Assembly: GCA_964291395.2 (NCBI GenBank)
Contig: OZ219858.1
Location: 672,001-736,000, forward strand
Source of the DNA: Alphaproteobacteria bacterium
Lineage (GTDB): Bacteria; Pseudomonadota; Alphaproteobacteria; UBA2966
Length of the DNA stretch: 64,000 bases
Reading direction: 5' to 3'
Shown: positions 1 through 64,000 of the stretch, one piece after another
How the letters are laid out: the number at the start of each line of letters is the position of its first letter
Position numbering within the stretch: the first letter of the stretch is position 1
Translations under genes and position numbers: made by a program
Notes under the pieces: generated by a model
The model's input: the letters and a program-made list of their open reading frames with translations, nothing else
What the model was told of the DNA's origin: nothing
Databases searched by the model: none

Positions 1-310
1 CGCCGAGAATCGAGCCGCCCGAACGGCTCGACGACGGATCAACGGCGAGCACGGCGACACGGTGTCCGGCACCCGTCAACTCGACCCCGACTGCTTCGAT
101 AAACGTCGACTTACCGACGCCCGGCGCACCGGAGATCCCGACCCGAACGGCACTGCCCGTATCGGGGAGCAACATATCCAGCAACGTCAACGCTTGGCCC
201 TGATGATCGGGTCGGCGCGACTCGATCAGGGTGATAGCCCGTCCCATGGCGCGTCGGTCCCCGTTTCGGACACTCTCGGCGAGCGTTTCCATGTCCGAAT
301 TTTCACCCAT
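1..310 (-). CDS. meaB: Methylmalonyl-CoA mutase-associated GTPase MeaB/ArgK (5' part; runs off window start)
   Basis: Manual minus-strand translation [31 protein letters not shown]...[17 protein letters not shown]...[19 protein letters not shown]; P-loop and DPSS..GGSILG signature of MeaB. Not in the ORF track because it is truncated. Confidence 0.9.
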
Positions 311-522
311 CGCAGCGGGCCTTTCAGGCGTTGCGGTCATTTGTCGTCTTCGTACCGGGATTTCCGGCCGGGCCCGAGAACCGGTGTACAAGTGCACTCC
401 CCGGTCTTCGGACTGAGTTCGTCGAATGTCTTTTTGGCTTTGGCTCCGTTGGCAAGAGCCTCCTGCACGAGTCATTCCCGCGTCCGCGGTCTGGCATCAG
501 CGATGGCAAATGGCGCAATCCA

Positions 523-562
523 TGTGTCCGGTACGAAGTGTCACTTATGTCTCAGATCGGTC
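523..562. mobile_element. Orphan IS481-like terminal sequence remnant
   Basis: tgtgtccggtacgaagtgtcacttatgtctcagatcggtc resembles the internally repeated (TGTC..ATGTCTC.G) ends of IS481-family elements; lies about 12 bp from the tRNA CCA end; no transposase present. Confidence 0.45.
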
Positions 563-573
563 CCCGTGGAGAT

Positions 574-650
574 TGGCGACCCCGGAGGGATTCGAACCCC
601 CGACCTACGGATTAGGAATCCGCCGCTCTATCCGACTGAGCTACGGGGCC
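574..650 (-). tRNA. tRNA-Arg (anticodon CCT)
   Basis: Reverse complement GGCCCCGTAGCTCAGTCGGATAGAGCGGCGGATTCCTAATCCGTAGGTCGGGGGTTCGAATCCCTCCGGGGTCGCCA; cloverleaf, TTCGAAT T-loop, encoded CCA. Confidence 0.97.
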
Positions 651-705
651 GCTGCCAACCTTCTAGGCGCACCTGAATTCCCGGTCAACCGAGCCGGCCG
701 GAGAC

Positions 706-1755
706 TTAAACCTTTGCCATGACCTCCTCGGCAAACAGCTTGAGCGAGGCCTTGGCCTCGTCGAGGGGCATGTTGCCGTAGGCGAAATCGATCGAGGGAT
801 AGATCTCGCCGCCGCAGATCTCCGTGAAATAGGCGATGCGCTCACGGGCGTTCTCCGGCGAACCGATGAAGGACTGCTCCACCAGCACGTCGTACGGGAA
901 CTTCTCGACCGCGGTGATGAACTTCTCGTAGCCCGGATACTGCGCCGACGGCTGGCCGCGCCAGCGCTCCAGCGGCTCCAGAAACATGTTGATGTAGTGG
1001 CGGGCGTAGGATTCGGCGCGCTCCACCGCTTCCTTGTCCGTCGGCGCGCAGTAGGTCCGGAAGTTGATGTTGACGGACGCCGAGGCGGGGTCGTGGCCGG
1101 AGTCCGCGCGGAAGCTCCGGTACTGGACTACCATCTCGCCGAGCTCCGCGGGACGCAGGTAGAACGGCGTGATCATCAGGTTCATACCCTGCCTGCCCGC
1201 GTACTCGAAGGAATCGGGCGTGCGAAAGGCCGCCACATAGAAGGGAGGGTGCGGCTGCTGGACCGGCCGGGGCAGGGAACGAGCTTTCTCGAACCTGTGA
1301 TACCGCCCCTCGAAAGTCACTTCCTCCTCGGTCAGCAGGCGCCGAATGGCCTCGATGCCCTCCTCGTAGAGGGGCCGCGAGTCGTCCATGGAGACACCGA
1401 AGGCGTCGAACTCGTGGGGCAGGAAGGCGCGCGCGAAACCCACGTCGAGGCGCCCGCCGCTCATAGAATCCAGGAGGGCGATGCGCGCCGCGAGCTGGAG
1501 CGGGTGACCGAAAGCCGGGATCACGGCACCCGTCATCAGCCGCATGTCCGGCTGGCGCGCGGCCACGGCGGCCAGAAACTGGAGAGGGTCGGGGCTGTAT
1601 CCTCCATAAGGCGAGAGGTAGTGCTCGATGATCTTGGCGTGCATGAAGCCGAGGTCCGCCGCGAAATCGACGAGCTCGAATGTCTCGGCGTAATACTGCC
1701 GTGCGCTCTTCACGTCGGGCGTGACGTCGGGAAAGAACGTAACTCCAAACCGCAT
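706..1755 (-). CDS. LLM class (luciferase-like) flavin-dependent oxidoreductase
   Basis: EHY..YGG, HPLQLA.RIALLDSMSGGRLDVGFARAF and PRPVQQPHPP motifs. Confidence 0.9.
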   Translation of the reverse strand: MRFGVTFFPDVTPDVKSARQYYAETFELVDFAADLGFMHAKIIEHYLSPYGGYSPDPLQFLAAVAARQPDMRLMTGAVIPAFGHPLQLAARIALLDSMSGGRLDVGFARAFLPHEFDAFGVSMDDSRPLYEEGIEAIRRLLTEEEVTFEGRYHRFEKARSLPRPVQQPHPPFYVAAFRTPDSFEYAGRQGMNLMITPFYLRPAELGEMVVQYRSFRADSGHDPASASVNINFRTYCAPTDKEAVERAESYARHYINMFLEPLERWRGQPSAQYPGYEKFITAVEKFPYDVLVEQSFIGSPENARERIAYFTEICGGEIYPSIDFAYGNMPLDEAKASLKLFAEEVMAKV

Positions 1756-1857
1756 ACGACCCTCCCTCGCGGTACTTCATGCCGCCGCCTCGCCATTGAC
1801 AAATGACTACTCTCCTGGCTCATCCGCGACAAGCCGATAGCAGGGAATATGCGGCAC

Positions 1858-3105
1858 TTACAGCAGCGATTCCTCGAAGGGGAACGTGGACAGCAGCTCA
1901 ACGCCGGTGTCAGTCACCAGAACCTGCTGCTCGAGTTTGACACCCTCGGCACCGCCTTGGCTGCCGACGTAACTCTCAAGGCAGAGCGTCATGCCGGGCT
2001 CGATGACACCATCGTAACCATGGTCCAGAAGATCCCCGGGATAGGCGATGTGCGGATACTCGTCGCAGAGTCCTACACCGTGCGCGATGACCGAATAGCG
2101 GTTGGCGCCGAACTCATCCGGCAACCGGAAGCTCTTTTCGGCGAATTCCCGGAACGTCATGCCAGGTTTCAATGATTCGGCATTGAAATCGAGGTGTTCG
2201 CGGGCGAGCGCATAGAGCCGGCGCTGCTCGTCGTTGGCTCTGCCGTCGCCGCAGAGGTACGTGCGGGAGATGTCGGCACAGTAGCCGAAGGGTCCGATCA
2301 GATCCGTGTCGAAGGAGACGAGGTCGCCAGCCTCAATGATACGGAAGCCCGACTCCTGGAACCAGGGATTGGTCTTGGGACCCGACGTCAAGAGACGGGT
2401 CTCGATCCATTCACCGCCCCGTGCGATGTTTACCTGATGCAGGATCGACCAGAGCGCATTTTCGGTCATGCCTGGGGCCAGACGCGTGCGCATCTCGTGC
2501 ATCGCCGCCTCGCACACGGCAATCGAAGCCCGCATGCACTGGATCTCATCGTCCGACTTGATGACCCGCGCGAGCTCCATGATCTCGGTCCCGTCGCGAG
2601 TCTCGAGGCCCAATTCCTGCAGCGCTGCAATGGCGACAGGATTCGCTCGATCGATCGCAAGGCGCCGGTTGCCGCCTCCGCAATGCCGCAACAGATCTCC
2701 GATCTCCCTCGCCCAGCGATCCGCCCGTTCGGTCATCGCCGGTCCCGAAGCGAAATAATAGATGCCGGTGCCGTGGCGGATCTCGTCGACCGTGTCCAGA
2801 CCTGCGGAACGGTGCCCGCTATTGTGGAAATCGAACATCACCACGGGGCCGTCTACGGGGACGAAGACATAGCGCGCCGCGTTGTGCGTAATCCAGACCT
2901 GCATATTGGTGGAGTCCGTGGCATAGCGGACGTTCAGCGGGTCTGTCAGTACGATGGCAGCGACATCCCGTGCGGCCAGCTCCGACCGTACGCGACCCAG
3001 GCGGTAGGCGCGCACCGCGTCCATGTCGATACTTCGATATTCCGGCGGGTCGCGGTCTGATGCTGCGGGAAATCCCGCGTCGACAAGCGTGTTCATTTGA
3101 CTCAC
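1858..3105 (-). CDS. dddP: M24 metallopeptidase-fold protein, DddP (DMSP lyase)-like
   Basis: DPLNVRYATDSTNMQVW, RGGEWIETRLL.SGP.TNPWFQE, FDTDLIG..YCADISRT, HGVGLCDE and KLE motifs typical of DddP. Confidence 0.7.
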   Translation of the reverse strand: MSQMNTLVDAGFPAASDRDPPEYRSIDMDAVRAYRLGRVRSELAARDVAAIVLTDPLNVRYATDSTNMQVWITHNAARYVFVPVDGPVVMFDFHNSGHRSAGLDTVDEIRHGTGIYYFASGPAMTERADRWAREIGDLLRHCGGGNRRLAIDRANPVAIAALQELGLETRDGTEIMELARVIKSDDEIQCMRASIAVCEAAMHEMRTRLAPGMTENALWSILHQVNIARGGEWIETRLLTSGPKTNPWFQESGFRIIEAGDLVSFDTDLIGPFGYCADISRTYLCGDGRANDEQRRLYALAREHLDFNAESLKPGMTFREFAEKSFRLPDEFGANRYSVIAHGVGLCDEYPHIAYPGDLLDHGYDGVIEPGMTLCLESYVGSQGGAEGVKLEQQVLVTDTGVELLSTFPFEESLL

Positions 3106-3236
3106 TCACCAGTTCTCGATCGGTGTGTATCCATTGGATGGTCGCCGTCGGACCCTGACTCCGATCCCGCCTTGGTGATATTCTGAATGCGTCCTGAGGC
3201 ATAGTTCCCATGAGAAAAACCTGAGAGCACTCGTCC

Positions 3237-4556
3237 ATGTCCGCCGATGTCCGTGGCCTGCCCATCACCGTTGCCAACGACGAAGCGCTTACGGCGTACG
3301 AGAAGGCGGTCGCCGGCTACCTGGCGCAGAAGCGCGACACCATGGACCAGCTCGACGCGGCACTCGACGCCGACCCGGAATTCGTGATGGCCCACTGCCT
3401 CAAGGCCTATCTGCTGAAGATGGCCTTCGATCCGGCTTTCCTTTCGGCCGCGCGCGAATCCCTGGAAGCAGCCAGGAAGGCGGCTGGGGGCGCGACGGAT
3501 CGCGAGAAGCGTCACGTCATCGCGGCCGGCCTCCTGCTCGACCAGAAGGCCGTCGACGCGCTGGCCACGCTCGATGGCATCGCCATCGACTACCCGACCG
3601 ACTTGATGACGTTGAAGCTGACGCAATTTTTCCACTTCTGGCGAGGCGATGCCGCCAACATGCGCGATGTCATCGGCCGCGCCCTGCACGCGTGGGATCC
3701 GGGCGTACCGGGTTACGGATTCGTACTCGGGTTGCTGTCCTTCGGCTTCGAAGAAGGCGGCGATTACGGGGCGGCGGAGCGCGTGGGGCGCGAGGCCGTG
3801 GAATTGAATCCTGAGGATTCCTGGGCCGTCCATGCCGTCGCGCATACGATCGAGATGGAAGGCCGGCATGCCGACGGAATCCAGTGGCTGAAGCGCACGG
3901 AAGCGAACTGGCTCGGGAACAACAACTTCCGCTTTCACCTGTGGTGGCACCGCTCCCTTCATCACCTGGAGCGGGACGAGGTCGACGAGGTCCTCGAACT
4001 CTACGACACCGGGATCCGCGGTGAGAAAACCGACTTCGCGACGGATATCGCCAACGGCTCGGCGCTGCTCTGGCGGCTGGTGCTCCGCGGTATCGACGTC
4101 GGCAATCGCTGGGAGGAGCTCGGCGAACGCGCCGAGGCCCATGTGCGCGACGCCGTAAATGCCTTCTTCAACACCAACTACATGATGGCGCTGCTGGCCA
4201 CCGACCGGCGGGAGGCGGCAGAGAACCTGCTCACGGCGATGCGCGAGGAGTCGGCCCGCAATGATCCGCTCGCTTCGCGTGCCGTTGACGCCGGCGTTGC
4301 CTTGTCGGAAGCGCTGCGGGCGTTCCATGACGGTGACTACGGCGCGGCCGTCGACTTCATCCTGCCCGTACGCTACGACCAGCACCTGTTCGGCGGCAGC
4401 CATGCCCAACGGGACGTCTTCGACCAGACTCTGGTGGTGGCCGCGATCCGATCCGGCCGCGAGTCCTTAGCCCGCGCCCTGATCACGGAGCGTGAAACCC
4501 GCCACCGCCAAGTGCCGGCGGCCTGGAAAGCCGAGGCCGGCATGACGGTGCATTAA
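3237..4556 (+). CDS. Tetratricopeptide repeat protein 38 (TTC38) family
   Basis: WAVHAVAHTIEMEG, HLWWH and GGSHAQRDVF motifs. Confidence 0.85.
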   Translation: MSADVRGLPITVANDEALTAYEKAVAGYLAQKRDTMDQLDAALDADPEFVMAHCLKAYLLKMAFDPAFLSAARESLEAARKAAGGATDREKRHVIAAGLLLDQKAVDALATLDGIAIDYPTDLMTLKLTQFFHFWRGDAANMRDVIGRALHAWDPGVPGYGFVLGLLSFGFEEGGDYGAAERVGREAVELNPEDSWAVHAVAHTIEMEGRHADGIQWLKRTEANWLGNNNFRFHLWWHRSLHHLERDEVDEVLELYDTGIRGEKTDFATDIANGSALLWRLVLRGIDVGNRWEELGERAEAHVRDAVNAFFNTNYMMALLATDRREAAENLLTAMREESARNDPLASRAVDAGVALSEALRAFHDGDYGAAVDFILPVRYDQHLFGGSHAQRDVFDQTLVVAAIRSGRESLARALITERETRHRQVPAAWKAEAGMTVH

Positions 4557-4569
4557 CACGCGGCGCCCG

Positions 4570-5595
4570 ATGAAAACCGAGGATCCGAATGGGCCGTGGC
4601 CCTGTATGATTTTCCGGCGTAGATTCTACCCGACGCTGATTGTTGCGGCGCTGGTCTGGTCGCCCGTGGTGGCCCATGCCGATCTCGCCGAGGAATCGGC
4701 ACTCTGCCGCGACGCAACGGCCCATCCCGACGTGCGGGTCGGCGCATGCACGCATCTTATCCGCTGGGGCAACCACAGCGACAGGAGCCTCGCCGCCGCC
4801 TTCCACGCCCGCGGGCTCGCATATGACGCGCTCGGCGATAGCAAGAACGCCATTTCGGATTTCTCCGAGTCGATTCGCCTGAACCCGGGCAATGCCGTCG
4901 CTTACAACAACCGGGCCAATGCCTACGCGACTCTGGGCGCATTCGACCGGGCGCTCGCCGATTTCGCGGAGTCTCTGCGCCTCGATTCGGAAGATGCCAG
5001 CACGTTCAACAACCGTGGTACGGTCTATCAGAAGCTGGCCAACTATCGGCGGGCGCTCGCCCACTACGACGAGGCCATCCGTCTCGACCCGGGACTCATG
5101 CTGGCCCACAACAACCGCTGCGTGGCGCACCGGTCCCTGGGTGAATTCGTAAAGGCCCTGGCCGACTGCACGCGCGCCATCGAGCTGCAGCCTACCTACT
5201 GGCGGGCTTGGATGAACCGCGGCATCCTACACTACCTGATGGAGAGCTACGCCGAGGCCGCCGAGGACTACCAAGCGGCGATCCGTCTCGAACCCCTGAA
5301 TGCCGTACCCTTGAACGCCCTGGCCTGGTTGCGGGCGACCGCACCCGAGCAGAGCGTGCGGGATGGCGCCGAGGCGACGCGGCTTGCCGAAAGAGCCGTA
5401 CAACTCGGCGATACCGCACAGCATCGTGACACGCTCGCCGCCGCCTACGCCGAAGCGGGGCACTATCCCCGTGCGGTCAAGGAGGAAGAACGGGCCATCG
5501 CTCTGTCGCGCGATTCCGGTCGTCAGGAGACGGTGGCAGGCTTCCGAAAGCGACTGGAACTTTACCGTCGGGGCCAGCCCTTCCGTCAGCGATAG
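4570..5595 (+). CDS. Secreted TPR-repeat protein
   Basis: Signal-peptide-like N-terminus; repeated 34-aa units (AYNNRA..Y..LG....A..DF..S.RL.P); true start may be slightly downstream. Confidence 0.85.
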   Translation: MKTEDPNGPWPCMIFRRRFYPTLIVAALVWSPVVAHADLAEESALCRDATAHPDVRVGACTHLIRWGNHSDRSLAAAFHARGLAYDALGDSKNAISDFSESIRLNPGNAVAYNNRANAYATLGAFDRALADFAESLRLDSEDASTFNNRGTVYQKLANYRRALAHYDEAIRLDPGLMLAHNNRCVAHRSLGEFVKALADCTRAIELQPTYWRAWMNRGILHYLMESYAEAAEDYQAAIRLEPLNAVPLNALAWLRATAPEQSVRDGAEATRLAERAVQLGDTAQHRDTLAAAYAEAGHYPRAVKEEERAIALSRDSGRQETVAGFRKRLELYRRGQPFRQR

Positions 5596-5600
5596 GTCCG

Positions 5601-5846
5601 ATGGAACGGGTCATGATCGCCATCGACGACGTTTACGTTCCCGCGAAGCGCCGTCGCACGCTGGTCGCCGGGACTGTCACCGCCCTGGCCGAAAGCATCC
5701 TGGAGGAAGGTCTGAAGACACCTATCCTGGTGAGGCCCGACGGCGACCGGTTCGTGCTCGTCGAAGGACTCCACCGGCTCGAAGCCTGCAGGGCCCTGGG
5801 GGAGGAGATCATCCCAGCATATGAGGTCAATGCCCGCCTCAGGTGA
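5601..5846 (+). CDS. Stand-alone ParB/Srx N-terminal domain protein
   Basis: LAESI.EEGLKTPILVR...LVEGLHRLEA motif; 81 aa. Confidence 0.8.
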   Translation: MERVMIAIDDVYVPAKRRRTLVAGTVTALAESILEEGLKTPILVRPDGDRFVLVEGLHRLEACRALGEEIIPAYEVNARLR

Positions 5847-5876
5847 GAGATGCTTCAGCCGGTGTCGTGACCCCGC

Positions 5877-6728
5877 TCAAACCGGTACCTCTCCTTTCAC
5901 GCTGGTGCGCAGCAGATGGCGCACGTCGCCGTCGGCGTAGTTCGAAAGCGCCTTGTGCATGGTGACACGGTTGTCCCACATCACGAAGTCTCCGTCCCGC
6001 CAATGGTGGGTGTAGAGGTTGTCGGCAGCGGTGGCCTGGGCGAATAGCGCGTCCAGGGTCTCGCGGCTTTCCTCCGCCCCCATCCCGACGATCAGGCGGG
6101 TAAACCCGGGATTGACGTAGAGCGCCCTGCGCCTGGTCTCGACTTGGGTGCGTACCACCGGATGTTCCACCGGCGGCACCTCGGCCGCCTGTTCGGTGGT
6201 CAGCGTCCGATCGGGGTTGTCGGCGAATACGGTCTCATAGGCCAGCGTGTAGTCATGCACCGCGCGGCATCCGTCAATCCGTTCCTTGACGTCCGCAGGC
6301 AACGTCTCATAGGCGCGCACCATGCTGGCGAACATGGTTTCGCCCCGCCCCGTCGGGACCTCTTTTGCGTGGAGCATCGATGCGAAGGTCGGCCGCACGG
6401 TATAGGAGAGATCGGAGTGCCAGTACTGGCCGGCGTTGACGGCGCCGACAGGCTTCCCGTCCTTGCGCACGTTGGAGACGATGAACACTTCGGGCATGCC
6501 TGGCAGCGTGAAGTCGGAGAGGACGTGCACTTCGGGCTCGCCGAGTTGACGGGTCAGCATGATCTGGGCCTCCGGCGACATCTCCTGATCGGGAAACACG
6601 AGCACGGCGTGTTCGCAGAGCGTCATCCTGATCTCGTCCGCGACGCCGACATCGACCGGACTACCGAGATCCACCCCAGTCACCTCGGCGCCGATCGGGG
6701 CGTCTCCGGGCCTGATGGTCAGGGTCAT
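5877..6728 (-). CDS. TauD/TfdA family 2-oxoglutarate-dependent dioxygenase
   Basis: WHSD (HxD), HPVVR, and WDNR.TMH..R motifs. Confidence 0.92.
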   Translation of the reverse strand: MTLTIRPGDAPIGAEVTGVDLGSPVDVGVADEIRMTLCEHAVLVFPDQEMSPEAQIMLTRQLGEPEVHVLSDFTLPGMPEVFIVSNVRKDGKPVGAVNAGQYWHSDLSYTVRPTFASMLHAKEVPTGRGETMFASMVRAYETLPADVKERIDGCRAVHDYTLAYETVFADNPDRTLTTEQAAEVPPVEHPVVRTQVETRRRALYVNPGFTRLIVGMGAEESRETLDALFAQATAADNLYTHHWRDGDFVMWDNRVTMHKALSNYADGDVRHLLRTSVKGEVPV

Positions 6729-6813
6729 GCGTCCCTTCGCCCGTCGATCATTCGTATCATTGGTGCGACGTTCCCAATCGAGACCCGACCCCGGGTCCGA
6801 CCCTCCTGGAGAT

Positions 6814-7695
6814 CTAGCGCTGCATACCCCACTTCTGCACGGTGCCGATCTCGACGTTGCGGAAAATCAGGTTCTCGACGATCAGGCCGATGACGATGAC
6901 CGTGAAGAGGGCCGCAAAGACGTAAGGTGTTTCGAGGTTGTCGCCCCTCTCGAAGATCATCCAGCCCAATCCGCCCTCGCCGGAGGCCGCGCCGAACACG
7001 AGTTCGGCGCCGATCAACGTCCGCCAAGCGAAGGCCCAACCTACCTTCATCCCCGTGAGGATGGAGGCGAAGGCTGCCGGTACGAGGATCGTGAAGACGT
7101 AAGGAATGCCCCGCAGACCGTAGTTGCGGCCCACCATGCGCAACGTTTCGCTGACCGACATGAAGCCGGTGTGGGTGCTCAGCGCCACGGCCCACAGCAC
7201 CGAGTGGATGGTGACGAAGACCAAGCTCGGCACTCCGAGGCCGAACCACAGCATGGCCAACGGCAGCAGCGAGATCGCCGGAAGCGGCTGGAACATGGCC
7301 GTCATGGTGCTAAGGAAGTCGCTGCCCACGCGCGTCATCACCGCGAAGACCAGCAGTGCCGCCGCAAGAAACAGACCCGCCGCATAACCGAGCACCAGCA
7401 CGTAGACCGTGATCCACACCTTCTCCAGCATCAAGCCGCTGAGCAGGGTCTCCCACAGGACCGCGGCGCTCGCGGAGAAGCTCGGGAACAGCAGGGGCTC
7501 GACGTCCCCGATCCGGGTGTAGCCCTCCCACAGCACGACGAGGCCGAGGAGGATGGTGAGCTTGCGGACCGCGTTGATGTTCGAGATCCGCTCGAACAGC
7601 GACAGGCGCCGCTCGACGTCGACGTCCTGAGCGGCCTCGAGCCGTTCGACGACGAACTCCGGCCGGACATGGATGTCTGCCGTCGTATCCGTCAT
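6814..7695 (-). CDS. NitT/TauT family ABC transporter permease
   Basis: PLPAISLLPLAMLWFGLG and GWAFAWRTLI.AELVFG; start MTDTTADIH at 7695 overlaps the stop of the upstream permease. Confidence 0.88.
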   Translation of the reverse strand: MTDTTADIHVRPEFVVERLEAAQDVDVERRLSLFERISNINAVRKLTILLGLVVLWEGYTRIGDVEPLLFPSFSASAAVLWETLLSGLMLEKVWITVYVLVLGYAAGLFLAAALLVFAVMTRVGSDFLSTMTAMFQPLPAISLLPLAMLWFGLGVPSLVFVTIHSVLWAVALSTHTGFMSVSETLRMVGRNYGLRGIPYVFTILVPAAFASILTGMKVGWAFAWRTLIGAELVFGAASGEGGLGWMIFERGDNLETPYVFAALFTVIVIGLIVENLIFRNVEIGTVQKWGMQR

Positions 7696-8612
7696 GCGAT
7701 CTGCATTCCCCAGCGCCGGATCGTGCGATCCTCGATGTTCCGGAATACACCGTTCTCGATGATGATCCCCACCAGGATCACGGCGAACAGACCGGCGAAC
7801 ACGTACGGCGTCTGATTTTCCATCTGGCTCTGGAAGATGATCCAACCGAGCCCGCCGGCACTGGAACCTTCGGCGCCGAGCTGGCCCGAGGTGTCCGCCA
7901 CCTGGCCGCCGAACACGAGCTCGGCCGCGATCAGCGTGCGCCAGGCAAAGGCCCAGCCGATGCGCAGCCCCGTCAGGATCGACGGGAAGGCCGCCGGGAT
8001 GAGGATCTTGTAAATGTAGGGCAAGCCCTTGAGGCCATAGTTGCGGCCGACCATGCGTTGGGTCTCGCTGACGCCCATGAACCCGGAATGGGTGTTGAGC
8101 GCCACCGGCCAGATGATGGAGTGGAGCAGCGTGAAGACGATCGCCGCCGGACCGAGACCGAACCACAGCATGGCCATCGGCAGCAGCGCGATGGCCGGCA
8201 GCGGGTTGAGCATGGCGGTCAACGTCGTCAGCAGGTCGCTGCCGAAGCGTGTCCACACGCCGAAGACGACGAGCACCGAGGCGATGCCGATGCCGACGGC
8301 GTAGCCCGTCAGCAGCAGGCTGAGCGAGTTCCAGACATTGATCAGCAGACTTTCGTTGACCAGGGCGTTGTAGAGTGCCGTCCCCGTGGCGGAGAATGTC
8401 GGGAACATGAGCTCGTTGATCTGGCTGATCCGCGTGTAGAGTTCCCACGCCACGACCAGCGTCACGAGGACGCTGAGCTTGCGGACCGCGTCGACGTTCG
8501 AGATGCGCTCCCAGACGGAGAGCCGCCGTTCGACGTCGCCGATCACGGCTTCGCCGATCTGCTGACCCTCGAACTCCTTCCGGACGTATGGTTGGATCGC
8601 GTGGTCAGACAT
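7692..8612 (-). CDS. NitT/TauT family ABC transporter permease (paralog)
   Basis: NPLPAIALLPMAMLWFGLG, GWAFAWRTLIAAELVFG. Confidence 0.9.
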   Translation of the reverse strand: MSDHAIQPYVRKEFEGQQIGEAVIGDVERRLSVWERISNVDAVRKLSVLVTLVVAWELYTRISQINELMFPTFSATGTALYNALVNESLLINVWNSLSLLLTGYAVGIGIASVLVVFGVWTRFGSDLLTTLTAMLNPLPAIALLPMAMLWFGLGPAAIVFTLLHSIIWPVALNTHSGFMGVSETQRMVGRNYGLKGLPYIYKILIPAAFPSILTGLRIGWAFAWRTLIAAELVFGGQVADTSGQLGAEGSSAGGLGWIIFQSQMENQTPYVFAGLFAVILVGIIIENGVFRNIEDRTIRRWGMQIA

Positions 8613-9459
8613 GCTGAGGCTGGGTCTCCTCCTCGAGCACTCTGTCCGCGAAGATCATGCCGTGGATGCGGTTTTGCAGGGCCATGAAGTCTTCGCCGCC
8701 GACATCGTCATGGGTGTGCAGATGGGCGTTGAGTTCGGCCTTCACCTGCCCGGGATGCGGCGACATGATCAGGATGCGGCTGCCGACGATGACGGCTTCC
8801 TCGATCGAGTGGGTGACGAAAATGACGGTGAAACGCGTGTCATCCCACAACTGCAGAAGCTCCTCCTGCATCTGGCGGCGGGTCAGCGCGTCGAGCGCCG
8901 CGAACGGCTCGTCCATCAGCAGGATATCGGGTTCCATGGACATGGCGCGGGCGATGGCGACGCGTTGCTTCATGCCGCCCGACAGCATGTGGGGATACGT
9001 GTCCTCGAAACGCTCGAGCTTCACCTTGCGGATGTACTCGTGGGCGATCTCCTTGGCGTCGTCCTGGGACTTGCACTTGCCGCCATTGAGGAGTGCAAAG
9101 GTGATGTTGCCCATCACCGTCTTCCAGGGCAGGAGCTGATCGAACTCCTGGAACACCATACAGCGGTCGGGTCCCGGATCGCGGATCACGTTTCCCTTGA
9201 GGCGCATGTGACCCTCGACGGGATGCATGTAACCGGCGATCCCCTTGAGCAGGGTCGATTTGCCGCAGCCGGACGGGCCGAGGATGACGAATCGGTCCGC
9301 CGGATAAGTCTGAAAACTGACCCGGTAGGTCGCGGTGATCAAATGCTCCTTGGTCTTGTACTGGAGCGTGACACCGTCGACGTCGAGAACGGGTTCGGCC
9401 GCAGCGACGGCGGGAGCTTCTCCCGCCGTCGCCGCGGCCAGTTCACTGCCGCCCGACAC
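8605..9459 (-). CDS. NitT/TauT family ABC transporter ATP-binding protein
   Basis: Walker A GPSGCGKST, LSGGMKQR signature, LLMDEPF Walker B. Confidence 0.93.
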   Translation of the reverse strand: MSGGSELAAATAGEAPAVAAAEPVLDVDGVTLQYKTKEHLITATYRVSFQTYPADRFVILGPSGCGKSTLLKGIAGYMHPVEGHMRLKGNVIRDPGPDRCMVFQEFDQLLPWKTVMGNITFALLNGGKCKSQDDAKEIAHEYIRKVKLERFEDTYPHMLSGGMKQRVAIARAMSMEPDILLMDEPFAALDALTRRQMQEELLQLWDDTRFTVIFVTHSIEEAVIVGSRILIMSPHPGQVKAELNAHLHTHDDVGGEDFMALQNRIHGMIFADRVLEEETQPQHV

Positions 9460-9461
9460 CT

Positions 9462-10478
9462 TTAGCTGCCGGACATGTCGTGGTTATTCTCGAAGTAGTA
9501 GTCCTTCCAGCTGTTGGCCTTGGGAATATCGCCAATCTTATGCAGGAAGTTCGCGTACTTCATGGTGTGCTTCGGCACCGGATCGAAGTCAATCTCGCTC
9601 TTGTCCGTCAGCATCGCCTTCACCTCGTCCGGGTCGAGCTTGGTCTTGGTGTACCTGATGTAGAGCTCGGCAGCCTCCAGCGGATTGGCATTCACCCACT
9701 CGAAGGCCTCGTTGTAGCCGTTGACCACCGCCTGGTAGGTCTTCGGATTCTTGTCCTTGAATTCCTGGCTGGCGCTCATCACCAGCACAGAGTGCTGACC
9801 GCCCAGGATGTCATAGGACGTGATGACGTTATGGGCCTTGCCGCTCTTCAGTTCCTGGAAGGAGTAGGGCAGCGTGGCGAAGTGGCTTTTCACCGTCTGG
9901 CCGCCCGACATGATGGCAGCGAGTGCGATGGGGTGCTTCATGGAGACGACCAGATGATCGAGCTTGGTCGGCTCGCCCCACTTTCCATCCGCGTACATCT
10001 GCAGGGTCACGGCCTGAATCGACACCTTCGCCGCCGGAGTCGCGATCTTGTGATCCTCGGCGTTGAGGTAGTCCTCGACCGTCTTGACGTTCGGATCGTT
10101 GGAGTTGAGCTTCAGGGGCATGTCGGCCATGCCGCTCGCGATCTTGAAGGCGCCCTTGGTCCTGCCCCACAGCTTGAGCGCTGGGCCGACGCCATGGGCG
10201 CCGAAGTCGATGGTCTTGGCGAGCAGGGCCTTGTTGATGTTGGCGCCGCCGCTGATCTTGAACAGCTTGATTTCGGGCACCGGCAGGCCGAGCTTTTTGG
10301 CGTGCTTCTCGACGAGCTTATGCTCGAGCACGACGTGCAGCGGCACGTACAGGAGCCCGAACTGCTGAGCCAGATTTACGGTGGAAACTTCCGCTTTGGC
10401 AGGTACGGCCGAAACGGCTGCAAGCATGACGCCTGCCGTACCGGCGGCGAGCCAGCTTTTGCGCGCAACAAATTTCAT
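9462..10478 (-). CDS. NitT/TauT/sulfonate-type ABC transporter substrate-binding protein
   Basis: Start MKFVARK behind a GAGGAGGA RBS; signal peptide; SsuA/NMT1-like features (QQFGL.Y.P, SIQAVTLQM). Confidence 0.87.
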   Translation of the reverse strand: MKFVARKSWLAAGTAGVMLAAVSAVPAKAEVSTVNLAQQFGLLYVPLHVVLEHKLVEKHAKKLGLPVPEIKLFKISGGANINKALLAKTIDFGAHGVGPALKLWGRTKGAFKIASGMADMPLKLNSNDPNVKTVEDYLNAEDHKIATPAAKVSIQAVTLQMYADGKWGEPTKLDHLVVSMKHPIALAAIMSGGQTVKSHFATLPYSFQELKSGKAHNVITSYDILGGQHSVLVMSASQEFKDKNPKTYQAVVNGYNEAFEWVNANPLEAAELYIRYTKTKLDPDEVKAMLTDKSEIDFDPVPKHTMKYANFLHKIGDIPKANSWKDYYFENNHDMSGS

Positions 10479-10663
10479 ATTGTCCTCCTCTGTCGACAAC
10501 ACAGCGATTCCCAAATCGTCCGTCGCCAGAGCCCGATGTTGCCGCAAACCTATTGTCCGGTCCACCCCGTTCTTCGAGGCGTTGCCAACGGAGTGTGACC
10601 CCGGGGTTCGGCACTTGCCACGCGGGAGGCATGAGACCATGCTGATCGCGCCAATTCAGGGAG

Positions 10664-11662
10664 GTGGAGGCGGACATGACGGATACGACAGGCGGACTGG
10701 GGAGCGTGCTTTCGCCCGTCGCAGGCGGCGGGATTCCGGAAACACTATTGGAAGAGGCGGCGTATGAGGCCCATCGCATTGCGGCGACGACATTGCCCGA
10801 TGACGTCAAGCAGGCCTTCGTCGGCATGCGCGATCGCGAACAGGAAGAGTTGCCCAAACGGGTGCTTGAGGCGATTGTCGACAACTTCCACGCGGCCGAG
10901 GATGATCAACGTCCCGTATGCGCCGATGTCGGCGTGCCGCGGATCTACGCGGTCATTGGCAACGAGACGGCGATCGCCGGCGGCTTCGTCTCGTTCGAGC
11001 GCGCCGTGCGCCGCGCGACCGGGCGCATCACCAGCGATCTGGCACTGCGTTCGAACCGCTGCCATCCGATCACCCGGCGCAACCCGGGCAACAACGTCGG
11101 CGTCTTCGCGCCCAACATCGAGTACCGGGTCGAGCCTGACGCCGATTACATCGAGATCTGTGCCGTCCATAAAGGCGGCGCCTTCGGGACGGACTTTCGC
11201 ATGCTCGTGGACGGCGACGGGCTGCCGGGCATCCGCAAGGCCGTGCTGGACGCCATCGCGGAATTCGGCCGCCGCGGCCTGACCTGCCCGCCGGTCGTGA
11301 TCGGAGTCGGTCTCGGCGGAACAAAGGACCAGTCCTTCAGCATTGCCAAGCAGGCCGCGCAACTCCGTCCCATCGGAGACCGCCACCCCGACCCGGACGT
11401 AGCGGCGCTCGAGGATGAGCTCCTCGAGATGGCCAATTCGCTGGGGATCGGCGCCATGGGCTACGTGGGCACGGCGGGATATGCCACCGACGTTCACGTC
11501 GAGATCGCGTATACCCACAGTGCGCTGACGCCGATGGGCATCCATCAACTCTGCCAAGCCACGCGCCGCGGTGTCGTCCGGGTCCATATGGACGGCCGCA
11601 CCGAAACGCGACCCACGCCGTCATGGTTTTCGGACTACTCCCGCCGAATGGGCGTCGAATAG
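10664..11662 (+). CDS. Fe-S hydro-lyase alpha subunit (fumarate hydratase / L-tartrate dehydratase family), divergent
   Basis: PVCADVG, CPP and QLC.ATRR Cys ligands; GIGAMG..G..A.DVH.E; start may be ATG 10676. Confidence 0.85.
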   Translation: MEADMTDTTGGLGSVLSPVAGGGIPETLLEEAAYEAHRIAATTLPDDVKQAFVGMRDREQEELPKRVLEAIVDNFHAAEDDQRPVCADVGVPRIYAVIGNETAIAGGFVSFERAVRRATGRITSDLALRSNRCHPITRRNPGNNVGVFAPNIEYRVEPDADYIEICAVHKGGAFGTDFRMLVDGDGLPGIRKAVLDAIAEFGRRGLTCPPVVIGVGLGGTKDQSFSIAKQAAQLRPIGDRHPDPDVAALEDELLEMANSLGIGAMGYVGTAGYATDVHVEIAYTHSALTPMGIHQLCQATRRGVVRVHMDGRTETRPTPSWFSDYSRRMGVE

Positions 11663-11675
11663 GGAGGGCCGGAAC

Positions 11676-12365
11676 ATGGCGACGCACAGGTTTTCCATTC
11701 CCCTCCAAGAGGACGATGTCCGACAACTCCGCATCGGTGATATCGTCTATCTGGACGGCACGGTCCATACCGGCAGAGCACTGGTCTACGAGCATGTGCT
11801 TCAGGGCCAGAACCAGCCGCTTCTCGACCTTGCGAACGAGAGCAACGTGCAGATGCACGGTGCCCCAGCCGGGGTGGAGGACGCTCCCGGCGAGTACCGG
11901 CTGTCATCGATCCAGGCCACGGCGAGCTTCCGCTACTGGAAATACGTGCCCGACTACGTCGAACGGTTCGGGATACGCGCCATCATCGGCAAGGGTGGCA
12001 TGGACAAATGGGTCTACGAAGACGTCTTCGCCAAGACGGGAACTGTGTTCCTGACGACCGTCGGCTATGGCATCGCCGCCCTCTACGGCCGCGCAGTAAA
12101 ACGGGTCATCGACGTGCACTGGAAAGAGGAGCTCGGCCTGCCCGAGGCCATGTGGGTGCTCGATGTCGAGAACTTCGGTCCCTTCATCGTGGATGGGGAT
12201 TGTACCGGTGCCAGTCTCGCCGCAGAGCACGTCGACTCGGTCAACGAGAACTTCGCCCGCGAATACGCCAAGCTGCCGGAATACGTCCTCAAGCGCATCG
12301 GCGAGATCGACCATTCGCTCGCTAACGAGGTCATCGTCGGCAAACCGGCAGGCGACGGGGACTGA
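11676..12365 (+). CDS. Fe-S hydro-lyase beta subunit (FumA C-terminal/TtdB family), divergent
   Basis: L.IGDIVYLDG.V.TGR, AIIGKGGM, ELG.PEAMWVL.VE.FGP.IV. Confidence 0.87.
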   Translation: MATHRFSIPLQEDDVRQLRIGDIVYLDGTVHTGRALVYEHVLQGQNQPLLDLANESNVQMHGAPAGVEDAPGEYRLSSIQATASFRYWKYVPDYVERFGIRAIIGKGGMDKWVYEDVFAKTGTVFLTTVGYGIAALYGRAVKRVIDVHWKEELGLPEAMWVLDVENFGPFIVDGDCTGASLAAEHVDSVNENFAREYAKLPEYVLKRIGEIDHSLANEVIVGKPAGDGD

Positions 12366-12425
12366 GAGCCCCGCCGCGTCCCGTTTCGGACCTCTCTCCA
12401 ACCTCGGGGGAGGGTGAGCTCCGCG

Positions 12426-13658
12426 TCAGCCTTCCTTGGTCCGCGCGCCGGCGATGCGCATCTCCGGCACGAACCAGAACAGCGCGACGGCGACGAACAG
12501 GGCCGCAAACGACAGGATGAAGACCGCGCTGTAGTTGCCGGTGGCGTCGTGCAGGATGCCGGCGATCCAGGTTCCTACCGCTGCACCGACTCCTTGTCCC
12601 GTCTGGATCGAACCGTAGATCGACGCCATGCCCCGGCCGCGGAAAAGTTGGGCCGATAGCGTGGCAATCACCGGACTCCGGACGCCCAGCGACAGACCGA
12701 AGCAGGTGACGAACGCCAGGACCGCCGCGGCGATGGGCAACTGAGGCAGCAACCACAACGCCAACAGCCCAATCATGCTGAGGCCATAGCTCAGCACGGC
12801 GATTACACGCCGGTCCCAACGGTCCGCCGCGATACCCGTGACGAGCATGCCCACGATGGACAGCCCGCCCGCGACGCCGAACGCGGTCGCGGCATCGAGC
12901 GGGTCCATCCCGTTTTCCACCATGTAGGTGACGGATTGCAGGCTGATGGCGTACATCCCCACGGAGGTGGCGAAGAACGCGCCCCAGAGGGCCCAAAAGG
13001 CCCGCCCGGACACCGCCTCGCGCAGGCTCGGGCCGCTGCTGGCGCCCACCGGACGGACCGGGCCCGCGGCAATGCGGCGCCAGGGCAGCAGCAGCACCGC
13101 GACGGCAAGCAGTATGACGGTACCGCCGATGATCTCGAGCGCGCCGCGCCACTCGAACGCGTCGATGAGCACCTGAGACAGGGGGGCCAAGCACAGGGTG
13201 CCGAAACCGAGGCCCGTTGAGGCGACGGCCATGGCGGCCGCCAAGTTGCGGTCGAACCAGCGGCTAATCAGGGATTGGGCGGGAACCATGCCGATCGCTG
13301 CGGCTCCGAAGCCGCCGCAGACGCCGACGGCAACATAGAACTGCCAGACGGTCTCCGATCGGGACGCGGTGAAGAACCCACCCCCCAGCATGAGCAGTCC
13401 GACGGTGTATATAATGCGTGGACCGAAGCGGTCGTGAGCCAATCCGGTCAAGATGCCGCCGAGGCCGAACACCATCATGAGGACGGAATAGACCGAGGCG
13501 ACCTCGGCGCGGCTCCATCCCAGGCCGGATTGCACCGGGGAGAGGAAAACCGGCCAAGTCTCGATCATGCCGCGCGCCAACATGAACAGGGCGAATACCA
13601 GCAAGAGTACGGCGACGGCAGCCGTGGCGGACCTCGTGACGGGACTCTCCGGGTTCAT
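12426..13658 (-). CDS. MFS transporter
   Basis: About 12 hydrophobic segments; G.AHDRFGPR and G.AADRWDRR MFS motif A. Confidence 0.88.
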   Translation of the reverse strand: MNPESPVTRSATAAVAVLLLVFALFMLARGMIETWPVFLSPVQSGLGWSRAEVASVYSVLMMVFGLGGILTGLAHDRFGPRIIYTVGLLMLGGGFFTASRSETVWQFYVAVGVCGGFGAAAIGMVPAQSLISRWFDRNLAAAMAVASTGLGFGTLCLAPLSQVLIDAFEWRGALEIIGGTVILLAVAVLLLPWRRIAAGPVRPVGASSGPSLREAVSGRAFWALWGAFFATSVGMYAISLQSVTYMVENGMDPLDAATAFGVAGGLSIVGMLVTGIAADRWDRRVIAVLSYGLSMIGLLALWLLPQLPIAAAVLAFVTCFGLSLGVRSPVIATLSAQLFRGRGMASIYGSIQTGQGVGAAVGTWIAGILHDATGNYSAVFILSFAALFVAVALFWFVPEMRIAGARTKEG

Positions 13659-13903
13659 GGCGCAAGCATGTTAGCGGCCTCGCCCGGGGATTACCCTTCG
13701 CCGATGAACGAGCCGTAATCATGGCAATCGGGGAATGGCGGACACACGGCACGGGTCGCCGGGGGAGTCCGGTCACCCTACCATCGGTCAAGGTATTCCC
13801 GAGACCGGCCCATTGCAGCCACCCCGTTCCGCAAGGTCACGCTGCTGGATATCGTCGAGGCCGCGATTCGCCTCGATCATCGCGTCCCTGTCGAGAACGG
13901 GCG

Positions 13904-15220
13904 CTACTTGCCGCCCAGCATGACTTCGGGCAGCCAGAGCGCGGTCTGCGGATAGATCGTGATGATTACGATACCGATGCACATCAGGACGAAGAACGGA
14001 CCGGCGGCGACGGCGACCCGGCCGATGGGATGGCCGGTGAGGCCCTGAAGCACGAACAGATTGAAGCCGATCGGCGGCGTGATCTGAGCTAGTTCAACCA
14101 TCACCACCAGGAAGACGCCGAACCAGATCGGATCGAAGCCCGCTTGCAGGATCAGGGGCAGGGTGATGGGCAGGCTCATCACGGTGATCGATATGCCGTC
14201 GAGGAACAGGCCGAGCAAGATGTAGAACAGGCCGAGGATGAAGATCAGCTCGTACCGGGACAGTTCGAGCGTTGCGATCCAGCCGGCCAGCTCCGCCGGG
14301 ACATGGAGATAGCCCATGGCGGTCGACAGGAATGCCGCCGACACCAGAATCGAGCAGACCATGCATGAGACTTTGACCGCTCCCATCAGGGAGTCGACGA
14401 AGATCGGCCAAGTCAGCTGACCCATGACGAGACTAATGACGATCGTGGCCGCGACGCCGACGGCCGCGGCTTCCGAGGGAGTCGCCAAGCCCGAATAGAT
14501 GCCGCCGAGCACGAGCACGATGAGGACGAGAACCGGGAGCAGGTCGAGCACACCCCGCGCACGGTCGCTCCAGGTGTAGGCCTCGCCGCTGACGGGCGAG
14601 TACTCCGGCCGTAGGAGACAGCGGAAGCCGATGTAGCCGGAATAGAGGCCTGCTATCAGCAGCCCCGGAAACACGCCGGCTGCGAACAGTTTGGCGATGG
14701 AGACCTCCGCCAGGACGCCGTAGATGATCATGACGATGGACGGCGGGATGAGCAGGCCAAGGCTGCCCGCACCGGCCAGAGACCCGATGGTGAGATCGGT
14801 ATCGTAGCGCCGCTCAGCCAGGGCAACGGTGGTGATCTTGCCCACCGTCGCGGTCGTCGCGGTGCTCGACCCGCTCACGGCGGCAAACAGGGTGCAGCCC
14901 GCGACGTTGGTGTGGAGGAGGCGTCCGGGAATCATGTCCACCAGCGGTGACAAGCCACGGAACAGACGCTCCGAGATATCGGTGCGGAATATGATCTCGC
15001 CCATCCATACGAACATCGGGATAGCGGCAAGCTCCCATGTGCTTGCGCTGCGCCAGATGATCGGTTGGATGATGGTGCCGATGCGGCCGAGGGGAAAGTC
15101 GATCAGGAAGTAGAGGCTGGTGACGCTCACCAGCATCAGGCCAGAGAACACCCAGGCGCCAAGGCCCAGGTACAAGAACACGAGCAGCAGCGTTGCGGTG
15201 CCGGTGATGAGGGCTTCCAT
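13904..15220 (-). CDS. TRAP transporter large permease (DctM)
   Basis: LAAIPMF, SGSS.AT, LIPPS..MIIYG and QITPPIGFNLF motifs; start MEALITG. Confidence 0.93.
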   Translation of the reverse strand: MEALITGTATLLLVFLYLGLGAWVFSGLMLVSVTSLYFLIDFPLGRIGTIIQPIIWRSASTWELAAIPMFVWMGEIIFRTDISERLFRGLSPLVDMIPGRLLHTNVAGCTLFAAVSGSSTATTATVGKITTVALAERRYDTDLTIGSLAGAGSLGLLIPPSIVMIIYGVLAEVSIAKLFAAGVFPGLLIAGLYSGYIGFRCLLRPEYSPVSGEAYTWSDRARGVLDLLPVLVLIVLVLGGIYSGLATPSEAAAVGVAATIVISLVMGQLTWPIFVDSLMGAVKVSCMVCSILVSAAFLSTAMGYLHVPAELAGWIATLELSRYELIFILGLFYILLGLFLDGISITVMSLPITLPLILQAGFDPIWFGVFLVVMVELAQITPPIGFNLFVLQGLTGHPIGRVAVAAGPFFVLMCIGIVIITIYPQTALWLPEVMLGGK

Positions 15221-15224
15221 AACT

Positions 15225-15749
15225 CTACCGCCTGCCCGGGTCTGCGGACCGGTCCACGCCCATGGGCTGTTCGCCGCCGAGCAATCGGACGAAATAGGCC
15301 AGCAACTGGATGGCGAACAGGACCAGACCGACGAACACAAGCGCCTCGGGAATCCACAACGGAGTCTCGACCATGGACTCACTGACCGCGCCACGGTCCC
15401 AGTTCCGTTTGACGCTGCGCCAGAAGAAAGCCGCGATGAAGATCGTGATGCCCAGCGTCGCGACGATGCAGAAGTACTCGACGATGCGCCGGAGCCGACC
15501 GCGCAGCCGGATGAGAACCAGGTTGACGCGGATCAAAGACCCCTCTTCGAAGGCGTAGGCCAGGGAGAGATAGGTCATCGCGGCAATGCCATAGCCGACG
15601 TATTCGTCGAGCACGAAGGTCGATGTGTGGAAGAAGCTGCGCAGGATGATCTCGAGAATGACGTGCGCCACCATCGCGACCAGAATCACCGCGGAGATCT
15701 GTCCCGCGAACTTCGAGATCCGGAATATGACGGCTTGAAGCCGCTGCAT
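15225..15749 (-). CDS. TRAP transporter small permease (DctQ)
   Basis: Four TM segments, IRVNL motif, lies between dctP and dctM. Confidence 0.88.
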   Translation of the reverse strand: MQRLQAVIFRISKFAGQISAVILVAMVAHVILEIILRSFFHTSTFVLDEYVGYGIAAMTYLSLAYAFEEGSLIRVNLVLIRLRGRLRRIVEYFCIVATLGITIFIAAFFWRSVKRNWDRGAVSESMVETPLWIPEALVFVGLVLFAIQLLAYFVRLLGGEQPMGVDRSADPGRR

Positions 15750-15850
15750 GGCGATTACGACGAAATGGGGCGCCGCCCGTATCAGGTGGTCGCGTACGGC
15801 GCCACGGGTCGGCTATGCCTTATGGCGGTTCTTGTCGGGCTCGAACCGCT

Positions 15851-16855
15851 CTAGCTGCTTTCAAGACGCTTGCGATACTCGGCGATAATCGCTTCGCCGT
15901 CCCCGCCCATCTTCTCATACCAGTCGTCGAGCGCTTCCCGGCCCGCGTCGCCGAGTGCCGTCAGGTACTCGGCCGGCACGCGGGTGATGACGGTGACGCC
16001 GTTCTTCTCGAGCGTCTTGTAGTTCAGCCGCCGCCGCGTGATGACCTCCCGCCAGTTGCGGTCATTGGCGGCATCTGCGGATGCCTTGACCGCCTTTTTC
16101 AGATTATCGGGTAGGCCGTCGAACACGTCCTTGTTCATGTGGACCATGCTGAGCGGCATCGCGTAGTTGATCTCGGTGAAGTGGCTGAGATGTTCCCAGA
16201 ACTTAGCGTTCACGCCACCTTCCGCCGACGTCAGCACGGCCTGAATGCCGCCGGTGCTGAGCAGCGGGATGACGTCCGCCCAGCTCAACTTGACGGCCGC
16301 CGCGCCCGCCGCCTTGAGCGTAATGGTGCCGTTGCGGTCGTAGGTGCGGATCTTCAGGTTCTTCAATTCACCGATGCTGTTGACGGCCTTCTTGCCCCAG
16401 ATACCGCTTGGCGGCCAAGGTGACGCGTAGAGCAGAATCTGGTTGTGCTTGGCAAAGACGCGTTCGAAGTGCGGGCGGGCCGCCGCGAAGAGTGTCTTCG
16501 CCTCCCTCGTCGTCTTGGCCAGGAACGGCAGGGACGGCAGCAGGAAGATTGGATCGATGCCGCCAAACGCGCCGACGTAGCTGTCGGCGATCGGCACTGC
16601 GCCGTCGCCCACGGCGTCCAGCTGTTGAGCCGATTTGTAGCCGAGCGCACCGCCGAAATGATGGACGATCTCGATCTCACCGACCGTCGTGTCCTTGAGG
16701 GATTTCGAGAACCATTGGTCACCCTCACCGTGGATCGACGTCGCCTGGTATTCGTTTGGCATATCCCATTTGATGCTACCGGCCGTGGCCCCACCAATAC
16801 ATGCAGCCATCCCGAGACCGGTCACGGCCACGGCCTTGACGAGTCGTTCGAACAT
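15851..16855 (-). CDS. TRAP transporter substrate-binding protein (DctP)
   Basis: Start MFERLVK with RBS; signal peptide; LKNLKIR..; LPSLPFL. Confidence 0.9.
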   Translation of the reverse strand: MFERLVKAVAVTGLGMAACIGGATAGSIKWDMPNEYQATSIHGEGDQWFSKSLKDTTVGEIEIVHHFGGALGYKSAQQLDAVGDGAVPIADSYVGAFGGIDPIFLLPSLPFLAKTTREAKTLFAAARPHFERVFAKHNQILLYASPWPPSGIWGKKAVNSIGELKNLKIRTYDRNGTITLKAAGAAAVKLSWADVIPLLSTGGIQAVLTSAEGGVNAKFWEHLSHFTEINYAMPLSMVHMNKDVFDGLPDNLKKAVKASADAANDRNWREVITRRRLNYKTLEKNGVTVITRVPAEYLTALGDAGREALDDWYEKMGGDGEAIIAEYRKRLESS

Positions 16856-17099
16856 GTTCGATATCCTCCCTTGAATCAAATCCCGGTCTCCGCCGGGTCG
16901 CTCGAATCCGCGGTCGCGCTGCAGGCAAATCGTCTCGCAGAGAAGGAACGTCCATCCGTCGGGGACGCTCGGGACTCCCGGATCGATTAACGCATAGACC
17001 CTGTGGGGGGTCAACGAACCGCGGTCGAGGTGCCGGTAACACACGATGTTTCCGGTCCATGTACCAGATGATCCGTCCGGTTTTGGAAGGCCTCCAAGC

Positions 17100-17243
17100 C
17101 ACGCCGCGGTGGCCGCCTTCCATGGGCGCCCACTCGCCAACCGCTACAAGGCGCTGATGCTCGACGGTGTGGTGCTCGCCCGCAAGACCGGCGCCGGCGC
17201 GCTCAGGCGCCGGTCCTGGTGGCGCTCGGCATCAGACCGGACG
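17100..17243 (+). mobile_element. IS256-family transposase fragment (frameshifted)
   Basis: VAAFHGRPLANRYKALMLDGVVLARKTGAGALR then a shift into PVLVALGIRPD; matches the first DDE Asp region of IS256 transposases. Confidence 0.7.
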
Positions 17244-17290
17244 TCGGAGGCGTCGGACGGCGCCGGGCCGGCACCCCGCCCAACCCGGCG

Positions 17291-17340
17291 GACGAAGCGG
17301 GACAAGCCGAGACTAGGCGAGACTAGGCGAGACGAGACCG
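17291..17340. repeat. 10-bp tandem repeat (GACTAGGCGA x2 with degenerate flanking copies)
   Basis: gacgaagcgg gacaagccga gactaggcga gactaggcga gacgagaccg. Confidence 0.7.
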
Positions 17341-17344
17341 CGGC

Positions 17345-17412
17345 GCGGCTGTTGAGCCAAGCCGAGGCGGCGGAGATACCGGGGGTCCCGGAGCGCACCT
17401 TCCGGCGCCGGC
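17345..17412 (+). mobile_element. Transposase N-terminal HTH fragment (ISNCY/IS481-like)
   Basis: LSQAEAAEIPGVPERTFRR resembles LSQAEAAEILGVSERTFRR of ISNCY-type transposases. Confidence 0.55.
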
Positions 17413-17565
17413 GCGCACCGGCGCAAGCGCCGCCGCCGCGCGCTGCCCTCTTCCACGGCCCGACCACAACACAAGCGGTCAAATGCCGCATCGTCCCGCC
17501 GGAGGCCGTGCTAGACTGAGGTGGTTGAAAGCGGGGCGGCGGCGTTGAACCCGGATGGTCGGAAC

Positions 17566-18240
17566 ATGAGGGAATCGGAACGGATCTCGTACGAGGACAT
17601 GCGCCGCCAGATGATGGAGATCATCTCTCTCCATGCCTTGGTGGCGAGCGAAGTCACCGGCAGGCACGAGCTCGATGAAGTCGTCATGGGTGCGATGGCC
17701 GACGTGCCCCGTCACGAGTTCGTTCCCGTCGAGATGCGCGACACCGCCTATGTGGACTCACCGCTTCCCATCGGGCACGGCAAGACCATCTCGCAGCCGT
17801 TCATGTGCGCATTGATGACCGATCTCCTCGAACTCGAGCCCGATGACAAGGTGCTGGAAGTGGGCACGGGGTTGGGCTATGGCGCAGCCGTCCTGTCGCG
17901 GATCGCCGGAGGGGTGTATTCGGTGGAAATTCTCAGCGAACTCGCCGAAGAAGCTCGGCGCCGCCTGCGCGCGCAGAATTTCGACGTCACCACGCGAATC
18001 GGCGACGGCGGCTATGGTTGGGCAGACGAAGCGCCTTTCGACAAGATCATCGTCACTGCGGCACCGGAGGTCGTGCCGCCGGTTCTGCTCGAACAACTGA
18101 AAGCGGGCGGACGTATGGTTGTCCCGACAGGCGCCGAGGACGCTCAAATGCTCGCGTTGGTAGAGAAGGACATCGACGGGACTATCGATATCACCGAAAT
18201 CATGGCTGTCGTCTTTGCACCGCTCGTCTTGAGTCATTGA
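17566..18240 (+). CDS. pcm: Protein-L-isoaspartate(D-aspartate) O-methyltransferase
   Basis: VPRHEFVP, TISQPFM, VLEVGTGLGY.AAVL, APFDKIIVTAA. Confidence 0.92.
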   Translation: MRESERISYEDMRRQMMEIISLHALVASEVTGRHELDEVVMGAMADVPRHEFVPVEMRDTAYVDSPLPIGHGKTISQPFMCALMTDLLELEPDDKVLEVGTGLGYGAAVLSRIAGGVYSVEILSELAEEARRRLRAQNFDVTTRIGDGGYGWADEAPFDKIIVTAAPEVVPPVLLEQLKAGGRMVVPTGAEDAQMLALVEKDIDGTIDITEIMAVVFAPLVLSH

Positions 18241-18521
18241 ACTTCTTCAGTCGTTGGGCGCGGACGCCGTTGTCGGAAGTGCCCAAAGCCTCACGTGAGC
18301 GCTCTCGGAGCGCTTGATTGCGGGAGTCAGATCGGAAATGCAGATCCACGGTGCGCTGCCGCCGGGGGCTTATGACCGACTCGAGCTCGCCCGGTGAGGC
18401 GGATTTCGCCCGCCGATCAAAAAATCACGATTTTTCGCTCGTCCCGAGAAAGAATTTTCGTGCGGGATTGAAAGTCGAATGCCTGCACAAGCCATTTGGA
18501 ATCAAGGGATTGGAACAATCC

Positions 18522-18570
18522 TGTGGATAATCCAGGGATAATAATTGGATAATAAGACCAAATATCCCCA
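18522..18570. promoter_or_regulatory. DnaA-box array: one perfect box, two degenerate boxes at 11-bp phasing, and one inverted degenerate box
   Basis: TGTGGATAA at 18522-18530; GGATAAT core starts at 18525, 18536 and 18547; ATATCCCCA at 18562-18570; AT-rich context. Confidence 0.6.
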
Positions 18571-18599
18571 AGAAATTTGCTATGGAATTACTTTTTCGA

Positions 18600-18627
18600 T
18601 TGCAGTAACTCGAAAGATATCTAGAAT
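18600..18627 (+). promoter_or_regulatory. Sigma70-type promoter for candidate ncRNA-1
   Basis: TTGCAG-N16-TAGAAT. Confidence 0.55.
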
Positions 18628-18632
18628 ATGAG

Positions 18633-18825
18633 GTGGATCTTGGAGCCTTCGGGTTGCTTGATCCGGGACCGCAAAGCTTTCGGGTGGCGCGGTCCAGGAG
18701 AGGCGTCAGGAGTACTCTTCGGAGTACGCGCAAAGACCCCGCGTCTGAGCACTTGACGCCTCTTCGCATTTTCGGATCTTTTACTTGAGATCATGATGTT
18801 GCGGCGGGCAGAGCCCGCCTTTTTC
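18633..18825 (+). ncRNA. Candidate structured ncRNA-1 (~190 nt)
   Basis: GGATC..AGCC-TTCG-GGTT..GATCC; GGACCGC..GCT-TTCG-GGT..GCGGTCC; 10-bp AGAGGCGTCA/TGACGCCTCT enclosing GTACTC-TTCG-GAGTAC; GATCTT/GAGATC hairpin; bounded by a promoter and an intrinsic terminator. Confidence 0.7.
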
Positions 18826-18827
18826 TT
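18803..18827 (+). terminator. Rho-independent terminator of ncRNA-1
   Basis: GGCGGGC-AGA-GCCCGCC-TTTTTCTT. Confidence 0.8.
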
Positions 18828-18877
18828 GCGCGCATTTCAGCGACACGCCTCTTTAGACCGCCGCGCCCCGGCGCCCG

Positions 18878-18970
18878 AACAAAGAAAGACCCGGCGCAAC
18901 TTCATCGGAAGAAGTTGTCACCGGGCCTTCCGGCATCAGAAAACGCACCCGCGTCAATGCACTTGAGCAA
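18878..18970 (-). ncRNA. Candidate small RNA-2 (~90 nt), convergent with ncRNA-1
   Basis: Minus-strand promoter TTGACG-N17-TAGGGA (19004-18976); 3' long hairpin GAAGGCCCGG-TGA-CAACTTC..GAAGTTG-CG-CCGGGTCTTT followed by CTTTGTT; its G-U pairs work only on the minus strand. Confidence 0.55.
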
Positions 18971-19001
18971 TGTTATCCCTACCAATTTGGATATGCCCCG
19001 T

Positions 19002-19048
19002 CAACAATATATTGCGATATTGGCGCTGACATTGGACATATATGGTGT
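19002..19048. promoter_or_regulatory. Tandem NrdR-box-like operators
   Basis: CAACAATATATTGCGA (19002-19017) and TGGACATATATGGTGT (19033-19048) versus consensus acaCwAtATaTwGtgt; 31-bp spacing. Confidence 0.55.
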
Positions 19049-19201
19049 AGAAGAAAGATAGTGCCGCGATGTCGTCCGATCCCGTCCGCCGGGATCCTCG
19101 TCCGCACGGCATTGTGTGAATTGTGCAGAAAGCTCGGGCCGCTTTGCGCGCCGGCGCGGGCGGGAGACCCGGCGCCTGTCGCCGCAATGGAGAGTCGAGT
19201 C

Positions 19202-20089
19202 ATGTTCGAAGGCTTCGAGACCCGCCGCGCGAAGGCCAACGGCGTCGAGATCCACTACCGGAAAGGTGGCGAGGGACAGCCCTTACTGCTGCTGCACGGT
19301 TATCCGCAGACGCACGTCATGTGGCACAAGATCGCGCCCGGTCTCGCGCAGCGGTTCACCGTGGTGGCCTCAGACCTGCGCGGTTACGGCGATTCCGAAA
19401 AGCCGCCCGCGGGCCAGGAAAACGTCGGCTACGCCAAGCGTACGCTGGCCCAGGACCAAGTGGAGCTGATGGCGGGCCTGGGTTTCGACAGCTTCTTTCT
19501 CGTCGGACACGACCGCGGCTCGCGCGTGGCGCATCGCATGGTTCTCGACCATCCCGACCGTGTCGAAAGGGTGGTTATGCTCGATACCATTCCCGTGGAC
19601 ACGGCCTTCGAGAACGTCAATGCTGACCTCGCCACCGCATGGTTTCACTGGTTCTTCATGCGTCGCCCGGAACCGTTTCCGGAGACCATGATCGGCAGCA
19701 ATGTCGAGTTCTACATGCGTCATCTGATGGGATCGTGGAGCGTGATCCCCGACGCTTTCACCGACGAGGCTTGGGCGGAATATCTGCGCTGTTTCGAGAA
19801 GCCCGAGACCATCCACGCGTCCTGCGAGGAATACCGGGCCATCACCCTCGATCTGAAACATCATGCGGCGGACCGCGACAAAAAGATCAAGTGTCCGCTG
19901 CTCGCTCTGTGGGGCGGCAGCCGGCACACGCACCCGGGCTGGTCAACCAATGTCGTCGAGCCACTCTCGGCGTGGCGCGAGCGGTGCGAGGACGTTCGGG
20001 GCCGCCCCCTCGACTGCGGGCATTTTCTGCCCGAGGAAAAGCCCGAAGAGACTCTCCAGGAGATCCTCTCGTTCCTCACGGAGGTATAG
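19202..20089 (+). CDS. Haloacetate/fluoroacetate dehalogenase-like alpha/beta hydrolase
   Basis: HGYPQTHVMWH, GHDRG.RVAHR, FHWFF, CEEYRA, GHFLPEE. Confidence 0.85.
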   Translation: MFEGFETRRAKANGVEIHYRKGGEGQPLLLLHGYPQTHVMWHKIAPGLAQRFTVVASDLRGYGDSEKPPAGQENVGYAKRTLAQDQVELMAGLGFDSFFLVGHDRGSRVAHRMVLDHPDRVERVVMLDTIPVDTAFENVNADLATAWFHWFFMRRPEPFPETMIGSNVEFYMRHLMGSWSVIPDAFTDEAWAEYLRCFEKPETIHASCEEYRAITLDLKHHAADRDKKIKCPLLALWGGSRHTHPGWSTNVVEPLSAWRERCEDVRGRPLDCGHFLPEEKPEETLQEILSFLTEV

Positions 20090-20122
20090 CAAGGGTGTGT
20101 TTTCTGCGGATTGGTTCTCCTC

Positions 20123-21127
20123 TCAAGGCAACAACACCGTCGATCCCGTCGTTGCGCGGCCCTCGAGGGCGCGGTGGGCCTCGGCGGCGTCGGCGAGCGC
20201 GAATGTCTGGTTCACCTCGATCCTAACGGCACCGCACTCGATGACCTCGATCAAGGCGTCCGAAGCTTCCGCGAGGTCCTCGGCCGTCACTACGTAGTTG
20301 AACACGCCGGCGCGGGTCAGGAATACCGACCCGGCCCATTGCAGGCGCGCGATGTCGAACGGTGGGATAGGACCGGACGCGCTGCCGAACACCGCAAGCG
20401 TGCCGAGAGGGCCGACGCACTTGAGCGAATCGTCGAATGTGTCCCTGCCCACGGAATCGTACACCACGGGTACGCCCTTGCCGTCCGTGATCTCCCTGAC
20501 TCGGTCGACGAAGTTCTCGCGGGTGTAGACTATCGGATGGTCGCAGCCGTGCGCGCGTGCGAGCTCCGCCTTTTCATCCGAACCGACGGTCCCGATCACG
20601 GTAGCGCCCAGGTGCTTGGCCCATTGACAGGCAATGAGGCCGACACCGCCCGCCGCCGCGTGAAACAGTATGGGATCGTCGGGCTTCACCTCGTAAGTGC
20701 GTCGCAGCAGCATATGAACCGTCAGGCCCTTCAGCATCATGGCGGCCCCGGTCTGGTCGTCGATCGAATCGGGCAGCTTGATCAGGCGATCGGCCCGGAA
20801 GTTGCGGACCTCGGCGTAGGCACCCGGCGGCGGCAGTCCATAGGCCACCCGATCACCAACCGCCACGGTGTCCACCTGGTCGCCGACCGCCACGACGACG
20901 CCGGCGCCCTCTACGCCCGGGACGAAGGGCATGGTGCTGCCGCCACCCAGATTGGCGAAGGCGTCTACGGGGTAGAGACCCGAGCGGAAATAGCAGTCGA
21001 TGAAATTCAGACCGATCGCAGCGTTACGCACCTGGGCCTCGTTCGGACCCGGCGCGGGAACGTCGATGTCCTCGTATTTCAGGACCTCGGGCCCGCCCGT
21101 CTCGTGAAATCTCACCGCCATGGCCAT
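20123..21127 (-). CDS. qor: NADPH:quinone oxidoreductase (zeta-crystallin/MDR)
   Basis: GLNFID.Y.RSGLY, HAAAGGVGL, VVYDSVG. Confidence 0.9.
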   Translation of the reverse strand: MAMAVRFHETGGPEVLKYEDIDVPAPGPNEAQVRNAAIGLNFIDCYFRSGLYPVDAFANLGGGSTMPFVPGVEGAGVVVAVGDQVDTVAVGDRVAYGLPPPGAYAEVRNFRADRLIKLPDSIDDQTGAAMMLKGLTVHMLLRRTYEVKPDDPILFHAAAGGVGLIACQWAKHLGATVIGTVGSDEKAELARAHGCDHPIVYTRENFVDRVREITDGKGVPVVYDSVGRDTFDDSLKCVGPLGTLAVFGSASGPIPPFDIARLQWAGSVFLTRAGVFNYVVTAEDLAEASDALIEVIECGAVRIEVNQTFALADAAEAHRALEGRATTGSTVLLP

Positions 21128-21206
21128 GAGGGTGTCCCTCCTTCCTCGCTTGTCGCTCGGGCGTCATTCTTGGCTCCGCCCGTTGGGCATACGGTAACAT
21201 AGCGCC

Positions 21207-21824
21207 ATGGCCCTGGAAGTTCCGCTCCCCACCGGCGATGACGTGCTCATGGACGCCCTGTCTCGTCTAAGCGACGAGCACGCCCTCGCCATGCCTTACC
21301 TGGACGAGGCGGCATGTGCGGCGCTGGTCGACTGTTGCGCGAAGCTCGCGTTCCGCGACGCGAAGCCGGTTCTGGGCAAACCCGGAGAAGAGGTCTATCA
21401 GGATCTCGAACTGACCGTCGACATCCCGGGGAACAGCCCGCTCGTCGTCCTGGCGAAACGGCTGGAGTCGGACCTGCAGAACGCCCTCGACCGGTTGGAG
21501 CCGCCGCCGCTCGATTACCCGTTCGTCATCAACGATTTCATCGTGCAGCGTTATTTGTCGGGCCGGAAGGGTATCACGCCGCACCGCGACCACGTGCGAT
21601 ACCGCGGCTTGGTGGCGATCATCGTGCTCGGCGGGACGGGAAGCTTCTGGATCTGCAGCGATCGGAGCGGTGCGGGTCGGTGCGACATTCCGGCACCACC
21701 GGGCTCGCTCCTCCTCATGCGGGCGCCGGATTTCGCCGGCCGCACGGACCGGCCCTTCCACGCCCTCTCGGAAATCACCGAGACGCGCTACAGCTTCGGC
21801 ATGCGCCACGACGTCTCGCTCTGA
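21207..21824 (+). CDS. 2OG-Fe(II) oxygenase-like (AlkB-related) protein
   Basis: QRY....GITPHRD (HxD), PFH and RYSF..R motifs. Confidence 0.7.
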   Translation: MALEVPLPTGDDVLMDALSRLSDEHALAMPYLDEAACAALVDCCAKLAFRDAKPVLGKPGEEVYQDLELTVDIPGNSPLVVLAKRLESDLQNALDRLEPPPLDYPFVINDFIVQRYLSGRKGITPHRDHVRYRGLVAIIVLGGTGSFWICSDRSGAGRCDIPAPPGSLLLMRAPDFAGRTDRPFHALSEITETRYSFGMRHDVSL

Positions 21825-21870
21825 TACACCGAGTCGAACCGGGGGCAGACCTCAGGTCCGACCCCCGGTG

Positions 21871-22689
21871 TTATCCCGAGACGAGGGTGAAGCGCTGCAC
21901 GTCCCGATCGATTTTGTCGAGGATGCCCTTGAGATCGTCGTCCCCATCCGGGAGCGGCGCCAGCCAACGGCCCTCAAAGAAGATCTCCAGCGGGTCCTCA
22001 CCGAAGGGATAGGGCGACAGTTCGTAGGTCGCGTTCCCCGTCGGACGTATCGTGATGGTCACGTCTTCCTCCGCCGTCGTCGGTACGTGGGGAAACGAGG
22101 TTTCTTCCCGCGCGTCTTCGTGCACGCGATTGAAGTAGAGCGCGAGCGTGTCGAAGAACTGGAGTTGCTTGTAATTCTGAAAGAGATGCCTTTCCTCGAT
22201 CCAGACGGCGGTTTCGGGATCCTGGGCGAGCTCTTCCTTGAGCTTCTTTTGTCGTGCCAGTTCGCCGTCGAGGAACGGCTTGAGCGTCGCTTGGGCCTCG
22301 TCGGCCATATCGAGGATCACGACCTTGTCCGAGAGCCCGTAGCGGCCATTGTAGAGCCCCCAGGAGTGCATGCTCGACAGCAGCCCGCAGTAAGCGTGGC
22401 GCTTGATATTGAAGTCGGGCGACCGCTTGCTCGTGGGTGCGATGAGATCGAGGGGTGTCTCGATCAGGTCGTAAGGCAGGCGTGTCCCAGGATCGAGAGG
22501 AGCTTCGGCGTCGAGATCAGCCCAGCCATGATCGTGGTGTTCGACCAGGTAGATGACCTCTTCGCGGGGTTCCACGGATTCGAACCGATCGTTCCCGTAG
22601 GCCTTCGCGAACCGCCCCGCGAGGGCAGTGTGTTCCGACATCGTAATGATGAAGTGAGGTTCGCCTTCCGGCGCGCTTTGGACCATCAT
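21871..22689 (-). CDS. DUF3891 family protein
   Basis: H..LAG.FA..YGN, HHDHGW, LLSSMH, N...LQFFD.L.LY, PYPF; start MMVQSAP. Confidence 0.7.
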   Translation of the reverse strand: MMVQSAPEGEPHFIITMSEHTALAGRFAKAYGNDRFESVEPREEVIYLVEHHDHGWADLDAEAPLDPGTRLPYDLIETPLDLIAPTSKRSPDFNIKRHAYCGLLSSMHSWGLYNGRYGLSDKVVILDMADEAQATLKPFLDGELARQKKLKEELAQDPETAVWIEERHLFQNYKQLQFFDTLALYFNRVHEDAREETSFPHVPTTAEEDVTITIRPTGNATYELSPYPFGEDPLEIFFEGRWLAPLPDGDDDLKGILDKIDRDVQRFTLVSG

Positions 22690-22804
22690 CGGTCTGTCCC
22701 CCCGACCGTGTTTGCCGTACCGGAAATCTAACACAACTCGGGGCCTTCCTAACTCTCTGTCCACGCCTGGACGGCGGCCGACCCCAGCGCCTAGACTCCC
22801 GCAA

Positions 22805-22841
22805 GCGAGAAGAGCCGTGACTTGGCGAGAAGAGCCGTGAC
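22805..22841. repeat. 17-bp perfect direct repeat (20-bp period) in divergent promoter region
   Basis: GCGAGAAGAGCCGTGAC at 22805-22821 and 22825-22841. Confidence 0.85.
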
Positions 22842-22867
22842 CGCGAGGCTCGCGAGGAGGTCCGTCG

Positions 22868-24067
22868 ATGCCATCCCGCAACCGCGAGACATGGGAGCGT
22901 CCGCCCGACCTTCCCGAGACCCACTACGTCGACGCGACCGCCTACGCCGACCCCGATATCTTCGCCGACGAGATGTCGCGGATCCTGGCGCGATCCTGGC
23001 GGTTCGGGTGCCACGAGAGCGAATTGCCCGACGCCTTCGATTTCCGCACCATCGACCACGCCGAGGTGCCGCTGGTGATGATCCGGGGCGAAGACGGCCG
23101 GATTCGGACCTTCTACAACGTCTGCCCCCATCGCGGCGCCAAGCTGTTCAACGACCTCTCGGGCAACGCCAGGCTCAAGACCTGCTTTTTCCATCACTGG
23201 ACGTTCGACTGGAAGGGCGACTGCGTCAGCAGGCCGCGCCCGAAGGCCTATGACGACATGAACTTGCGTGCCGAGGACTGCGGGCTTCGGGAAGTGCACA
23301 CGGACACCCTCTACGGCCTCGTCTTCTTCAACCTCGACGACCGTCCCATCCCCTTCGCCGATTATTTCGGCGACGCCCTCGCGTCCTTCGAGCGGACACT
23401 GACGGAGGAACCCGTGGAGGTCTTCCACTATCACCAAGCCGTGGTCCGGGCGAATTGGAAGCAGTGGGTCGAGTCCAACATGGACCACTATCACGAGTGG
23501 ATGCACGTCATGCTGCGGCGCACGAACGTGCTCACCGAGGAGACGCTCTTCAAGCGTCACGTCGAGCTTTATCCTTACGGCCACATCATGTTCCGGGGCA
23601 TGCAGATCGATTACCAGGACGAGGCCACGGTCGTGCCGCGCGAGCAGTCGAAGGCGCTTCCCGGGCTGACCGCCGAAACCTTCCATGCAACGCCGATCTT
23701 TCCCAACACGGTGCTGATGACCCGCGGCACCGTCATGCGGATCGACACGACCACGCCGCTCACGCCGGACACCTCGCTCGTCGAGTTTCGCGGGCTCGGG
23801 CTGAAGAACGACAGCGAGGAGGACCGGATGGTCAGAATTCGCCAGCACAACGAGTTCTGGGGGCCGATGAGCCACAATCTGCCGGAGGACCTCTTTGCCG
23901 CAGAACAGTGCGCGAAGGGTTACCGCACGGGCGGTGCCGCCTACGGCATCATCTGCCGCGAAGAGAACATGTCGGCCCAGGACGATGGGGGCATGCGCCA
24001 TTTCTATGCGGAGTGGAGCAAATGGATGGACCGGCCGGCAGGCGACCCCAGGACCAAGGCCGCGTGA
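22868..24067 (+). CDS. Rieske non-heme iron oxygenase alpha subunit, MsmA (methanesulfonate monooxygenase)-like
   Basis: CPH-x17-CFFH Rieske motif; H..EWMH; EFRGLGLK.D..E.R..RIR.HN..WGP..NL.EDL; GGMRHFYAEWS C-terminus typical of the MsmA clade. Confidence 0.8.
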   Translation: MPSRNRETWERPPDLPETHYVDATAYADPDIFADEMSRILARSWRFGCHESELPDAFDFRTIDHAEVPLVMIRGEDGRIRTFYNVCPHRGAKLFNDLSGNARLKTCFFHHWTFDWKGDCVSRPRPKAYDDMNLRAEDCGLREVHTDTLYGLVFFNLDDRPIPFADYFGDALASFERTLTEEPVEVFHYHQAVVRANWKQWVESNMDHYHEWMHVMLRRTNVLTEETLFKRHVELYPYGHIMFRGMQIDYQDEATVVPREQSKALPGLTAETFHATPIFPNTVLMTRGTVMRIDTTTPLTPDTSLVEFRGLGLKNDSEEDRMVRIRQHNEFWGPMSHNLPEDLFAAEQCAKGYRTGGAAYGIICREENMSAQDDGGMRHFYAEWSKWMDRPAGDPRTKAA

Positions 24068-24077
24068 GGGCTGGAGC

Positions 24078-24542
24078 TTGGCCGTCGGCAACGAGGATAT
24101 CCGCGATTTTCTGAACAAGGTGGCCGACGCGCTCGACCGGGAGGCGTGGGACGAATTCCTGTCGATGTGCGCGCCCGAGTTCGAGTATCGCGTGACGGCA
24201 TACTCCTACGAACTCGACAAGGAGATGGTCTGGCTGATCCACGACATGGACGGCCTGCGCTACCTGTTCGATGTGCTGCCCGAGCAGCTCGGCCGCAGGG
24301 GAACCCGGATGTTGCGCCAGATCTCGGTCACCGATATCTCGCGGGGAGAGGCGAACGGGCACGTGGACGTGACGAGCAAGGTCATCGCCGTTCGAACGTC
24401 GCCGGAGGGCGTGTCGGAACTGTTCGCGGCGGGCCGATACCTGGATGTCGTCTATGTCGCCGGCGGGACGCCGCGCATGATCAAACGGGAAACCCGGCTC
24501 GACACGCGCGAGCTCGGCATAGGCTCCCACGTGCCGATATAG
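24078..24542 (+). CDS. Rieske oxygenase beta subunit, MsmB-like (SnoaL/NTF2 fold)
   Basis: YRVTAYS.EL.KEM.WL.HD and RLDTRELGIGSH.P; TTG start inferred. Confidence 0.75.
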   Translation: MAVGNEDIRDFLNKVADALDREAWDEFLSMCAPEFEYRVTAYSYELDKEMVWLIHDMDGLRYLFDVLPEQLGRRGTRMLRQISVTDISRGEANGHVDVTSKVIAVRTSPEGVSELFAAGRYLDVVYVAGGTPRMIKRETRLDTRELGIGSHVPI

Positions 24543-24553
24543 GCGGTGGTCGC

Positions 24554-25426
24554 GTGAAGCCCGCACCTTTCGAATATTTCGCGCCGGAGACGGCGGAAGA
24601 GGCGCTCGCCCTGATGGCCGAGCACGGCGTGGAGGCGAGACCGCTCGCCGGCGGGCAGAGCCTTGTTCCGTTGATCAACATGCGCATGGCACAGCCCTCG
24701 GTGCTGATCGACCTGAACCGCTGCCCCGAGCTCGCCTACCTGCGCGAGGAGGACGGCATGCTCGTCAGCGGCCCCATGACGCGGCAGCGCGAGCTGGAAC
24801 TCTCCGAGACCGTTCGCGCCGCCTGCCCGCTCATTGCCAAAGCGATGCCACATATGGGCCATGCCACGATCCGCAACCGCGGGACCGCCGGTGGCAGCCT
24901 GAGCCACGCCGATCCGTCGGCGGAGCTCCCCGGCGTGGCGCTGGCGCTGGGCGCCGAGATGATCGCGGGCGGGCCGAACGGACGACGCACCGTGCCGGCG
25001 ACGGAGTTCTTCCTCGCCGAACTGACGACCGCTCTGGAACCGGATGAGATGCTCTGCGAGATCAGGTTTCCCGAAGCCCCGGCCGGGTCCCGGGCCGCCT
25101 TTGCCGAAGTCGGCAGTCACTTCGGCGGACTGGCTCTCGTCGGCGTCGCCGCGCAGATCGACCTCGATTCCGCCGGCCGTTGCACCAAGGCGGCGCTGGC
25201 CGCCACGGGCGCCGGGGAACGGCCGACGCGTCTGTCGTCCACGGAGGCGGTCTTGACGGGCGAAGTCCTGGAGGAACGGTCGGTTGCCGAGGCCGCCGAG
25301 GCCGCGGCAGGCGACGTGGAGCCCCTGGAAGACCTTCACGCCACGGCCCACTGGCGCCGGCGTGCGGTCGTCGCCATGGCGGCGCGGGCCCTGCACGAGA
25401 TTGCGGACGGGGCGGGAACGCGATGA
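24554..25426 (+). CDS. Xanthine dehydrogenase/CoxM-type FAD-binding subunit
   Basis: MKPAPFEY.AP, LAGGQSLVP..N.R, IRNRGT.GGS..HADP.AE. Confidence 0.92.
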   Translation: MKPAPFEYFAPETAEEALALMAEHGVEARPLAGGQSLVPLINMRMAQPSVLIDLNRCPELAYLREEDGMLVSGPMTRQRELELSETVRAACPLIAKAMPHMGHATIRNRGTAGGSLSHADPSAELPGVALALGAEMIAGGPNGRRTVPATEFFLAELTTALEPDEMLCEIRFPEAPAGSRAAFAEVGSHFGGLALVGVAAQIDLDSAGRCTKAALAATGAGERPTRLSSTEAVLTGEVLEERSVAEAAEAAAGDVEPLEDLHATAHWRRRAVVAMAARALHEIADGAGTR

Positions 25427-25915
25427 CGGCGCGCCGCGAAGTCCGCGTCACGGTCAATGGCCGCGCGTACGCGCGCAACGTGGAACCTCGAATGCTGCTG
25501 GTCGATTATTCTGCGCCACGAATGCGGCCTGACGGGGACGCACGTGGGCTGTGCGCATGGGGTCTGCGGTGCGTGCACCATCGTGTTGGACGGCGTCTCG
25601 GTCCGAAGCTGCCTCACCTTCGCCGTTCAGGCCGAGGGAAAGGAGATCACGACCGTCGAAGGCCTCGCGGACGGCGACGCGCTGAACGCCCTGCAGCAGG
25701 CCTTCCACGAGAACCACGCGCTCCAATGCGGCTACTGCACGCCCGGTTTCCTCATGTCGCTGACGGAATTTCTCCGGGAAACGCCGGATCCCGATGAGGG
25801 CCAGATTCGCGAACGCCTCTCGGGCAATCTGTGCCGCTGCACGGGGTACGCCAACATCGTGAGCGCCGTGCGGATGGCCGCCCGGCGTTTGCGCGAGGAG
25901 GGCCGCGTGTCGTGA
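25423..25915 (+). pseudogene. CoxS-type (2Fe-2S) subunit with a +1 frameshift near 25510
   Basis: MTARREVRVTVNG...EPRMLLVDY, then a frame change (gattattctgcgc) to LRHECGLTGTHVGCAHGVCGACT...CGYCTPG...CRCTGY. Confidence 0.8.
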
Positions 25916-25917
25916 GC

Positions 25918-28404
25918 ATGCAGGGAGACAACCCGGGGACCGGGACGTGGGTCGGCAGAACCGTTCCGCGCAAGGAGGACCTGCGCCTCCTGCGTGGCAT
26001 CGGCACCTATATCGACGACGTCCCCGAACCGCGCGGCACGCTGCACCTCGCCATGCTGCGCAGTCCATATGCCCACGCCCGAATCCGCGGGATCGAGACG
26101 TCCGAAGCCGAAGCCCTGGACGGCGTCGTCGCGGTCGTCACCGGCACCGAGGTTGCCGAGCTGATCCCGCCGTTCGCGGGGGACTACGAAAAGCCCGGAT
26201 TCAAGATGTCGCACCGGCCGGCTCTGGCCACCGATACGGTACGGTTCGTCGGCGACGGGGTGGCCCTGGTTCTGGCGGCGAACGCGTACATTGCGGAGGA
26301 CGCCCTCGGCCTCGTTTTCGTGGACTATGAACAGCTGCCGGCCGTTTCCGGCGTCGAGGAGGCGCTGAAGCCCGACGCACCCCGCGTTCACGAAGAGCTG
26401 GCAGACAACGTCCTCGTCGAGGGAGGCGACAGAACCGAGGGTTTCGACGAGGTCCTTGAAGCGGCCGATCACATCCTGCGCGAGCGATTCCACATCAACC
26501 GCGTGGCCGGCGTGGCGATGGAACCGCGAGGCTGTCTCGCCGTCTACGAGAAATCCGACGATGCGGTCACGTTGTGGACGGGAACCCAGGTCCCCCACAT
26601 GCTGCGCATCGGCATCGCCCGTTACCTCGGCTGGCCGGAGAGCCAGGTCCGCGTGGCGGCGCCCGACGTTGGGGGTGGTTTCGGTCCCAAGATGTATCTC
26701 TACCCCGAGGAGCTTCTCGCGGTCGCCATGGCGCGCGAATACCGATGCCCCATAAAATGGATCGAGGACCGGCTCGAGGATTTTCTGACCACCCTTCAGG
26801 CGCGCGATCACGTTTACGACGTGGCGGTCGCCTACGACGACGACGGCACCGTGCGGGCGGTCGAGGTCGACGTGGCGGTGAACTCCGGCGCCTATTCCAA
26901 CTTTCCCATGGGGGTCGGCCTCGAGCCGTTTCAGGGGCCCTTGAACATGCCGGGACCCTACCGCTTCCGCCAGTTCGCCTTCACCTGCAGGGGAGTCGCG
27001 ACCCATACCTGCCCGACGGGCGCGTTTCGGGGCGTGTCGGCACCATGCGTCACCACGGCCATGGAAGGCATGATGGACCGTATCGCGCGTCACCTGGGCC
27101 TGGACCGGGTGGAGGTCCGCCGCCGCAATCTCGTCAGGCCGGATGAATTCCCCTATGTCAACGTGGTCAACCAGCTCTACGTCACGGGAAGCTATGTCGA
27201 ATGCATGGACCGCGCCCTGGAGATGGTGGACTACGAGGGTTATCTGGCGGCGCGGCCGCCGGAGCGGCCGGTCGACGGCAAGTATCGTGGTATCGGAATC
27301 GCCGTGGTGACCGAGCTCGGGGGTCAAGGGGCGGCACGGTACAAGGCGCGAGGCCTTCCCGATCTGCCGGGATTCGACACGGCCCTCGTCGAGCTCGAAC
27401 CCGACGGGCGGGTACGCGCCACGACCAGCTTTTCAAGCCAGGGCCAGGGTCATGAGACCACCTTCGCCCAGATCATCGCGGACGAGCTCGGGGTCTCCAT
27501 CGACGACGTTGCGGTCCGGGGCGGGGATACCGGCACCTCGCCGTTTGGCACCGGAACGTTCGCAAGCCGCGGGGCCGTGGTCGGCGGCGGCGCCGTCATG
27601 CGGGCTTCGGGCGATTTGCGCGAAAGGATCAAGAGGTTCGCGGCCCATCTTCTGGAGGCGAGCCCTGACGACATCGTGCTGGAAGGCGGTCACGCCCACG
27701 TGCAGGGCGTCCGCGAGATGCGCGTGAGTTTCCACGACGTCGCGCGGGCGGCCTACGGTCTCACCGAGTCGATGCAGCTTCCGGAAGGTGAGGAGTTCGG
27801 GCTGGAAGCGACCGCCACTTACGACCCGCCGGCATCCTCCATCTCCAATGCCTGCCACATCGCCTGTGTCGGCGTCGACGCGGCAACCGGGCTCGTCGAA
27901 GTGGAACGTTATATCGTCGTTCACGATTGCGGCCGCGTGGTCAATCCGCTCCTCGTCAAAGGCCAGATTCAAGGTGGAGTCGCGCAAGGTCTCGGACAGG
28001 CCCTGTTCGAGGAAATCCTTTATGACGCGGAAGGGCAGATGCTGTCGGCGACCCTGATGGACTACATGATCCCCACCGCTCTCGATGTCCCAACCCTGGA
28101 GATGGAGCACATCGAGTCCCCGGCGACGGACAATATCGGGGGATTCAAAGGCGCCGGCGAGGGCGGCGTCATCGGGGCGCTGCCCGCGATCGCCTGTGCC
28201 GTGGGCGATGCGCTGGCGCCCTCGGGCGCCAACGTGAACCGGCTGCCCTTGCGGCCGGATACGGTCCTCGTCGCGAGACCGAGCTTCGCCGGCGCGAGGC
28301 GATCGACGGGCCGGTGCAAGCCGAGGACGACGACCCCGACGGCGGCGCCTGGCATTGAGACAGAGTGTCATTTACGGTACTTGTTGCACCTGCGGCGTTC
28401 ATGA
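25918..28404 (+). CDS. Xanthine dehydrogenase family molybdopterin-binding large subunit (CoxL-like, not a CO dehydrogenase); 3' end disrupted
   Basis: RKED.RLL.G.G.YIDD, GGGFGPK, AFRGV, QGQGHET, TFASRG, KGAGEGG; after LPLRPDTVL the sequence reads into unrelated repeat DNA. Confidence 0.9.
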   Translation: MQGDNPGTGTWVGRTVPRKEDLRLLRGIGTYIDDVPEPRGTLHLAMLRSPYAHARIRGIETSEAEALDGVVAVVTGTEVAELIPPFAGDYEKPGFKMSHRPALATDTVRFVGDGVALVLAANAYIAEDALGLVFVDYEQLPAVSGVEEALKPDAPRVHEELADNVLVEGGDRTEGFDEVLEAADHILRERFHINRVAGVAMEPRGCLAVYEKSDDAVTLWTGTQVPHMLRIGIARYLGWPESQVRVAAPDVGGGFGPKMYLYPEELLAVAMAREYRCPIKWIEDRLEDFLTTLQARDHVYDVAVAYDDDGTVRAVEVDVAVNSGAYSNFPMGVGLEPFQGPLNMPGPYRFRQFAFTCRGVATHTCPTGAFRGVSAPCVTTAMEGMMDRIARHLGLDRVEVRRRNLVRPDEFPYVNVVNQLYVTGSYVECMDRALEMVDYEGYLAARPPERPVDGKYRGIGIAVVTELGGQGAARYKARGLPDLPGFDTALVELEPDGRVRATTSFSSQGQGHETTFAQIIADELGVSIDDVAVRGGDTGTSPFGTGTFASRGAVVGGGAVMRASGDLRERIKRFAAHLLEASPDDIVLEGGHAHVQGVREMRVSFHDVARAAYGLTESMQLPEGEEFGLEATATYDPPASSISNACHIACVGVDAATGLVEVERYIVVHDCGRVVNPLLVKGQIQGGVAQGLGQALFEEILYDAEGQMLSATLMDYMIPTALDVPTLEMEHIESPATDNIGGFKGAGEGGVIGALPAIACAVGDALAPSGANVNRLPLRPDTVLVARPSFAGARRSTGRCKPRTTTPTAAPGIETECHLRYLLHLRRS

Positions 28405-28523
28405 TCCATGTTCATCCCGACGAAGGAGGCGCCACCAGGGCGCGGACCGCCGCGTCCGCGCCGAAGACATCCTCGCCTGGCGTCGCGAGACCGAGCTTCG
28501 CCGGCGCGAGGCGATCGACGGGC
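28269..28523. repeat. 43-bp perfect direct repeat pair
   Basis: CGTCGCGAGACCGAGCTTCGCCGGCGCGAGGCGATCGACGGGC at 28269-28311 and 28481-28523. Confidence 0.92.
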
Positions 28524-28620
28524 TGACCGCACGCGACCAGAAACTCGGCCTGCAATAGGCGATGGCCGGACCGACGGCGTTGCTGGATGCCAACGTGCTC
28601 TATCCGGCCGGTCTTCGCGG
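28430..28620 (+). pseudogene. Remnant of excisionase-like HTH antitoxin plus truncated PIN-domain toxin
   Basis: RRVRAEDILAWRRETELRRREAIDGLTARDQKLGLQ* followed at 28562 by MAGPTALLDANVLYPAGLR, which breaks off after the first PIN Asp. Confidence 0.65.
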
Positions 28621-28721
28621 CGTAGGAGTTCCGGTTTTGCTTCCGGTGCCGGCGGCTCCTCGGGAGGTGACATACGAGGCCGGCGCCGCTTCGGGAACGA
28701 GCGTGATCGTCTGCGGGACTT

Positions 28722-30432
28722 TCAGCCGCCGTCGCGGCACCCCGAGCCGGCGTGCCGGGCCTCGAGGGCCGCTTCTCGCGCCTCGGTCAGCGTCGTGCGG
28801 GTTGTAATCGCCTCGGGATCCATGCGGATGTCGAGGACCGCGGCGCGGCCGCAAGCCAGCGCGTCCTCGAAGGCGGGAGCGAAATCCTCCGTCCGTTCGA
28901 TGGCGGCGGCCGAAAGCGCCGAAGCTCTCGGCATACTTGGCAAAATCCGGATTGGTCAGATCCGTACCGCTGATGCGGCCGGGAAACTGCTTCTCCTGAT
29001 GCAGCCGAATGGTCCCGTAGATGCCGTTGTTGAACACCAGGATGAGCGGCGCGACCTCGTGGTGAATGGCAGTGGCCAACTCGTTGCCGGTCATCATGAA
29101 TCCACCGTCGCCGACAAACGAGACCACAGGCCGGTCCGGCGCCACGAGCTTGGCCGCGATGCCCGCGGGCACGCCGTATCCCATGGCGCCATTCGCGGGG
29201 CCCAACAACGTGCGGAAGCGGGTGAACTGGTAGAACCGTTGCGGCCAGCCGGAGAAATTGCCCGCATCGACCGTGATAATGGCGTCCTGAGGCAGCCGGG
29301 TACGCACCGTATCCATCACCCGATAGAGATCGACGGTTCCGGGAGACGCCACCGCCTCGAGCGTCTCGAGATAGTCACGGCGGGCGGCCTCGACCCAATC
29401 GCCCCAAGCCGTCCACTCGACGGGCTCCAACGTCCTGACCGCGGCCGCGAATTCGGCCACGGAAGCCACGATCGCGAGATCCGGCCGATAGACCCGGCCG
29501 ATCTCGTTGGCGTCGGGGTAGACGTGGACGAGCGTGGCTTGGGGACGAGGCGGCTGCAACAGCGTGTAGCCTTCGGTTGTGACGTCGCCGAGGCGGGTGC
29601 CCACCGCGAGAACGAAGTCGGCCTGCCGCAGGCGTTCGGAGACCTTCGGATCCTTTGCATAAGCCAGGTCGCCCGCATAGGACGGATGATGGTTGCTGAG
29701 CAGGTCCTGGCGCCGGAAATCCACCAGGGTCGGGATGTGGTTCGCCTTGGCGAAGGCGGCCAGGTCGTCGCAGGCTTCCGCCGTCCACCCGCCGCCGCCG
29801 AGGATCATGAGAGGCCGTTTGGCGCGCGCCAGCAGCTCATGCAGGCGGCGTAGCTCCATCCGGCCCGGATAGCCAGGCTCTGGCATGGCGGGCTCGACAT
29901 CGGCCACCACCGCGGTTTCCCGCTGCATGTCTTCCGGAATGGCCAGGACCACGGGGCCGGGACGTCCCGAGCGCGCCGTATGGAACGCGCGGGACACGAA
30001 CTCGGGCATGCGGGCAGGATCGTCGATCTGGGCCGCCCATTTGGCGGTCCAGCCGAACATCCGTTCGACATCGACCTCCTGAAATGCCTCGCGCCCGACA
30101 AACGGGCGGGGCACCTGGCCCACGAACATCACCAGGGGCGTGGAATCCTGGTGGGCGATATGCACGCCGACGCTGGCGTGACAGGCGCCCGGGCCCCGCG
30201 TGACGAAGCAGACGCCCGGATTGCCCGTCATCTTGCCGTAGGCTTCCGCCATGTTCGCGGCGCCGGCCTCGTGCCGGCACGTCATGAAGCGGATGCTCGG
30301 GGCGTCGTAGATGTTATCGAGGACTTCGAGATAGCTCTCGCCCGGGACGCCGAACGCCATGTCGACGCCGTGCGTCTTCAGGGCGTCGACGAGGATTCGG
30401 CCACCGGTTCGTGCCTGTAGTGCCTGCGCCAC
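28722..30432 (-). CDS. Thiamine pyrophosphate-binding protein (acetolactate synthase-like) with a frameshift near 28910
   Basis: GVPGESYL, RHE.GA, TRGPG, GDGGFMM...NN.IYGTIR.HQE; C-terminus AAIERTEDFAPAF..AL...DPEAI continues in another frame to the stop at 28722. Confidence 0.85.
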
Positions 30433-30528
30433 GGGGTCTCCTTTTTCGGGCTAGCGGCCCGGCATCCTGGGCAATGGGACCGGGCAGGTCAGCATGATCG
30501 AGTCCGCGTCCGGTGATATGGTGCCGGC

Positions 30529-31305
30529 ATGAGGCTGAGCGGAATCGCCTTGCAGATATTGCTGATTGCGGGCGCTCCCGCCTTCGCCGCCGACGCCTTG
30601 GTCCCGGGCGGGACGGCCAAGGTCTCCGAAATCGTCGACGGGGACACGCTGGTGCTCGATGACGGACGTCAAGTGCGCCTCGTCGGGATTCAGGCTCCCA
30701 AACTGCCGCTCGGCCGGGCACGCGTCAAGCTTCAGCCCCTCGCCAACGAAGCGAAAGCAGCGCTCGCGGAGCTGACCCTGGGACGCACGGTCCGGCTCTC
30801 GTTCGGGGGTCAGCGTATCGACCGGTATAGTCGCCAACTCGCCCACCTTCACGACGAAGACGGGCGTTGGATCCAGGGAGATCTCCTGCTTCGCGGCCTC
30901 GCACGGGTCTACAGCTTTCGCGACAACCGGTCGCTGGTCGCCGATATGCTGACGCTGGAGCGCGAGGCTCGGCAGGCGCACCGGGGCATCTGGGATCACC
31001 CCTTCTATCGGGTGCGGAGCGTTTCCGAGACCCCTCGGCATCTGGATTCGTTCCAGCTGGTGGAAGGACGCGTGCTGGATGCGGCGGAGGTGCGGGGGCG
31101 AACCTACCTGAATTTCGGAGAAGATTGGCGGACCGACTTCACCGTCACCATATCTCCAAGAGACCGTCGGCGGTTCCGGAAGGAGCCCTTCGACTTGCTG
31201 GCGTTGGAAGGCCGCAGGGTTCGAGTACGCGGTTGGCTCTATCGGCGAAATGGACCCATGATCGACGTTACGCATCCCGAACAGATCGAACTCCTGGCAG
31301 AATGA
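30529..31305 (+). CDS. Thermonuclease (SNase-like) family secreted protein with C-terminal OB-like domain
   Basis: VDGDT, VRLVGIQAP, DRYSR.LA, E..AR....GIW. Confidence 0.88.
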   Translation: MRLSGIALQILLIAGAPAFAADALVPGGTAKVSEIVDGDTLVLDDGRQVRLVGIQAPKLPLGRARVKLQPLANEAKAALAELTLGRTVRLSFGGQRIDRYSRQLAHLHDEDGRWIQGDLLLRGLARVYSFRDNRSLVADMLTLEREARQAHRGIWDHPFYRVRSVSETPRHLDSFQLVEGRVLDAAEVRGRTYLNFGEDWRTDFTVTISPRDRRRFRKEPFDLLALEGRRVRVRGWLYRRNGPMIDVTHPEQIELLAE

Positions 31306-31355
31306 AGCGCAGTTGTCCCCCGGTCAGCGGGTCAAGATCGTGATCGAGTAGATAC

Positions 31356-32039
31356 ATGGCACCGCGTGCGTCCCTGGAGTCCCGAATCGTCGATGCCGTC
31401 ATCGAACGAGCCCAATCCGTGGGCTGGGGGAACGTTCGGCTCCACGACGTTGCGGACACCTTGGGCAGGAGTCTGGTAGACGTACGGCGGCATTTCCGAG
31501 ATCTCGACGCGGTCGCGGACGCCTGGTTTGCCCGGGCCGACGCGGCCATGCTCGCCGTTCGGGATCGTCAGGGGTTCGCGGCTCTGACTCCGAAGGAACG
31601 GTTGTCCGCCGTCATGTGGCAATGGCTCGAGTCGCAGTCGGCAGAACGGGAGGTCGTGCGGGACATGCTGGCAGCCAAGCTTTATCCCGGACATCCCCAC
31701 CACAACATCGCCCTCGTTCTGGCGCTATCGAGGACGGTGCAGTGGGTTCGAGAGGCCGCCCACCTGGACGGGGTCGGACGCCGGCGGCAAATCGAGGAAA
31801 TCGGCCTGACTGCGCTCTTCGTGGCGACGGTGGTCCTGTGGTTGCGTGACGAGTCCGAAGGCCAGACCAGGACGCGGCAATTTCTCGAGCGCTCACTCTC
31901 CGGCGCGGATCGGTTGATGGCGGAGTCGTTCGCCAAATCAAGAGACGAAAAGAAAGGGAATTCTGTCCGTAGCGGCCAGCCCGCGGGCAGATCCACCGAA
32001 CCCGCTAAGCGCCCAGGCCGGCACTCACGGGATCGTTGA
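31356..32039 (+). CDS. TetR-like transcriptional regulator
   Basis: N-terminal HTH GW..VRL.DVA..LG.S...V..HF.D.D; 3' end overlaps rpoH2. Confidence 0.7.
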   Translation: MAPRASLESRIVDAVIERAQSVGWGNVRLHDVADTLGRSLVDVRRHFRDLDAVADAWFARADAAMLAVRDRQGFAALTPKERLSAVMWQWLESQSAEREVVRDMLAAKLYPGHPHHNIALVLALSRTVQWVREAAHLDGVGRRRQIEEIGLTALFVATVVLWLRDESEGQTRTRQFLERSLSGADRLMAESFAKSRDEKKGNSVRSGQPAGRSTEPAKRPGRHSRDR

Positions 32040-32889
32040 TCTGCCTGAGGATGGACGCACGTAGTTTCTTGAGCGCTTCCCGTTCAATTTGGCGGACGCG
32101 TTCCTTGCTGATCCCCAACCGACGTCCCAAGACCTCCAAGGTAAGGCCATCCTCGCTGAGCCGCCGTTCTCGAATGATGGTCTGCTCGCGCGGGTTCAGC
32201 TCGGCAACGGCATTGGCGATCCACTTGGAGCGCGCTGTCGTTTCCGAGTGCTCCGCCACGATTTCTTCCGGGCCAGGGCGTTCCTCGGCGAGCAGGTCCT
32301 GCCACTCCTTCTCACCTGTCTCGCCCACCGGCGTGTTGAGGGAACTGTCACTGCCCGACAATCGGCTTTCCATCATGGACACGTCCCGGAGGCTCACTTT
32401 CAGCTTGCAGGCAATCTGTTCCTTGCCGCTGTCATCGAGATAGGTCGCCCCGCTCCGGTCGATCCGTGCCTTGAGGCGGCGGAGATTGAAGAACAAGGAT
32501 TTCTGGGCGGCTGTCGTTCCCGTTCGTACAATGGACCAGTTCCGCAGGACGAACTCCTGCATCGAAGAACGGATCCACCAGTTCGCATAGGTAGAGAATC
32601 GAACCTTGCGGTCGGGGTCGAATCGGGCTGCGGCCTGCATGAGGCCCACGTTGCCTTCCTGGATCAGATCGCCCACGGGCAGTCCGTAGGAACGGAAACG
32701 CGAGGCCGTGCTGATCACGAGGCGCATGTAAGGCGTTACCAGCCGCCACAGGGCAGTCTCGTCCTTCTGGTCCCGCCACCGGCGTGCCAGCTCAGATTCC
32801 GTCTTCTCATCCAAGAGCGGAATCCTCATGGCCGACTTCATGAACCGTCGGTTGGCACGTTGCGTCTGCGGTGTATCGACGTATCCCAT
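32005..32889 (-). CDS. rpoH2: RNA polymerase sigma-32 factor, RpoH2 type
   Basis: DLIQEGNVGLM, RFSTYA.WWIR, RpoH box QKSLFFNLR, SKERVRQIE. Confidence 0.9.
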   Translation of the reverse strand: MGYVDTPQTQRANRRFMKSAMRIPLLDEKTESELARRWRDQKDETALWRLVTPYMRLVISTASRFRSYGLPVGDLIQEGNVGLMQAAARFDPDRKVRFSTYANWWIRSSMQEFVLRNWSIVRTGTTAAQKSLFFNLRRLKARIDRSGATYLDDSGKEQIACKLKVSLRDVSMMESRLSGSDSSLNTPVGETGEKEWQDLLAEERPGPEEIVAEHSETTARSKWIANAVAELNPREQTIIRERRLSEDGLTLEVLGRRLGISKERVRQIEREALKKLRASILRQINDPVSAGLGA

Positions 32890-33141
32890 CGTGAGCTCGG
32901 ATTACCTCAAGCTTCGAAACGCCCCATCTCGCTTCGTGAGGCGAGAGTGCGTCCACGTCAGCCCGTAAATCAGGTCACTCTTCCATATGATATTTCTTAG
33001 AATGATTTCAATATACAAATGAATGCATTACGGCCCCGAATTATTTCACCCGTTCCATATGTGGAGGATCATGGCGATGTGCGCGAATCACGTCTGATCA
33101 CGGTTTTGTGGGCACCAGTCGTGAACGACCGGGTGAGATTG

Positions 33142-33978
33142 CTAGATCTGAATCCAGTCGACCGGCCGACCGTCCAGCGTGAAACAGGCCGCCTGCAGGG
33201 CACCGCCATACCCGCAGCCTCCATCGAGGGTAGCCGTATGCGCGCCCATTTCAGGCCCCTGTCGTCGGCGGTCGTCACCTCGCACGACGCGGCTGAATCC
33301 ACAAAAGGGTTCGCTCATCGCGGTGAAATAGCCGGAACCCCACCAGAATGTGTCACCTTGCTCGGAGAGGGGTCGTGCGGGATCGACGCCGGCGGCGACG
33401 AAAAGAAGTTCTCCCTGCGGGGTATAGGCGGCGCGGCGCAGCGCCGCCATCAACTCGCCGTGGCCGGGCCGAGCATGCACGGTAGTCCGCACGGTGCTCG
33501 TGAACCTGGTGATTCCGAGCGTGCCTTCCCGGCAGACGCTGCGCGCCGCTTCGGGGTCTGCCCCGTACCCCAACAGGGTTGCGGCAACTCCCTGGCCGAG
33601 CATCCAGTCGAGGACCTCACGGGGATTCTGGGCGAATTGAAGTTCCAGGAAGCGACGCCACATTTCCTCCTGCGCGCCGCGCAGATAGACAACCGCAGAC
33701 GCGCAGAAACCGGGCCTTGCCAAGAGCTCCCTGCGAAACTTGAGCATGTCGTCCACAGTCCGGGGAACGTCGGGCCCGACACCCAGAAAGTTTCCCAGAT
33801 AGACCAAGCGGTCTCCGACTTCGATGCGCCCGCGGAGTTCGTCGTGAAGCTTCACGATGCGTTCCGCTTCACCCCGAACGGCCCCGACCGCCCAGACACG
33901 ACTGGCGCCCGCGAGGCTCGCGAATACCTGGGGTTCGGCCGGTATCGTGTTCAAAGCACGCGACCCTTCGAAAGGCAA
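33142..33978 (-). CDS. Calcineurin-like metallophosphoesterase-fold protein with degenerate metal ligands
   Basis: Motif positions align to DxHG/GDxxD/GNHE/HAG but read AVRG/GNFLG/GAQE/AAG; start may be near 33954. Confidence 0.7.
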   Translation of the reverse strand: MPFEGSRALNTIPAEPQVFASLAGASRVWAVGAVRGEAERIVKLHDELRGRIEVGDRLVYLGNFLGVGPDVPRTVDDMLKFRRELLARPGFCASAVVYLRGAQEEMWRRFLELQFAQNPREVLDWMLGQGVAATLLGYGADPEAARSVCREGTLGITRFTSTVRTTVHARPGHGELMAALRRAAYTPQGELLFVAAGVDPARPLSEQGDTFWWGSGYFTAMSEPFCGFSRVVRGDDRRRQGPEMGAHTATLDGGCGYGGALQAACFTLDGRPVDWIQI

Positions 33979-34035
33979 CGCGGTCCGTCGGCCTTTCCGG
34001 AGCGGCCCCGGTCGGGGTTCGACATCCCGATCAGC

Positions 34036-34740
34036 TCAGGCGGCCCGCAACATGCCTTCGAGACGTTCCGCGGCCGCCTCCTCGTCGATCCGCTCCACGG
34101 CCGCCAGCTCGCGCGCCAGGCGCTCCAGGGCCGCTTCGTAGATCTGCCGCTCGCTGTAGGACTGCTCGGGCTGGTTTGCCGAACGGTGAAGGTCGCGGAT
34201 CACTTCGGCGATCGAAACCGGGTCACCCGAGTTGATCTTGGCCTCGTATTCCTGCGCCCGGCGGCTCCACATGGTGCGCTTGATCCGTGCACGTCCTTTG
34301 AGTGTCGAGAGCGCCGTCGTCATTTTTTGTGGCGTGGACAGCTTGCGCATGCCGGATCCTTTGGCCTTCGCCACCGGTACGCGCAGCACCATCTTGTCCT
34401 TGTCGAACTCCACCACAAAGAGCTCGAGGTCCATGCCCGAGATTTCCTGCTGCTCCACGCCGGTGATCTTGCCGACACCGTGGGTGGGATACACCACGTA
34501 GTCATTCACCGCGAAAGGCAGTTTCGGCGCCTTGGGCCTGGGTGCCGCTTTCGCCGCCGTCTTCCTCACTTTCGGCGTGGCCTTTGCGGCAGCTTTTCGG
34601 GCCGGTTTGGCGGACGTCTTGGTCGCCGCCTTGGGTTTCGACTTGGCCTTTACCTTGGGTGCCGATGCCGCAGCCTTTGTCCGCGTTGTCCTGGGTGTGG
34701 CCTTTTTCCTGTCAGCCGTTTTGGCGGTCGCACTTGCCAT
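34036..34740 (-). CDS. carD: CarD family transcriptional regulator with Lys/Ala-rich N-terminal extension
   Basis: VVYPTHGVG, MWSRRAQEYEAKINSG, QSYSERQIYE. Confidence 0.93.
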   Translation of the reverse strand: MASATAKTADRKKATPRTTRTKAAASAPKVKAKSKPKAATKTSAKPARKAAAKATPKVRKTAAKAAPRPKAPKLPFAVNDYVVYPTHGVGKITGVEQQEISGMDLELFVVEFDKDKMVLRVPVAKAKGSGMRKLSTPQKMTTALSTLKGRARIKRTMWSRRAQEYEAKINSGDPVSIAEVIRDLHRSANQPEQSYSERQIYEAALERLARELAAVERIDEEAAAERLEGMLRAA

Positions 34741-35045
34741 GATCTCCTGTCTCTCGCAGTTCCTGTATTCGCACGGTCAGAGTGATGCACGGCTCGCAGG
34801 GATGGGCACGCCGAGGTCTTCGCCAATCAACGTCTGCCGCCGAACGTGTCGGGAGACGGCAGTTGAAAGGGCCAAGTTGTCTTGAGCCTGTCTTACAGAC
34901 TTCCCCGGGGCGTCACGCGGCGCATCTATCGGTCGCGCCTAACCCAGCGTCGTTACGCTCACAAGGTCCCATATAGCACAGTCCGGGGGCAAATTACAGG
35001 GTCAGGACTCCCGTTTGACGCCGAATCAAGCCATTTTCGGGCGAT

Positions 35046-35384
35046 TCAGCTACCCGAACCGGGGTTGGCGCTGAAATACTTCTCAAGTTTTCCGTCTTCG
35101 TCGGTGTAATCGTCCGCGTCTTCGGGCGAATCACCCTTTCGGGTGATATTCGGCCATTTCTCGGAATACTCGCGATTGAGCTCGACCCACTTTTCGACGT
35201 CGTCCTCGGTGTCGGGGATGATCGCTTCGACGGGACATTCCGGCTCGCATACACCACAGTCGATGCACTCGTCGGGATGGATGACGAGCATGTTCTCCCC
35301 TTCGTAGAAACAGTCGACCGGACATACCTCAACGCAGTCCATATATTTGCAGCGAATGCAGGACTCGGTGACGACGTACGTCAT
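35046..35384 (-). CDS. fdxA: 7Fe ferredoxin FdxA
   Basis: [26 protein letters not shown]...[12 protein letters not shown]. Confidence 0.95.
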
Positions 35385-35405
35385 ACTTGGCTCCACAAAC
35401 GAATA

Positions 35406-35903
35406 TTAGCGATGGGATTGCCTCCGGTGTGCCGCTTCCGTCCCGTCGATCCCGAGACGCTCCGTGACTCTCTTGCGCGCCGCGCCCCGATCACGGTCGG
35501 ATACATATATGAGGCCGCCGATGCGGCGCAACAGGTTTGCTTCATAGTCGTGCAACACGCCATCGGCGTAAACAACCTCCCAAAGCATCTCGATGATCGC
35601 GATTCGCTCCTCGGGGGGATAGGTCTCCTTGATCGTGCGCGTGAAGCGAACGAGATGGTTGCTGTCGTCGTGAACGGCTTCCGCCTCGGCGACAAGGTCG
35701 TCCGCCTCGGCATCATCCAGCCCGAAGTGTCTGATGACGAGCGACCGGATCGATTGCCGTTCCGACCGATCGAAGTCTCCGTCCAGCCGGGCCGCCTCGA
35801 CCATCAGGACCGCCGCCGCCAGCGCGTGAACCTCGACGGTGTCCTGCGCTTCCAGGTTTCCGGCGTCGATGCCGCTGAAGAGGTTCTTGATTCGATTGAT
35901 CAC
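35406..35903 (-). CDS. TerB family (tellurite resistance-like) protein
   Basis: A.LM.E.A..DG, LWEVVYADG..H.YE..L.RRI..L. Confidence 0.82.
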   Translation of the reverse strand: MINRIKNLFSGIDAGNLEAQDTVEVHALAAAVLMVEAARLDGDFDRSERQSIRSLVIRHFGLDDAEADDLVAEAEAVHDDSNHLVRFTRTIKETYPPEERIAIIEMLWEVVYADGVLHDYEANLLRRIGGLIYVSDRDRGAARKRVTERLGIDGTEAAHRRQSHR

Positions 35904-35912
35904 GGTTTCCGC

Positions 35913-36177
35913 CTAACACAGTGCACAGCGGGCATTCAAGCCAAGACCCGGCATCACGGGCTCGACCGGGTGGGCTGGATGTTCACCCTCACCGCCGCCC
36001 ACAACCTGGTCCGGCCACCCAAACTCATCGCCAAGGAACCGACGTGATGCCCGGGAGCCGCCCAACGCCCTCCCATCCCCGCCGCGATCGAACCCCGAAC
36101 CCAATCCACTCCATCAACAGCCCGTCCAAACCAACCAACCCGGGCCGCAAACCACCAGTTCTTCAGCACCCTGCTAG
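35913..36177 (+). mobile_element. Internally deleted IS5-family element (transposase C-terminal fragment plus right end)
   Basis: KTRHHGLDRVGWMFTLTAAHNLVRPPKL matches IS5-family C-termini; right end TTCTTCAGCACCCTGCTAG; partial left end CTAACACAGTGC. Confidence 0.7.
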
Positions 36178-36539
36178 CCCTTGCCCACGAACCTCATGAT
36201 GTCGCGTCGGTCCGCTTTGGTGGGTCGACCGGCGCCGCTGCCGCGGCGTGCCGGCCCAGTCTGATCAGGGTCCGACGGCCCGGACAGATCCTCGAACAGG
36301 GTTTTGGCCTCCGCCGCGGGGCCGCGGCGGAAACCGAGCTCCGCCACCCTGACGACGCGAATTTCACGGCCTTGGGGAAACGTCAGGACGTCGCCGGCCC
36401 GTACCCGATGATTGGGCTTGGTAACGATCGTACCATTCACACGAACCCGCCGTTCCGCACAAATCTTCGCCGCCAGAGAGCGACTCCTGAAAAACCGCGC
36501 GAACCAGAGCCAGCGGTCGATGCGCAGCGACTCGCTCAT
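36174..36539 (-). CDS. RNA-binding S4 domain protein (Hsp15-like)
   Basis: RIDRWLWFARFF.SRSLA, RRGPA.EA..L.E. Confidence 0.88.
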   Translation of the reverse strand: MSESLRIDRWLWFARFFRSRSLAAKICAERRVRVNGTIVTKPNHRVRAGDVLTFPQGREIRVVRVAELGFRRGPAAEAKTLFEDLSGPSDPDQTGPARRGSGAGRPTKADRRDIMRFVGKG

Positions 36540-39079
36540 TTCCTCCTTCGTTCGGCCGCCACCGCCAGTTCGCCCAGTGCGGCAAAAGGGGAGTCCGAAC
36601 TCGCGGAACCCCTCGTCGTCCGCTTCGTCACGGCTTTGGCTTTCGCCGGACGCCGGTATGATCTCATGAAGACCCCTGGCTGTTCCGGCTTCGGGCGATA
36701 TCCCAGGTCTCGCATCACCCGCGCGAATTCCTCTCCCGAGCACCCGGCCAACGCCGTCAGGTCCTCACTTTCGCGGACAACGGATTTCCGGGTTTGCTTA
36801 TGGACGGCACCCGTCAATCGTTCGGCAGCGTCGGCACGGATGGCCCGGCGGCCGAGGCGAACGTACCCCGCCGCTCCGTAAAAACCGGAAGGCACGCCTT
36901 TCTGGGCCGACACGGACTGTCGCGGCGCCGGAGTGCTCCGCGGTGTCGCGGCAGGATTCCGATGCAATTGCCAGAGCTGAGCCGCCAAAGCACTGCGCTC
37001 CGGTCGAAGCATGGCGGGCAGAAAAATGCTGTTCGCGCCGAACCGCACGCCCTGTCGCCGCATCGCCGCACGTTCCACCCTCGTGAGTTGGCTGAGCTGG
37101 TTCTCGACGGCCGGGCGAGGTAGAAGTCCCATCGATTCCCGCATCTGAAACAGAATGCCCCGGCCGGCAGCGTCCACCTCCGTCTCCGTCAAGCGGGCGA
37201 GCGGCCGGAGCGTGCGCCCAATGTAATCCACCAGCCAGCGCTCAAGCCGTTTCCGGACGTGTCGGGCCCATTCCCCGTCGAGTTCCGACGGAAGCAACGC
37301 GACGCCGGGATGGAGGGCATCCTTGCCCGGCGTCAGGCGCGCGAGCGGGGATCCTCTCCAGTCGAGAGTTCGGTCCGATGTCAGCGTGATCGCCTTGTCG
37401 CCAGCCGAGGCCAGCTCTTTGGCCCGTAACTGGATCTCCCGAGAAACAACGCGCGATGCCGCAGCGCGCAGGCCGCGATTCCCGGCCGGAAGCGCGGTGC
37501 GGTCGGGAACGAAGCGGAGCCCCTCGATATGCCCGAGGGCATACCCCTCCACGACGACCGCGTCATCATCGCCCACATGCCCATAGACGGGCTGTTTCCC
37601 GTTCATCCGACGCAACAGTGCCGAAGTGCGCTCGTCCACGAATCTCTGCGTCAGCCGATCGTGAAGGGCGTCGGACAGCCCGTCCTCGACCGCGCGGGAG
37701 CGTTCCTGCCAATGCCGCGCGTCGGACAACCATTCACTGCGATACGAGATGTACGTCCACGTTCGGACATGGGCGATCCGTGCGGCGAGCGTATCGATGT
37801 CCCCATCGGTCCGGTCGAGGCGGGAGACGTGATCAGCGACCCAATCCGTCGGAAGCACACCCGCGGGCGACATGACGTGCCGATAGATTCGGCCAAGCAG
37901 CCGTGTGTGCGCTTCCGCCATCGTCTTTCGGAAGTCGGGGATCTGGCACACCTCCCACAGCGTCTTCACGGCTGCGCGGCCCTTGGCAAGCGCTGAAATC
38001 TCGGGCTCCGCGACCAGCGACTTGAGCACCAAATAGTCATCGGCGTCGCGCGCTCGGGCGAGGACATTGCGATGGGTCGCGGGTGGCGCCGCCTCGAGGC
38101 TGGCTATCAGGCTGCGGGCGGACGTAACGTCAAGAGCTACGTTTCGCCACTGGATGGTCTCGACGCGACCGAACTGATGGTTTTCGACGCGCTCGACGAT
38201 CTCGGGCGCCATGGATCCGGAGTCAGCCGTGGTTCCGAACGTCCCGTCACGCATATGGCGTCCCGCCCGTCCGGCGATCTGGCCGATTTCAGCCGGGGTC
38301 AGATCGCGACGGCTGAAGCCGTCGTATTTGTCGAGCTCGGCGAACGCAACGTGGTCCACGTTCAGATTAAGGCCCATGCCGACGGCGTCCGTGGCGACGA
38401 GGTAGTCGACGTCGCCGGCCTCGAACATGGCGACCTGCGCGTTGCGCGTGCGCGGACTGAGGGCGCCGAGAACGACAGCCGCGCCGCCCCTGTGCCGGCG
38501 GATCAGTTCCGCTGTCGCGTAGACGCCGGGTGCGGAAAAGGAAACGACCACGCTTCGTTTCGGCAATCTCGAGAGTTTCTTCCGCCCCGTGAAGGTAAGC
38601 GTGGAAAACCGCGGGCGCGAAACGAATTGCGAGTCCGGAACCAAGCGTCTGATGATCGGGCGCATGGTCTCCGCTCCCAAAAACATCGTCTCTTCGATGC
38701 CGCGCGCCCTGAGCAACCGGTCGGTGAACACGTGCCCGCGTTCGCCGTCGGCGGTGAGTTGAATCTCGTCCACGGCGAGGAACGCGAACCGTCGGTCCAT
38801 GGGCATGGCCTCGACCGTGCACAGGAAATAGTCGGCGTTGGCGGGAACGATTTTCTCCTCGCCCGTGACCAGGGCGACGCGGGAGCGGCCTACGGACGCG
38901 GCCACCCTGTCGTAGATCTCCCTGGCCAACAACCTCAGGGGCAGCCCGATGATGCCTGTACGGTGGCCGAGCATTCGCTCCACCGCAAAATGCGTCTTGC
39001 CCGTGTTCGTGGGGCCAAGCAGGGCGGTGATCCGACCGGACGCGCCATTGGGACCAACGGAACTCATCCCGCTTAACAT
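36536..39079 (-). CDS. SUV3-like superfamily 2 helicase
   Basis: GPTNTGKT, DEIQ, ATDAVGMGLN, QIAGRAGR. Confidence 0.92.
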   Translation of the reverse strand: MLSGMSSVGPNGASGRITALLGPTNTGKTHFAVERMLGHRTGIIGLPLRLLAREIYDRVAASVGRSRVALVTGEEKIVPANADYFLCTVEAMPMDRRFAFLAVDEIQLTADGERGHVFTDRLLRARGIEETMFLGAETMRPIIRRLVPDSQFVSRPRFSTLTFTGRKKLSRLPKRSVVVSFSAPGVYATAELIRRHRGGAAVVLGALSPRTRNAQVAMFEAGDVDYLVATDAVGMGLNLNVDHVAFAELDKYDGFSRRDLTPAEIGQIAGRAGRHMRDGTFGTTADSGSMAPEIVERVENHQFGRVETIQWRNVALDVTSARSLIASLEAAPPATHRNVLARARDADDYLVLKSLVAEPEISALAKGRAAVKTLWEVCQIPDFRKTMAEAHTRLLGRIYRHVMSPAGVLPTDWVADHVSRLDRTDGDIDTLAARIAHVRTWTYISYRSEWLSDARHWQERSRAVEDGLSDALHDRLTQRFVDERTSALLRRMNGKQPVYGHVGDDDAVVVEGYALGHIEGLRFVPDRTALPAGNRGLRAAASRVVSREIQLRAKELASAGDKAITLTSDRTLDWRGSPLARLTPGKDALHPGVALLPSELDGEWARHVRKRLERWLVDYIGRTLRPLARLTETEVDAAGRGILFQMRESMGLLPRPAVENQLSQLTRVERAAMRRQGVRFGANSIFLPAMLRPERSALAAQLWQLHRNPAATPRSTPAPRQSVSAQKGVPSGFYGAAGYVRLGRRAIRADAAERLTGAVHKQTRKSVVRESEDLTALAGCSGEEFARVMRDLGYRPKPEQPGVFMRSYRRPAKAKAVTKRTTRGSASSDSPFAALGELAVAAERRRK

Positions 39080-39249
39080 CGGCCCTCACGGCCCGAGATG
39101 CAACAATCGGCTCCGCGAGGACGTGATCCCCGGCCTGTCGCCGCGAATTTTCCCGAGCGGTGTGGAGGGTCTAGCCCTCGGGCCCCTCCCTCGAACCCGG
39201 TGCCGGCCATCGTCCACGGCTCATGAGCGCCGCCGATCGGTCGTCGGGA

Positions 39250-40134
39250 TCAGGCCAGCTTCGTTACTTCGAGCGCGCACAGGGTCTCGATGAGTTTCGC
39301 CATGTGGGACTTCACGGTCCGCATGCGAGGAAGCCGCCGGATTTCGGTTTCATCCATGTAGAGCGCCCGGTTGATCTCGATCTGAAGGGCATGCACGCCA
39401 TCCGCCGGCCTACCATAGTGGCGAGTGACGTAGCCCCCGGCGTAGGGCGTGTTGCGGCGTACGGCGTATCCGAGAGAGGTCAGCAATTCTTCGACGGCAT
39501 CCGTCAGAGCGGGCAGGCAGCTCGTGCCGTAACGGTCGCCCAAGATGACATCCGCCCGCTCGCGGCCCGAATCCTTGTCCATGGGGCCGCCTACGGAGGG
39601 CATCGAATGGCAGTCGATGAGCACCGCGTGCCTGAAGGCATGACGCGTCGATTCCAGCAAGTCGGCAAGGGCGCGGTGATAAGGCAGATAGAACTCGTTG
39701 ACGCGCCGCACGGCGTCCGAGAACCGGAGCTTACCACCGTAGATTTCCGCGCCGCTCGAGACGACGCGGGCGATGGTTCCGAGGCCTCCGGCCACTCTGT
39801 AGGATCGTGTGTTCACATAGTCCGGCAGCTCCTCCTCGAACATCGTCGGGTCGAGCTCCCAGGCCTCCCGGTTGACGTCCAGATAGGCGCGCGGGAAGTT
39901 CGCGCGTATCAGAGGAACGCCATGGGACGGCGCATCTCCGAACAGTTCATCGACGAAACTGTCCTCGGACTTTCTCAGACTGTGGGGGTCGAGGCGCGAT
40001 GCCGCGAGAAGATCGTCCGGGTAGTCGGAACCGCTGTGGGGTGAGGCGAAGACGTATGGCGACGACGCCCGCCGCGGTGTGAACACCTCAAACGGGGGCG
40101 GTGCAAAATCTATCACCGCCTCAGGCACAGCCAC
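39250..40134 (-). CDS. N-formylglutamate amidohydrolase family protein
   Basis: SPHSG, RAYLDVNR, DCHSMP, PYAGG, QIEINR.LY. Confidence 0.9.
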   Translation of the reverse strand: MAVPEAVIDFAPPPFEVFTPRRASSPYVFASPHSGSDYPDDLLAASRLDPHSLRKSEDSFVDELFGDAPSHGVPLIRANFPRAYLDVNREAWELDPTMFEEELPDYVNTRSYRVAGGLGTIARVVSSGAEIYGGKLRFSDAVRRVNEFYLPYHRALADLLESTRHAFRHAVLIDCHSMPSVGGPMDKDSGRERADVILGDRYGTSCLPALTDAVEELLTSLGYAVRRNTPYAGGYVTRHYGRPADGVHALQIEINRALYMDETEIRRLPRMRTVKSHMAKLIETLCALEVTKLA

Positions 40135-40339
40135 GACTTGACTATGTAGGCCGTGGCGTGCCCGCGGGCAAGCGAAAGCACGAGCGGGCCGGCGTTTTTT
40201 TGCACCTACCCCTGATTTGCGGACGGTGAAGACGCACCCCTTGCCTTGTCCGTGCGATCAAATTAAAACGCGACTCCCGTGTATTGCCCGGCAAACTTCA
40301 TGCCTGTGCCGGGTGAACAAGCCCGGCAGCGCGGAGAAT

Positions 40340-40414
40340 GGGCGCGTAGCTCAGCGGGAGAGCACTTCGGTGACATCGAAGGGGTCGTAAGTTCAATCCT
40401 TACCGCGCCCACCA
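40340..40414 (+). tRNA. tRNA-Val (anticodon GAC)
   Basis: GGGCGCGTAGCTCAGCGGGAGAGCACTTCGGTGACATCGAAGGGGTCGTAAGTTCAATCCTTACCGCGCCCACCA; cloverleaf with CCA. Confidence 0.97.
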
Positions 40415-40578
40415 CCTTCCTCTTGATGTAAGTCAACGGCGTCTTCGATCCCGGCCTTACGCCGGGCGTTCGGAAAGAGTCCACGCGGGAAGCTCCTGAG
40501 CGACTTCTTCCGGGAGGCGCGAGCGTGGCCGCCGCAGCCGGGCGCGGGTCGCGGAAACCTGACGGACGGGCGTCAAAC

Positions 40579-40607
40579 TTGACAGGCTCCGCCGCCCTAC
40601 CTATGTT
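40579..40607 (+). promoter_or_regulatory. Sigma70 promoter of rpmJ
   Basis: TTGACA-N17-TATGTT upstream of ATG 40645. Confidence 0.65.
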
Positions 40608-40644
40608 TCGCGCCCGTCCGAGGCCGGTTGGACGCCGTGAGCGC

Positions 40645-40770
40645 ATGAAGGTTGTCAATTCATTGAAGACCGCGAAGAAGCGGCACCGCAATTGCCGGGT
40701 GGTGCGCCGCCGCGGCCGCGTATACGTGATCAACAAGACGAACCGGCGATTCAAGGCGCGGCAGGGTTAA
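40645..40770 (+). CDS. rpmJ: 50S ribosomal protein L36 (zinc-free type B)
   Basis: [41 protein letters not shown]. Confidence 0.96.
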
Positions 40771-41016
40771 ACCCCACCTGCACCCGATCGGCTCGAACCG
40801 CGCCACGGGCGCGGTTTCATTTTGTGTGGTCGCTGCGCGACATCGAATCCCCTGACACCCGTTCCCTCGGTGCGGATCGACGGTTCGCCGTCATGAGCGG
40901 CAAGGAACTCCGAGGCGACTCCGGTCAAACCGGAACCGCTCTGGCGATCCCAATCCCCCCGTCGTATGGTTCCGCAAAGCGGAACGTGTCACAGCGCATG
41001 TGGATGGGAGCGGATC

Positions 41017-42504
41017 ATGAGAATGCCGGAACCCGATGCCGACGTCATCGCCGGGCGAAACGCGCTTGTCGCCTCCCTTCGCGGTGTCCTGGCCGATGAG
41101 GGTGTGATCTGGAGCGACAACGAGCTCAAGGCCTATGAATGTGACGGCTTGACCGCTTACCGGCAGGTTCCTCTCGCCGTCGTGCTCCCGGAAAATACGC
41201 GGCAGGTATCGCAAGTCCTCGAGATTTGTTCCGAGCACGGCGCCAAGGTGGTTCCCCGAGGCGCCGGCACATCCCTGTCCGGGGGCGCCATGCCGCTGGC
41301 CGACGGCGTGCTCCTCGGCCTTGGAAAGTTCAATCGCATTTTGGAAGTCGACTATGAGAATCGCTGCGCGGTCGTGCAGCCGGGCGTTTCCAACCTGGCG
41401 ATCAGCGAGGCTGTGGCGGATGCGGGCTTTTACTACGCGCCCGACCCCTCAAGCCAGATCGTGTGCACGATCGGAGGGAACGTCGCGGAGAACTCCGGGG
41501 GCGTCCACTGCCTCAAGTACGGTGTCACGACCAACAATATCCTGGGCCTCGAAATCGTTCTCATGAACGGCGAGGTCATCCGCCTGGGCGGCAGGCACCT
41601 CGACCCGGAGGGCTATGACCTGATGGGGGTGGTGACGGGATCGGAAGGCCTGCTGGGCGTCATCACCGAGGTGACGGTACGGATTCTCAAGAAACCGGAA
41701 GTTGCCCGAGCAGTGCTGGTCGGGTTTCCCGATATCGAGGACGGCGGCCAGTTCGTGGCCGACGTCATCGCCGCGGGGATCATTCCCGGCGGCATGGAGA
41801 TGATGGACAAACCCGCAATCCATGCCGCCGAAGAATTTTGCCAAGCGGGCTATCCGATGGACGTGGAGGCCCTGGTGATCGTCGAGCTCGACGGTCACGC
41901 CATCGAGGTCGACCACCTGATCGAACAAGTCGAAAACATCGCCCACCAATGCCGCGCGTCTTCCGTACGGACCAGCCGGTCGGAGGAGGAACGCCTCGCA
42001 TTCTGGCTCGGACGCAAGTCGGCCTTCGGCGCGGTCGGACGAATTTCACCGGACTACTACTGCATGGACGGGACCATCCCGCGGCGCGCACTCCCGGAGG
42101 TCTTGCGGCGTACCGCCCAGATGTCGGCCCGGTTCGGTCTTCGCGTCGCCAACGTGTTCCACGCCGGGGACGGGAATCTGCATCCGCTGATCCTCTATGA
42201 CGCCAACGTGCCTGGCGAGCTGGAAAAGGCGGAGGAGTTCGGGGCCGAGATCCTGAAACTGTGCGTCGAGATGGGAGGCGTGCTGACCGGCGAACACGGG
42301 GTCGGCGTGGAGAAGCGGGACCTCATGGGCGAGATGTTCACCGACGCCGATCTGGAGCAGCAGCAGCGCCTGAAATGCGCCTTCGATCCTGAAGGATCGT
42401 TGAATCCGGGCAAGGTGTTCCCCACCCTTCACCGCTGCGCCGAGCTCGGCCGCATGCACATTCATCGCGGCCAGCTGCCGTTTCCCGACCTCCCGCGCTT
42501 CTAG
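41017..42504 (+). CDS. glcD: Glycolate oxidase subunit GlcD
   Basis: PRGAGTSLSGG, PDPSSQ..CTIGGN, HAGDGNLHP, GEHGVG.EK. Confidence 0.93.
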   Translation: MRMPEPDADVIAGRNALVASLRGVLADEGVIWSDNELKAYECDGLTAYRQVPLAVVLPENTRQVSQVLEICSEHGAKVVPRGAGTSLSGGAMPLADGVLLGLGKFNRILEVDYENRCAVVQPGVSNLAISEAVADAGFYYAPDPSSQIVCTIGGNVAENSGGVHCLKYGVTTNNILGLEIVLMNGEVIRLGGRHLDPEGYDLMGVVTGSEGLLGVITEVTVRILKKPEVARAVLVGFPDIEDGGQFVADVIAAGIIPGGMEMMDKPAIHAAEEFCQAGYPMDVEALVIVELDGHAIEVDHLIEQVENIAHQCRASSVRTSRSEEERLAFWLGRKSAFGAVGRISPDYYCMDGTIPRRALPEVLRRTAQMSARFGLRVANVFHAGDGNLHPLILYDANVPGELEKAEEFGAEILKLCVEMGGVLTGEHGVGVEKRDLMGEMFTDADLEQQQRLKCAFDPEGSLNPGKVFPTLHRCAELGRMHIHRGQLPFPDLPRF

Positions 42505-42519
42505 GGGCGCCGCGGCGAC

Positions 42520-43752
42520 ATGTCGGAGACCTTCCGACCGCGCGATGCCGACGAGGTCCGCGAGATCGTGGCGTGGGCGGCGGCAGAGGAACGCCCCCTG
42601 GAGATCCGGGGCCGCGGATCCAAGCGAGGCCTTGGGCGCCCAATGGCCAGCTGCGACGTGCTCGAGATCTCCGGTCTCAGCGGCGTGACCTACTATGAAC
42701 CGACCGAGCTGGTGCTGGCCGCCGCCGCCGGCACGCCCCTCGCCGCCGTCGAGTCGGAACTCGCCCAAAACCATCAGCGACTTGCGTTCGAGCCGGTGGA
42801 TTATGGCCCGGTCACGGGCGGACCGGCGGACCGCTCGACGATCGGGGGCATCGTCGCCTGCAACATCTCGGGACCGCGGCGAGTCCAGGCCGGAGCGGCG
42901 CGCGATCACTGCCTGGGCGTGAACGGCGTATCCGGACGGGGAGAAGCCTTCAAGTCCGGAGGGCGGGTGGTCAAAAACGTGACCGGTTACGATCTCCCGA
43001 AGCTGATGACCGGATCCTACGGCACTCTGGCGACTCTGACGGAGGTGACGTTCAAGGTTTTGCCAATTCCGGAGAAAACCCGAACCGTCCTGATCTACGG
43101 ACTCGACCAAGCCACGGGCATCGCGGCACTGGGCAAAGCCTCCGCGAGCGGCCTCGAACCGACGGCGCTCGCCCACCTGCCGGCGTCCGCGGCCTCCCGA
43201 TCAACGGTCGACCATGTCTCGGGGCCGGATAACAGCGTCACCGCGATACGAATCGAAGGCCTGGCTCCATCCGTGAAGGCGCGATGCGCATCATTCCGGG
43301 AATCGTTCGGGTCGGCAGGCGATACCGAGGAGCTTCACGGACACAACTCGGATACGTTGTGGCGGGAGATCGGTGACGTGAAGCTGTTGCCCGCAACCGA
43401 TGGCGTGTTGTGGCGCCTTTCCGTGCCACCGACGACCGCGGCCGGCGTCGTCTCGGAAATTACGGAGGCATTGCCGGAAGCAAGCGATGCCCACGCCATG
43501 TTCGATTGGGCGGGCGGCCTGATCTGGTTGACGATCGAGGGCGTCGAAGATGCGGCCCATGAAATCGCGCGAGGCGCCATTGCCGCCGGGGGTGGACACG
43601 CCACGCTGATTCGGGCGCCCGAGGAGATTCGGGGGCGGGTTCCCGTGTTCCAGCCCCGAGACTCCGGGCTCGCCGCATTGAACGCGAGAGTCAAAAAGGG
43701 ATTCGATCCGCGCGGCATCCTTAATCCCGGCCGCATGTCGGCCGACTACTGA
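42520..43752 (+). CDS. glcE: Glycolate oxidase FAD-binding subunit GlcE
   Basis: YEPTELV, SGPRR...GAARD, GGRVVKNVTGYD. Confidence 0.92.
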   Translation: MSETFRPRDADEVREIVAWAAAEERPLEIRGRGSKRGLGRPMASCDVLEISGLSGVTYYEPTELVLAAAAGTPLAAVESELAQNHQRLAFEPVDYGPVTGGPADRSTIGGIVACNISGPRRVQAGAARDHCLGVNGVSGRGEAFKSGGRVVKNVTGYDLPKLMTGSYGTLATLTEVTFKVLPIPEKTRTVLIYGLDQATGIAALGKASASGLEPTALAHLPASAASRSTVDHVSGPDNSVTAIRIEGLAPSVKARCASFRESFGSAGDTEELHGHNSDTLWREIGDVKLLPATDGVLWRLSVPPTTAAGVVSEITEALPEASDAHAMFDWAGGLIWLTIEGVEDAAHEIARGAIAAGGGHATLIRAPEEIRGRVPVFQPRDSGLAALNARVKKGFDPRGILNPGRMSADY

Positions 43753-43766
43753 GGGGTGGCGGAAAC

Positions 43767-45065
43767 ATGCAGACCCGCTTTTCCGAAGAACAACTTGCCG
43801 ACCCGCTGATCGCGGACGCGAACCGCGTGTTGCGGAAGTGCGTTCACTGCGGATTCTGTCTCGCGACCTGCCCGACCTATGTCCTGCTCGGGGACGAACT
43901 GGATTCACCGCGGGGACGCGTCTATCTCATGAAGGAGATGCTGGAAACCGGCGGTCCCCCTCCGGCGGAAACCGTCAAGCACATCGATCGCTGCCTCTCC
44001 TGTCTGTCGTGCATGTCGACATGCCCCGCCGGGGTCGACTACATGCGCCTCGTCGACCAGACGCGCGTCCATATCGAAGCGACATTCCGCCGGCCCTGGC
44101 AAGACCGCTGGTTGCGGCGCTTTCTGGGCTGGGTGCTGGTCAGGCCGCCGGCGCTTCGCATCGCCATGTCGGCGGGCGGCTTGGCGCGTTGGTTTGCCGC
44201 ATTGATACCGTCGCGCCTGGCGGTCTTGGCACGCCTGTCACCCGGCCTGGTCGGTGGTCCGGCACCGGTCGTCCGTGCCGGTCGCTATCCTTCGAAAGGC
44301 GAACGGCGCATGCGGGTAGCTCTGTTGACCGGCTGCGTCCAATCGGTGACGGGGACGGAGATCCACGAGGCGACGGTGCGCCTCTTGCGGCGGCACGGAT
44401 GCGAGGTGGTGATCACCGAAGGCGCGGGCTGCTGTGGTGCGGTCAATCTTCACCTCGGCGACGAACACGCGGCACTGCAGTCCGCGGAACGAAGCGTCCG
44501 GTCGTGGTGGCGTGAAATCCAGGGTTACGGTCTCGATGCGATCGTCATCAACGCTTCCGGGTGCGGCACCGTGATCAAGGACTATGCACACCTGTTCCGG
44601 AATCGCCCGGAGCTTCAAGAGGCCGCGTCGGCCGTGTCCGAGCGCGCCGTCGACGTCAGCGAGTTGCTATTGCGTCTGGGATTGAAACCGACGCCGGCCA
44701 AATCGAAGGTCGTGGCCTATCACGATGCTTGTTCCCTCCGCCACGGACAGCAACTTACGGAGCCGCCACGCCAGCTGCTCACGGAGGCGGGGTTCGATGT
44801 CCGTTCGCCAACCGAGGGGCACTTGTGTTGCGGTTCCGCCGGCACCTACAACATGCTTCAGCCGGCCATCGCGTCGCAGCTCGGATCGCGCAAAGCCGCG
44901 AATCTGGAACGGGTCGAACCCGATGTCATCGCGGCGGGCAACCTCGGCTGTATCGTGCAGATCGGAGCATATACCGATCTTCCGGTGGTCCATACGGTGG
45001 AACTTCTGGATTGGGCGACGGGCGGTCCCCCACCGCCCGCGATGTCGCAAGGGGCGCGCGCGTGA
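43767..45065 (+). CDS. glcF: Glycolate oxidase iron-sulfur subunit GlcF
   Basis: CVHCGFCLATCP, CLSCLSCMSTCP, CCG domains. Confidence 0.93.
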   Translation: MQTRFSEEQLADPLIADANRVLRKCVHCGFCLATCPTYVLLGDELDSPRGRVYLMKEMLETGGPPPAETVKHIDRCLSCLSCMSTCPAGVDYMRLVDQTRVHIEATFRRPWQDRWLRRFLGWVLVRPPALRIAMSAGGLARWFAALIPSRLAVLARLSPGLVGGPAPVVRAGRYPSKGERRMRVALLTGCVQSVTGTEIHEATVRLLRRHGCEVVITEGAGCCGAVNLHLGDEHAALQSAERSVRSWWREIQGYGLDAIVINASGCGTVIKDYAHLFRNRPELQEAASAVSERAVDVSELLLRLGLKPTPAKSKVVAYHDACSLRHGQQLTEPPRQLLTEAGFDVRSPTEGHLCCGSAGTYNMLQPAIASQLGSRKAANLERVEPDVIAAGNLGCIVQIGAYTDLPVVHTVELLDWATGGPPPPAMSQGARA

Positions 45066-45108
45066 AAGCGTACGTGGAAGTGAATTGGCCGCGACCGCCC
45101 GAGGAAGT

Positions 45109-45681
45109 ATGCTGGCGCGCATGCGGAAATGGCTCACGGCACTCGTCGTGGCGTTCGGTCTTTGGGGACTGACGGTGGCATCATCCGAGGCGCGGCAGGA
45201 AGATCCCCGCCTCGACGAACTCTTCGACCGTCTTCACAACGTCGAAGAGGGTACCGAGGCAAAACTCGTGATGACCCTGATCTGGCGGATCTGGTCGGAA
45301 TCGGGAAGCCCCACGGTCGATCTTCTGTTCTCACGCGGCATTCAGGCCATGAACCGGCAGGAGTTCGATACGGCTTTGGCCATGCTCAACGCCGTGGTCG
45401 AGATCGATCCCGAGTTCTCGGAAGGATGGAACGCGCGTGCGACCCTGCACTACATCATGGGGAACTACGAGCATTCGATTCGTGACATCGATCGCACGCT
45501 GGCGCTCGAGCCGCGCCATTGGGGAGCGTTGTCGGGCCTGGGCATGATCTACCAGGATACCGAACGCGAGAAGGAGGCCATCGAAGCCTATCGCCGCGCG
45601 TTGGCGGCAAATCCGCATCTGCCGGGCGCCAAGTCCGCCATTGAATTCCTCACCCAGAAGGTCAAAGGCCGCGAACTCTAG
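45109..45681 (+). CDS. TPR-containing protein
   Basis: IW..SGS.TVDLL, EGWN.RAT..Y, L.LEPRH.GAL.GLG.I. Confidence 0.8.
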   Translation: MLARMRKWLTALVVAFGLWGLTVASSEARQEDPRLDELFDRLHNVEEGTEAKLVMTLIWRIWSESGSPTVDLLFSRGIQAMNRQEFDTALAMLNAVVEIDPEFSEGWNARATLHYIMGNYEHSIRDIDRTLALEPRHWGALSGLGMIYQDTEREKEAIEAYRRALAANPHLPGAKSAIEFLTQKVKGREL

Positions 45682-45726
45682 AGCGGTTCCAGTTTGACCG
45701 GAACCGCCACGGAGCGGGTTTTCCCG

Positions 45727-47148
45727 CTAGGCAACCGAAGCGATATAGAGGGTATTCGTGGCACCGGGCGTGCCGAACGGTACGCCGTAGGTGACGACCA
45801 ACGTGTCCCCCGGCTTGGCGAAGCCCTGCTCGCGCGCGATGCGGCAGGCGCGCTCGTCCATGTCGTCAAAGTCCGTTGCATCGTCCGTGTGTACGCTATG
45901 CACGCCCCAGACAAGCGCGAGCTGCCTTGCCGTGCGAAGGTCGTGGGTTAGCGCCAGCACCGGCACACCGGGGCGTTTGCGCGCCGCCCGCAGCGCGGTG
46001 GCGCCCGTGGACGTGAAGGTCACCGCCGCAGCGGCGCCCAGGGTGTCCGCGACCTGGCGGGCCGCGGCGCTCAGCGCATCCACGTGGGTCGCCTCGGGCT
46101 CCGCCCATTCCGCGTTGAGGATCGGAAGATAGAGAGGATCCCGTTCCGCCTGTGCAGCGATGCGGCTCATCGTGGTCACGGTATCGACGGGATATTCCCC
46201 GGTGGCTGTCTCGGCGGAGAGCATCACCGCGTCCGCACCGTCATAGACGGCCGTAACCACATCGGAAACCTCTGCCCGGGTCGGGGTCGAGGCGTGAATC
46301 ATCGACTCCAGCATCTGTGTAGCGACCACCACGGGTTTTCCGGCCGTGCGGGCGGCGCGCACGATCTGCTTTTGCAGACCTGGAACCGTCTCAAGGGGAA
46401 GCTCGACGCCAAGATCGCCACGCGCGACCATGATGCCATCCGCCAGATCGATGATCTTCGCCAAGCCGTTGACGGCGGACGGTTTCTCGATCTTCGCCAT
46501 CAGTGCGGCGCGGCGCCCGACCAGTTTGCGCGCCTCCTCCACGTCGGCGGACTGCTGAACAAACGAGAGGGCAACCCAATCCACGCCCCGTTCGAGGGCA
46601 AACTCGAGATCGTCGCGATCCTTTCCGGTGAGAGGGGCGATGGGAAGCACGGCGCCGGGAAGATTCACGCCCTTATGTGCCGAAAGCTCGCCGCCGGATA
46701 TCACGACCGTCTCGGCCGTTGCTCCGGTCACCCGTTCGACCCGCAACCGGATGCGCCCGTCGTCTACCGATATGTGAGACCTCCGCTGCAGGGCCTGAAA
46801 CAGCTCCGGATGGGGAAGCGGCGCCCTGGTTTCATCGCCGGGCTCGTCGCTCGAATCGAGCGTGAACGAGGCACCTTTCTCGAGCGTGACCCTGTCGGAT
46901 TTCAGTTCGCCGATCCGTAGCCTAGGGCCCTGCAGGTCGACGATGATGCCGATCGGCCGGCCGGTGTCTTTCTCCACGGCCCGTATGGCGTTGAGCGCGG
47001 CCTCGTGAACGTCGTGCTCACCATGGCTGAAATTCAGCCGAAATACGTCGGCGCCCGCATCGAACAGCTCCCGAATGATCTCGGGAGTGCTGCTCGCGGG
47101 CCCGAGCGTCGCGATGATCTTTGCAGAGCGGAGGCGCCTCATCGCCAC
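45727..47148 (-). CDS. pyk: Pyruvate kinase
   Basis: KIIATLGP, RLNFSHG, MVARGDLGVE, ATQMLESM. Confidence 0.96.
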   Translation of the reverse strand: MAMRRLRSAKIIATLGPASSTPEIIRELFDAGADVFRLNFSHGEHDVHEAALNAIRAVEKDTGRPIGIIVDLQGPRLRIGELKSDRVTLEKGASFTLDSSDEPGDETRAPLPHPELFQALQRRSHISVDDGRIRLRVERVTGATAETVVISGGELSAHKGVNLPGAVLPIAPLTGKDRDDLEFALERGVDWVALSFVQQSADVEEARKLVGRRAALMAKIEKPSAVNGLAKIIDLADGIMVARGDLGVELPLETVPGLQKQIVRAARTAGKPVVVATQMLESMIHASTPTRAEVSDVVTAVYDGADAVMLSAETATGEYPVDTVTTMSRIAAQAERDPLYLPILNAEWAEPEATHVDALSAAARQVADTLGAAAAVTFTSTGATALRAARKRPGVPVLALTHDLRTARQLALVWGVHSVHTDDATDFDDMDERACRIAREQGFAKPGDTLVVTYGVPFGTPGATNTLYIASVA

Positions 47149-47240
47149 AGGTTAAGGTGCTGACGGGTTGCGAACCAGTGTCGAAGCACATCGCCAACAT
47201 GGAACTTGCGGCCACCTCATGGCCGGTTCGTGAGCGATGA

Positions 47241-48527
47241 CTATGTCGGATCGATGAGGATGGCTCGGAAATCGTTCACATTGGTGAGAGTGGGTCCCGG
47301 TTTCACCAGATCTTCAAGAAGGGCGAAAAATCCATACGAGTCGTTGTTGTCGAGGTATTTCTCCGGCTCGAGGCCCAGCGTTCGCGCCCGTGACAGCGTA
47401 TCCGGGAACACCATAGCTCCTGCATTGTCCCTACTGCCGTCGATTCCGTCCGTATCGCAAGCGATGGCCGAGATTCCATCGGCGCCTGACAGTTCGATTG
47501 CGAGTGCCAGCGCATATTCCGTGTTGGGGCCGCCGTCCCCGGTTCCCTGGATTGTGACCGTCGTTTCGCCGCCGGACAGCAGCACCAAGGCTTTTCCCCG
47601 TGCACCGTATTCCCGTGCCAGGACGCCGTGGGCCCGAGCCACCTCGCGCGCTTCGCCCTCGATCGCATCACCCAGCACGATCGTTTCGATTCCCGCCTCC
47701 TCCGCCACGCGTGCGGCCGCTGCGAGCGCACGGTCGGCGTCGGCGACGATGCGGAAACTCGCCGACTCCAGGCTCGGATCACCGGGCTTCGGTGTTTCGT
47801 CAGACGCTTTCCGAAGGTGGCGCGCAACGTGAGACAAGGGGTCGATACCGAATTTCTCCAGGACCTCAAGGGCGTCGGCGAAAGTTGTCGGGTCGGCGAC
47901 GGTCGGGCCGGATGCGATGACGGAGGGATCGTCTCCAGCGACGTCGGAAATAGCGAGCGTAACGATGGGCGCTGGATGGGCCGCAGCGGCCAAGCGCCCG
48001 CCCTTCACAGCCGAGAGATGCTTGCGGACGCAATTGATCTCGCCGATCGTCGCGCCGCGGGCGATGAGAGCCCGTGTCACCTTCTGCTTGTCGTCGAGGG
48101 ACAGTCCTGGAGCCGGCAGGCTCAGCAGGGCGGACCCCCCACCGGAGAGGAAGCAGAGGATCAAGTCCCGAGGACCGCAGTTCCGGACCAACTCCAGTAT
48201 CCGGTTTGCGGCGGTGACGCCTGCCTGATCGGGGATCGGGTGTCCGGCCTCGATGACGTCTATGCTGCCGATTCGGTTCTCCTTCTGGCCATGGCCGTAG
48301 CGCGTGACGACGACACCCCGGGCGATATCGCCGTATCGCTTCACGGCCACGCGCGTCATGGCAGTGGCGGCCTTTCCGGCACCGATGATGACCAAGTCAC
48401 CGGCAGGGATGTCGGGAAGGTGGGCGCCAAGGCACCGCGCCGGCTGGACCGCGTCGACAGCCCTCCGAAACATCTCACCCAGCAGTTCCGCTTCAGGCCG
48501 ACTCATGTCCTGGCGGGCCGAGGTCAT
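47241..48527 (-). CDS. ttuD: Glycerate 2-kinase (TtuD/MOFRL family)
   Basis: GAGKA, SGGGSAL, RKHLSAVKGG, GGETTV, DTDGIDG, TLTNVND. Confidence 0.88.
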   Translation of the reverse strand: MTSARQDMSRPEAELLGEMFRRAVDAVQPARCLGAHLPDIPAGDLVIIGAGKAATAMTRVAVKRYGDIARGVVVTRYGHGQKENRIGSIDVIEAGHPIPDQAGVTAANRILELVRNCGPRDLILCFLSGGGSALLSLPAPGLSLDDKQKVTRALIARGATIGEINCVRKHLSAVKGGRLAAAAHPAPIVTLAISDVAGDDPSVIASGPTVADPTTFADALEVLEKFGIDPLSHVARHLRKASDETPKPGDPSLESASFRIVADADRALAAAARVAEEAGIETIVLGDAIEGEAREVARAHGVLAREYGARGKALVLLSGGETTVTIQGTGDGGPNTEYALALAIELSGADGISAIACDTDGIDGSRDNAGAMVFPDTLSRARTLGLEPEKYLDNNDSYGFFALLEDLVKPGPTLTNVNDFRAILIDPT

Positions 48528-49456
48528 GCCGAACGCTGGTCCTCGTCCGTACCGTCGGTCGGTTCCAGGGTTGCCCGCCGGGCGACGACGATGGAGGCCA
48601 GAACTATCGCTCCGCCGGCCGCTTGCAGGGATCCGAGGAATTCGTCGAGGACGAACCAGGCGAGAATTGCCGCCGCCGGAGGCTCGAGAAGGATGACGAG
48701 CGACGAGAAACCGGCCGGCAGGTGAGCGAGCGCATAAGCGATGGCGCCCTGTCCCCCCGCGTGGGAGAGCCAGGCAAGCGCAAGAAGAATGCACCAGCCA
48801 TACAGGCTCGGGGCCATGAGACTCTCGCCGGACACGACAGCCAGTGGCAGAAGCGCCGCAGCCGTCACCAGACTGGACCACGCCATGATCGTCGCGGCGG
48901 AGAGGCGCGACCTCAGGTGTTTGACCGTAAGTTGGTAGGCCGCCCAGAACATGCCCGTCGCCACGCCAATCCCATCACCCAGGATGTGGGCGCGGTCGAG
49001 TTCGAAGCTGCTCCCGACTACCATCGTCGTGCCGAAAATGGCGATCAGCAGGGCCACTAGAAATAGCGGTGTGATCCGCTCGCCGAACACCACCCGAGCG
49101 CCGACGGTGACGAAAATCGGTGCAGTGTTGGCGAACAAGGTGGCGTTGGCGACCGAGGTTAGCGTCACCGACCAATGCCAGGTCACGAGGTCTCCGGCGA
49201 AGAATATCCCGGCCAGCACCAGCAGCCAGACGTCACGGCGACCGGGCCGCCGTGATTCAGATTCATTTGAATACGTGCCGCCGTTCTCGAGAGCCGTCCA
49301 AGCGAACAGCACGGGCAAGGCCAGGAATGCGCGATGGAATGCCGTGGCCGTCGGACCCAACTCGCTGAGGCGCACGAAGATGGGTGAAAGCGCGACGAGC
49401 AACGCACCGACGACAAGAATCATAAGCCCTGGACGGGCAGCCGATAAGTTGGCCAT
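48524..49456 (-). CDS. DMT/EamA family transporter
   Basis: Ten TM segments, two EamA repeats. Confidence 0.87.
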   Translation of the reverse strand: MANLSAARPGLMILVVGALLVALSPIFVRLSELGPTATAFHRAFLALPVLFAWTALENGGTYSNESESRRPGRRDVWLLVLAGIFFAGDLVTWHWSVTLTSVANATLFANTAPIFVTVGARVVFGERITPLFLVALLIAIFGTTMVVGSSFELDRAHILGDGIGVATGMFWAAYQLTVKHLRSRLSAATIMAWSSLVTAAALLPLAVVSGESLMAPSLYGWCILLALAWLSHAGGQGAIAYALAHLPAGFSSLVILLEPPAAAILAWFVLDEFLGSLQAAGGAIVLASIVVARRATLEPTDGTDEDQRSA

Positions 49457-49631
49457 GGGAGCACGTGAACTCTCGCCACGAGTGGAGAGCGATCAATACT
49501 CCGACGGCCTCACCGGAGCCAGTAATTAACTCGGCCGGTCGACGGATCGCACCGCGCCATCGGCTTGCAAGGCTCGTGGCGGATCGTCTCGCCGCTTTGC
49601 GGCGCAGGCGATTCCAGTATCATACGGCGCC

Positions 49632-50459
49632 ATGACCGACGCATACGGACAGGCGGATGCCCTGGTCGAGGAGGTGGATGCCGATGCCTTCGCCGCCGAC
49701 CTATCCCCATTCGAAACGCTGAACGAAGCGGGAACGGCAAACATCCTGCTGGTTTGTGATCACGCGAGCAACGTCTTGCCCGTGACCTACGGCACACTGG
49801 GTCTCGATCCCGAACTATTGAGCCGTCATATCGCGTTCGATATCGGTGCGGCGGATATCACACGGCGTATGTCGAAGGCGTTGGACGCCCCGGCAGTTCT
49901 GTCCGGCTACTCACGCCTGCTGATCGACTGCAATCGTCAACCCGGACACGTGACGTCGATTCCCGAGATCAGTGACGGAATCGAAATTCCTGACAACAGG
50001 GGACTCGATGCCGCCGAGGTCGAACACCGCCAAGCCAGATATTTCCGCCCGTTCCACGGTGCGGTGGACGCGGCGTTGAAGGGATTTGTCGCCCGAGGCG
50101 TGGTGCCTGCCTATGTCGCCGTGCACAGCTTTACGCCGATCATGCACGGGTATGAACGGCCGTGGCACGTGGGCATCTTGTGGAACCGCGACCCACGCTT
50201 GGCGCGGCCGCTGATCGATGCGCTGTCCGAATGGCCGGACGTTGTCGTCGGCGAGAATCAGCCCTATTCGGGCAGGGACTCTCAGGGCTATTCGATCCAC
50301 GCGCATGGCGGCGACCGGGGCATTCCCAACGTGCTGATCGAGGTTCGGCAGGATCTCGTGGATACCCGTCACGGCGCGGAACTTTGGGCGGCGCGGATCG
50401 GGCAAACCGTCGCCGCCGTCGTGAGGCAGGAAGGCCCCTTCGAAATCGAACACTACTGA
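49632..50459 (+). CDS. N-formylglutamate amidohydrolase family protein
   Basis: CDHASN, HIA.DIGA, SRLLIDCNR, HSFTP, N.PY, IEVRQDL. Confidence 0.9.
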   Translation: MTDAYGQADALVEEVDADAFAADLSPFETLNEAGTANILLVCDHASNVLPVTYGTLGLDPELLSRHIAFDIGAADITRRMSKALDAPAVLSGYSRLLIDCNRQPGHVTSIPEISDGIEIPDNRGLDAAEVEHRQARYFRPFHGAVDAALKGFVARGVVPAYVAVHSFTPIMHGYERPWHVGILWNRDPRLARPLIDALSEWPDVVVGENQPYSGRDSQGYSIHAHGGDRGIPNVLIEVRQDLVDTRHGAELWAARIGQTVAAVVRQEGPFEIEHY

Positions 50460-50470
50460 AGGAAGGCAAC

Positions 50471-51613
50471 ATGGCCCTCGCAGAGCCGGCGTTCACGATC
50501 GGGATCGAAGAGGAATACCTCCTAGTCGATCGGGAGACCCGCGACCTTTGCGCGGAGCCGCCGCCGTCGATGATGCAGGATTGCGAGAAAAGACTGACGG
50601 GTCAGGTGAGTCCCGAGTTCCTGCAGGCGCAGATCGAGGTCGAAACCCGCGTGTGCGGATCTATCGCCGAAGCCCGGGCCGATCTTTCGCACCTGCGCAC
50701 GACCGTAGCGGAGGTGGCCAACCAACACGGTCTCGCGCCGATCGCTTCGGCGACACACCCGTTTGCCCGCTGGCACGATCAAAAGCATACCGACAAGGAG
50801 CGCTACAACGTGTTGGCCAGGGATATGCAGGCTCTCGCCCATCGCCTGCTGATTTGCGGCCTCCACGTCCACATCGGAATTGAGGATGAGGACCTGCGCA
50901 TCGATCTGATGGGCCAGGCGCGCTATTTCATGCCCCATCTGCTCGCGCTGAGCTCGTCCTCACCGTTCTGGGAGGGACTGGAAACGGGCCTGATGTCCTA
51001 TCGGTTGAGCGTATTCGACGGGTTGCCGAGAACCGGCATTCCGGATCTGTTTGACAGCTACGGTGAATATCAGCGGCTCGTCAGCCAGATGGCGTCGGCA
51101 GGCCTGATCGAGGATGCCAGCAAGCTGTGGTGGGACGTGCGTCCCAGCGCCAGCTATCCCACGCTCGAGATGCGTATCTGCGACATGTGTACCCGTCTCG
51201 ACGATGCGGTCACGATCGCCGCCATCTACGTGTGCCTGATGAGGATGCTGTATCGCCTTCGCCAGGGAAACCAGAGCTGGCGCATGTATCCGCGAACTCT
51301 CATCCACGAGAATCGGTGGCTGGCGCAGCGCTATGGGCTGCGCGGGGAGCTCGTCGATTTTGGCAAGGGCGAATTGGTTCCCTACGCCGAACTTCTGGAA
51401 GAGATCATCGAGATCATTCGCGAGGACGCGGAGGAACTGGGCTGTGTCGCGGAGGTCGAGCATGCGCGTGACATCGTTGCTCGCGGAACGAGTGCGCAGC
51501 ACCAGCTCGCCGTTTACGAATCGGCATTGCGCGCGGGCGCGAATGCGGCCGAAGCACTGCGCTCGGTCGTCGACTGGTTGATCGAGGAAACCGTTGCCGG
51601 CGTCGGGGAATGA
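50471..51613 (+). CDS. Carboxylate-amine ligase (YbdK/GCS2 family)
   Basis: TIGIEEEY, GLHVHIG, SSSSPFW, WWDVRP, TLEMRICD. Confidence 0.92.
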   Translation: MALAEPAFTIGIEEEYLLVDRETRDLCAEPPPSMMQDCEKRLTGQVSPEFLQAQIEVETRVCGSIAEARADLSHLRTTVAEVANQHGLAPIASATHPFARWHDQKHTDKERYNVLARDMQALAHRLLICGLHVHIGIEDEDLRIDLMGQARYFMPHLLALSSSSPFWEGLETGLMSYRLSVFDGLPRTGIPDLFDSYGEYQRLVSQMASAGLIEDASKLWWDVRPSASYPTLEMRICDMCTRLDDAVTIAAIYVCLMRMLYRLRQGNQSWRMYPRTLIHENRWLAQRYGLRGELVDFGKGELVPYAELLEEIIEIIREDAEELGCVAEVEHARDIVARGTSAQHQLAVYESALRAGANAAEALRSVVDWLIEETVAGVGE

Positions 51614-51780
51614 ACGCAGACCCTCCGCAACATCCGTGCCGGCCTCCGTATCGACCCGTCCCGCACATTTCATGTGCTGGCTAAGGGAAACGTACTTGAG
51701 GCGGAGGCTGTCGGGTGGTCTCGAGATCGATGTCGCGCTATGAGTCGGGAAGTTTCGAACGCCATTCACAGAGGTTCGAC

Positions 51781-52098
51781 ATGGACGAAAAGACACTGGA
51801 CGAAAAGACCCGTACGGAGCTTGAAGCGGCGGCATTCCGCACGCTCGTCGATCATCTGCGCGAGAGGACGGATGTTCAGAACATCGATCTCATGAATCTC
51901 GCCGGATTCTGCCGAAATTGTCTGTCGAAATGGTATCGCGCAGAGGCAGAGGACCAAGGTCTCGAGATGAGCTACGACGACGCTCGGGAAATCATCTATG
52001 GCATGCCGTACTCGGAATGGAAGTCCAAGTACCAAGCCGAGGCCACACGGCAACAGCTCGCAGCGTTCGAAGAGGCGTCGAAAGAGCCGCACTCATAG
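51781..52098 (+). CDS. DUF1244 family protein
   Basis: ELEAAAFR.L..HL..R.DVQNIDLMNLAGFCRNCL, YGMPY.EWK. Confidence 0.9.
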   Translation: MDEKTLDEKTRTELEAAAFRTLVDHLRERTDVQNIDLMNLAGFCRNCLSKWYRAEAEDQGLEMSYDDAREIIYGMPYSEWKSKYQAEATRQQLAAFEEASKEPHS

Positions 52099-52285
52099 GT
52101 GGACTCGTATCGGGCAGCGCCTGCCGGGCTGTCCCCTGCCGCGTTCGGGTTTCGCGGCTTCCGGCGCTGCGAGGGAATTTCACCGACGCTCCGGTTGCAA
52201 TCGTATGGCATCGGTCGATTTGACTTGAGATCGGCATTTCCCATACTTGCCTTGGGCGGTCTTCGCGCATGCGGAAAGCAATGAG

Positions 52286-54433
52286 ATGAGCGACAGCACC
52301 GACGCCTCGATCGAAAACTGGCGCGCGCTGGCGGAAAGAGAACTCAAAGGACGCGTTCCCGACCAACTCGTGTGGACGACGCCCGAGGGCATCGATGTGA
52401 AGCCGCTCTATACCGCGGCCGATCTGGAACAAGTCGAGACCGGTGTGCTTCCGGGCTTCGCTCCGTTCACCCGTGGACCGCGCGCCACCATGTACGCGGG
52501 ACGGCCGTGGACGGTTCGGCAGTATGCCGGTTTCTCCACCGCCGAGGAGTCGAACGCGTTCTATCGCCGCAATCTGGCTGCCGGACAGAAAGGGCTGTCC
52601 GTCGCGTTCGATCTCGCCACGCACCGCGGCTACGATTCCGATCACCCGCGCGTGGTGGGCGACGTGGGCAAGGCCGGCGTCGCCATCGACTCCGTCGAGG
52701 ACATGAAACGCCTGTTCCAAGACATCCCGCTTGGCGAGATGAGCGTCTCCATGACCATGAACGGCGCCGTACTGCCGGTATTGGCGGGATACATCGTGGC
52801 CGCGGAGGAACAGGGTGTCGGCCAAGCCGAACTTACGGGGACCATCCAGAACGACATCCTCAAGGAGTTCATGGTCCGCAATACCTACATCTACCCGCCG
52901 GAACCCTCCATGCGGATCGTTGCGGACATCATCGCGCACACCGCCGCCAACATGCCGCGGTTCAACTCCATTTCCATCTCCGGCTATCACATGCAGGAAG
53001 CCGGCGCGACATCCGTGCAAGAGCTGGCGTTCACGCTGGCGGACGGCGTCGAGTACGTGCGCGCGGCCCTGTCCAACGGTCTGGACATCGATGAGTTTGC
53101 CCCGCGCCTGTCGTTTTTCTTCTGCATCGGCATGAATTTCTTCATGGAGATCGCCAAGCTTCGGGCTGCCAGGAAGCTCTGGGCTGAACTCATTGCGCCG
53201 TTCAACCCCCGAGACCCGCGCTCGTTGATGCTGCGGACCCACTGCCAGACCAGCGGGGTCTCGCTCACGGAGCAGGACCCTTACAACAACATCGTCCGCA
53301 CGGCCTATGAAGCCCTTGCGGCCGCGATGGGCGGGACGCAGAGCTTGCACACCAATGCCTTCGATGAGGCTCTGGCCCTGCCCACGGAGGCATCGGCGCG
53401 CGTCGCCCGGAACACGCAGCTGATCCTGCAGGAAGAGACGGGCATCACGAGAGTCGTCGATCCTCTGGGCGGCAGCTACTACGTCGAGTCATTGACTCAT
53501 TCGATGGTCGTGGAGGCGAAGAAGATTATCGACGAGGTCGAAGCTCTGGGCGGCATGACCAAGGCCGTCTCCGAGGGAATGCCCAAGATGCGCATCGAGG
53601 AAAGCGCGGCACGGAAACAGGTGCGTATCGACCGTGGCGAAGAGGTAATCATCGGCGTTAACAAGTACCTTTCCGAGGAAAGCTCGGCCGATGTCGAGCT
53701 TTTGGAGATCGACAATGCCGAGGTTCGGCGACAACAGATCGAGCGTTTACGGCAGGTGCGCCACTCGCGCGACAATGCCGCGACCGAGGCCGCACTCCGG
53801 GCTTTGGAGAATGGCGCGCGGCAGAACGGTAATCTTCTGGCACTTTCCATCGAAGCGGTTCGAGCCCGTGCCACTGTCGGCGAGGTGTCGGACGCGCTCG
53901 AACGCGTCTTCGGGCGCCATCGGGCAGAGTCCCGGAGCGTGACCGGCGTGTACGGCGGCGCTTATGCGGAGGATGACGGCTTCGTCCGCATTCAGCGTGA
54001 AACGGAGGCTTTTGCGAGAGACGAGGGCCGGCGTCCGAGAATCCTGGTCGCCAAGCTCGGACAGGACGGGCACGACCGGGGCGCGAAGGTGATTGCGTCC
54101 GCGTTCGCGGACATCGGGTTCGACGTCGACATCGGGCCCCTGTTTCAAACACCGGAAGAGGCCGCCAGGCAAGCCATCGAGAACGACGTGCACGTCATCG
54201 GTGTTTCCTCGCAGGCGGCCGCGCACAAGACGCTGGTGCCGCAACTCATCGATGAGTTGAGCGCGCAAGGAGCCAGGGACGTCGTCGTGGTGGTCGGTGG
54301 CGTCGTGCCCCCGAAGGACTACGACGAGTTGAAGTCCGTCGGCGTCTCCGCCGTCTATGGACCGGGCACCAATATCACCGAGGCGGCTTCGGAGGTCATC
54401 GGACTCATTCAACGCCGCGCCCAGGCAGCGTAG
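52286..54433 (+). CDS. scpA: Methylmalonyl-CoA mutase
   Basis: [25 protein letters not shown]12-binding GQDGHDRG. Confidence 0.96.
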
Positions 54434-54575
54434 CCCCTCCGCCCTCGAACCGCCTCGGGCCCGAGTCATCCGCGGGAGGGCGCCTGGTTTTCGACAGCCG
54501 GGAGCGTGCCGTCGTGGCTCGACAGGCGATCGGATCGGTTCGATCGCATGCCCGACTGACCGGGCCGATGGTCGG

Positions 54576-55208
54576 TTATTTCGTTCCGTAAAGCCGGTCC
54601 CCGGCATCCCCAAGGCCGGGAATAATGTAACCGTGGTCGTCCAGGTGGTCGTCGATTGCGGCCGTGAAGATCGGTACGCCGGGATGGGCCTCCTGGAATG
54701 CCATTACGCCCTCGGGCGCAGCAAGCAGGCACAGGAACTTGATGCTTTTTGCGCCCGCCTCCTTGAGGCGCGCCACCGCGGCAATCGCGGAATTCCCCGT
54801 CGCGAGCATGGGATCAGCGACGACGACCATGCGATCCCCGAGATAGCCCGGCACCTTGAAATAGTATTCGACCGCCTCCAGGGTTTCCGGATCACGATAG
54901 AGGCCTATGTGTCCGACGCGAGCCGCAGGCACGAGGTCCAGCAAACCATCGAGGAGCCCGGTTCCGGCTCGGAGGATGGAAACCAGAACCAGTTTCTTGC
55001 CTTCCAGTTTCGGCGACTCCATCGGCGCCAGAGGCGTCTCGATCATCTGCATGGTGAGCGGAAGATCGTGAAGGACTTCATACCCCAGAAGCAACGCGAT
55101 CTCGCGGAGCAGTTGGCGGAATTCCGCAGTTCCCGTGTCGCCAGCCCGCATCAGCGTTAGTTTGTGCCTGACCAGTGGATGATCGACGACAGTGACGTCC
55201 CGGGACAT
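54576..55208 (-). CDS. upp: Uracil phosphoribosyltransferase
   Basis: [24 protein letters not shown]. Confidence 0.96.
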
Positions 55209-55237
55209 GTTTCGTTTCCTTCCGGTTTCGAAATTTT

Positions 55238-56488
55238 CTAGAACACGGTACCATCTCTCAAGACCTGGATCGGTGGTGCGCCGCCCTCGCGCCGCCCTTC
55301 CGCGATGCGGCGCCCAGCCTGCCACGTACCCCCCTCCAGGACCTTGACGAGCGGAAATGCCTCCGCATCGACCCCCAGATTGCGCCGAAGCGGGTCGGCG
55401 ATTCGGTCGAGCAGAGCGACGGTCAGCGCCCGCCATTCGACCACGATCTCCGAGTCGACCGCATGCGCTTCGGCGGTCACTGCCTTGTGCTTCGGTTGCA
55501 GCACGTTCAGATCGACGAAGAGGCCGCCATTACGGTATTCCGCCAGGCCGGTCAGGTCGTCGAGGCCGATGACGGTTACACCTGCCTCCTCCAGCGGCTC
55601 GATGAGGGAGTAAGTCAGCCATTGCGATAGCTTGTGGAAAGGAACGAAGCCGTTGCTTGGGTCGTCGGCATGGACTGCCGAGTGCCGCCATGTGTCCCCG
55701 AGATTAACGCCCCCCAACTCGAGGCGACCGGGCCATAGTTGTCCCAGCCCCTCGAGGACTACGTTCAGAATCTCGCTGGCGCGGATCGATCCGTCCTCGG
55801 CGCACGCGACGAGCCGATCGAACAGGCTCCCAAGACGTGCCTCCCTTCCCTCATCACCGCCAAAGAAGTCGGAGCGCTCGCGAATTACGTGAGCCAGTCG
55901 ATGCAGAAGGTGGGTGCGGCTCTTGAGTCCAACCAAAGGATTCTCGGCGGTTACTTGAAATGCCGTCGCGAGATCCTGCTCCGTGAGCGCTGCCAGCGCG
56001 TCGGGGTTGACGCGAAACGGGGCATCGGCGTCCGAGGACAACAGACCGGACGTGAAGAGGTCGATGCTCGCGACTGCAAGCCCCTCGGATCGGGAATATA
56101 CTTCTCCCGAGTCGGGTTCAACGTAGCGCCACTCGGTCCCCGCTCCGGCATCGAGCAAGGTGCTTATGACCGCGAGATCAAGCCGGGTCCGACCGACCTC
56201 AAACGTCGTGGCGCTATCCAGGCGGTCATGAATTCCTTGCCACCTGTCGCGGCCGCTCACCGAGAAATGTCGCCAACGGCTGTGTAACGGCACGACGAGC
56301 CCCGGATATCTCTCCCGGACCACATCGGCGACATATGCGGCCGCGTCGTCGATTCGGTCAAAGTCCAGCGCAAAATGAGTTAGCCTGTTCCCTTCTGCGG
56401 CCGCAAGCACCTGAGCGGCGCGTTGCCGAACCGCCGGAGCGGTCATCAAGCGTGCCGCTGCGGCGCGGTCGTCTTCAGCGTCCGTCAA
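55238..56488 (-). CDS. URC4/urg3 family protein (DUF1688)
   Basis: [62 protein letters not shown]. Confidence 0.9.
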
Positions 56489-56502
56489 CGGGCCGGCCCA
56501 GC

Positions 56503-57765
56503 CTAATCGTGCAGATCACGGCCTTTCGCTTCGGCCAGTTCTTCGTCCGTCGGCGGACCATCGTGGCTGAAATACCCGGCAGCCTTCTTCGCTTCGATTT
56601 CAACTTGGGCATCCATGGGCACGAGTTCGTCTGGAATGGGAATGCGTTCGACGATATCGATCCCTTGCCGAGTGATCGCGCCATGTTTGGCGTCGCTCAT
56701 GGACACGAACCGGTCGATCCGAGTGACACCAAGCCAATGCAGGACGTCGGGCATCAACTCTTGGAAACGCAAGTCCTGGACTCCGGCGACGCATTCGGTA
56801 CGCTCGAAATAAGTCTCGGCCCGGTCGCCACCTTTCTGCCGCTTGCGAGCGTTGTAGACGAGAAATTTCGTAACCTCGCCGAGCGCGCGCCCCTCCTTGC
56901 GGTTGTAAATGATGAGCCCGGCACCACCTTCCTGCGCCGTCTCGATGCAGACCTCGACGCCATGGGCAAGATAGGGCCGACAGGTGCAGATATCGGAGCC
57001 GAACACATCGGATCCGTTGCACTCGTCGTGCACGCGGCAGGCCAGCTTGCCGGCAGATGAAGTCAGCGCAGCCATGTCGCCGAAGCAGTACACCGTGATG
57101 CCGCCGATGGGTGGCAGAAACACCTTGAGGTCGCGACGGGTAATGAGCTCCGGGAACATGCCGCCGGAGTGCTCGAACAGACTCCGCCGAAGATCACTTT
57201 CAACCACGCCAAAGCGCTCGGCGATGCCGGGTAGGTACCAGACGGGCTCAATCGCCGCCTTCGTCACGCGCGCGCTTCCCATGTCGATCAGGATGTCGCC
57301 GTCGGCTTTCAACCGACCTTCGCGCATTGCCTCCTTGATCTCCGGCATGTTGACGCGAGCTCGGGTCACAGCAATGGTGGGGCGAATGTCCCACCCTTCT
57401 TCCAATTGATCGGCGAAGGCTTCACTCACAACGTGTCCATAAGGGTCGAGGGAGACGATTTTCTCCGGCCGCCGCCATTGTGGATGCGGTCCGATTGGTT
57501 CTGCCGGGGCGGTGTCGGTCAGATCGGGGACGTGCACGGGATTAAGCGTCCCGGCGGCGACGGCCACGGCTCGGTAAAGGCCGTAAGCTCCAGAATGGGT
57601 TCCGATTACATTGCGCCGGGCGGGGCCGGCTAGCGAGGATACGATGGGGCCTCGCTCCCCAGGCGAGGTCGCCCCCCAATTGACGGGTGGCGGTTTGTCG
57701 CCAGTACCGCCCGGGTGGGAGGCGAGGACGATGTGCTTCTTCGTTGCGGATGTCATCGCATTCAT
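56503..57765 (-). CDS. GTP cyclohydrolase II-like protein (URC1 type, with N-terminal extension)
   Basis: RNVIGTHSG.Y, RVHDECNGSDVFGSDICTCR, KEGRALGEVTK, EI.AK.AAGY. Confidence 0.9.
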   Translation of the reverse strand: MNAMTSATKKHIVLASHPGGTGDKPPPVNWGATSPGERGPIVSSLAGPARRNVIGTHSGAYGLYRAVAVAAGTLNPVHVPDLTDTAPAEPIGPHPQWRRPEKIVSLDPYGHVVSEAFADQLEEGWDIRPTIAVTRARVNMPEIKEAMREGRLKADGDILIDMGSARVTKAAIEPVWYLPGIAERFGVVESDLRRSLFEHSGGMFPELITRRDLKVFLPPIGGITVYCFGDMAALTSSAGKLACRVHDECNGSDVFGSDICTCRPYLAHGVEVCIETAQEGGAGLIIYNRKEGRALGEVTKFLVYNARKRQKGGDRAETYFERTECVAGVQDLRFQELMPDVLHWLGVTRIDRFVSMSDAKHGAITRQGIDIVERIPIPDELVPMDAQVEIEAKKAAGYFSHDGPPTDEELAEAKGRDLHD

Positions 57766-58186
57766 GACAGACCTCAATGGCCGACGGTCGATAGCGGTCG
57801 CGCGCGATACCCTCGTCATTCCCGGCACGAATTCGGTGCGGGAGGCAGAACTCTAGGTGAACGGTGCCAAAACCGCTAACTGAAAAGTTCAAGACCCAGA
57901 GCTACTTAGCACCAAAATATAAAGAATCGACGATTCATCCGGCAAATTCCTCGACCGCTACTCGATGCCCCGCACCTCCGACCGGTGGATTGAGCAAATG
58001 AATCTCAGTCCAACGGAAAACGTCGTCCTGTCTTGAAACAGCGGACTGTCCTCGACGGACCGGTACGGGAACTCTCGCCGTGCCTGCCTACCCGCCGACG
58101 CACGATCGCTTGTCATGAATCATCGGTAGGGGCATGCTATTCCCTGCGATTGTGGGGTTTTCTACGCCCACGGGGCTGAGGCTTCG

Positions 58187-61100
58187 ATGTTGGACAAGGC
58201 GCGCGACCGCAAGACGGAACGCATCAAGCAGATCGTCGAACACCTGCGGGCGCGCATGGACAAGAAGCGGGCTCCGTCCGTGGAGCGGTTCGTTCGTCTG
58301 TTTTATCAACGGGCGACGGCGGCCGACTTAGCAGAGAACTCGGCGGAGAATCTCTACGGCGCAGCCTTCAGCCTCTGGAAATTTGCGGAACAAAGGGACC
58401 CCGGCGTTCCGAAGGTTCGTGTCCTCAACCCGCGCGTCGACGAGCAGGGGTGGAAGTCCGCGCATACGGTTATCGAAATCGTCAACGACGACATGCCGTT
58501 CCTGGTCGATTCGATCACCGCCAATCTCAATCGTAAGGGCTACACCGTCCACTTGGTGATCCACCCCATCGTGCGGGTCAAGCGTGATGCCAAGGGTCAA
58601 TTGCTGGAAGTGGTCAGCGCGAAGTCGGGGTCCGAAGCGGCAAATGTCGTCGATGAATCCCATATGCACGTCGAGATCAGCGCGCAATCCTCACCGGAGG
58701 TGCTCGACGAAATCCAGGAGTCGATTCATAAGGTTCTCGTCGACGTTCAGCATGCGGTAGAGGATTGGCGTCCCATGCTGGCGAAGGTGGACGAAGCCAT
58801 CGCCGATCTGAGAGAAAACCCGCCACCAGTAACGGCGGAAGAGACCGAAGAGACAATCTCGTTTCTCGAGTGGTTGGCCGATAACCACTTCACCTTTCTC
58901 GGTTATCGTGAATACACCCACAGGTCGACAGCCAAACGCGCATCCCACAAGGCTGTCGCTGGTTCAGGACTCGGGGTGCTGCGCAATCCCGACTTTCACG
59001 TCTTGGCGGATACCAGGGGCGGTCTGACGGAGTTGTCACCCGAGGTTCAGTATTTTCTGGGCCTTTCCGAGCCCGTCATCGTCACCAAAGCCAATATCCG
59101 TTCCACGGTGCATCGTGCCGTCCACATGGACTACATCGGGATCAAGGCCTTCGACGAGAAGGGCAAGGTCATCGGGGAGCGTCGGTTCATAGGCCTTTTC
59201 ACCTCCGCGGCCTACAACCAGACCCCCGAACAGATCCCTTTCCTCCGGCGCAAGGTCCGACGGACGATCGAGATGTCAGGCCTCGCCGTCGCGAGCCACG
59301 ACGGGAAGGCCCTCGCCAACATCCTCGATACCTTTCCCCGCGACGAGCTGTTCCAGATTTCGGAAGAACAGCTTCATGACACGGCCATTGGAATTCTCGA
59401 AATCCACGAGCGTCCACGAATCAGCGCGTTCTACAGACGCGACCCGTTCCGTCGCTACGTTTCCTGTCTGGTGTACGTCCAGACCTATCGACACAGCACC
59501 GAACTCACCGAACTCATCGGAAAGGCCATCGCCCAGGCGTTCAACGGCTATGTATCGGTGTCCTTTATTCATGTCGGGGATTCACCTCTCGCGCGGATTC
59601 AGTACATCATCGCCACCAAGGAGAAGGAAAAACCGGAGCCGCCCCGCGAAGAACTCGAAGAGCTTCTTCGCGTCGTAGCCCGGACTTGGAGAGAGAATCT
59701 CCGCGATGAACTGCTCGAGCGGTTCGGCGAAGAACGCGGCATTCGACTCTGGCATAAGTATGGGACCGCGTTTCCCACCAGCTACGCAGAGGCGTTCTCC
59801 GCACAGGAAGCGACGTTCGACATCGACGAAATGGAGGGAGTCGTTTCTTCCGGCCGCATTGGCATGAACCTGTATCGGGCGATCGAAGCGCCGGAAAACG
59901 CCCTACGATTCAAGCTCTTCCATCAAGGCGGACCGCTACCGCTGTCGGACACGCTTCCCATGTTGGAGAACATGGGCTTCCGGGTCATCGAAGAACATCC
60001 CTTCGACGTTCGGCTTGAAAGTGACGGCACGTCGATCTGGATCCACGACTACGGTCTGGAGGTGCCGGCCGGCGTTCAATTCGATCTGCACGACATCAAG
60101 GAAAAGCTGCAGGAGGCGTTCGGGCGGGTTTGGTACGGCGAGCTCGAGAACGACGGGTTCAATCGCTTGGTTGTGCGGGCCGGTCTCGAATGGCGGGAAA
60201 TCGTCGTTCTGCGGGCATTCTGCAAGTACCTGAGGCAGACGGGAATCACATTCAGCCAAACGTACATGGAGAGCACGCTTGCCGCGAATGCCGGCATTGC
60301 CCGCGATATCGTCCGTTTGTTCAGGACCCGGTTTGATCCGCACGACCACAAGCGCGCGGCCCACGACGAGGTCTTGCTCGTTCTGAATATCGAGGTGGAA
60401 CTAGAGGCCGTCGTCAACTTGGACGAGGACCGGATTCTTCGGAGGTTCCTGAACCTGGTGCGCAGCATTTTGCGGACGAATTTCTTCCAGCCGGCCGACG
60501 ACGGCAGCCCCAAGCCGTACGTCTCTTTCAAGATCGACAGCCGGAATATTGATGAGCTGCCCCTTCCCCGCCCCTTCGTGGAAACGTACGTCTATTCGCC
60601 ACGCGCCGAGGCCATACACCTGCGTGGGGGGACGGTGGCGCGAGGTGGCTTGCGCTGGTCCGACAGACCGGAGGATTTCCGCACGGAGATCCTCGGCCTG
60701 TTGAAGGCGCAGATGGTGAAGAACGCAGTGATCGTGCCCGTGGGTGCCAAGGGCGGATTCGTGGCCAAGCGCCTGCCAACGGAAGGGGGGCGCGAGGCCG
60801 TCCAGGCTGAAGTCGTCGAGTGCTACAAAATCTTGATTCGTGGGCTCCTCGACCTGGCGGACAACAACGTTGACGGTAAGGTCGTTCCGCCGAAGGACGT
60901 CGTCCGGTTCGATGATGACGATCCCTATCTCGTCGTGGCCGCCGACAAGGGTACCGCGACTTTCTCGGATATCGCCAACGGGGTGGCGATCGACTACGGC
61001 TTCTGGCTGGGAGATGCGTTCGCCTCGGGCGGTTCTGAAGGATACGACCATAAGGGGATGGGCATCACGGCGCGCGGTGCGTGGGAATCGGTCAAACGTC

Positions 61101-63034
61101 ATTTCCGCGAAATCGGGCACGATACACAGACAGAGGACTTCACGGTCGTCGGCATCGGGGACATGTCCGGTGACGTATTCGGGAACGGGATGCTGCTTTC
61201 GCGGCACATCAAACTGATCGGCGCTTTCAACCACTTGCATATCTTCGTCGATCCGGATCCCGACCCCGCCAGGACTTGGACCGAGCGCAAACGGTTGTTC
61301 GAACTTCCACGCTCCGCGTGGACGGATTTCGACAAGAAGCTGATCTCGAAAGGGGGAGATGTTTTCGATCGTTCCGCCAAGTCCGTGAGGCTGACGCCCC
61401 AGATCAAGCGGGCGTTTGGAATCAAGGCGGAGTCGATGACGCCGAACGAATTGATCCACGCCATGCTGACGTCGGAGGTCGATCTTCTGTGGTTCGGGGG
61501 AATCGGGACGTACGTGAAATCTGAAGACGAGACAAACCTCGAGGTGGGCGATCGCGCCAACGATGCCTTGCGCATCAACGGCAAGGATTTGCGCGCCCGC
61601 GTCGTCGGAGAAGGTGCGAACCTGGGTGTGACGCAGCGTGGTCGTGTCGAGTACGCCTTCGCAGGCGGACGAATCAACACCGATGCCATCGACAACTCCG
61701 GGGGCGTCGATTGCTCGGATCACGAGGTCAACATCAAGGTTCTGTTGGACTCGGTCGTCTCCGCAGATGACATGACGCCAAAGCAAAGAGCGCAGCTTCT
61801 GGTGGACATGACTGACGAGGTCGCCGCGCTCGTATTGCGGAACAACTACCTTCAGACACAAGCCATATCGACCGTGCAGAGCCGCGGCACCGTGTTAATG
61901 GAGTCGGAGGTCCGCTTCATGCGTGCGCTGGAGCGCTCGGGTAAGCTGGACCGCGCAATCGAGTTTCTGCCTGACGAAGAGATGATTGCCGAGCGTGAGA
62001 CAAAAGGCCTTGGATTCTCGCGTCCCGAAATTTCCGTGCTTCTCGCGTACGGCAAGATGACGTTGTACGAGGAGCTGCTCGGGACCGACGTGCCCGAGGA
62101 TCCGTATTTCACCGCCGATTTGGTGGCATATTTCCCAAGCGCGCTCCACAAGAAGTTCGTCAAGTCGATCGGGGATCACAGTCTCCGACGGGAGATCGTG
62201 GCGACGCAGATCGCGAACTCGATTGTCAATCGAGCGGGGCTGACATTCGTCAACGACATCATCGAAGACACCCAAATTTCGATTGCCGATATCGCGCGAG
62301 CCTACGTTGCGACACGCGACGCGTTTGATCTCCGGACGCTGTGGGCGGACATCGCGAAACTCGACAACAAGCTCGACGCCGGCCTGCAAACGGAAATGAT
62401 GATCGCTGTCGAGGATCTCATCCGCCATGCGACGATATGGTTCCTCAAGAATGTGCCGCAGCCGATGAATATCTCGAACGTCGTGGAGACGTACGCGCCG
62501 GGCATTGCCGCGATGGCCAAAAGCTTGGACGGTCACCTCGCGGATCTCGAGGCGGCGGCGCTGCAGGAACGCGTATCCCGCTTCGTCGGGAAGGGTGTGC
62601 CGGTGAGCCTGGCGCGACGGGTCGCCGGCCTGGATACCATGCGATCGGTCTGTCATATCGTCCATACGGCAGCCAGCTCGGGGTGGCCGATCGACGAGAT
62701 CGGCCGAACTTACTTCGCGATCGGAGCCCGACTGGGTCTCGACTGGTTGCGTTTCGCCGCGGAGAAGATCGAATTGCAGAACCACTGGGAACGTCTTGCC
62801 GTTGGCGCCGTCATCGAGGACCTCTACGGCCAGCAGCGAACCCTGGTAAACCGGGTCGTGGATCGGGCGAATGGTGTCCTCGATGAGCAGGCCGTCACGG
62901 ACTGGGCGGATGCCAACAGCGCGGCCGTCACGAAAATGTCCGGCCTTATCAACGAGTTTCGTCTCGGTGGAAACGTCGGTCTCGCGCAACTGGCGATCGT
63001 CAACCGGCACATGGCGAGCATGCTGATCTCGTAG
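58187..63034 (+). CDS. gdhB: NAD-specific glutamate dehydrogenase, large form
   Basis: 1615 aa; DMPFLVDS, RGGLRWSDR.EDFRTE, VAADKGTA, GDMSGDVFGNG, DNSGGVDCSDHEVNIK. Confidence 0.95.
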   Translation: MLDKARDRKTERIKQIVEHLRARMDKKRAPSVERFVRLFYQRATAADLAENSAENLYGAAFSLWKFAEQRDPGVPKVRVLNPRVDEQGWKSAHTVIEIVNDDMPFLVDSITANLNRKGYTVHLVIHPIVRVKRDAKGQLLEVVSAKSGSEAANVVDESHMHVEISAQSSPEVLDEIQESIHKVLVDVQHAVEDWRPMLAKVDEAIADLRENPPPVTAEETEETISFLEWLADNHFTFLGYREYTHRSTAKRASHKAVAGSGLGVLRNPDFHVLADTRGGLTELSPEVQYFLGLSEPVIVTKANIRSTVHRAVHMDYIGIKAFDEKGKVIGERRFIGLFTSAAYNQTPEQIPFLRRKVRRTIEMSGLAVASHDGKALANILDTFPRDELFQISEEQLHDTAIGILEIHERPRISAFYRRDPFRRYVSCLVYVQTYRHSTELTELIGKAIAQAFNGYVSVSFIHVGDSPLARIQYIIATKEKEKPEPPREELEELLRVVARTWRENLRDELLERFGEERGIRLWHKYGTAFPTSYAEAFSAQEATFDIDEMEGVVSSGRIGMNLYRAIEAPENALRFKLFHQGGPLPLSDTLPMLENMGFRVIEEHPFDVRLESDGTSIWIHDYGLEVPAGVQFDLHDIKEKLQEAFGRVWYGELENDGFNRLVVRAGLEWREIVVLRAFCKYLRQTGITFSQTYMESTLAANAGIARDIVRLFRTRFDPHDHKRAAHDEVLLVLNIEVELEAVVNLDEDRILRRFLNLVRSILRTNFFQPADDGSPKPYVSFKIDSRNIDELPLPRPFVETYVYSPRAEAIHLRGGTVARGGLRWSDRPEDFRTEILGLLKAQMVKNAVIVPVGAKGGFVAKRLPTEGGREAVQAEVVECYKILIRGLLDLADNNVDGKVVPPKDVVRFDDDDPYLVVAADKGTATFSDIANGVAIDYGFWLGDAFASGGSEGYDHKGMGITARGAWESVKRHFREIGHDTQTEDFTVVGIGDMSGDVFGNGMLLSRHIKLIGAFNHLHIFVDPDPDPARTWTERKRLFELPRSAWTDFDKKLISKGGDVFDRSAKSVRLTPQIKRAFGIKAESMTPNELIHAMLTSEVDLLWFGGIGTYVKSEDETNLEVGDRANDALRINGKDLRARVVGEGANLGVTQRGRVEYAFAGGRINTDAIDNSGGVDCSDHEVNIKVLLDSVVSADDMTPKQRAQLLVDMTDEVAALVLRNNYLQTQAISTVQSRGTVLMESEVRFMRALERSGKLDRAIEFLPDEEMIAERETKGLGFSRPEISVLLAYGKMTLYEELLGTDVPEDPYFTADLVAYFPSALHKKFVKSIGDHSLRREIVATQIANSIVNRAGLTFVNDIIEDTQISIADIARAYVATRDAFDLRTLWADIAKLDNKLDAGLQTEMMIAVEDLIRHATIWFLKNVPQPMNISNVVETYAPGIAAMAKSLDGHLADLEAAALQERVSRFVGKGVPVSLARRVAGLDTMRSVCHIVHTAASSGWPIDEIGRTYFAIGARLGLDWLRFAAEKIELQNHWERLAVGAVIEDLYGQQRTLVNRVVDRANGVLDEQAVTDWADANSAAVTKMSGLINEFRLGGNVGLAQLAIVNRHMASMLIS

Positions 63035-63080
63035 AGCCTTGATTTCGCCTTCGCACGAACGTTTGTCTGGATAGGGAGAC

Positions 63081-64000
63081 ATGGGACAGAGGGAAGACCT
63101 CCGGACACCGGCGACACGTCGGGGCCTCATCGGCTGGGCGCTCTATGACTGGGCGAACTCACCCTTTACGACGCTCATCATTACCTTCGTATTCGCCGCG
63201 TATTTCAGCCGCGGCATCGTCGGTGATGAAGTTCAGGGCCAAGCGCTTTGGGGATACGTGGCCGGTATCAGCGCCGTGTTCGTTGCGATTTTGAGCCCGG
63301 TACTGGGCGCGGTCGCCGATGCCGGCGGACGCCGCAAGCCGTGGATCTGTCTGTTCAGCGGTCTTTGTATCGTCTGCTCCGCCCTTCTCTGGTACGCGGA
63401 ACCCGTGCCGAACGCCATTCCGCTCGCGATGGTCCTGGTGATCCTGGCCAATATCGGATTCGAGTTCGGCATCGTGTTCAACAATGCGATGCTTGGCGAC
63501 ATCGTTGGACGCGAACGCCTTGGCCGTTGGTCGGGGTGGGCCTGGGGAATCGGCTATATCGGCGGTCTGGCGGCGTTGTTCACCATGCTTTTCGGCTTCA
63601 TTCAGACCGACGAGCCCTGGTTCGGTGTGGGCAAGGAAAACGCGGCGAATATTCGCGTCGTGGGGCCGTTGGTGGCCTTCTGGTTTGCCATCTTCGTGAT
63701 CCCGCTGTTCCTGTTCACACCTGATCGCGACGTCAGCGCTCTGCCCTTGGGGCAGCGGATGAGGCAGGGCGTGAGCGCGCTCGGCACGACGTTGCGCGGA
63801 CTGACGGGCGAGCACGCCAACGCCATGCGGTTCCTCATCGCCCGGATGATTTACAACGACGGACTGGTGATCGTGTTTGCTCTGGGCGGGGTTTATGCCG
63901 CCGGGCGTTTCAATATGGAACAAGCCGAACTCATTCAGTTCGGAATCGTCATGAACGTCACAGCGGGGCTCGGCGCCATTGCGTTCGCTTGGTTGGACGA
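63081..64000 (+). CDS. MFS transporter, UMF1/ATG22-like (truncated by window end)
   Basis: Manual translation MGQREDLRTPATRRGLIGWALYDWANSPFTTLIITFVFAAYF...; W..YDWANS signature; GGAG RBS upstream. Confidence 0.85.
   Translation, partial: MGQREDLRTPATRRGLIGWALYDWANSPFTTLIITFVFAAYFSRGIVGDEVQGQALWGYVAGISAVFVAILSPVLGAVADAGGRRKPWICLFSGLCIVCSALLWYAEPVPNAIPLAMVLVILANIGFEFGIVFNNAMLGDIVGRERLGRWSGWAWGIGYIGGLAALFTMLFGFIQTDEPWFGVGKENAANIRVVGPLVAFWFAIFVIPLFLFTPDRDVSALPLGQRMRQGVSALGTTLRGLTGEHANAMRFLIARMIYNDGLVIVFALGGVYAAGRFNMEQAELIQFGIVMNVTAGLGAIAFAWLD

Follow-up and report, generated by a model that had tools for sequence, protein, structure and literature searches.

The window analysed here, the whole stretch of 64,000 nucleotides, contains, between a pcm-like gene and a gene for a hydrolase, a gap of 960 nt that holds a complete predicted two-RNA module. 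In order, it comprises a cluster of DnaA boxes, a promoter and the predicted transcript RNA-1, and on the opposite strand the predicted transcript RNA-2 with its own terminator, a TTGACG promoter and two NrdR boxes. The features are listed below in window coordinates.

18522-18570, no strand: DnaA-box cluster, by motif match
18600-18627, +: proposed RNA-1 promoter; fixed distance to the forward DnaA box kept among loci
18633-18825, +: RNA-1, predicted transcript; fold z -5.56, homologous in 5/5 genomes of the genus
18635-18664 and 18666-18695, +: two tandem hairpin units of ~31 nt, by fold prediction
18699-18763, +: hp3, a three-way junction; covariation-supported fold
18699-18710 with 18752-18763, +: hp3 P1, outer helix
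18712-18727, +: hp3 P2, with a UUCG loop
18734-37 with 18743-46, +: hp3 P3, with the loop CCCGC at 18738-42
18738-18756, +: site A, the 19-mer inside RNA-1 (P3 loop, P3 3′ strand, junction, P1 3′ strand)
18803-18824, +: extra RNA-1 intrinsic terminator, 7-bp GC stem and T5; in some loci only
18878-18968, -: RNA-2, predicted transcript of ~91 nt; layout kept in 31 loci
18878-18927, -: RNA-2 terminator, hairpin 18888-18927 followed by UUUCUUUGUU (18887-18878)
18932-18941, -: RNA-2 block H3 (UUCUGAUGCC), complementary to the hp3 P1 5′ arm, G-U pairs included
18948-18966, -: site B, the RNA-2 5′-terminal region (UCAAGUGC-auu-GACGCGGG), complementary to site A
18976-19004, -: proposed RNA-2 promoter, by TTGAC spacing to site B
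19002-19017 and 19034-19049, no strand: two NrdR boxes, 16-mers, 32 bp start to start

As an earlier note on this DNA had claimed, the two units face each other without overlap, the last T-run of the RNA-1 terminator ending at 18824 and the U-run of RNA-2 at 18878. The comparison of homologues, for which 35 distinct loci were kept out of 43 examined in genomes and metagenomes, likewise upholds its picture of a single module, as the two units, the DnaA and NrdR boxes and the complementarity between the RNAs are kept jointly across many loci. All five genomes of the same genus contain hp3, as do one of the two examined from a second genus and 12 of 151 genomes sampled evenly across the Alphaproteobacteria at about one per family. 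In its own order 7 of 23 genomes carry the module, and 150 genomes from the rest of the phylum sample gave no match outside the class. Of the 12 matching genomes of the class scan, 11 have one copy of the module, as have all seven of the order. The gene downstream varies among loci (L002, for example, has no hydrolase gene there), and RNA-1 occurs without a detectable RNA-2 in L027, L073 and L077-L079. A search with an RNA-2 pattern matched 4 of 401 genomes, a small sample in which all four have an adjoining hp3.

The earlier note did not recognise the pair as a described family, and the Rfam 15 covariance-model search of the window agrees, with no family reaching its gathering score in the module and only two tRNAs found elsewhere. 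The best Rfam match in the region is the L20 leader, which scores 21.8 bits against a cut-off of 58.7 and falls on the terminator, and none was obtained in seven related loci, long multi-hairpin forms included. Full-text searches of the literature turned up no paper on a small RNA controlled by NrdR or DnaA boxes. A plasmid or mobile origin was rejected, since a blastn search of PLSDB gave no plasmid match to the module and the module is single-copy in nearly all carriers. Judged by sequence comparison, this is a pair of predicted non-coding RNAs that many uncultured Alphaproteobacteria retain and that has so far gone undescribed. Expression was looked for in four RNA runs, among them a sponge metatranscriptome (0.05 of the sampled words); a single metatranscriptome contig lies on the stretch and spans 19163-19250, outside both RNAs, and contigs of this kind cannot show absence.

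RNA-1 and the DnaA boxes

The RNA-1 stretch (18630-18830, +) folds at -97.2 kcal/mol compared with -73.1 ± 4.3 for shuffled sequences (z -5.56), none of 200 shuffles being equally stable. In each of its hairpin units, a purine-rich internal loop separates the outer stem from a 3-bp inner stem, which is capped by a UUCG loop. The spacing of the units changes in 31-nt steps within the genus, which fits two, three and four units, and the number of UUCG-type loops per locus ranges from 1 to 14; YUCG loops are seen in 102 distinct units, a set selected by that very motif. Elsewhere in the genome a loose regular expression for the unit gave scattered coding-like matches only. The following element, hp3, is conserved as a structure: in the alignment its 24 pairs are formed in 98.1% of cells, whereas slid controls reach 35-55%, four pairs are changed on both sides, and the 29 double-changed cells compare with 11.3 ± 2.3 in shuffles (0/500 reach 29). 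The fold is also more stable on the + strand in 31/31 loci. An alternative 3′ end of RNA-1 lies near 18772, directly after hp3. A search for a target or partner of RNA-1 found none. As a separate observation, the nrdJ leader (GGTTCGGGAGGCG) resembles the junction before hp3, and there is no Rfam match in that leader; the likeness was set aside, as in G001 it is merely one strand of a local stem.

Neither RNA contains a conserved ORF. In the window a 42-aa ORF opens at an ATG at 18628, right after the -10 element, but this ATG is missing from L002-L004, and the 31-nt unit step is not a multiple of three. On these grounds a type I toxin-antitoxin was discarded, and the RNA-only toxin-antitoxin-like pair offered as an option in the earlier note finds no support.

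Upstream of RNA-1, a perfect DnaA box TTATCCACA is present on the - strand at 18522-18530 (TGTGGATAA read on +), and it is the sole perfect box in the 64 kb, in which boxes with at most one mismatch number three against 4.6 expected. Three neighbouring boxes are degenerate, with 2-3 mismatches each, namely those at 18533-18541 and 18544-18552 and a forward box ATATCCCCA at 18562-18570, followed by AGAAA. The DnaA boxes claimed ahead of RNA-1 are thus confirmed as one perfect box in a conserved cluster, but three of those in the window are degenerate, and homologous positions elsewhere carry better boxes. At least one box with no more than one mismatch lies upstream of hp3 in 40 of 47 loci and at least two in 30 of 47, where about 0.2 per 900 nt would be expected by chance.

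The proposed RNA-1 promoter consists of the -35 element TTGCAG (18600-05), a 16-nt spacer and the -10 element TAGAAT (18622-27). A scan for the sigma-70 consensus flagged two other sites on the + strand and neither of the proposed promoters, which therefore rest on position and conservation, and of the terminators it recovered only 18803-18819. The claim that each unit has a promoter and a terminator accordingly stands as far as position and conservation go, but the scan recognised neither promoter and a single terminator. With its box cluster at a fixed distance from the promoter and kept in relatives, the arrangement has the makings of a DnaA-regulated promoter, to which DnaA would presumably bind.

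DnaA boxes clustered in AT-rich sequence could also mark a replication origin or a datA/DARS-like titration site, the RNA-like features being incidental. We consider this exceedingly improbable. The genes hemE and gidA are located at 833-845 kb of contig C3 and the module at 690 kb, the cumulative GC-skew minimum of the contig, a shallow plateau, is at about 820 kb, and in three closed genomes the module is about 0.46, 0.8 and >1.3 Mb from hemE. Furthermore, dnaA is not adjacent in any genome checked, and the boxes hold a fixed distance to the promoter. An oriC- or datA-like identity was rejected, as the module is neither at the skew minimum nor beside the origin marker genes.

RNA-2 and the NrdR boxes

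The RNA-2 stretch (18975-18865, -) is likewise more stable than expected, at -50.8 versus -36.9 ± 3.5 for shuffles (z -3.94, 0/200), and in the fold of the window sequence its 5′ domain is largely unpaired. In the terminator stem 8 of 11 pairs are changed on both sides, with G-U pairs when the stem is read on the - strand, and the terminator region is more stable on that strand in 24/31 loci. The covariation check that the earlier note had asked for on the helices therefore comes out in its favour, with compensatory changes in both hp3 and the RNA-2 terminator on the proposed strands. Site B is present in 31 of the 35 loci, and in three of the four loci that lack it the sequence available downstream is no longer than 180 nt. 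The proposed promoter has the -35 element TTGACG (19004-18999), a 17-nt spacer and the -10 element TAGGGA (18981-18976), and a TTGAC is found 31-36 nt from site B in 30/31 loci. The AUG of the RNA-2 bubble is AUU in the window, a further point against a small conserved ORF. The genome also encodes Hfq.

The first NrdR box overlaps the -35 element of RNA-2. The site is the top-scoring one of the genome, with a matrix that itself includes this site, and two matches to the strict core occur 30-31 bp apart in 11 loci. NrdR is encoded in the same genome (169 bits, above cut-off), and in the promoter of its nrdJ gene an NrdR box lies over TTGACA, in the same layout as at RNA-2. The published spacer of NrdR operators, as given in PMC12051234, is 15-16 bp, with which the box spacing here agrees. 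What had been called NrdR-like boxes can thus be read with better reason as a putative NrdR operator, given the spacing of two boxes at a promoter, the overlap with the -35 element, the parallel at nrdJ and the presence of both NrdR and RNR-gene boxes in the genome; NrdR would be expected to bind there.

The boxes might instead regulate the downstream gene on the + strand (an alpha/beta hydrolase, 19203) or act as a roadblock, RNA-2 then being a functionless decayed duplicate. A promoter-like site on the + strand (19033-19062) overlaps the second box, the hydrolase ATG of L003 follows that box by 13 nt, the hydrolase gene of L004 is also found after the boxes at a longer gap, and the metatranscriptome contig runs from 19163 onward. 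However, the downstream gene varies, while the TTGAC of the - strand, its spacing to site B and the covarying terminator of the - strand are all kept, so that we regard this explanation as very improbable.

Complementarity and a possible mechanism

The direct repeat described in the earlier note is present at 18738-18756 and 18948-18966 as reported, with 16 of 19 positions identical (84%). In a single sequence it is only modestly beyond chance, with about 0.04-0.1 such pairs expected in 951 nt by estimate, and other chance-level repeats of similar length are also present in the gap. The note took the pairing to be 8+8 bp at the linker and the 3′ strand of a helix. The complementarity is there, but its real extent is about 28 nt in three blocks around a 2-nt bubble, and the blocks span both arms of the outer helix of hp3 and the small hairpin P3. 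Within site A, only the 5-nt P3 loop is unpaired in RNA-1.

The co-variation check on the two 19-mers, also proposed in the note, was run on 32 loci that could be parsed of 36, and the two copies do co-vary across loci. First, of the 256 cells of the 8-nt core all but two form Watson-Crick pairs between the RNAs (254 identical on the + strand), and the remaining two form G·U. One column has T for C in both copies in two clades of the parsed loci, and by eye in two further loci; another has T in both copies in one clade. Joint change is thereby seen in at least three clades, with no discordant locus at either column. Next, in half-site 2 a variable Y position gives a C-A mismatch in 5/25 loci, and 1-2 nt are deleted in 7/32. 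Single-sided transitions, by our own count, comprise roughly 10 wobble-compatible events versus 4 incompatible ones, which is a moderate bias, and most paired columns are uninformative either way because they are invariant. Differences in the third block are mostly G in RNA-1 versus A in the other copy, so that G-U is retained. Finally, the duplex of hp3 with RNA-2 has a mean energy of -55.1 kcal/mol versus -29.3 with shuffled RNA-2, and the net gain on co-folding is negative in 31/31 loci (mean -13.0, window -12.2). The complementarity of two separate predicted RNAs is hence both conserved and co-varying, as would be expected of a sponge pair.

The identity of a direct repeat is formally the same signal as the complementarity of convergent RNAs, and the repeat could exist at the DNA level only, as two operators for one protein or by gene conversion, with no role in RNA-RNA pairing. 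Site B, at +1 to +20 of the RNA-2 promoter, occupies the usual place of an operator, and the core is almost invariant. Such an origin nevertheless seems improbable, since the helices that contain site A covary as RNA, both core differences (2/2) are G-U compatible and those in the third block mostly keep G-U. The bubble between the half-sites is identical in 0/32 loci although the flanks match, unlike in a conversion tract, which argues against simple gene conversion.

A variant without any second DNA copy points the same way. In L075 (G023) a promoter with matches to the paired NrdR-box core is found by eye 20-40 nt beyond hp3 and is aimed into it, so that in at least one lineage an NrdR promoter would drive a true cis-antisense of hp3. 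To the eye L080 (G163) is arranged similarly, with the strict core pattern unmatched, and is probably a second lineage with the same form.

We therefore hold it fairly probable that the module is a conserved pair of non-coding RNA genes in which RNA-2 is an NrdR-controlled antagonist of a DnaA-controlled RNA-1. RNA-1 would be read from a promoter about 30 nt downstream of the DnaA-box cluster, its UUCG-capped hairpin units, variable in number, preceding the almost invariant hp3, whose outer helix and trailing U's may double as its 3′ end or terminator. RNA-2 (~90 nt) would be read towards RNA-1 from a TTGAC(A/G) promoter; since the first NrdR box covers its -35 element, it is expected to be made once NrdR leaves the DNA, i.e. 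when dATP is low. RNA-2 would be antisense to a diverged second copy of hp3, in direct orientation, that retains both arms and P3 and has no P2, and consequently its 5′ end would pair with the loop and stem of P3 and the 3′ arm of P1, and its downstream block with the 5′ arm of P1. Nucleation between the loops CCCGC and GCGGG is plausible. On binding, P1 and P3 of hp3 would give way to about 28 bp of interrupted duplex between the two RNAs, which would inactivate, restructure or expose RNA-1, and thus the dNTP supply would gate the output of a DnaA-controlled RNA. A more specific version, an RNA logic gate in which a DnaA-induced multi-hairpin RNA is cancelled by an NrdR-released antisense that unfolds hp3 when dATP falls, is offered tentatively and appears possible rather than probable; the repeated units would then sequester an RNA-binding factor, or hp3 would act on a replication or dNTP function.

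The roles could also be reversed, RNA-2 being an sRNA effector of the NrdR regulon that acts on mRNAs at low dNTPs and RNA-1 its DnaA-controlled sponge. The complementary region of RNA-2 begins within a few nt of its predicted 5′ end, where many sRNAs have their seed, the 5′ domain is largely unpaired in the window, and the matching site in RNA-1 is mostly buried in helices. Yet the B copy retains the arms of hp3, which is more than a seed, at least one lineage and probably two use a cis-antisense of hp3 instead, and RNA-1 exists without RNA-2 while the few RNA-2-pattern genomes (4/401, a small sample) all have an adjoining hp3.

The target screens also bear on this assignment. In this genome the ribosome-binding and start region of nrdJ (CAAGTG..GATGCGGG) resembles the 5′ end of RNA-2 and is one of only four extra genome-wide matches of a relaxed motif; nrdJ was dropped as a conserved target because the resemblance is not kept in five other genomes of the genus. 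RNA-2 and the hp3 3′ half were also screened for duplexes with four leaders (nrdJ, the second RNR, nrdR and dnaA); by this noisy method, judged by 1500 random windows, none fell below the 2% tail, the best being nrdR with RNA-1 at a fraction of 0.025. With no standout mRNA site for RNA-2, the reversed assignment is in our view unlikely, and RNA-2 is retained as the presumed antagonist and RNA-1 as the presumed effector.

Comparison with known systems

To our knowledge, NrdR has been described essentially as a repressor of RNR operons and DnaA-dependent transcription for protein genes. With a conserved RNA pair under the control of both, replication initiation and dNTP supply would be connected in Alphaproteobacteria at a further, post-transcriptional level. 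Were the logic gate true, RNA-2 would bring a non-coding RNA into the NrdR regulon for the first time and RNA-1 would represent a new class of DnaA-controlled RNA, a class that would have passed in evolution from a cis-antisense arrangement to a duplicated, trans-acting antisense one. The module would also be a case, found in nature, of an antisense regulator whose gene is a diverged duplicate of the target itself. The overlapping form is kept by one related lineage at the least and probably by two, so that the passage from cis to trans regulation is open to study. Neither RNA is in Rfam, and two new families could be founded on the alignments and model; as sites for testing, the analysis offers the promoters, the boxes and the loops CCCGC and GCGGG.

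The two inputs each have known counterparts. Among DnaA-controlled promoters are those of E. coli nrdAB and dnaA and of the Caulobacter DnaA regulon; as at nrdAB and dnaA, several DnaA boxes are found here just upstream of the -35 element, although the product is a structured non-coding RNA. CsrB/RsmZ-type RNAs sequester a protein with many hairpins, and RNA-1 resembles them in its variable number of near-identical hairpin units, but its apical loops are UUCG and not GGA. With YUCG loops in the 102 motif-picked units and no CsrA gene found in this genome (98% complete), a Csr/Rsm protein sponge was set aside. On the RNA-2 side, two 16-bp boxes about three helical turns apart, one of them over the -35 element, match the operators of RNR promoters in PMC12051234, whereas the controlled gene here would be a short non-coding RNA and not an RNR operon.

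As to the pairing itself, convergent cis-antisense RNAs are known from the type I toxin-antitoxins txpA/ratA and bsrG/SR4 and from the plasmid copy-control pairs RNAI/RNAII and CopA/CopT. The module shares with txpA/ratA-type or CopA/CopT pairs the convergent genes and the antisense against a structured 3′ or leader domain, and in L075 and probably L080 a genuine overlap, but most module loci have none. It differs further from type I toxin-antitoxins in having no conserved ORF in either RNA, and from copy-control RNAs in having no replicon attached, no plasmid match and a position away from the origin. A further parallel lies in the trans-acting sRNA sponges or anti-sRNAs SroC-GcvB, 3′ETS-leuZ-RyhB/RybB and AgvB-GcvB, and an RNA sponge has reportedly been found in Caulobacter as well. 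As in these systems, a separately regulated transcript would base-pair with another regulatory RNA and neutralise it. Here, in contrast, the antagonist adjoins its partner in convergent orientation and is encoded by a diverged tandem duplicate of that partner's 3′ domain, the predicted pairing involves both arms of a three-way junction instead of a linear seed, and the DnaA-box and NrdR-box inputs would be new for such a pair.

Layout of the two RNA genes

The module sits in a 960-nt intergenic gap of the window, and its neighbouring genes vary from locus to locus among the compared loci. The flanking genes are named below from a reading of their translations alone and are listed with the parts of hp3, the three-way junction in the 3′ part of the predicted plus-strand RNA-1, and of RNA-2, its convergent minus-strand partner.

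Features of the module and its flanks
17521–18240, plus strand: left-flank ORF, protein-L-isoaspartate methyltransferase-like (pcm-like)
18699–18763, plus strand: hp3, three-way junction
hp3 P1: 12 bp
hp3 P2: 6 bp, UUCG loop
hp3 junction helix: 2 bp
hp3 P3: 4 bp, loop CCCGC
Minus strand, RNA-2 layout, first part: TTGAC(A/G), then 31–36 nt in 30 of 31 loci
Minus strand, second part: CA(A/G)GUGC, 2–3 nt, GACGCGGG(UCC)
Minus strand, third part: 10–20 variable nt, then (C)UCCUGACG
Minus strand, fourth part: GC-rich hairpin GGCCCGG...CCGGGCC, then a U-rich run
19203, likely ATG: right-flank alpha/beta-hydrolase ORF

Of the DnaA boxes claimed by the earlier note, the one at 18522–18530 is perfect, the only such box in the 64 kb; its neighbours are degenerate. 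Across the compared loci, the DnaA boxes ahead of RNA-1 comprise two or three in inverted orientation and a single forward one, (T)TATCCACAAGAAA, after which come approximately 25–30 T-rich nt, a −35 (TTGCAG, TTGCGG or TTGTAA) and a −10. Of 47 loci, 40 have at least one box with no more than one mismatch upstream of hp3, and 30 have two or more such boxes, compared with a calculated chance expectation of about 0.2 per 900 nt and a still lower whole-window control; four of the seven loci without a box have less than 235 nt of upstream sequence. Since the boxes lie upstream of the −35 without overlapping it, our guess would be that DnaA activates this promoter. A simple sigma-70 scan of the window flagged neither proposed promoter, and of the terminators the same scan found the one at 18803–18819 only. 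Between the pcm-like gene and the DnaA boxes, a GC hairpin (18397–18415) precedes an A/T-rich inverted repeat (18404–18451), and this stretch (18395–18451) may be the terminator of the pcm-like gene.

Both RNAs had been proposed to be structured, and both indeed fold better than their shuffles: RNA-1 (18630–18830, plus strand) at −97.2 versus −73.1 ± 4.3 kcal/mol (z −5.56) and the RNA-2 stretch (minus strand) at −50.8 versus −36.9 ± 3.5 kcal/mol (z −3.94). The body of RNA-1 is an array of ~31-nt hairpins (102 distinct units, selected by loop motif), in each of which a purine-rich internal loop separates the outer stem from a 3-bp inner stem capped by YUCG. The promoter anchor and hp3 are 121, 152 or 183 nt apart in the genus, which fits two, three or four units; outside the genus the interval grows to ~500 nt and holds as many as 14 UUCG-type loops. 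No conserved ORF is present in RNA-1 of the window and its relatives, as the units come in 31-nt steps, not a multiple of three; the window ATG at 18628 abuts the −10 and is missing from the relatives. The variable hairpin array suggests that RNA-1 could sequester a protein, and the C-rich P3 loop suggests a possible role in base pairing. Hfq is present in the window's genome, and CsrA and ProQ were not found in it.

The expected covariation inside the helices is borne out. In 35 sequences, 98.1% of hp3 cells are paired and four pairs have changes on both sides, although the search pattern itself set the 5′ arm and portions of P2, making invariance there uninformative. Cells changed on both sides number 29 versus 11.3 ± 2.3 in shuffles, none of 500 of which reach 29, and in slid-register controls 35–55% of cells pair. 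In many loci hp3 is directly adjoined at its 3′ end by a T-run, and it therefore looks like the RNA-1 terminator there; an additional terminator lies downstream in the window and in a few other loci.

The minus-strand layout of RNA-2 is constant in 31 loci. Given a 17-nt spacer and a −10, the spacing would place the RNA start no more than a few nt from CAAGUG, near 18968 in the window. Its terminator stem has both sides changed in 8 of 11 pairs, with G-U pairs when read on the minus strand, and the terminator region is more stable on that strand in 24 of 31 loci (means −45.6 vs −38.2 kcal/mol), just as hp3 is more stable on the plus strand in 31 of 31. An NrdR-type 16-mer overlaps the −35 and a second lies ~31–32 bp further on; paired strict-core matches 30–31 bp apart occur in 11 loci. 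A published study describes paired NrdR boxes, separated by 15–16 bp, that frequently cover the −35 (PMC12051234). NrdR is encoded in the window's genome. Also on the plus strand, a promoter-like site, TGGACA-18-GATAGT (19033–19062, within the stretch 19033–19250), overlaps NrdR box 2. The one metatranscriptome contig that a comparison with four RNA runs placed on this region covers 19163–19250, outside both RNA genes; it begins 40 nt before the hydrolase ATG and continues beyond the stretch end. In one relative (L003) the same hydrolase gene begins 13 nt past box 2, for which reason NrdR might affect this gene too in the genus.

Distribution and replicon context

A DNA search found RNA-1 in 8 of 61 related genomes including the window's own: in all five other genomes of the genus, one of two of a second genus and, as one weak match, in a second family. 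A strict pattern retrieved six records from a genome collection, all MAGs labelled Alphaproteobacteria, and a pattern from the hp3 5′ arm, independent of the 19-mers, matched 35 metagenome stretches; 43 loci less 8 duplicates left 35 distinct loci. The covariance model of hp3 matched 12 of 151 genomes in an even draw of the class (about one per family), 7 of 23 in the window's own order and none of 150 others in a phylum sample; the hp3 family is therefore patchy yet spread over Alphaproteobacteria. Among 401 class genomes the RNA-2 pattern matched four, all of which have hp3 next to the match, and reversed-pattern controls gave none. No RNA-2 was seen in loci L027, L073 and L077–L079. One genome (G072) carries two DnaA-box/RNA-1 copies on separate contigs (L073, L083), one with an RNA-2-like site ~450 nt downstream and the other without any within 480 nt. 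In L006 (G004), G/C-rich palindromic elements (CCTCCCCCCTG.CAGGGGGGAGG, flanked by GGTCGGG repeats) occupy the spacer between hp3 and RNA-2 and recur nearby in both flanks; L013 has them also. They resemble REP or MITE elements and show that insertions in the spacer are tolerated.

A location at the replication origin was ruled out by the distance from hemE/gidA, GC skew and dnaA position. On contig C3 of the window's genome, hemE and gidA lie at 833–845 kb and the cumulative GC-skew minimum at ~820 kb, on a shallow plateau, with the module at 690 kb. Three closed relatives have 0.46 to >1.3 Mb between the module and hemE, and dnaA never adjoins the module in the genomes checked. The module has no plasmid match in PLSDB. 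The gidA–hemE interval, probably in the origin region, contains an NrdR-like 16-mer pair 31 bp apart (C3:836884–836930). The dnaA match of this genome (C2:173121–174469) is split into two overlapping frames (model positions 127–437 and 1–141), a frameshift or assembly error.

Complementarity of the two RNAs

The 16/19 direct repeat lies where it had been reported, at 18738–18756 (site A, inside RNA-1) and 18948–18966 (site B, at the RNA-2 5′ end), and taken alone is weakly beyond chance. The plus-strand DNA beneath RNA-2 is a diverged direct copy of hp3 that lacks P2 and keeps P3 and both arms (5′ arm, CGTCAGGAG) at variable spacing, which makes RNA-2 antisense to hp3 in three blocks of ~28 nt in total. 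Complementarity was parsed by regular expression in 32 of 36 loci and the other four were read by eye. On the plus strand the two copies agree in 254 of 256 cells of the eight core columns, which corresponds to Watson–Crick pairing between the RNAs, and both exceptions (L003 T/C, L029 G/A) retain a G-U pair. Two columns co-vary without a discordant locus: the one 5′ of CCGCGTC is C in both copies except in L023/L030, L076/L084 and, by eye, L083 and L082, where both have T, and at one inside the core both copies have T in the L007 clade. A gene-conversion tract across the repeat could also keep two copies alike, but would not leave the 2-nt bubble between the half-sites, identical in 0 of 32 loci. 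Half-site 2 has a C-A mismatch at its Y position in 5 of 25 loci and a small deletion in 7 of 32, both of which count against pairing. So does the only moderate bias of single-sided transitions, ~10 being wobble-compatible versus 4 not in an informal count.

The computed hp3 × RNA-2 duplex averages −55.1 versus −29.3 kcal/mol with shuffled RNA-2, and co-folding, with the cost of opening hp3 included, gains energy in 31 of 31 loci (mean −13.0, window −12.2), P2 being retained and P1 and P3 replaced by intermolecular helices. These modelled energies fit RNA–RNA pairing, and an account at the DNA level alone, without such pairing, is improbable. L075 (G023) lacks the second copy and, by eye, has a promoter with paired NrdR-box core matches 20–40 nt beyond hp3 that points into it and would make a true cis-antisense RNA; L080 (G163) looks similar, yet has no strict core pattern match.

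Proposed mechanism and candidate targets

We consider it somewhat probable that RNA-1 is a DnaA-controlled structured RNA and RNA-2 its NrdR-controlled dedicated antagonist. Pairing would be nucleated by the P3 loop (CCCGC) and GCGGG and would then extend to both P1 arms, whereupon the hp3 fold would be lost; as P1 doubles as a terminator or 3′ protective helix, read-through or decay may follow. The same pairing could serve swapped roles, with RNA-2 the effector and RNA-1 the sponge, which we regard as unlikely.

In the window's genome the genes of dNTP synthesis also appear to be jointly controlled by DnaA and NrdR, because its ribonucleotide reductase (RNR) genes carry DnaA-like boxes (C3) and NrdR boxes (C1). 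The second RNR gene (C3:442–444.5 kb, 782-aa frame) has several DnaA-box-like sites upstream:

C3:444560–444770: TGTGGATGA, TGGATAAC, TGTGGAAAC

No NrdR boxes were seen in that interval; the nrdJ-like gene on C1 has them instead, one over an upstream TTGACA. The nrdJ Shine-Dalgarno/start region, CAAGTGGGGGCAAGATGCGGG (C1:1221420–1221445), resembles the 5′ end of RNA-2 and shows complementarity to site A; it is one of four extra relaxed-motif matches genome-wide. This region was rejected as a conserved target, the resemblance not being conserved in five genomes of the genus, and four candidate leaders put through a crude duplex screen gave nothing remarkable. Between NrdR boxes and start codon, the nrdJ leaders of the genus (L056–L061) share GCGGTTCGGGAGGCG..AAACGGGGCGC, a conserved element without an Rfam match.

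Judged by sequence comparison, the module is evidently a real, conserved pair of ncRNA families whose complementarity is built in and co-evolves, and whose two predicted promoters bear DnaA and NrdR motifs. In keeping with the novelty proposed in the earlier note, an Rfam search gave nothing at gathering score and only noise in E-value mode, and no description of such RNAs was found in the main texts of the literature. The pair is apparently not previously described and is a new form of the sRNA/antisense-RNA theme.

Follow-up and report, generated by a model that had tools for sequence, protein, structure and literature searches.

The stretch of alphaproteobacterial DNA analysed here, 64,000 nucleotides long and called the window, carries a locus that is defined by a variable hairpin array, a convergent antisense partner and regulatory boxes. 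Its first member, RNA1 (18633..18825, plus strand, about 190 nt), has the fold and the conservation across genomes that support a structured small RNA with a gene of its own in Alphaproteobacteria. The second, RNA2, is predicted as a small RNA of about 93 nt that converges on RNA1 from the minus strand (18876..18969, read from about 18969 to 18876), about 110 nt downstream of RNA1. The complementarity between the two is extended beyond what is expected by chance and the partners co-vary, by which RNA1 and RNA2 would qualify as a small RNA and its anti-small RNA.

Structure and relatives of RNA1

The minimum free energy of 18633-18825 on the plus strand was −95.9 kcal/mol, compared with −69.9 ± 4.4 kcal/mol for 200 dinucleotide shuffles, none of which folded as well (0/200; z −5.96). 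The minus strand of the same interval folded more weakly, with −75.2 kcal/mol and a z-score of −4.64. The sequence-only reading, made from the letters of the DNA without database searches, had described a highly structured RNA with three UUCG-capped hairpins, TTGCAG-N16-TAGAAT upstream, a GAUCUU/GAGAUC hairpin and a terminator, and all of these were recovered in place. The first two hairpins are units of a cUUCGg hairpin array on the plus strand, at 18635-18664 (GGAUC..AGCC-UUCG-GGUU..GAUCC) and 18666-18695 (GGACCGC..GCU-UUCG-GGU..GCGGUCC). In each unit a 3x3 internal loop separates the outer stem, 6-7 bp long, from an inner stem of 3 bp that carries the UUCG loop. The units are arranged in tandem and are 29-31 nt long, and their copy number among relatives ranges from 2 to at least 14. 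In an alignment of 48 distinct units, 91% of the cells were paired, a percentage inflated by pre-filtering of the alignment for pairing. Compensatory changes occurred in six of the seven outer pairs, and 56 double-change cells were counted against 22 ± 7. Conservation among the units extends to the internal loop and the GCC-UUCG-GGU core, and the terminal loop is UUCG or a close variant in all 48. A coding reading of RNA1, for which open reading frames of 42 and 51 amino acids came into question, was rejected by inference because units of 29 or 31 nt in varying number keep no frame.

The array is followed by a conserved three-way-junction domain of about 70 nt (18697..18765, plus strand). Its helix P1 pairs 18697-18710 with 18752-18765 over 14 bp. 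GUACUC-UUCG-GAGUAC is enclosed by the long AGAGGCGUCA/UGACGCCUCU helix. P2 pairs 18712-18717 with 18722-18727 and is closed by a UUCG loop, and P3 is formed by 18734-18737 with 18743-18746, together with 18730-18731 and 18749-18750. In alignment A5, 97.0% of the cells of the junction were paired as opposed to 89.8% after shuffling (0/500 shuffles as high), the percentage paired being inflated by the fitting of this alignment to the model; 16 of the 26 pairs showed compensatory changes. Behind the junction lies a genus-specific 3' extension (18766..18825, plus strand), made up of the GAUCUU/GAGAUC hairpin and an intrinsic terminator with a GC stem at 18803-18819 and a T tract after it. P1 followed by a U tract was also considered as terminator of RNA1, and six or more U within the 12 nt behind P1 were present in only 8 of 25 domains.

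The putative promoter of RNA1 (18600..18627, plus strand) comprises TTGCAG as −35 element (18600-18605), a spacer of 16 nt and TAGAAT as −10 element (18622-18627). It had been pointed out in the sequence-only reading and was kept in six of the seven aligned genomes. The assignment was made because of this conservation across genomes, the sigma-70 consensus scan giving no match; the scan did not list TTGCAG-N16-TAGAAT because its −35 element agrees with the consensus at three of six positions only.

Membership in an Rfam 15 family was judged by a covariance-model score at or above the gathering threshold of that family. At this threshold the whole window gave two tRNAs and nothing on RNA1. At E ≤ 10, the region 18400-19100 gave three chance-level matches, the best of which, L20_leader, scored 21.8 bits versus a cut-off of 58.7, and at E ≤ 0.01 no match fell on RNA1 or RNA2 in 20 homolog loci. 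Judged by these scores RNA1 appears to belong to no Rfam 15 family, including 6S, tmRNA, SRP, RNase P, the known alphaproteobacterial small RNAs and the riboswitches; the sequence-only reading had seen no signature of RNase P, tmRNA, SRP or 6S. A full-text literature search found no description of RNA1 or of an NrdR-controlled RNA, the part of it that combined NrdR with small or antisense RNA being a loose one.

RNA1 is present in a single copy in the genome. Homologs were found in all five same-genus genomes and in one of two genomes of the sister genus. With models R1 and R2 the junction domain was detected in 13 of 150 other alphaproteobacterial families sampled, and the model of this domain gave 0/150 in a phylum-wide sample. 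The sequence-only reading had concluded on a stable trans-acting RNA, giving as reason that no gene follows on this strand. A stable RNA from its own gene is borne out by the fold and by the covarying homologs, the lack of either of which the sequence-only reading had named as refuting it; the reason itself fails, as an alpha/beta-hydrolase ORF (19061-20089, plus strand) does follow, 236 nt past the RNA1 terminator. RNA1 may act in trans.

RNA2 and its complementarity to RNA1

The prediction of RNA2 is based on complementarity and conservation. Complementarity to the 3' domain of RNA1 lies in its 5' part (about 18965-18931), and it would end in a minus-strand terminator composed of a long GC hairpin (about 18930-18888) and UUUCUUUG. 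The candidate promoter (18976..19004, minus strand) has TTGACG as −35 element (19004->18999), a spacer of 17 nt and TAGGGA as −10 element (18981->18976). It was not listed by the sigma-70 consensus scan because position 6 of the −10 element is not T. Promoters of the form TTGAC(A/G/C)-N17/18-TAnnnA were found in 13 loci. The RNA2 locus, referred to as element 2, was found in all 16 close homologs, and its conserved promoter with paired boxes, its hairpin and its minus-strand U tract are found in at least 15 lineages; moreover, element 2 follows the lineage-specific changes in the RNA1 domain. In 4.16 Mb the composite word CCCG[CT]GTC-N3-GCAC[TC]TG was met at exactly two places, one in RNA1 and one in RNA2, and blastn-short returned no more than words of 11-13 nt.

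The RNA1-RNA2 duplex had z-scores of −3.9 to −6.9 in 12 of 13 homologs, and the heterodimer was favoured by a ddG of −4 to −18 kcal/mol in all eight clades. Averaged over the eight clades, the pairing energy was −52.9 kcal/mol for cognate versus −43.5 kcal/mol for non-cognate partners (permutation 0/20000). The cognate partner was the column minimum in seven of the eight clades and the row minimum in just three, the latter because one RNA2 binds all domains strongly. A strand asymmetry was seen at the locus studied here, where the minus-sense fold of RNA2 was better by 14 kcal/mol, with seven G-U pairs versus one. In nine of 13 homologs the minus-sense fold was better by 6-21 kcal/mol (4-11 G-U pairs versus 0-4), and in the other four the test was neutral or slightly in favour of the plus sense. 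Element 2 resembles the RNA1 domain in the same sense, so that paralogy together with gene conversion could yield co-variation without function.

The partner is not universal, since neither RNA2 nor an antisense box was found within 700 nt at 8 of 16 distant RNA1 loci and model R3 detected no RNA2 in five RNA1-bearing genomes. The same model found exactly one RNA2 per genome in five genomes, each adjoining an RNA1. In three further lineages, none of which had contributed to the box matrix, a promoter of the RNA2 type with boxes lies 21-34 nt beyond RNA1 and is aimed into it, a cis-antisense layout. Against a background of 600 random segments, the leaders of the two reductase genes gave no better pairing with either the 5' part of RNA2 or the RNA1 domain (a fraction of 0.54-0.92 of the background did equally well or better), and the reductase mRNAs were rejected as targets of either RNA on this ground.

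Boxes at the two promoters

According to PMC13584703, the NrdR box is a 16-bp element with conserved C4, A6, A8, T9, T11 and G13. As criteria for NrdR control we took two such 16-bp boxes, an AT content of 63% or more from position 4 to position 13, a linker of 15-16 bp and overlap with the promoter. At the RNA2 promoter, such a pair spans 19002..19048 on the minus strand, with a proximal box at 19002-19017 (TCGCAATATATTGTTG) that overlaps the −35 element, a linker of 15 bp and a distal box at 19033-19048 (ACACCATATATGTCCA). The proximal box agrees at six and the distal box at five of the six conserved positions. In the 15 promoters compared, the proximal box was always complete (6/6) and ended within the TTG of the RNA2 −35 element, the distal box had five or six of the six positions (chance of at least five, 1.0%) and the linker was 15 bp in 14 cases and 14 bp in one. 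The AT content of the boxes was 0.5-0.8, with two distal boxes (0.5 and 0.6) below 0.63.

The genome encodes nrdR (169 bits). Its NrdJ-type reductase promoter carries a box pair with six and five of the six positions and a 15-bp linker, and is the second-best match to the box matrix genome-wide; no match of this kind was found at the second reductase gene, on contig C3. Judged by its boxes and linker, and by nrdR and the nrdJ-type boxes in the same genome, the RNA2 promoter would fit the NrdR regulon. It shares with the NrdR-repressed reductase operon promoters (PMC13584703, PMC9110341) two partly palindromic 16-bp boxes, a linker of 15 bp and a proximal box placed over the promoter; it differs from them in that the product here would be a small RNA instead of a reductase or nrdR. 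NrdR is described in PMC13584703 and PMC9110341 as a repressor specific for ribonucleotide reductase. Other strong matches to the NrdR matrix were located near an OmpA-family gene and a hexapeptide transferase, a PRISE-type epimerase, PhoX and a squalene/phytoene synthase, and another between mnmE and a phosphoribosyltransferase gene; the neighbours of these matches are not obviously nrd genes.

A DnaA-box-like cluster lies upstream of the RNA1 promoter (18522..18576). The DnaA box consensus of E. coli is TTATCCACA. The sequence TGTGGATAA at 18522-18530 is a perfect, inverted match to this consensus and one of five perfect 9-mers in 4.16 Mb, and ATTGGATAA at 18544-18552 and ATATCCCCA at 18562-18570 are DnaA-type boxes with two mismatches. 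ATATCCCCA lies within the word ATCCCCAAGAAAT (18564-18576), which recurs solely upstream of dcd, the gene for dCTP deaminase. An inverted box pair about 40 bp apart is found in at least seven lineages, and one locus (L037) has three to four DnaA-type boxes in 11-bp phase. The boxes of the RNA1 promoter, putative DnaA sites by their sequence, thus occupy a conserved place. With up to one mismatch allowed, no cluster of three or more DnaA-type boxes was found anywhere in the genome. With up to two mismatches the RNA1 locus ties for the third-best 150-bp cluster, the origin and the C3 reductase promoter ranking above it. No DnaA-box cluster in the genome is clearly outstanding.

A proposed RNA/anti-RNA module and its alternatives

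Because NrdR boxes lie at RNA2 and DnaA-type boxes at RNA1, we read the pair as an RNA/anti-RNA module through which initiator status and dNTP supply would be connected to an output, a reading towards which we lean with caution. From the features described above we infer the transcription of both RNAs, the binding of NrdR and DnaA, a control that runs from RNA2 to RNA1 and the physiological target. RNA1 would be made from the promoter with the conserved inverted pair of DnaA-type boxes upstream, and its junction domain would serve as docking site for RNA2, the 5' hairpin of which would be an antisense image of the RNA1 domain minus P2. Pairing probably begins between the P3 loop of RNA1 (CCCCGCG) and the loop of RNA2 (GACGCGGG). 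The loop contact would then open P1 of RNA1 to give a duplex of 25-41 bp, by which RNA1 would be inactivated or destabilised. As two NrdR boxes cover its promoter, RNA2 should be repressed alongside ribonucleotide reductase at high dATP. A possible but distinctly tentative extension is a post-transcriptional switch with the RNA1 promoter under DnaA and the RNA2 promoter under NrdR, in which RNA2 made at low dNTPs removes RNA1 and the status of DNA synthesis is passed on to replication or cell-cycle control in part of the Alphaproteobacteria; the cis-antisense layout would have evolved to a trans partner via duplication of the target domain.

If this is true, NrdR-box promoters can drive a regulatory RNA instead of ribonucleotide reductase, and the RNA1/RNA2 switch would for the first time bring RNAs into the NrdR regulon, described as reductase-specific in PMC13584703 and PMC9110341. 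Two uncatalogued RNA families would be added to the Alphaproteobacteria, one of them with an unusual, expandable cUUCGg hairpin array. The pair would also make it possible to test directly how control at the RNA level responds to dNTP supply and initiator status, and the series from a cis-antisense promoter to a duplicated trans partner would be a clean natural example of the origin of an anti-RNA.

Independent sponge or anti-small RNA pairs are described in PMC12559287 for CrfA, which sequesters SisA-D in Caulobacter, and for QrrX with Qrr. As predicted for RNA1 and RNA2, these pairs involve two non-coding transcripts from separate genes, neutralisation by extended pairing and distinct transcriptional inputs. 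Unlike CrfA/SisA-D as described there, the genes of RNA1 and RNA2 lie side by side in convergent orientation and are paralogous sequences read on opposite strands, the complementarity comprises a whole folded domain of 25-41 bp instead of a short seed, and in some lineages the RNA2 partner is predicted to be a true cis-antisense transcript. Neither RNA1 nor RNA2 is related in sequence to CrfA or to the alphaR8 family.

Loop contact that leads to a long duplex is also predicted here as in the kissing-loop antisense control RNAs of plasmids, CopA/CopT and RNA I/RNA II, which likewise have complementary hairpin loops on both partners and convergent or overlapping genes. In contrast to these, RNA1 and RNA2 are chromosomal, single copy and mostly trans-encoded through a duplicated copy, and the target would be a non-coding RNA and not a replication primer or rep mRNA.

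Complementarity and its co-variation are equally expected if control runs in the reverse direction, with RNA2 as an mRNA regulator co-induced with ribonucleotide reductase and RNA1 as a long-lived sponge or decoy, the junction of which mimics the RNA2 target and the array of which gives stability only. A hairpin array is in keeping with a stable decoy, and an independent sponge RNA has a precedent in Alphaproteobacteria in CrfA/SisA-D (PMC12559287). We nevertheless find this direction doubtful. RNA1 is the wider-spread of the two partners (13/150 families, with no partner found at 8/16 distant loci), and RNA1 is the sole other place in the genome that the RNA2 motif matches. The reading is further weakened because a cis-antisense partner, as in the three lineages above, can have no independent seed.

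The variation from 2 to at least 14 near-identical units, together with their conserved internal loop and core, could also mean that RNA1 works by itself, as a scaffold or a multivalent protein binder with a site in each unit, whereas element 2 would be a decaying paralog or a DNA-level site and there would be no functional RNA2. The distant loci with no detectable partner (8/16) are in line with this. Such an RNA would resemble multi-site protein sponges such as CsrB, RsmY and RsmZ, multi-hairpin RNAs with GGA motifs, which like RNA1 are non-coding, have a promoter and a terminator to themselves and repeat a hairpin a variable number of times. The loops of RNA1, however, are cUUCGg and not GGA, its units differ mainly by compensatory stem changes, and GGA is limited to some 3' internal-loop strands of one clade. 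A CsrB/RsmZ-type sponge was therefore rejected, loop-exposed GGA motifs being absent from the 48 units. A sequence-specific protein site is disfavoured because the array hairpins of distant families retain the cUUCGg cap and not the internal loop. In addition, element 2 keeps its promoter, hairpin and U tract in the lineages counted above, tracks the changes of the domain, and has cis-antisense promoters of the RNA2 type as counterparts, all of which speak against decay and make a scaffold without RNA2 unlikely.

Tandem units of 29-31 nt recall ToxI, the repeat antitoxin RNAs of type III toxin-antitoxin systems, in which repeats of about 30 nt stand head to tail ahead of a terminator. That RNA1 is of this type or part of a mobile or defence element is very improbable, in that the genes next to it (pcm, the TRAP transporter subunit DctP, the hydrolase and an ADH) include no nuclease or toxin, the units are simple hairpins and the locus is syntenic, single copy and off mobile DNA, with 0 matches in a pattern scan of viral contigs and none to 18690-18990 by blastn in a plasmid collection. 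The type III system was rejected since the repeats are present with no toxin endoribonuclease gene after them and the neighbours vary across lineages. In a variant that is no more probable, the DnaA boxes and an AT-rich stretch upstream would mark the chromosomal origin and the RNA would be an origin transcript. The hemE-side origin context and the cumulative GC-skew minimum of the contig both lie 155 kb away, at C3:845.3-845.7 kb, and the locus was rejected as origin. The genes there are rho-hemH-hemE, then, beyond an AT-rich gap, a Kinase-PPPase (Pfam) kinase/pyrophosphorylase gene, maf, aroE, coaE and an RNase_T-family exonuclease gene that we take to be dnaQ. GC skew at the scale of the window was uninformative, and dnaA is 385-979 kb from RNA1 in three relatives.

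A cis-acting leader, attenuator or riboswitch of the downstream alpha/beta-hydrolase gene, suggested by the position of that ORF on the same strand and by a three-way junction superficially like small aptamers, is scarcely credible and was rejected as contradicted by synteny: the hydrolase is missing at the locus in two same-genus genomes (G002 and G004) in which RNA1 and element 2 persist, flanking genes differ across lineages and families, the 14-bp P1 is uncoupled to an expression platform, the convergent RNA2 gene sits between RNA1 and the hydrolase ORF, and Rfam gave no riboswitch match.

Further occurrences of RNA1, which count towards its being a real RNA, were sought by pattern. Seven stretches were retrieved from species genomes. 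Model R1 gave 73.5-102.9 bits for six of them, all from alphaproteobacterial metagenome-assembled genomes, and 11.9 bits for the remaining one, from a Gaiellaceae metagenome-assembled genome, which was taken as a chance match. Among the pattern matches in metagenomes, 10 of 24 passed the model at 73 bits or more, and the two covariance models together with the box signature should ease the finding of a cultured carrier.

RNA1: fold, gene context and hairpin array

Every feature that the sequence-only reading had listed for 18633-18825 was found at the locus. On the plus strand, a promoter TTGCAG-N16-TAGAAT (18600-18627) precedes an array of two UUCG-capped hairpins (18635-18664, 18666-18695), another such hairpin within a long AGAGGCGUCA/UGACGCCUCU helix, and a GAUCUU/GAGAUC hairpin followed by a GC-rich terminator (18803-18819) with a T tract. 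The plus strand of this predicted small RNA, RNA1, folded to −95.9 kcal/mol against −69.9 ± 4.4 kcal/mol for 200 dinucleotide shuffles (z −5.96), in keeping with the strong structure proposed, and the minus strand reached −75.2 kcal/mol only. The lack of familiar signatures was mirrored in Rfam: no family fell on RNA1, permissive mode gave chance-level matches only, and at E ≤ 0.01 nothing was matched on RNA1 in 20 homologous loci. Gathering-level matches in the whole window were two tRNAs and no others, with genes at 577-650 (−) and 40340-40411 (+). The RNA1 stretch is single-copy in its own 4.16-Mb genome.

By blastn, RNA1 was present in 5/5 genomes of the same genus and in one of two of the sister genus, with no match in the remaining 34 genomes searched; R1, a covariance model of its 3' domain, found it in the same 7 of 13 genomes of the family and 7 of 23 of the order. 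Scanned for a sequence pattern, species genomes yielded seven stretches, six from uncultured alphaproteobacterial MAGs and the seventh from a Gaiellaceae genome with just 11.9 bits with R1. The same pattern gave 24 stretches in metagenomes (10 at ≥73 bits with R1) and none in viral contigs. Gene order at the locus is DctP(−) / RNA1(+) / [hydrolase(+)] / ADH(−). In the window the alpha/beta-hydrolase ORF lies at 19061-20089 (+), so that the statement that no gene follows the terminator on this strand, from which trans action had been argued, was wrong. The hydrolase gene is missing from the locus in two genomes (G002 and G004), and pcm (protein-L-isoaspartate O-methyltransferase; 17521-18240) stands between DctP and RNA1 solely in the window's genome, with a remnant of 47 residues in G005. 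RNA1 is therefore untied to any neighbour gene. The reading of RNA1 as a structured RNA with a gene of its own is supported; its action in trans stays putative.

Alignment of RNA1 homologs revealed a conserved promoter, an almost invariant 70-nt 3' domain and, between them, a variable number of hairpin units of ~30 nt. Counting units with 3/3 inner and at least 5/7 outer pairs gave two in the window, three to four in other genus members, eight in loci L038 and L039, 14 in L037 and at least seven in L027, where the array ends at the contig end. The L037 array has a period of 29, 13.3 copies and a 116-nt higher-order repeat (Tandem Repeats Finder); its flanks are near-identical to those of L038, and the main difference is unit copy number. 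In the structure scored over 48 distinct units, a tetraloop closes a 3-bp inner stem, which a 3x3 internal loop separates from a 7-bp outer stem. In these units 91.0% of cells were paired versus 81.3% in shuffles, with 56 double-change cells versus 22 ± 7, the pairing pre-filter raising the former value and not the latter. Compensatory changes were found at 6/7 outer pairs, and slid registers were 20-56% paired. CTTCGG, at 0.59 per kb genome-wide, reached a density of 7-23 per kb in all but one of 12 RNA1s, the exception being that of L058, which lacks the word.

The 3' domain across Alphaproteobacteria

The homologs with covariation that the sequence-only reading called for were found. With one genome per family, R1 matched in 9 of 150 other alphaproteobacterial families and R2, a broader domain model built from 21 sequences, in 13 of 150; a phylum-wide sample gave 0/150 at E ≤ 0.001. 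The three-way junction of the domain had 97.0% of cells paired versus 89.8% in shuffles in the 21-sequence alignment, which was itself fitted to the model. Compensatory changes occurred at 16/26 pairs, with 52 double-change cells versus 14.8 ± 3.9; these values were reached by 0/500 shuffles, and slid registers were 38-54% paired. Runs of cUUCGg hairpins recur upstream in distant homologs (CTTCGG 12 times in ~520 nt at L051, seven times in ~494 nt at L055), and RNA1 length, as inferred from the promoter word, would range from ~190 to ~650 nt.

The gene neighbours of distant copies vary. L058, L059 and L062 have mesaconyl-CoA hydratase on one side, and sdhC lies on the other at L058 and L062; on that other side of L059 no gene family was matched. 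Further neighbours are a malyl-CoA-lyase-type aldolase, a GGDEF-EAL protein and an enoyl-CoA hydratase (two lineages each) and rpsB (one lineage). The domain is present in two to three copies in several genomes; at L059/L060 (G150:C67:35161-36103) two full copies lie ~870 nt apart with partial tandem copies between them.

A predicted convergent partner, RNA2

A second conserved element was found ~170 nt past the RNA1 domain in 16/16 close homologs. The element comprises a long GC hairpin, then GCGTCAG-N7-CCCG(C/T)GTC-N3-GCAC(T/C)TG and, ~35 nt later, TGTCAACAAT; in the plus sense it is an RNA1-domain copy that lacks the P2 stem. In the 4.16-Mb genome its composite word has exactly two occurrences, one per RNA. 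Terminator, fold asymmetry and promoter indicate that the element is read from the minus strand. On that strand the GC hairpin runs into a U-rich tail, e.g. UUUCUUUG. The minus-sense fold was better by 6-21 kcal/mol in 9/13 homologs (G-U pairs 4-11 versus 0-4 in the plus sense) and the asymmetry neutral or slightly in favour of the plus sense in the other four. A promoter TTGAC(A/G/C)-N17/18-TAnnnA stands at fixed distance in 13 loci. The predicted transcript, RNA2, would run from ~18969 to 18876 (−). RNAalifold retained its terminator stem over 17 sequences, with compensatory change at 6/14 pairs. With R3, a covariance model of RNA2, exactly one copy per genome was found in five genomes, each beside an RNA1, and none in five other RNA1-bearing genomes.

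Predicted duplex energies of RNA2 with the RNA1 domain ranged from −48 to −63 kcal/mol; z-scores lay between −3.9 and −6.9 in 12/13 homologs, the outlier L023 being a poorly cut sequence. Over eight clades, cognate pairs averaged −52.9 versus −43.5 kcal/mol for non-cognate pairs, and the cognate mean was reached by 0/20000 permutations. The cognate partner was best for 7/8 RNA2s and for only 3/8 RNA1s, the latter because one RNA2 pairs strongly with every domain. Cofolding predicted a favourable heterodimer in 8/8 clades (ddG −4 to −18 kcal/mol, 25-41 intermolecular pairs) in which P1 is opened while P2 and the RNA2 terminator are kept.

The RNA2 promoter boxes were turned into a matrix, with which 16 distant RNA1 loci were scanned. 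In four lineages of the matrix-building set, the box lies 182-448 nt downstream of RNA1 and is directed back to it. At L056, L063 and L054, outside that set, it lies ~22-35 nt past the RNA1 3' end, again directed back, so that the transcripts would be antisense through the RNA1 domain itself. L064 had a weak match on both strands 152 nt past RNA1. No match within 700 nt was present at the remaining eight loci, which shows that an antisense partner of RNA1 is not universal. This cis-to-trans series speaks for antisense pairing to the domain as the feature under selection and suggests that the trans partner RNA2 arose via target duplication. Gene conversion between the paralogous elements could mimic the co-variation of RNA1 and RNA2; the main arguments against it are the cis-antisense lineages and the conserved promoter and terminator of RNA2.

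Promoter boxes, a model and the origin region

The RNA2 promoter carries two 16-bp boxes, the proximal one ending in the TTG of the −35 element. An NrdR site, as set out in PMC13584703, consists of two partly palindromic 16-bp boxes 15-16 bp apart, with C4, A6, A8, T9, T11 and G13 highly conserved and an AT-rich interior. The proximal box has 6/6 of these positions in 15/15 RNA2 promoters and the distal box, separated from it by 15 bp (14 bp in a single promoter), has 5-6/6; of 20000 random genome positions, 1.0% scored at least 5. At the three cis-antisense promoters the box pairs score 6+6, 5+6 and 6+5 with a 15-bp linker. The window's genome (G000) encodes NrdR and two reductase large-subunit genes, and the genome-wide second-best matrix match lies ~110 nt upstream of the NrdJ-type gene, with a partner box beyond a 15-bp linker. 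Further strong matches adjoin non-nrd genes; among them, NrdR-like box pairs 31-32 bp apart lie at G000:C1:2017490-2017537 (OmpA-family gene and hexapeptide transferase) and G000:C3:836884-836930 (mnmE and a phosphoribosyltransferase gene); these could represent additional members of the regulon or chance occurrences. Two papers describe NrdR as reductase-specific (PMC13584703, PMC9110341).

The region upstream of the RNA1 promoter contains TGTGGATAA as a perfect box (18522), together with two weaker ones and ATATCCCCAAGAAAT. The arrangement TGTGGATAA, ~40 bp, TTATCC(A/C)CAAGAAAT is found again in at least seven lineages, and at L037 TTATCCACAAG is repeated 3.5 times in 11-bp phase. The boxes were called with the DnaA-box consensus. 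Genome-wide, the top-ranking DnaA-box-like cluster precedes the second reductase gene and the runner-up is at the origin. No cluster is strongly distinct, so the DnaA assignment is weaker than the NrdR assignment. The word ATCC[AC]CAAGAAAT occurs just twice in the genome, and the copy away from RNA1 (TTATCCACAAGAAATTT, G000:C2:141649-141665) precedes a dCTP deaminase gene by ~300 nt, with what may be a structured-looking leader between them. Just upstream of the DnaA-type boxes, AATCAAGGGATTG (18500-18512) fits the IHF consensus WATCAANNNNTTR; L042 and L018 contain similar words.

In the model best supported by these sequence features, RNA1 would be a long-lived structured RNA under DnaA-type control, and RNA2, repressed by NrdR together with ribonucleotide reductase, would pair with the RNA1 3' domain, probably from a loop-loop contact, and neutralise it. 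The hairpin array may simply armour RNA1, or bind protein. Neither RNA showed special complementarity to the reductase leaders. Neither belongs to an Rfam 15 family, and full-text literature searches found no description of them. RNA/anti-RNA pairs are a known kind of system, e.g. CrfA with SisA-D in Caulobacter (PMC12559287). New, as far as found, would be the putative NrdR-box promoter ahead of an RNA, the variable cUUCGg array and the apparent cis-to-trans series of partners.

The RNA1 locus was ruled out as the replication origin, the origin neighbourhood being 155 kb away at C3:845.3-845.7 kb. There, hemE(−) and a kinase/pyrophosphorylase gene(+) (Pfam Kinase-PPPase) are separated by an AT-rich gap of 400 nt, which is likely the chromosomal origin (L050 7339-7744, i.e. 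G000:C3:845338-845743); the minimum of the C3 cumulative GC skew coincides with it, and a DnaA-box-like cluster is found there too. It is flanked by rho-hemH-hemE on one side and, past the kinase/pyrophosphorylase gene, by maf, aroE, coaE and an RNase_T-family exonuclease gene, which we take to be dnaQ. The distance from dnaA to RNA1 is 385-979 kb in three relatives. Finally, dnaA, one intact match in relatives, was matched at G000:C2:173643-174124 in two pieces in different frames (query 1-38 and 27-161), which could reflect a frameshift or an assembly error.
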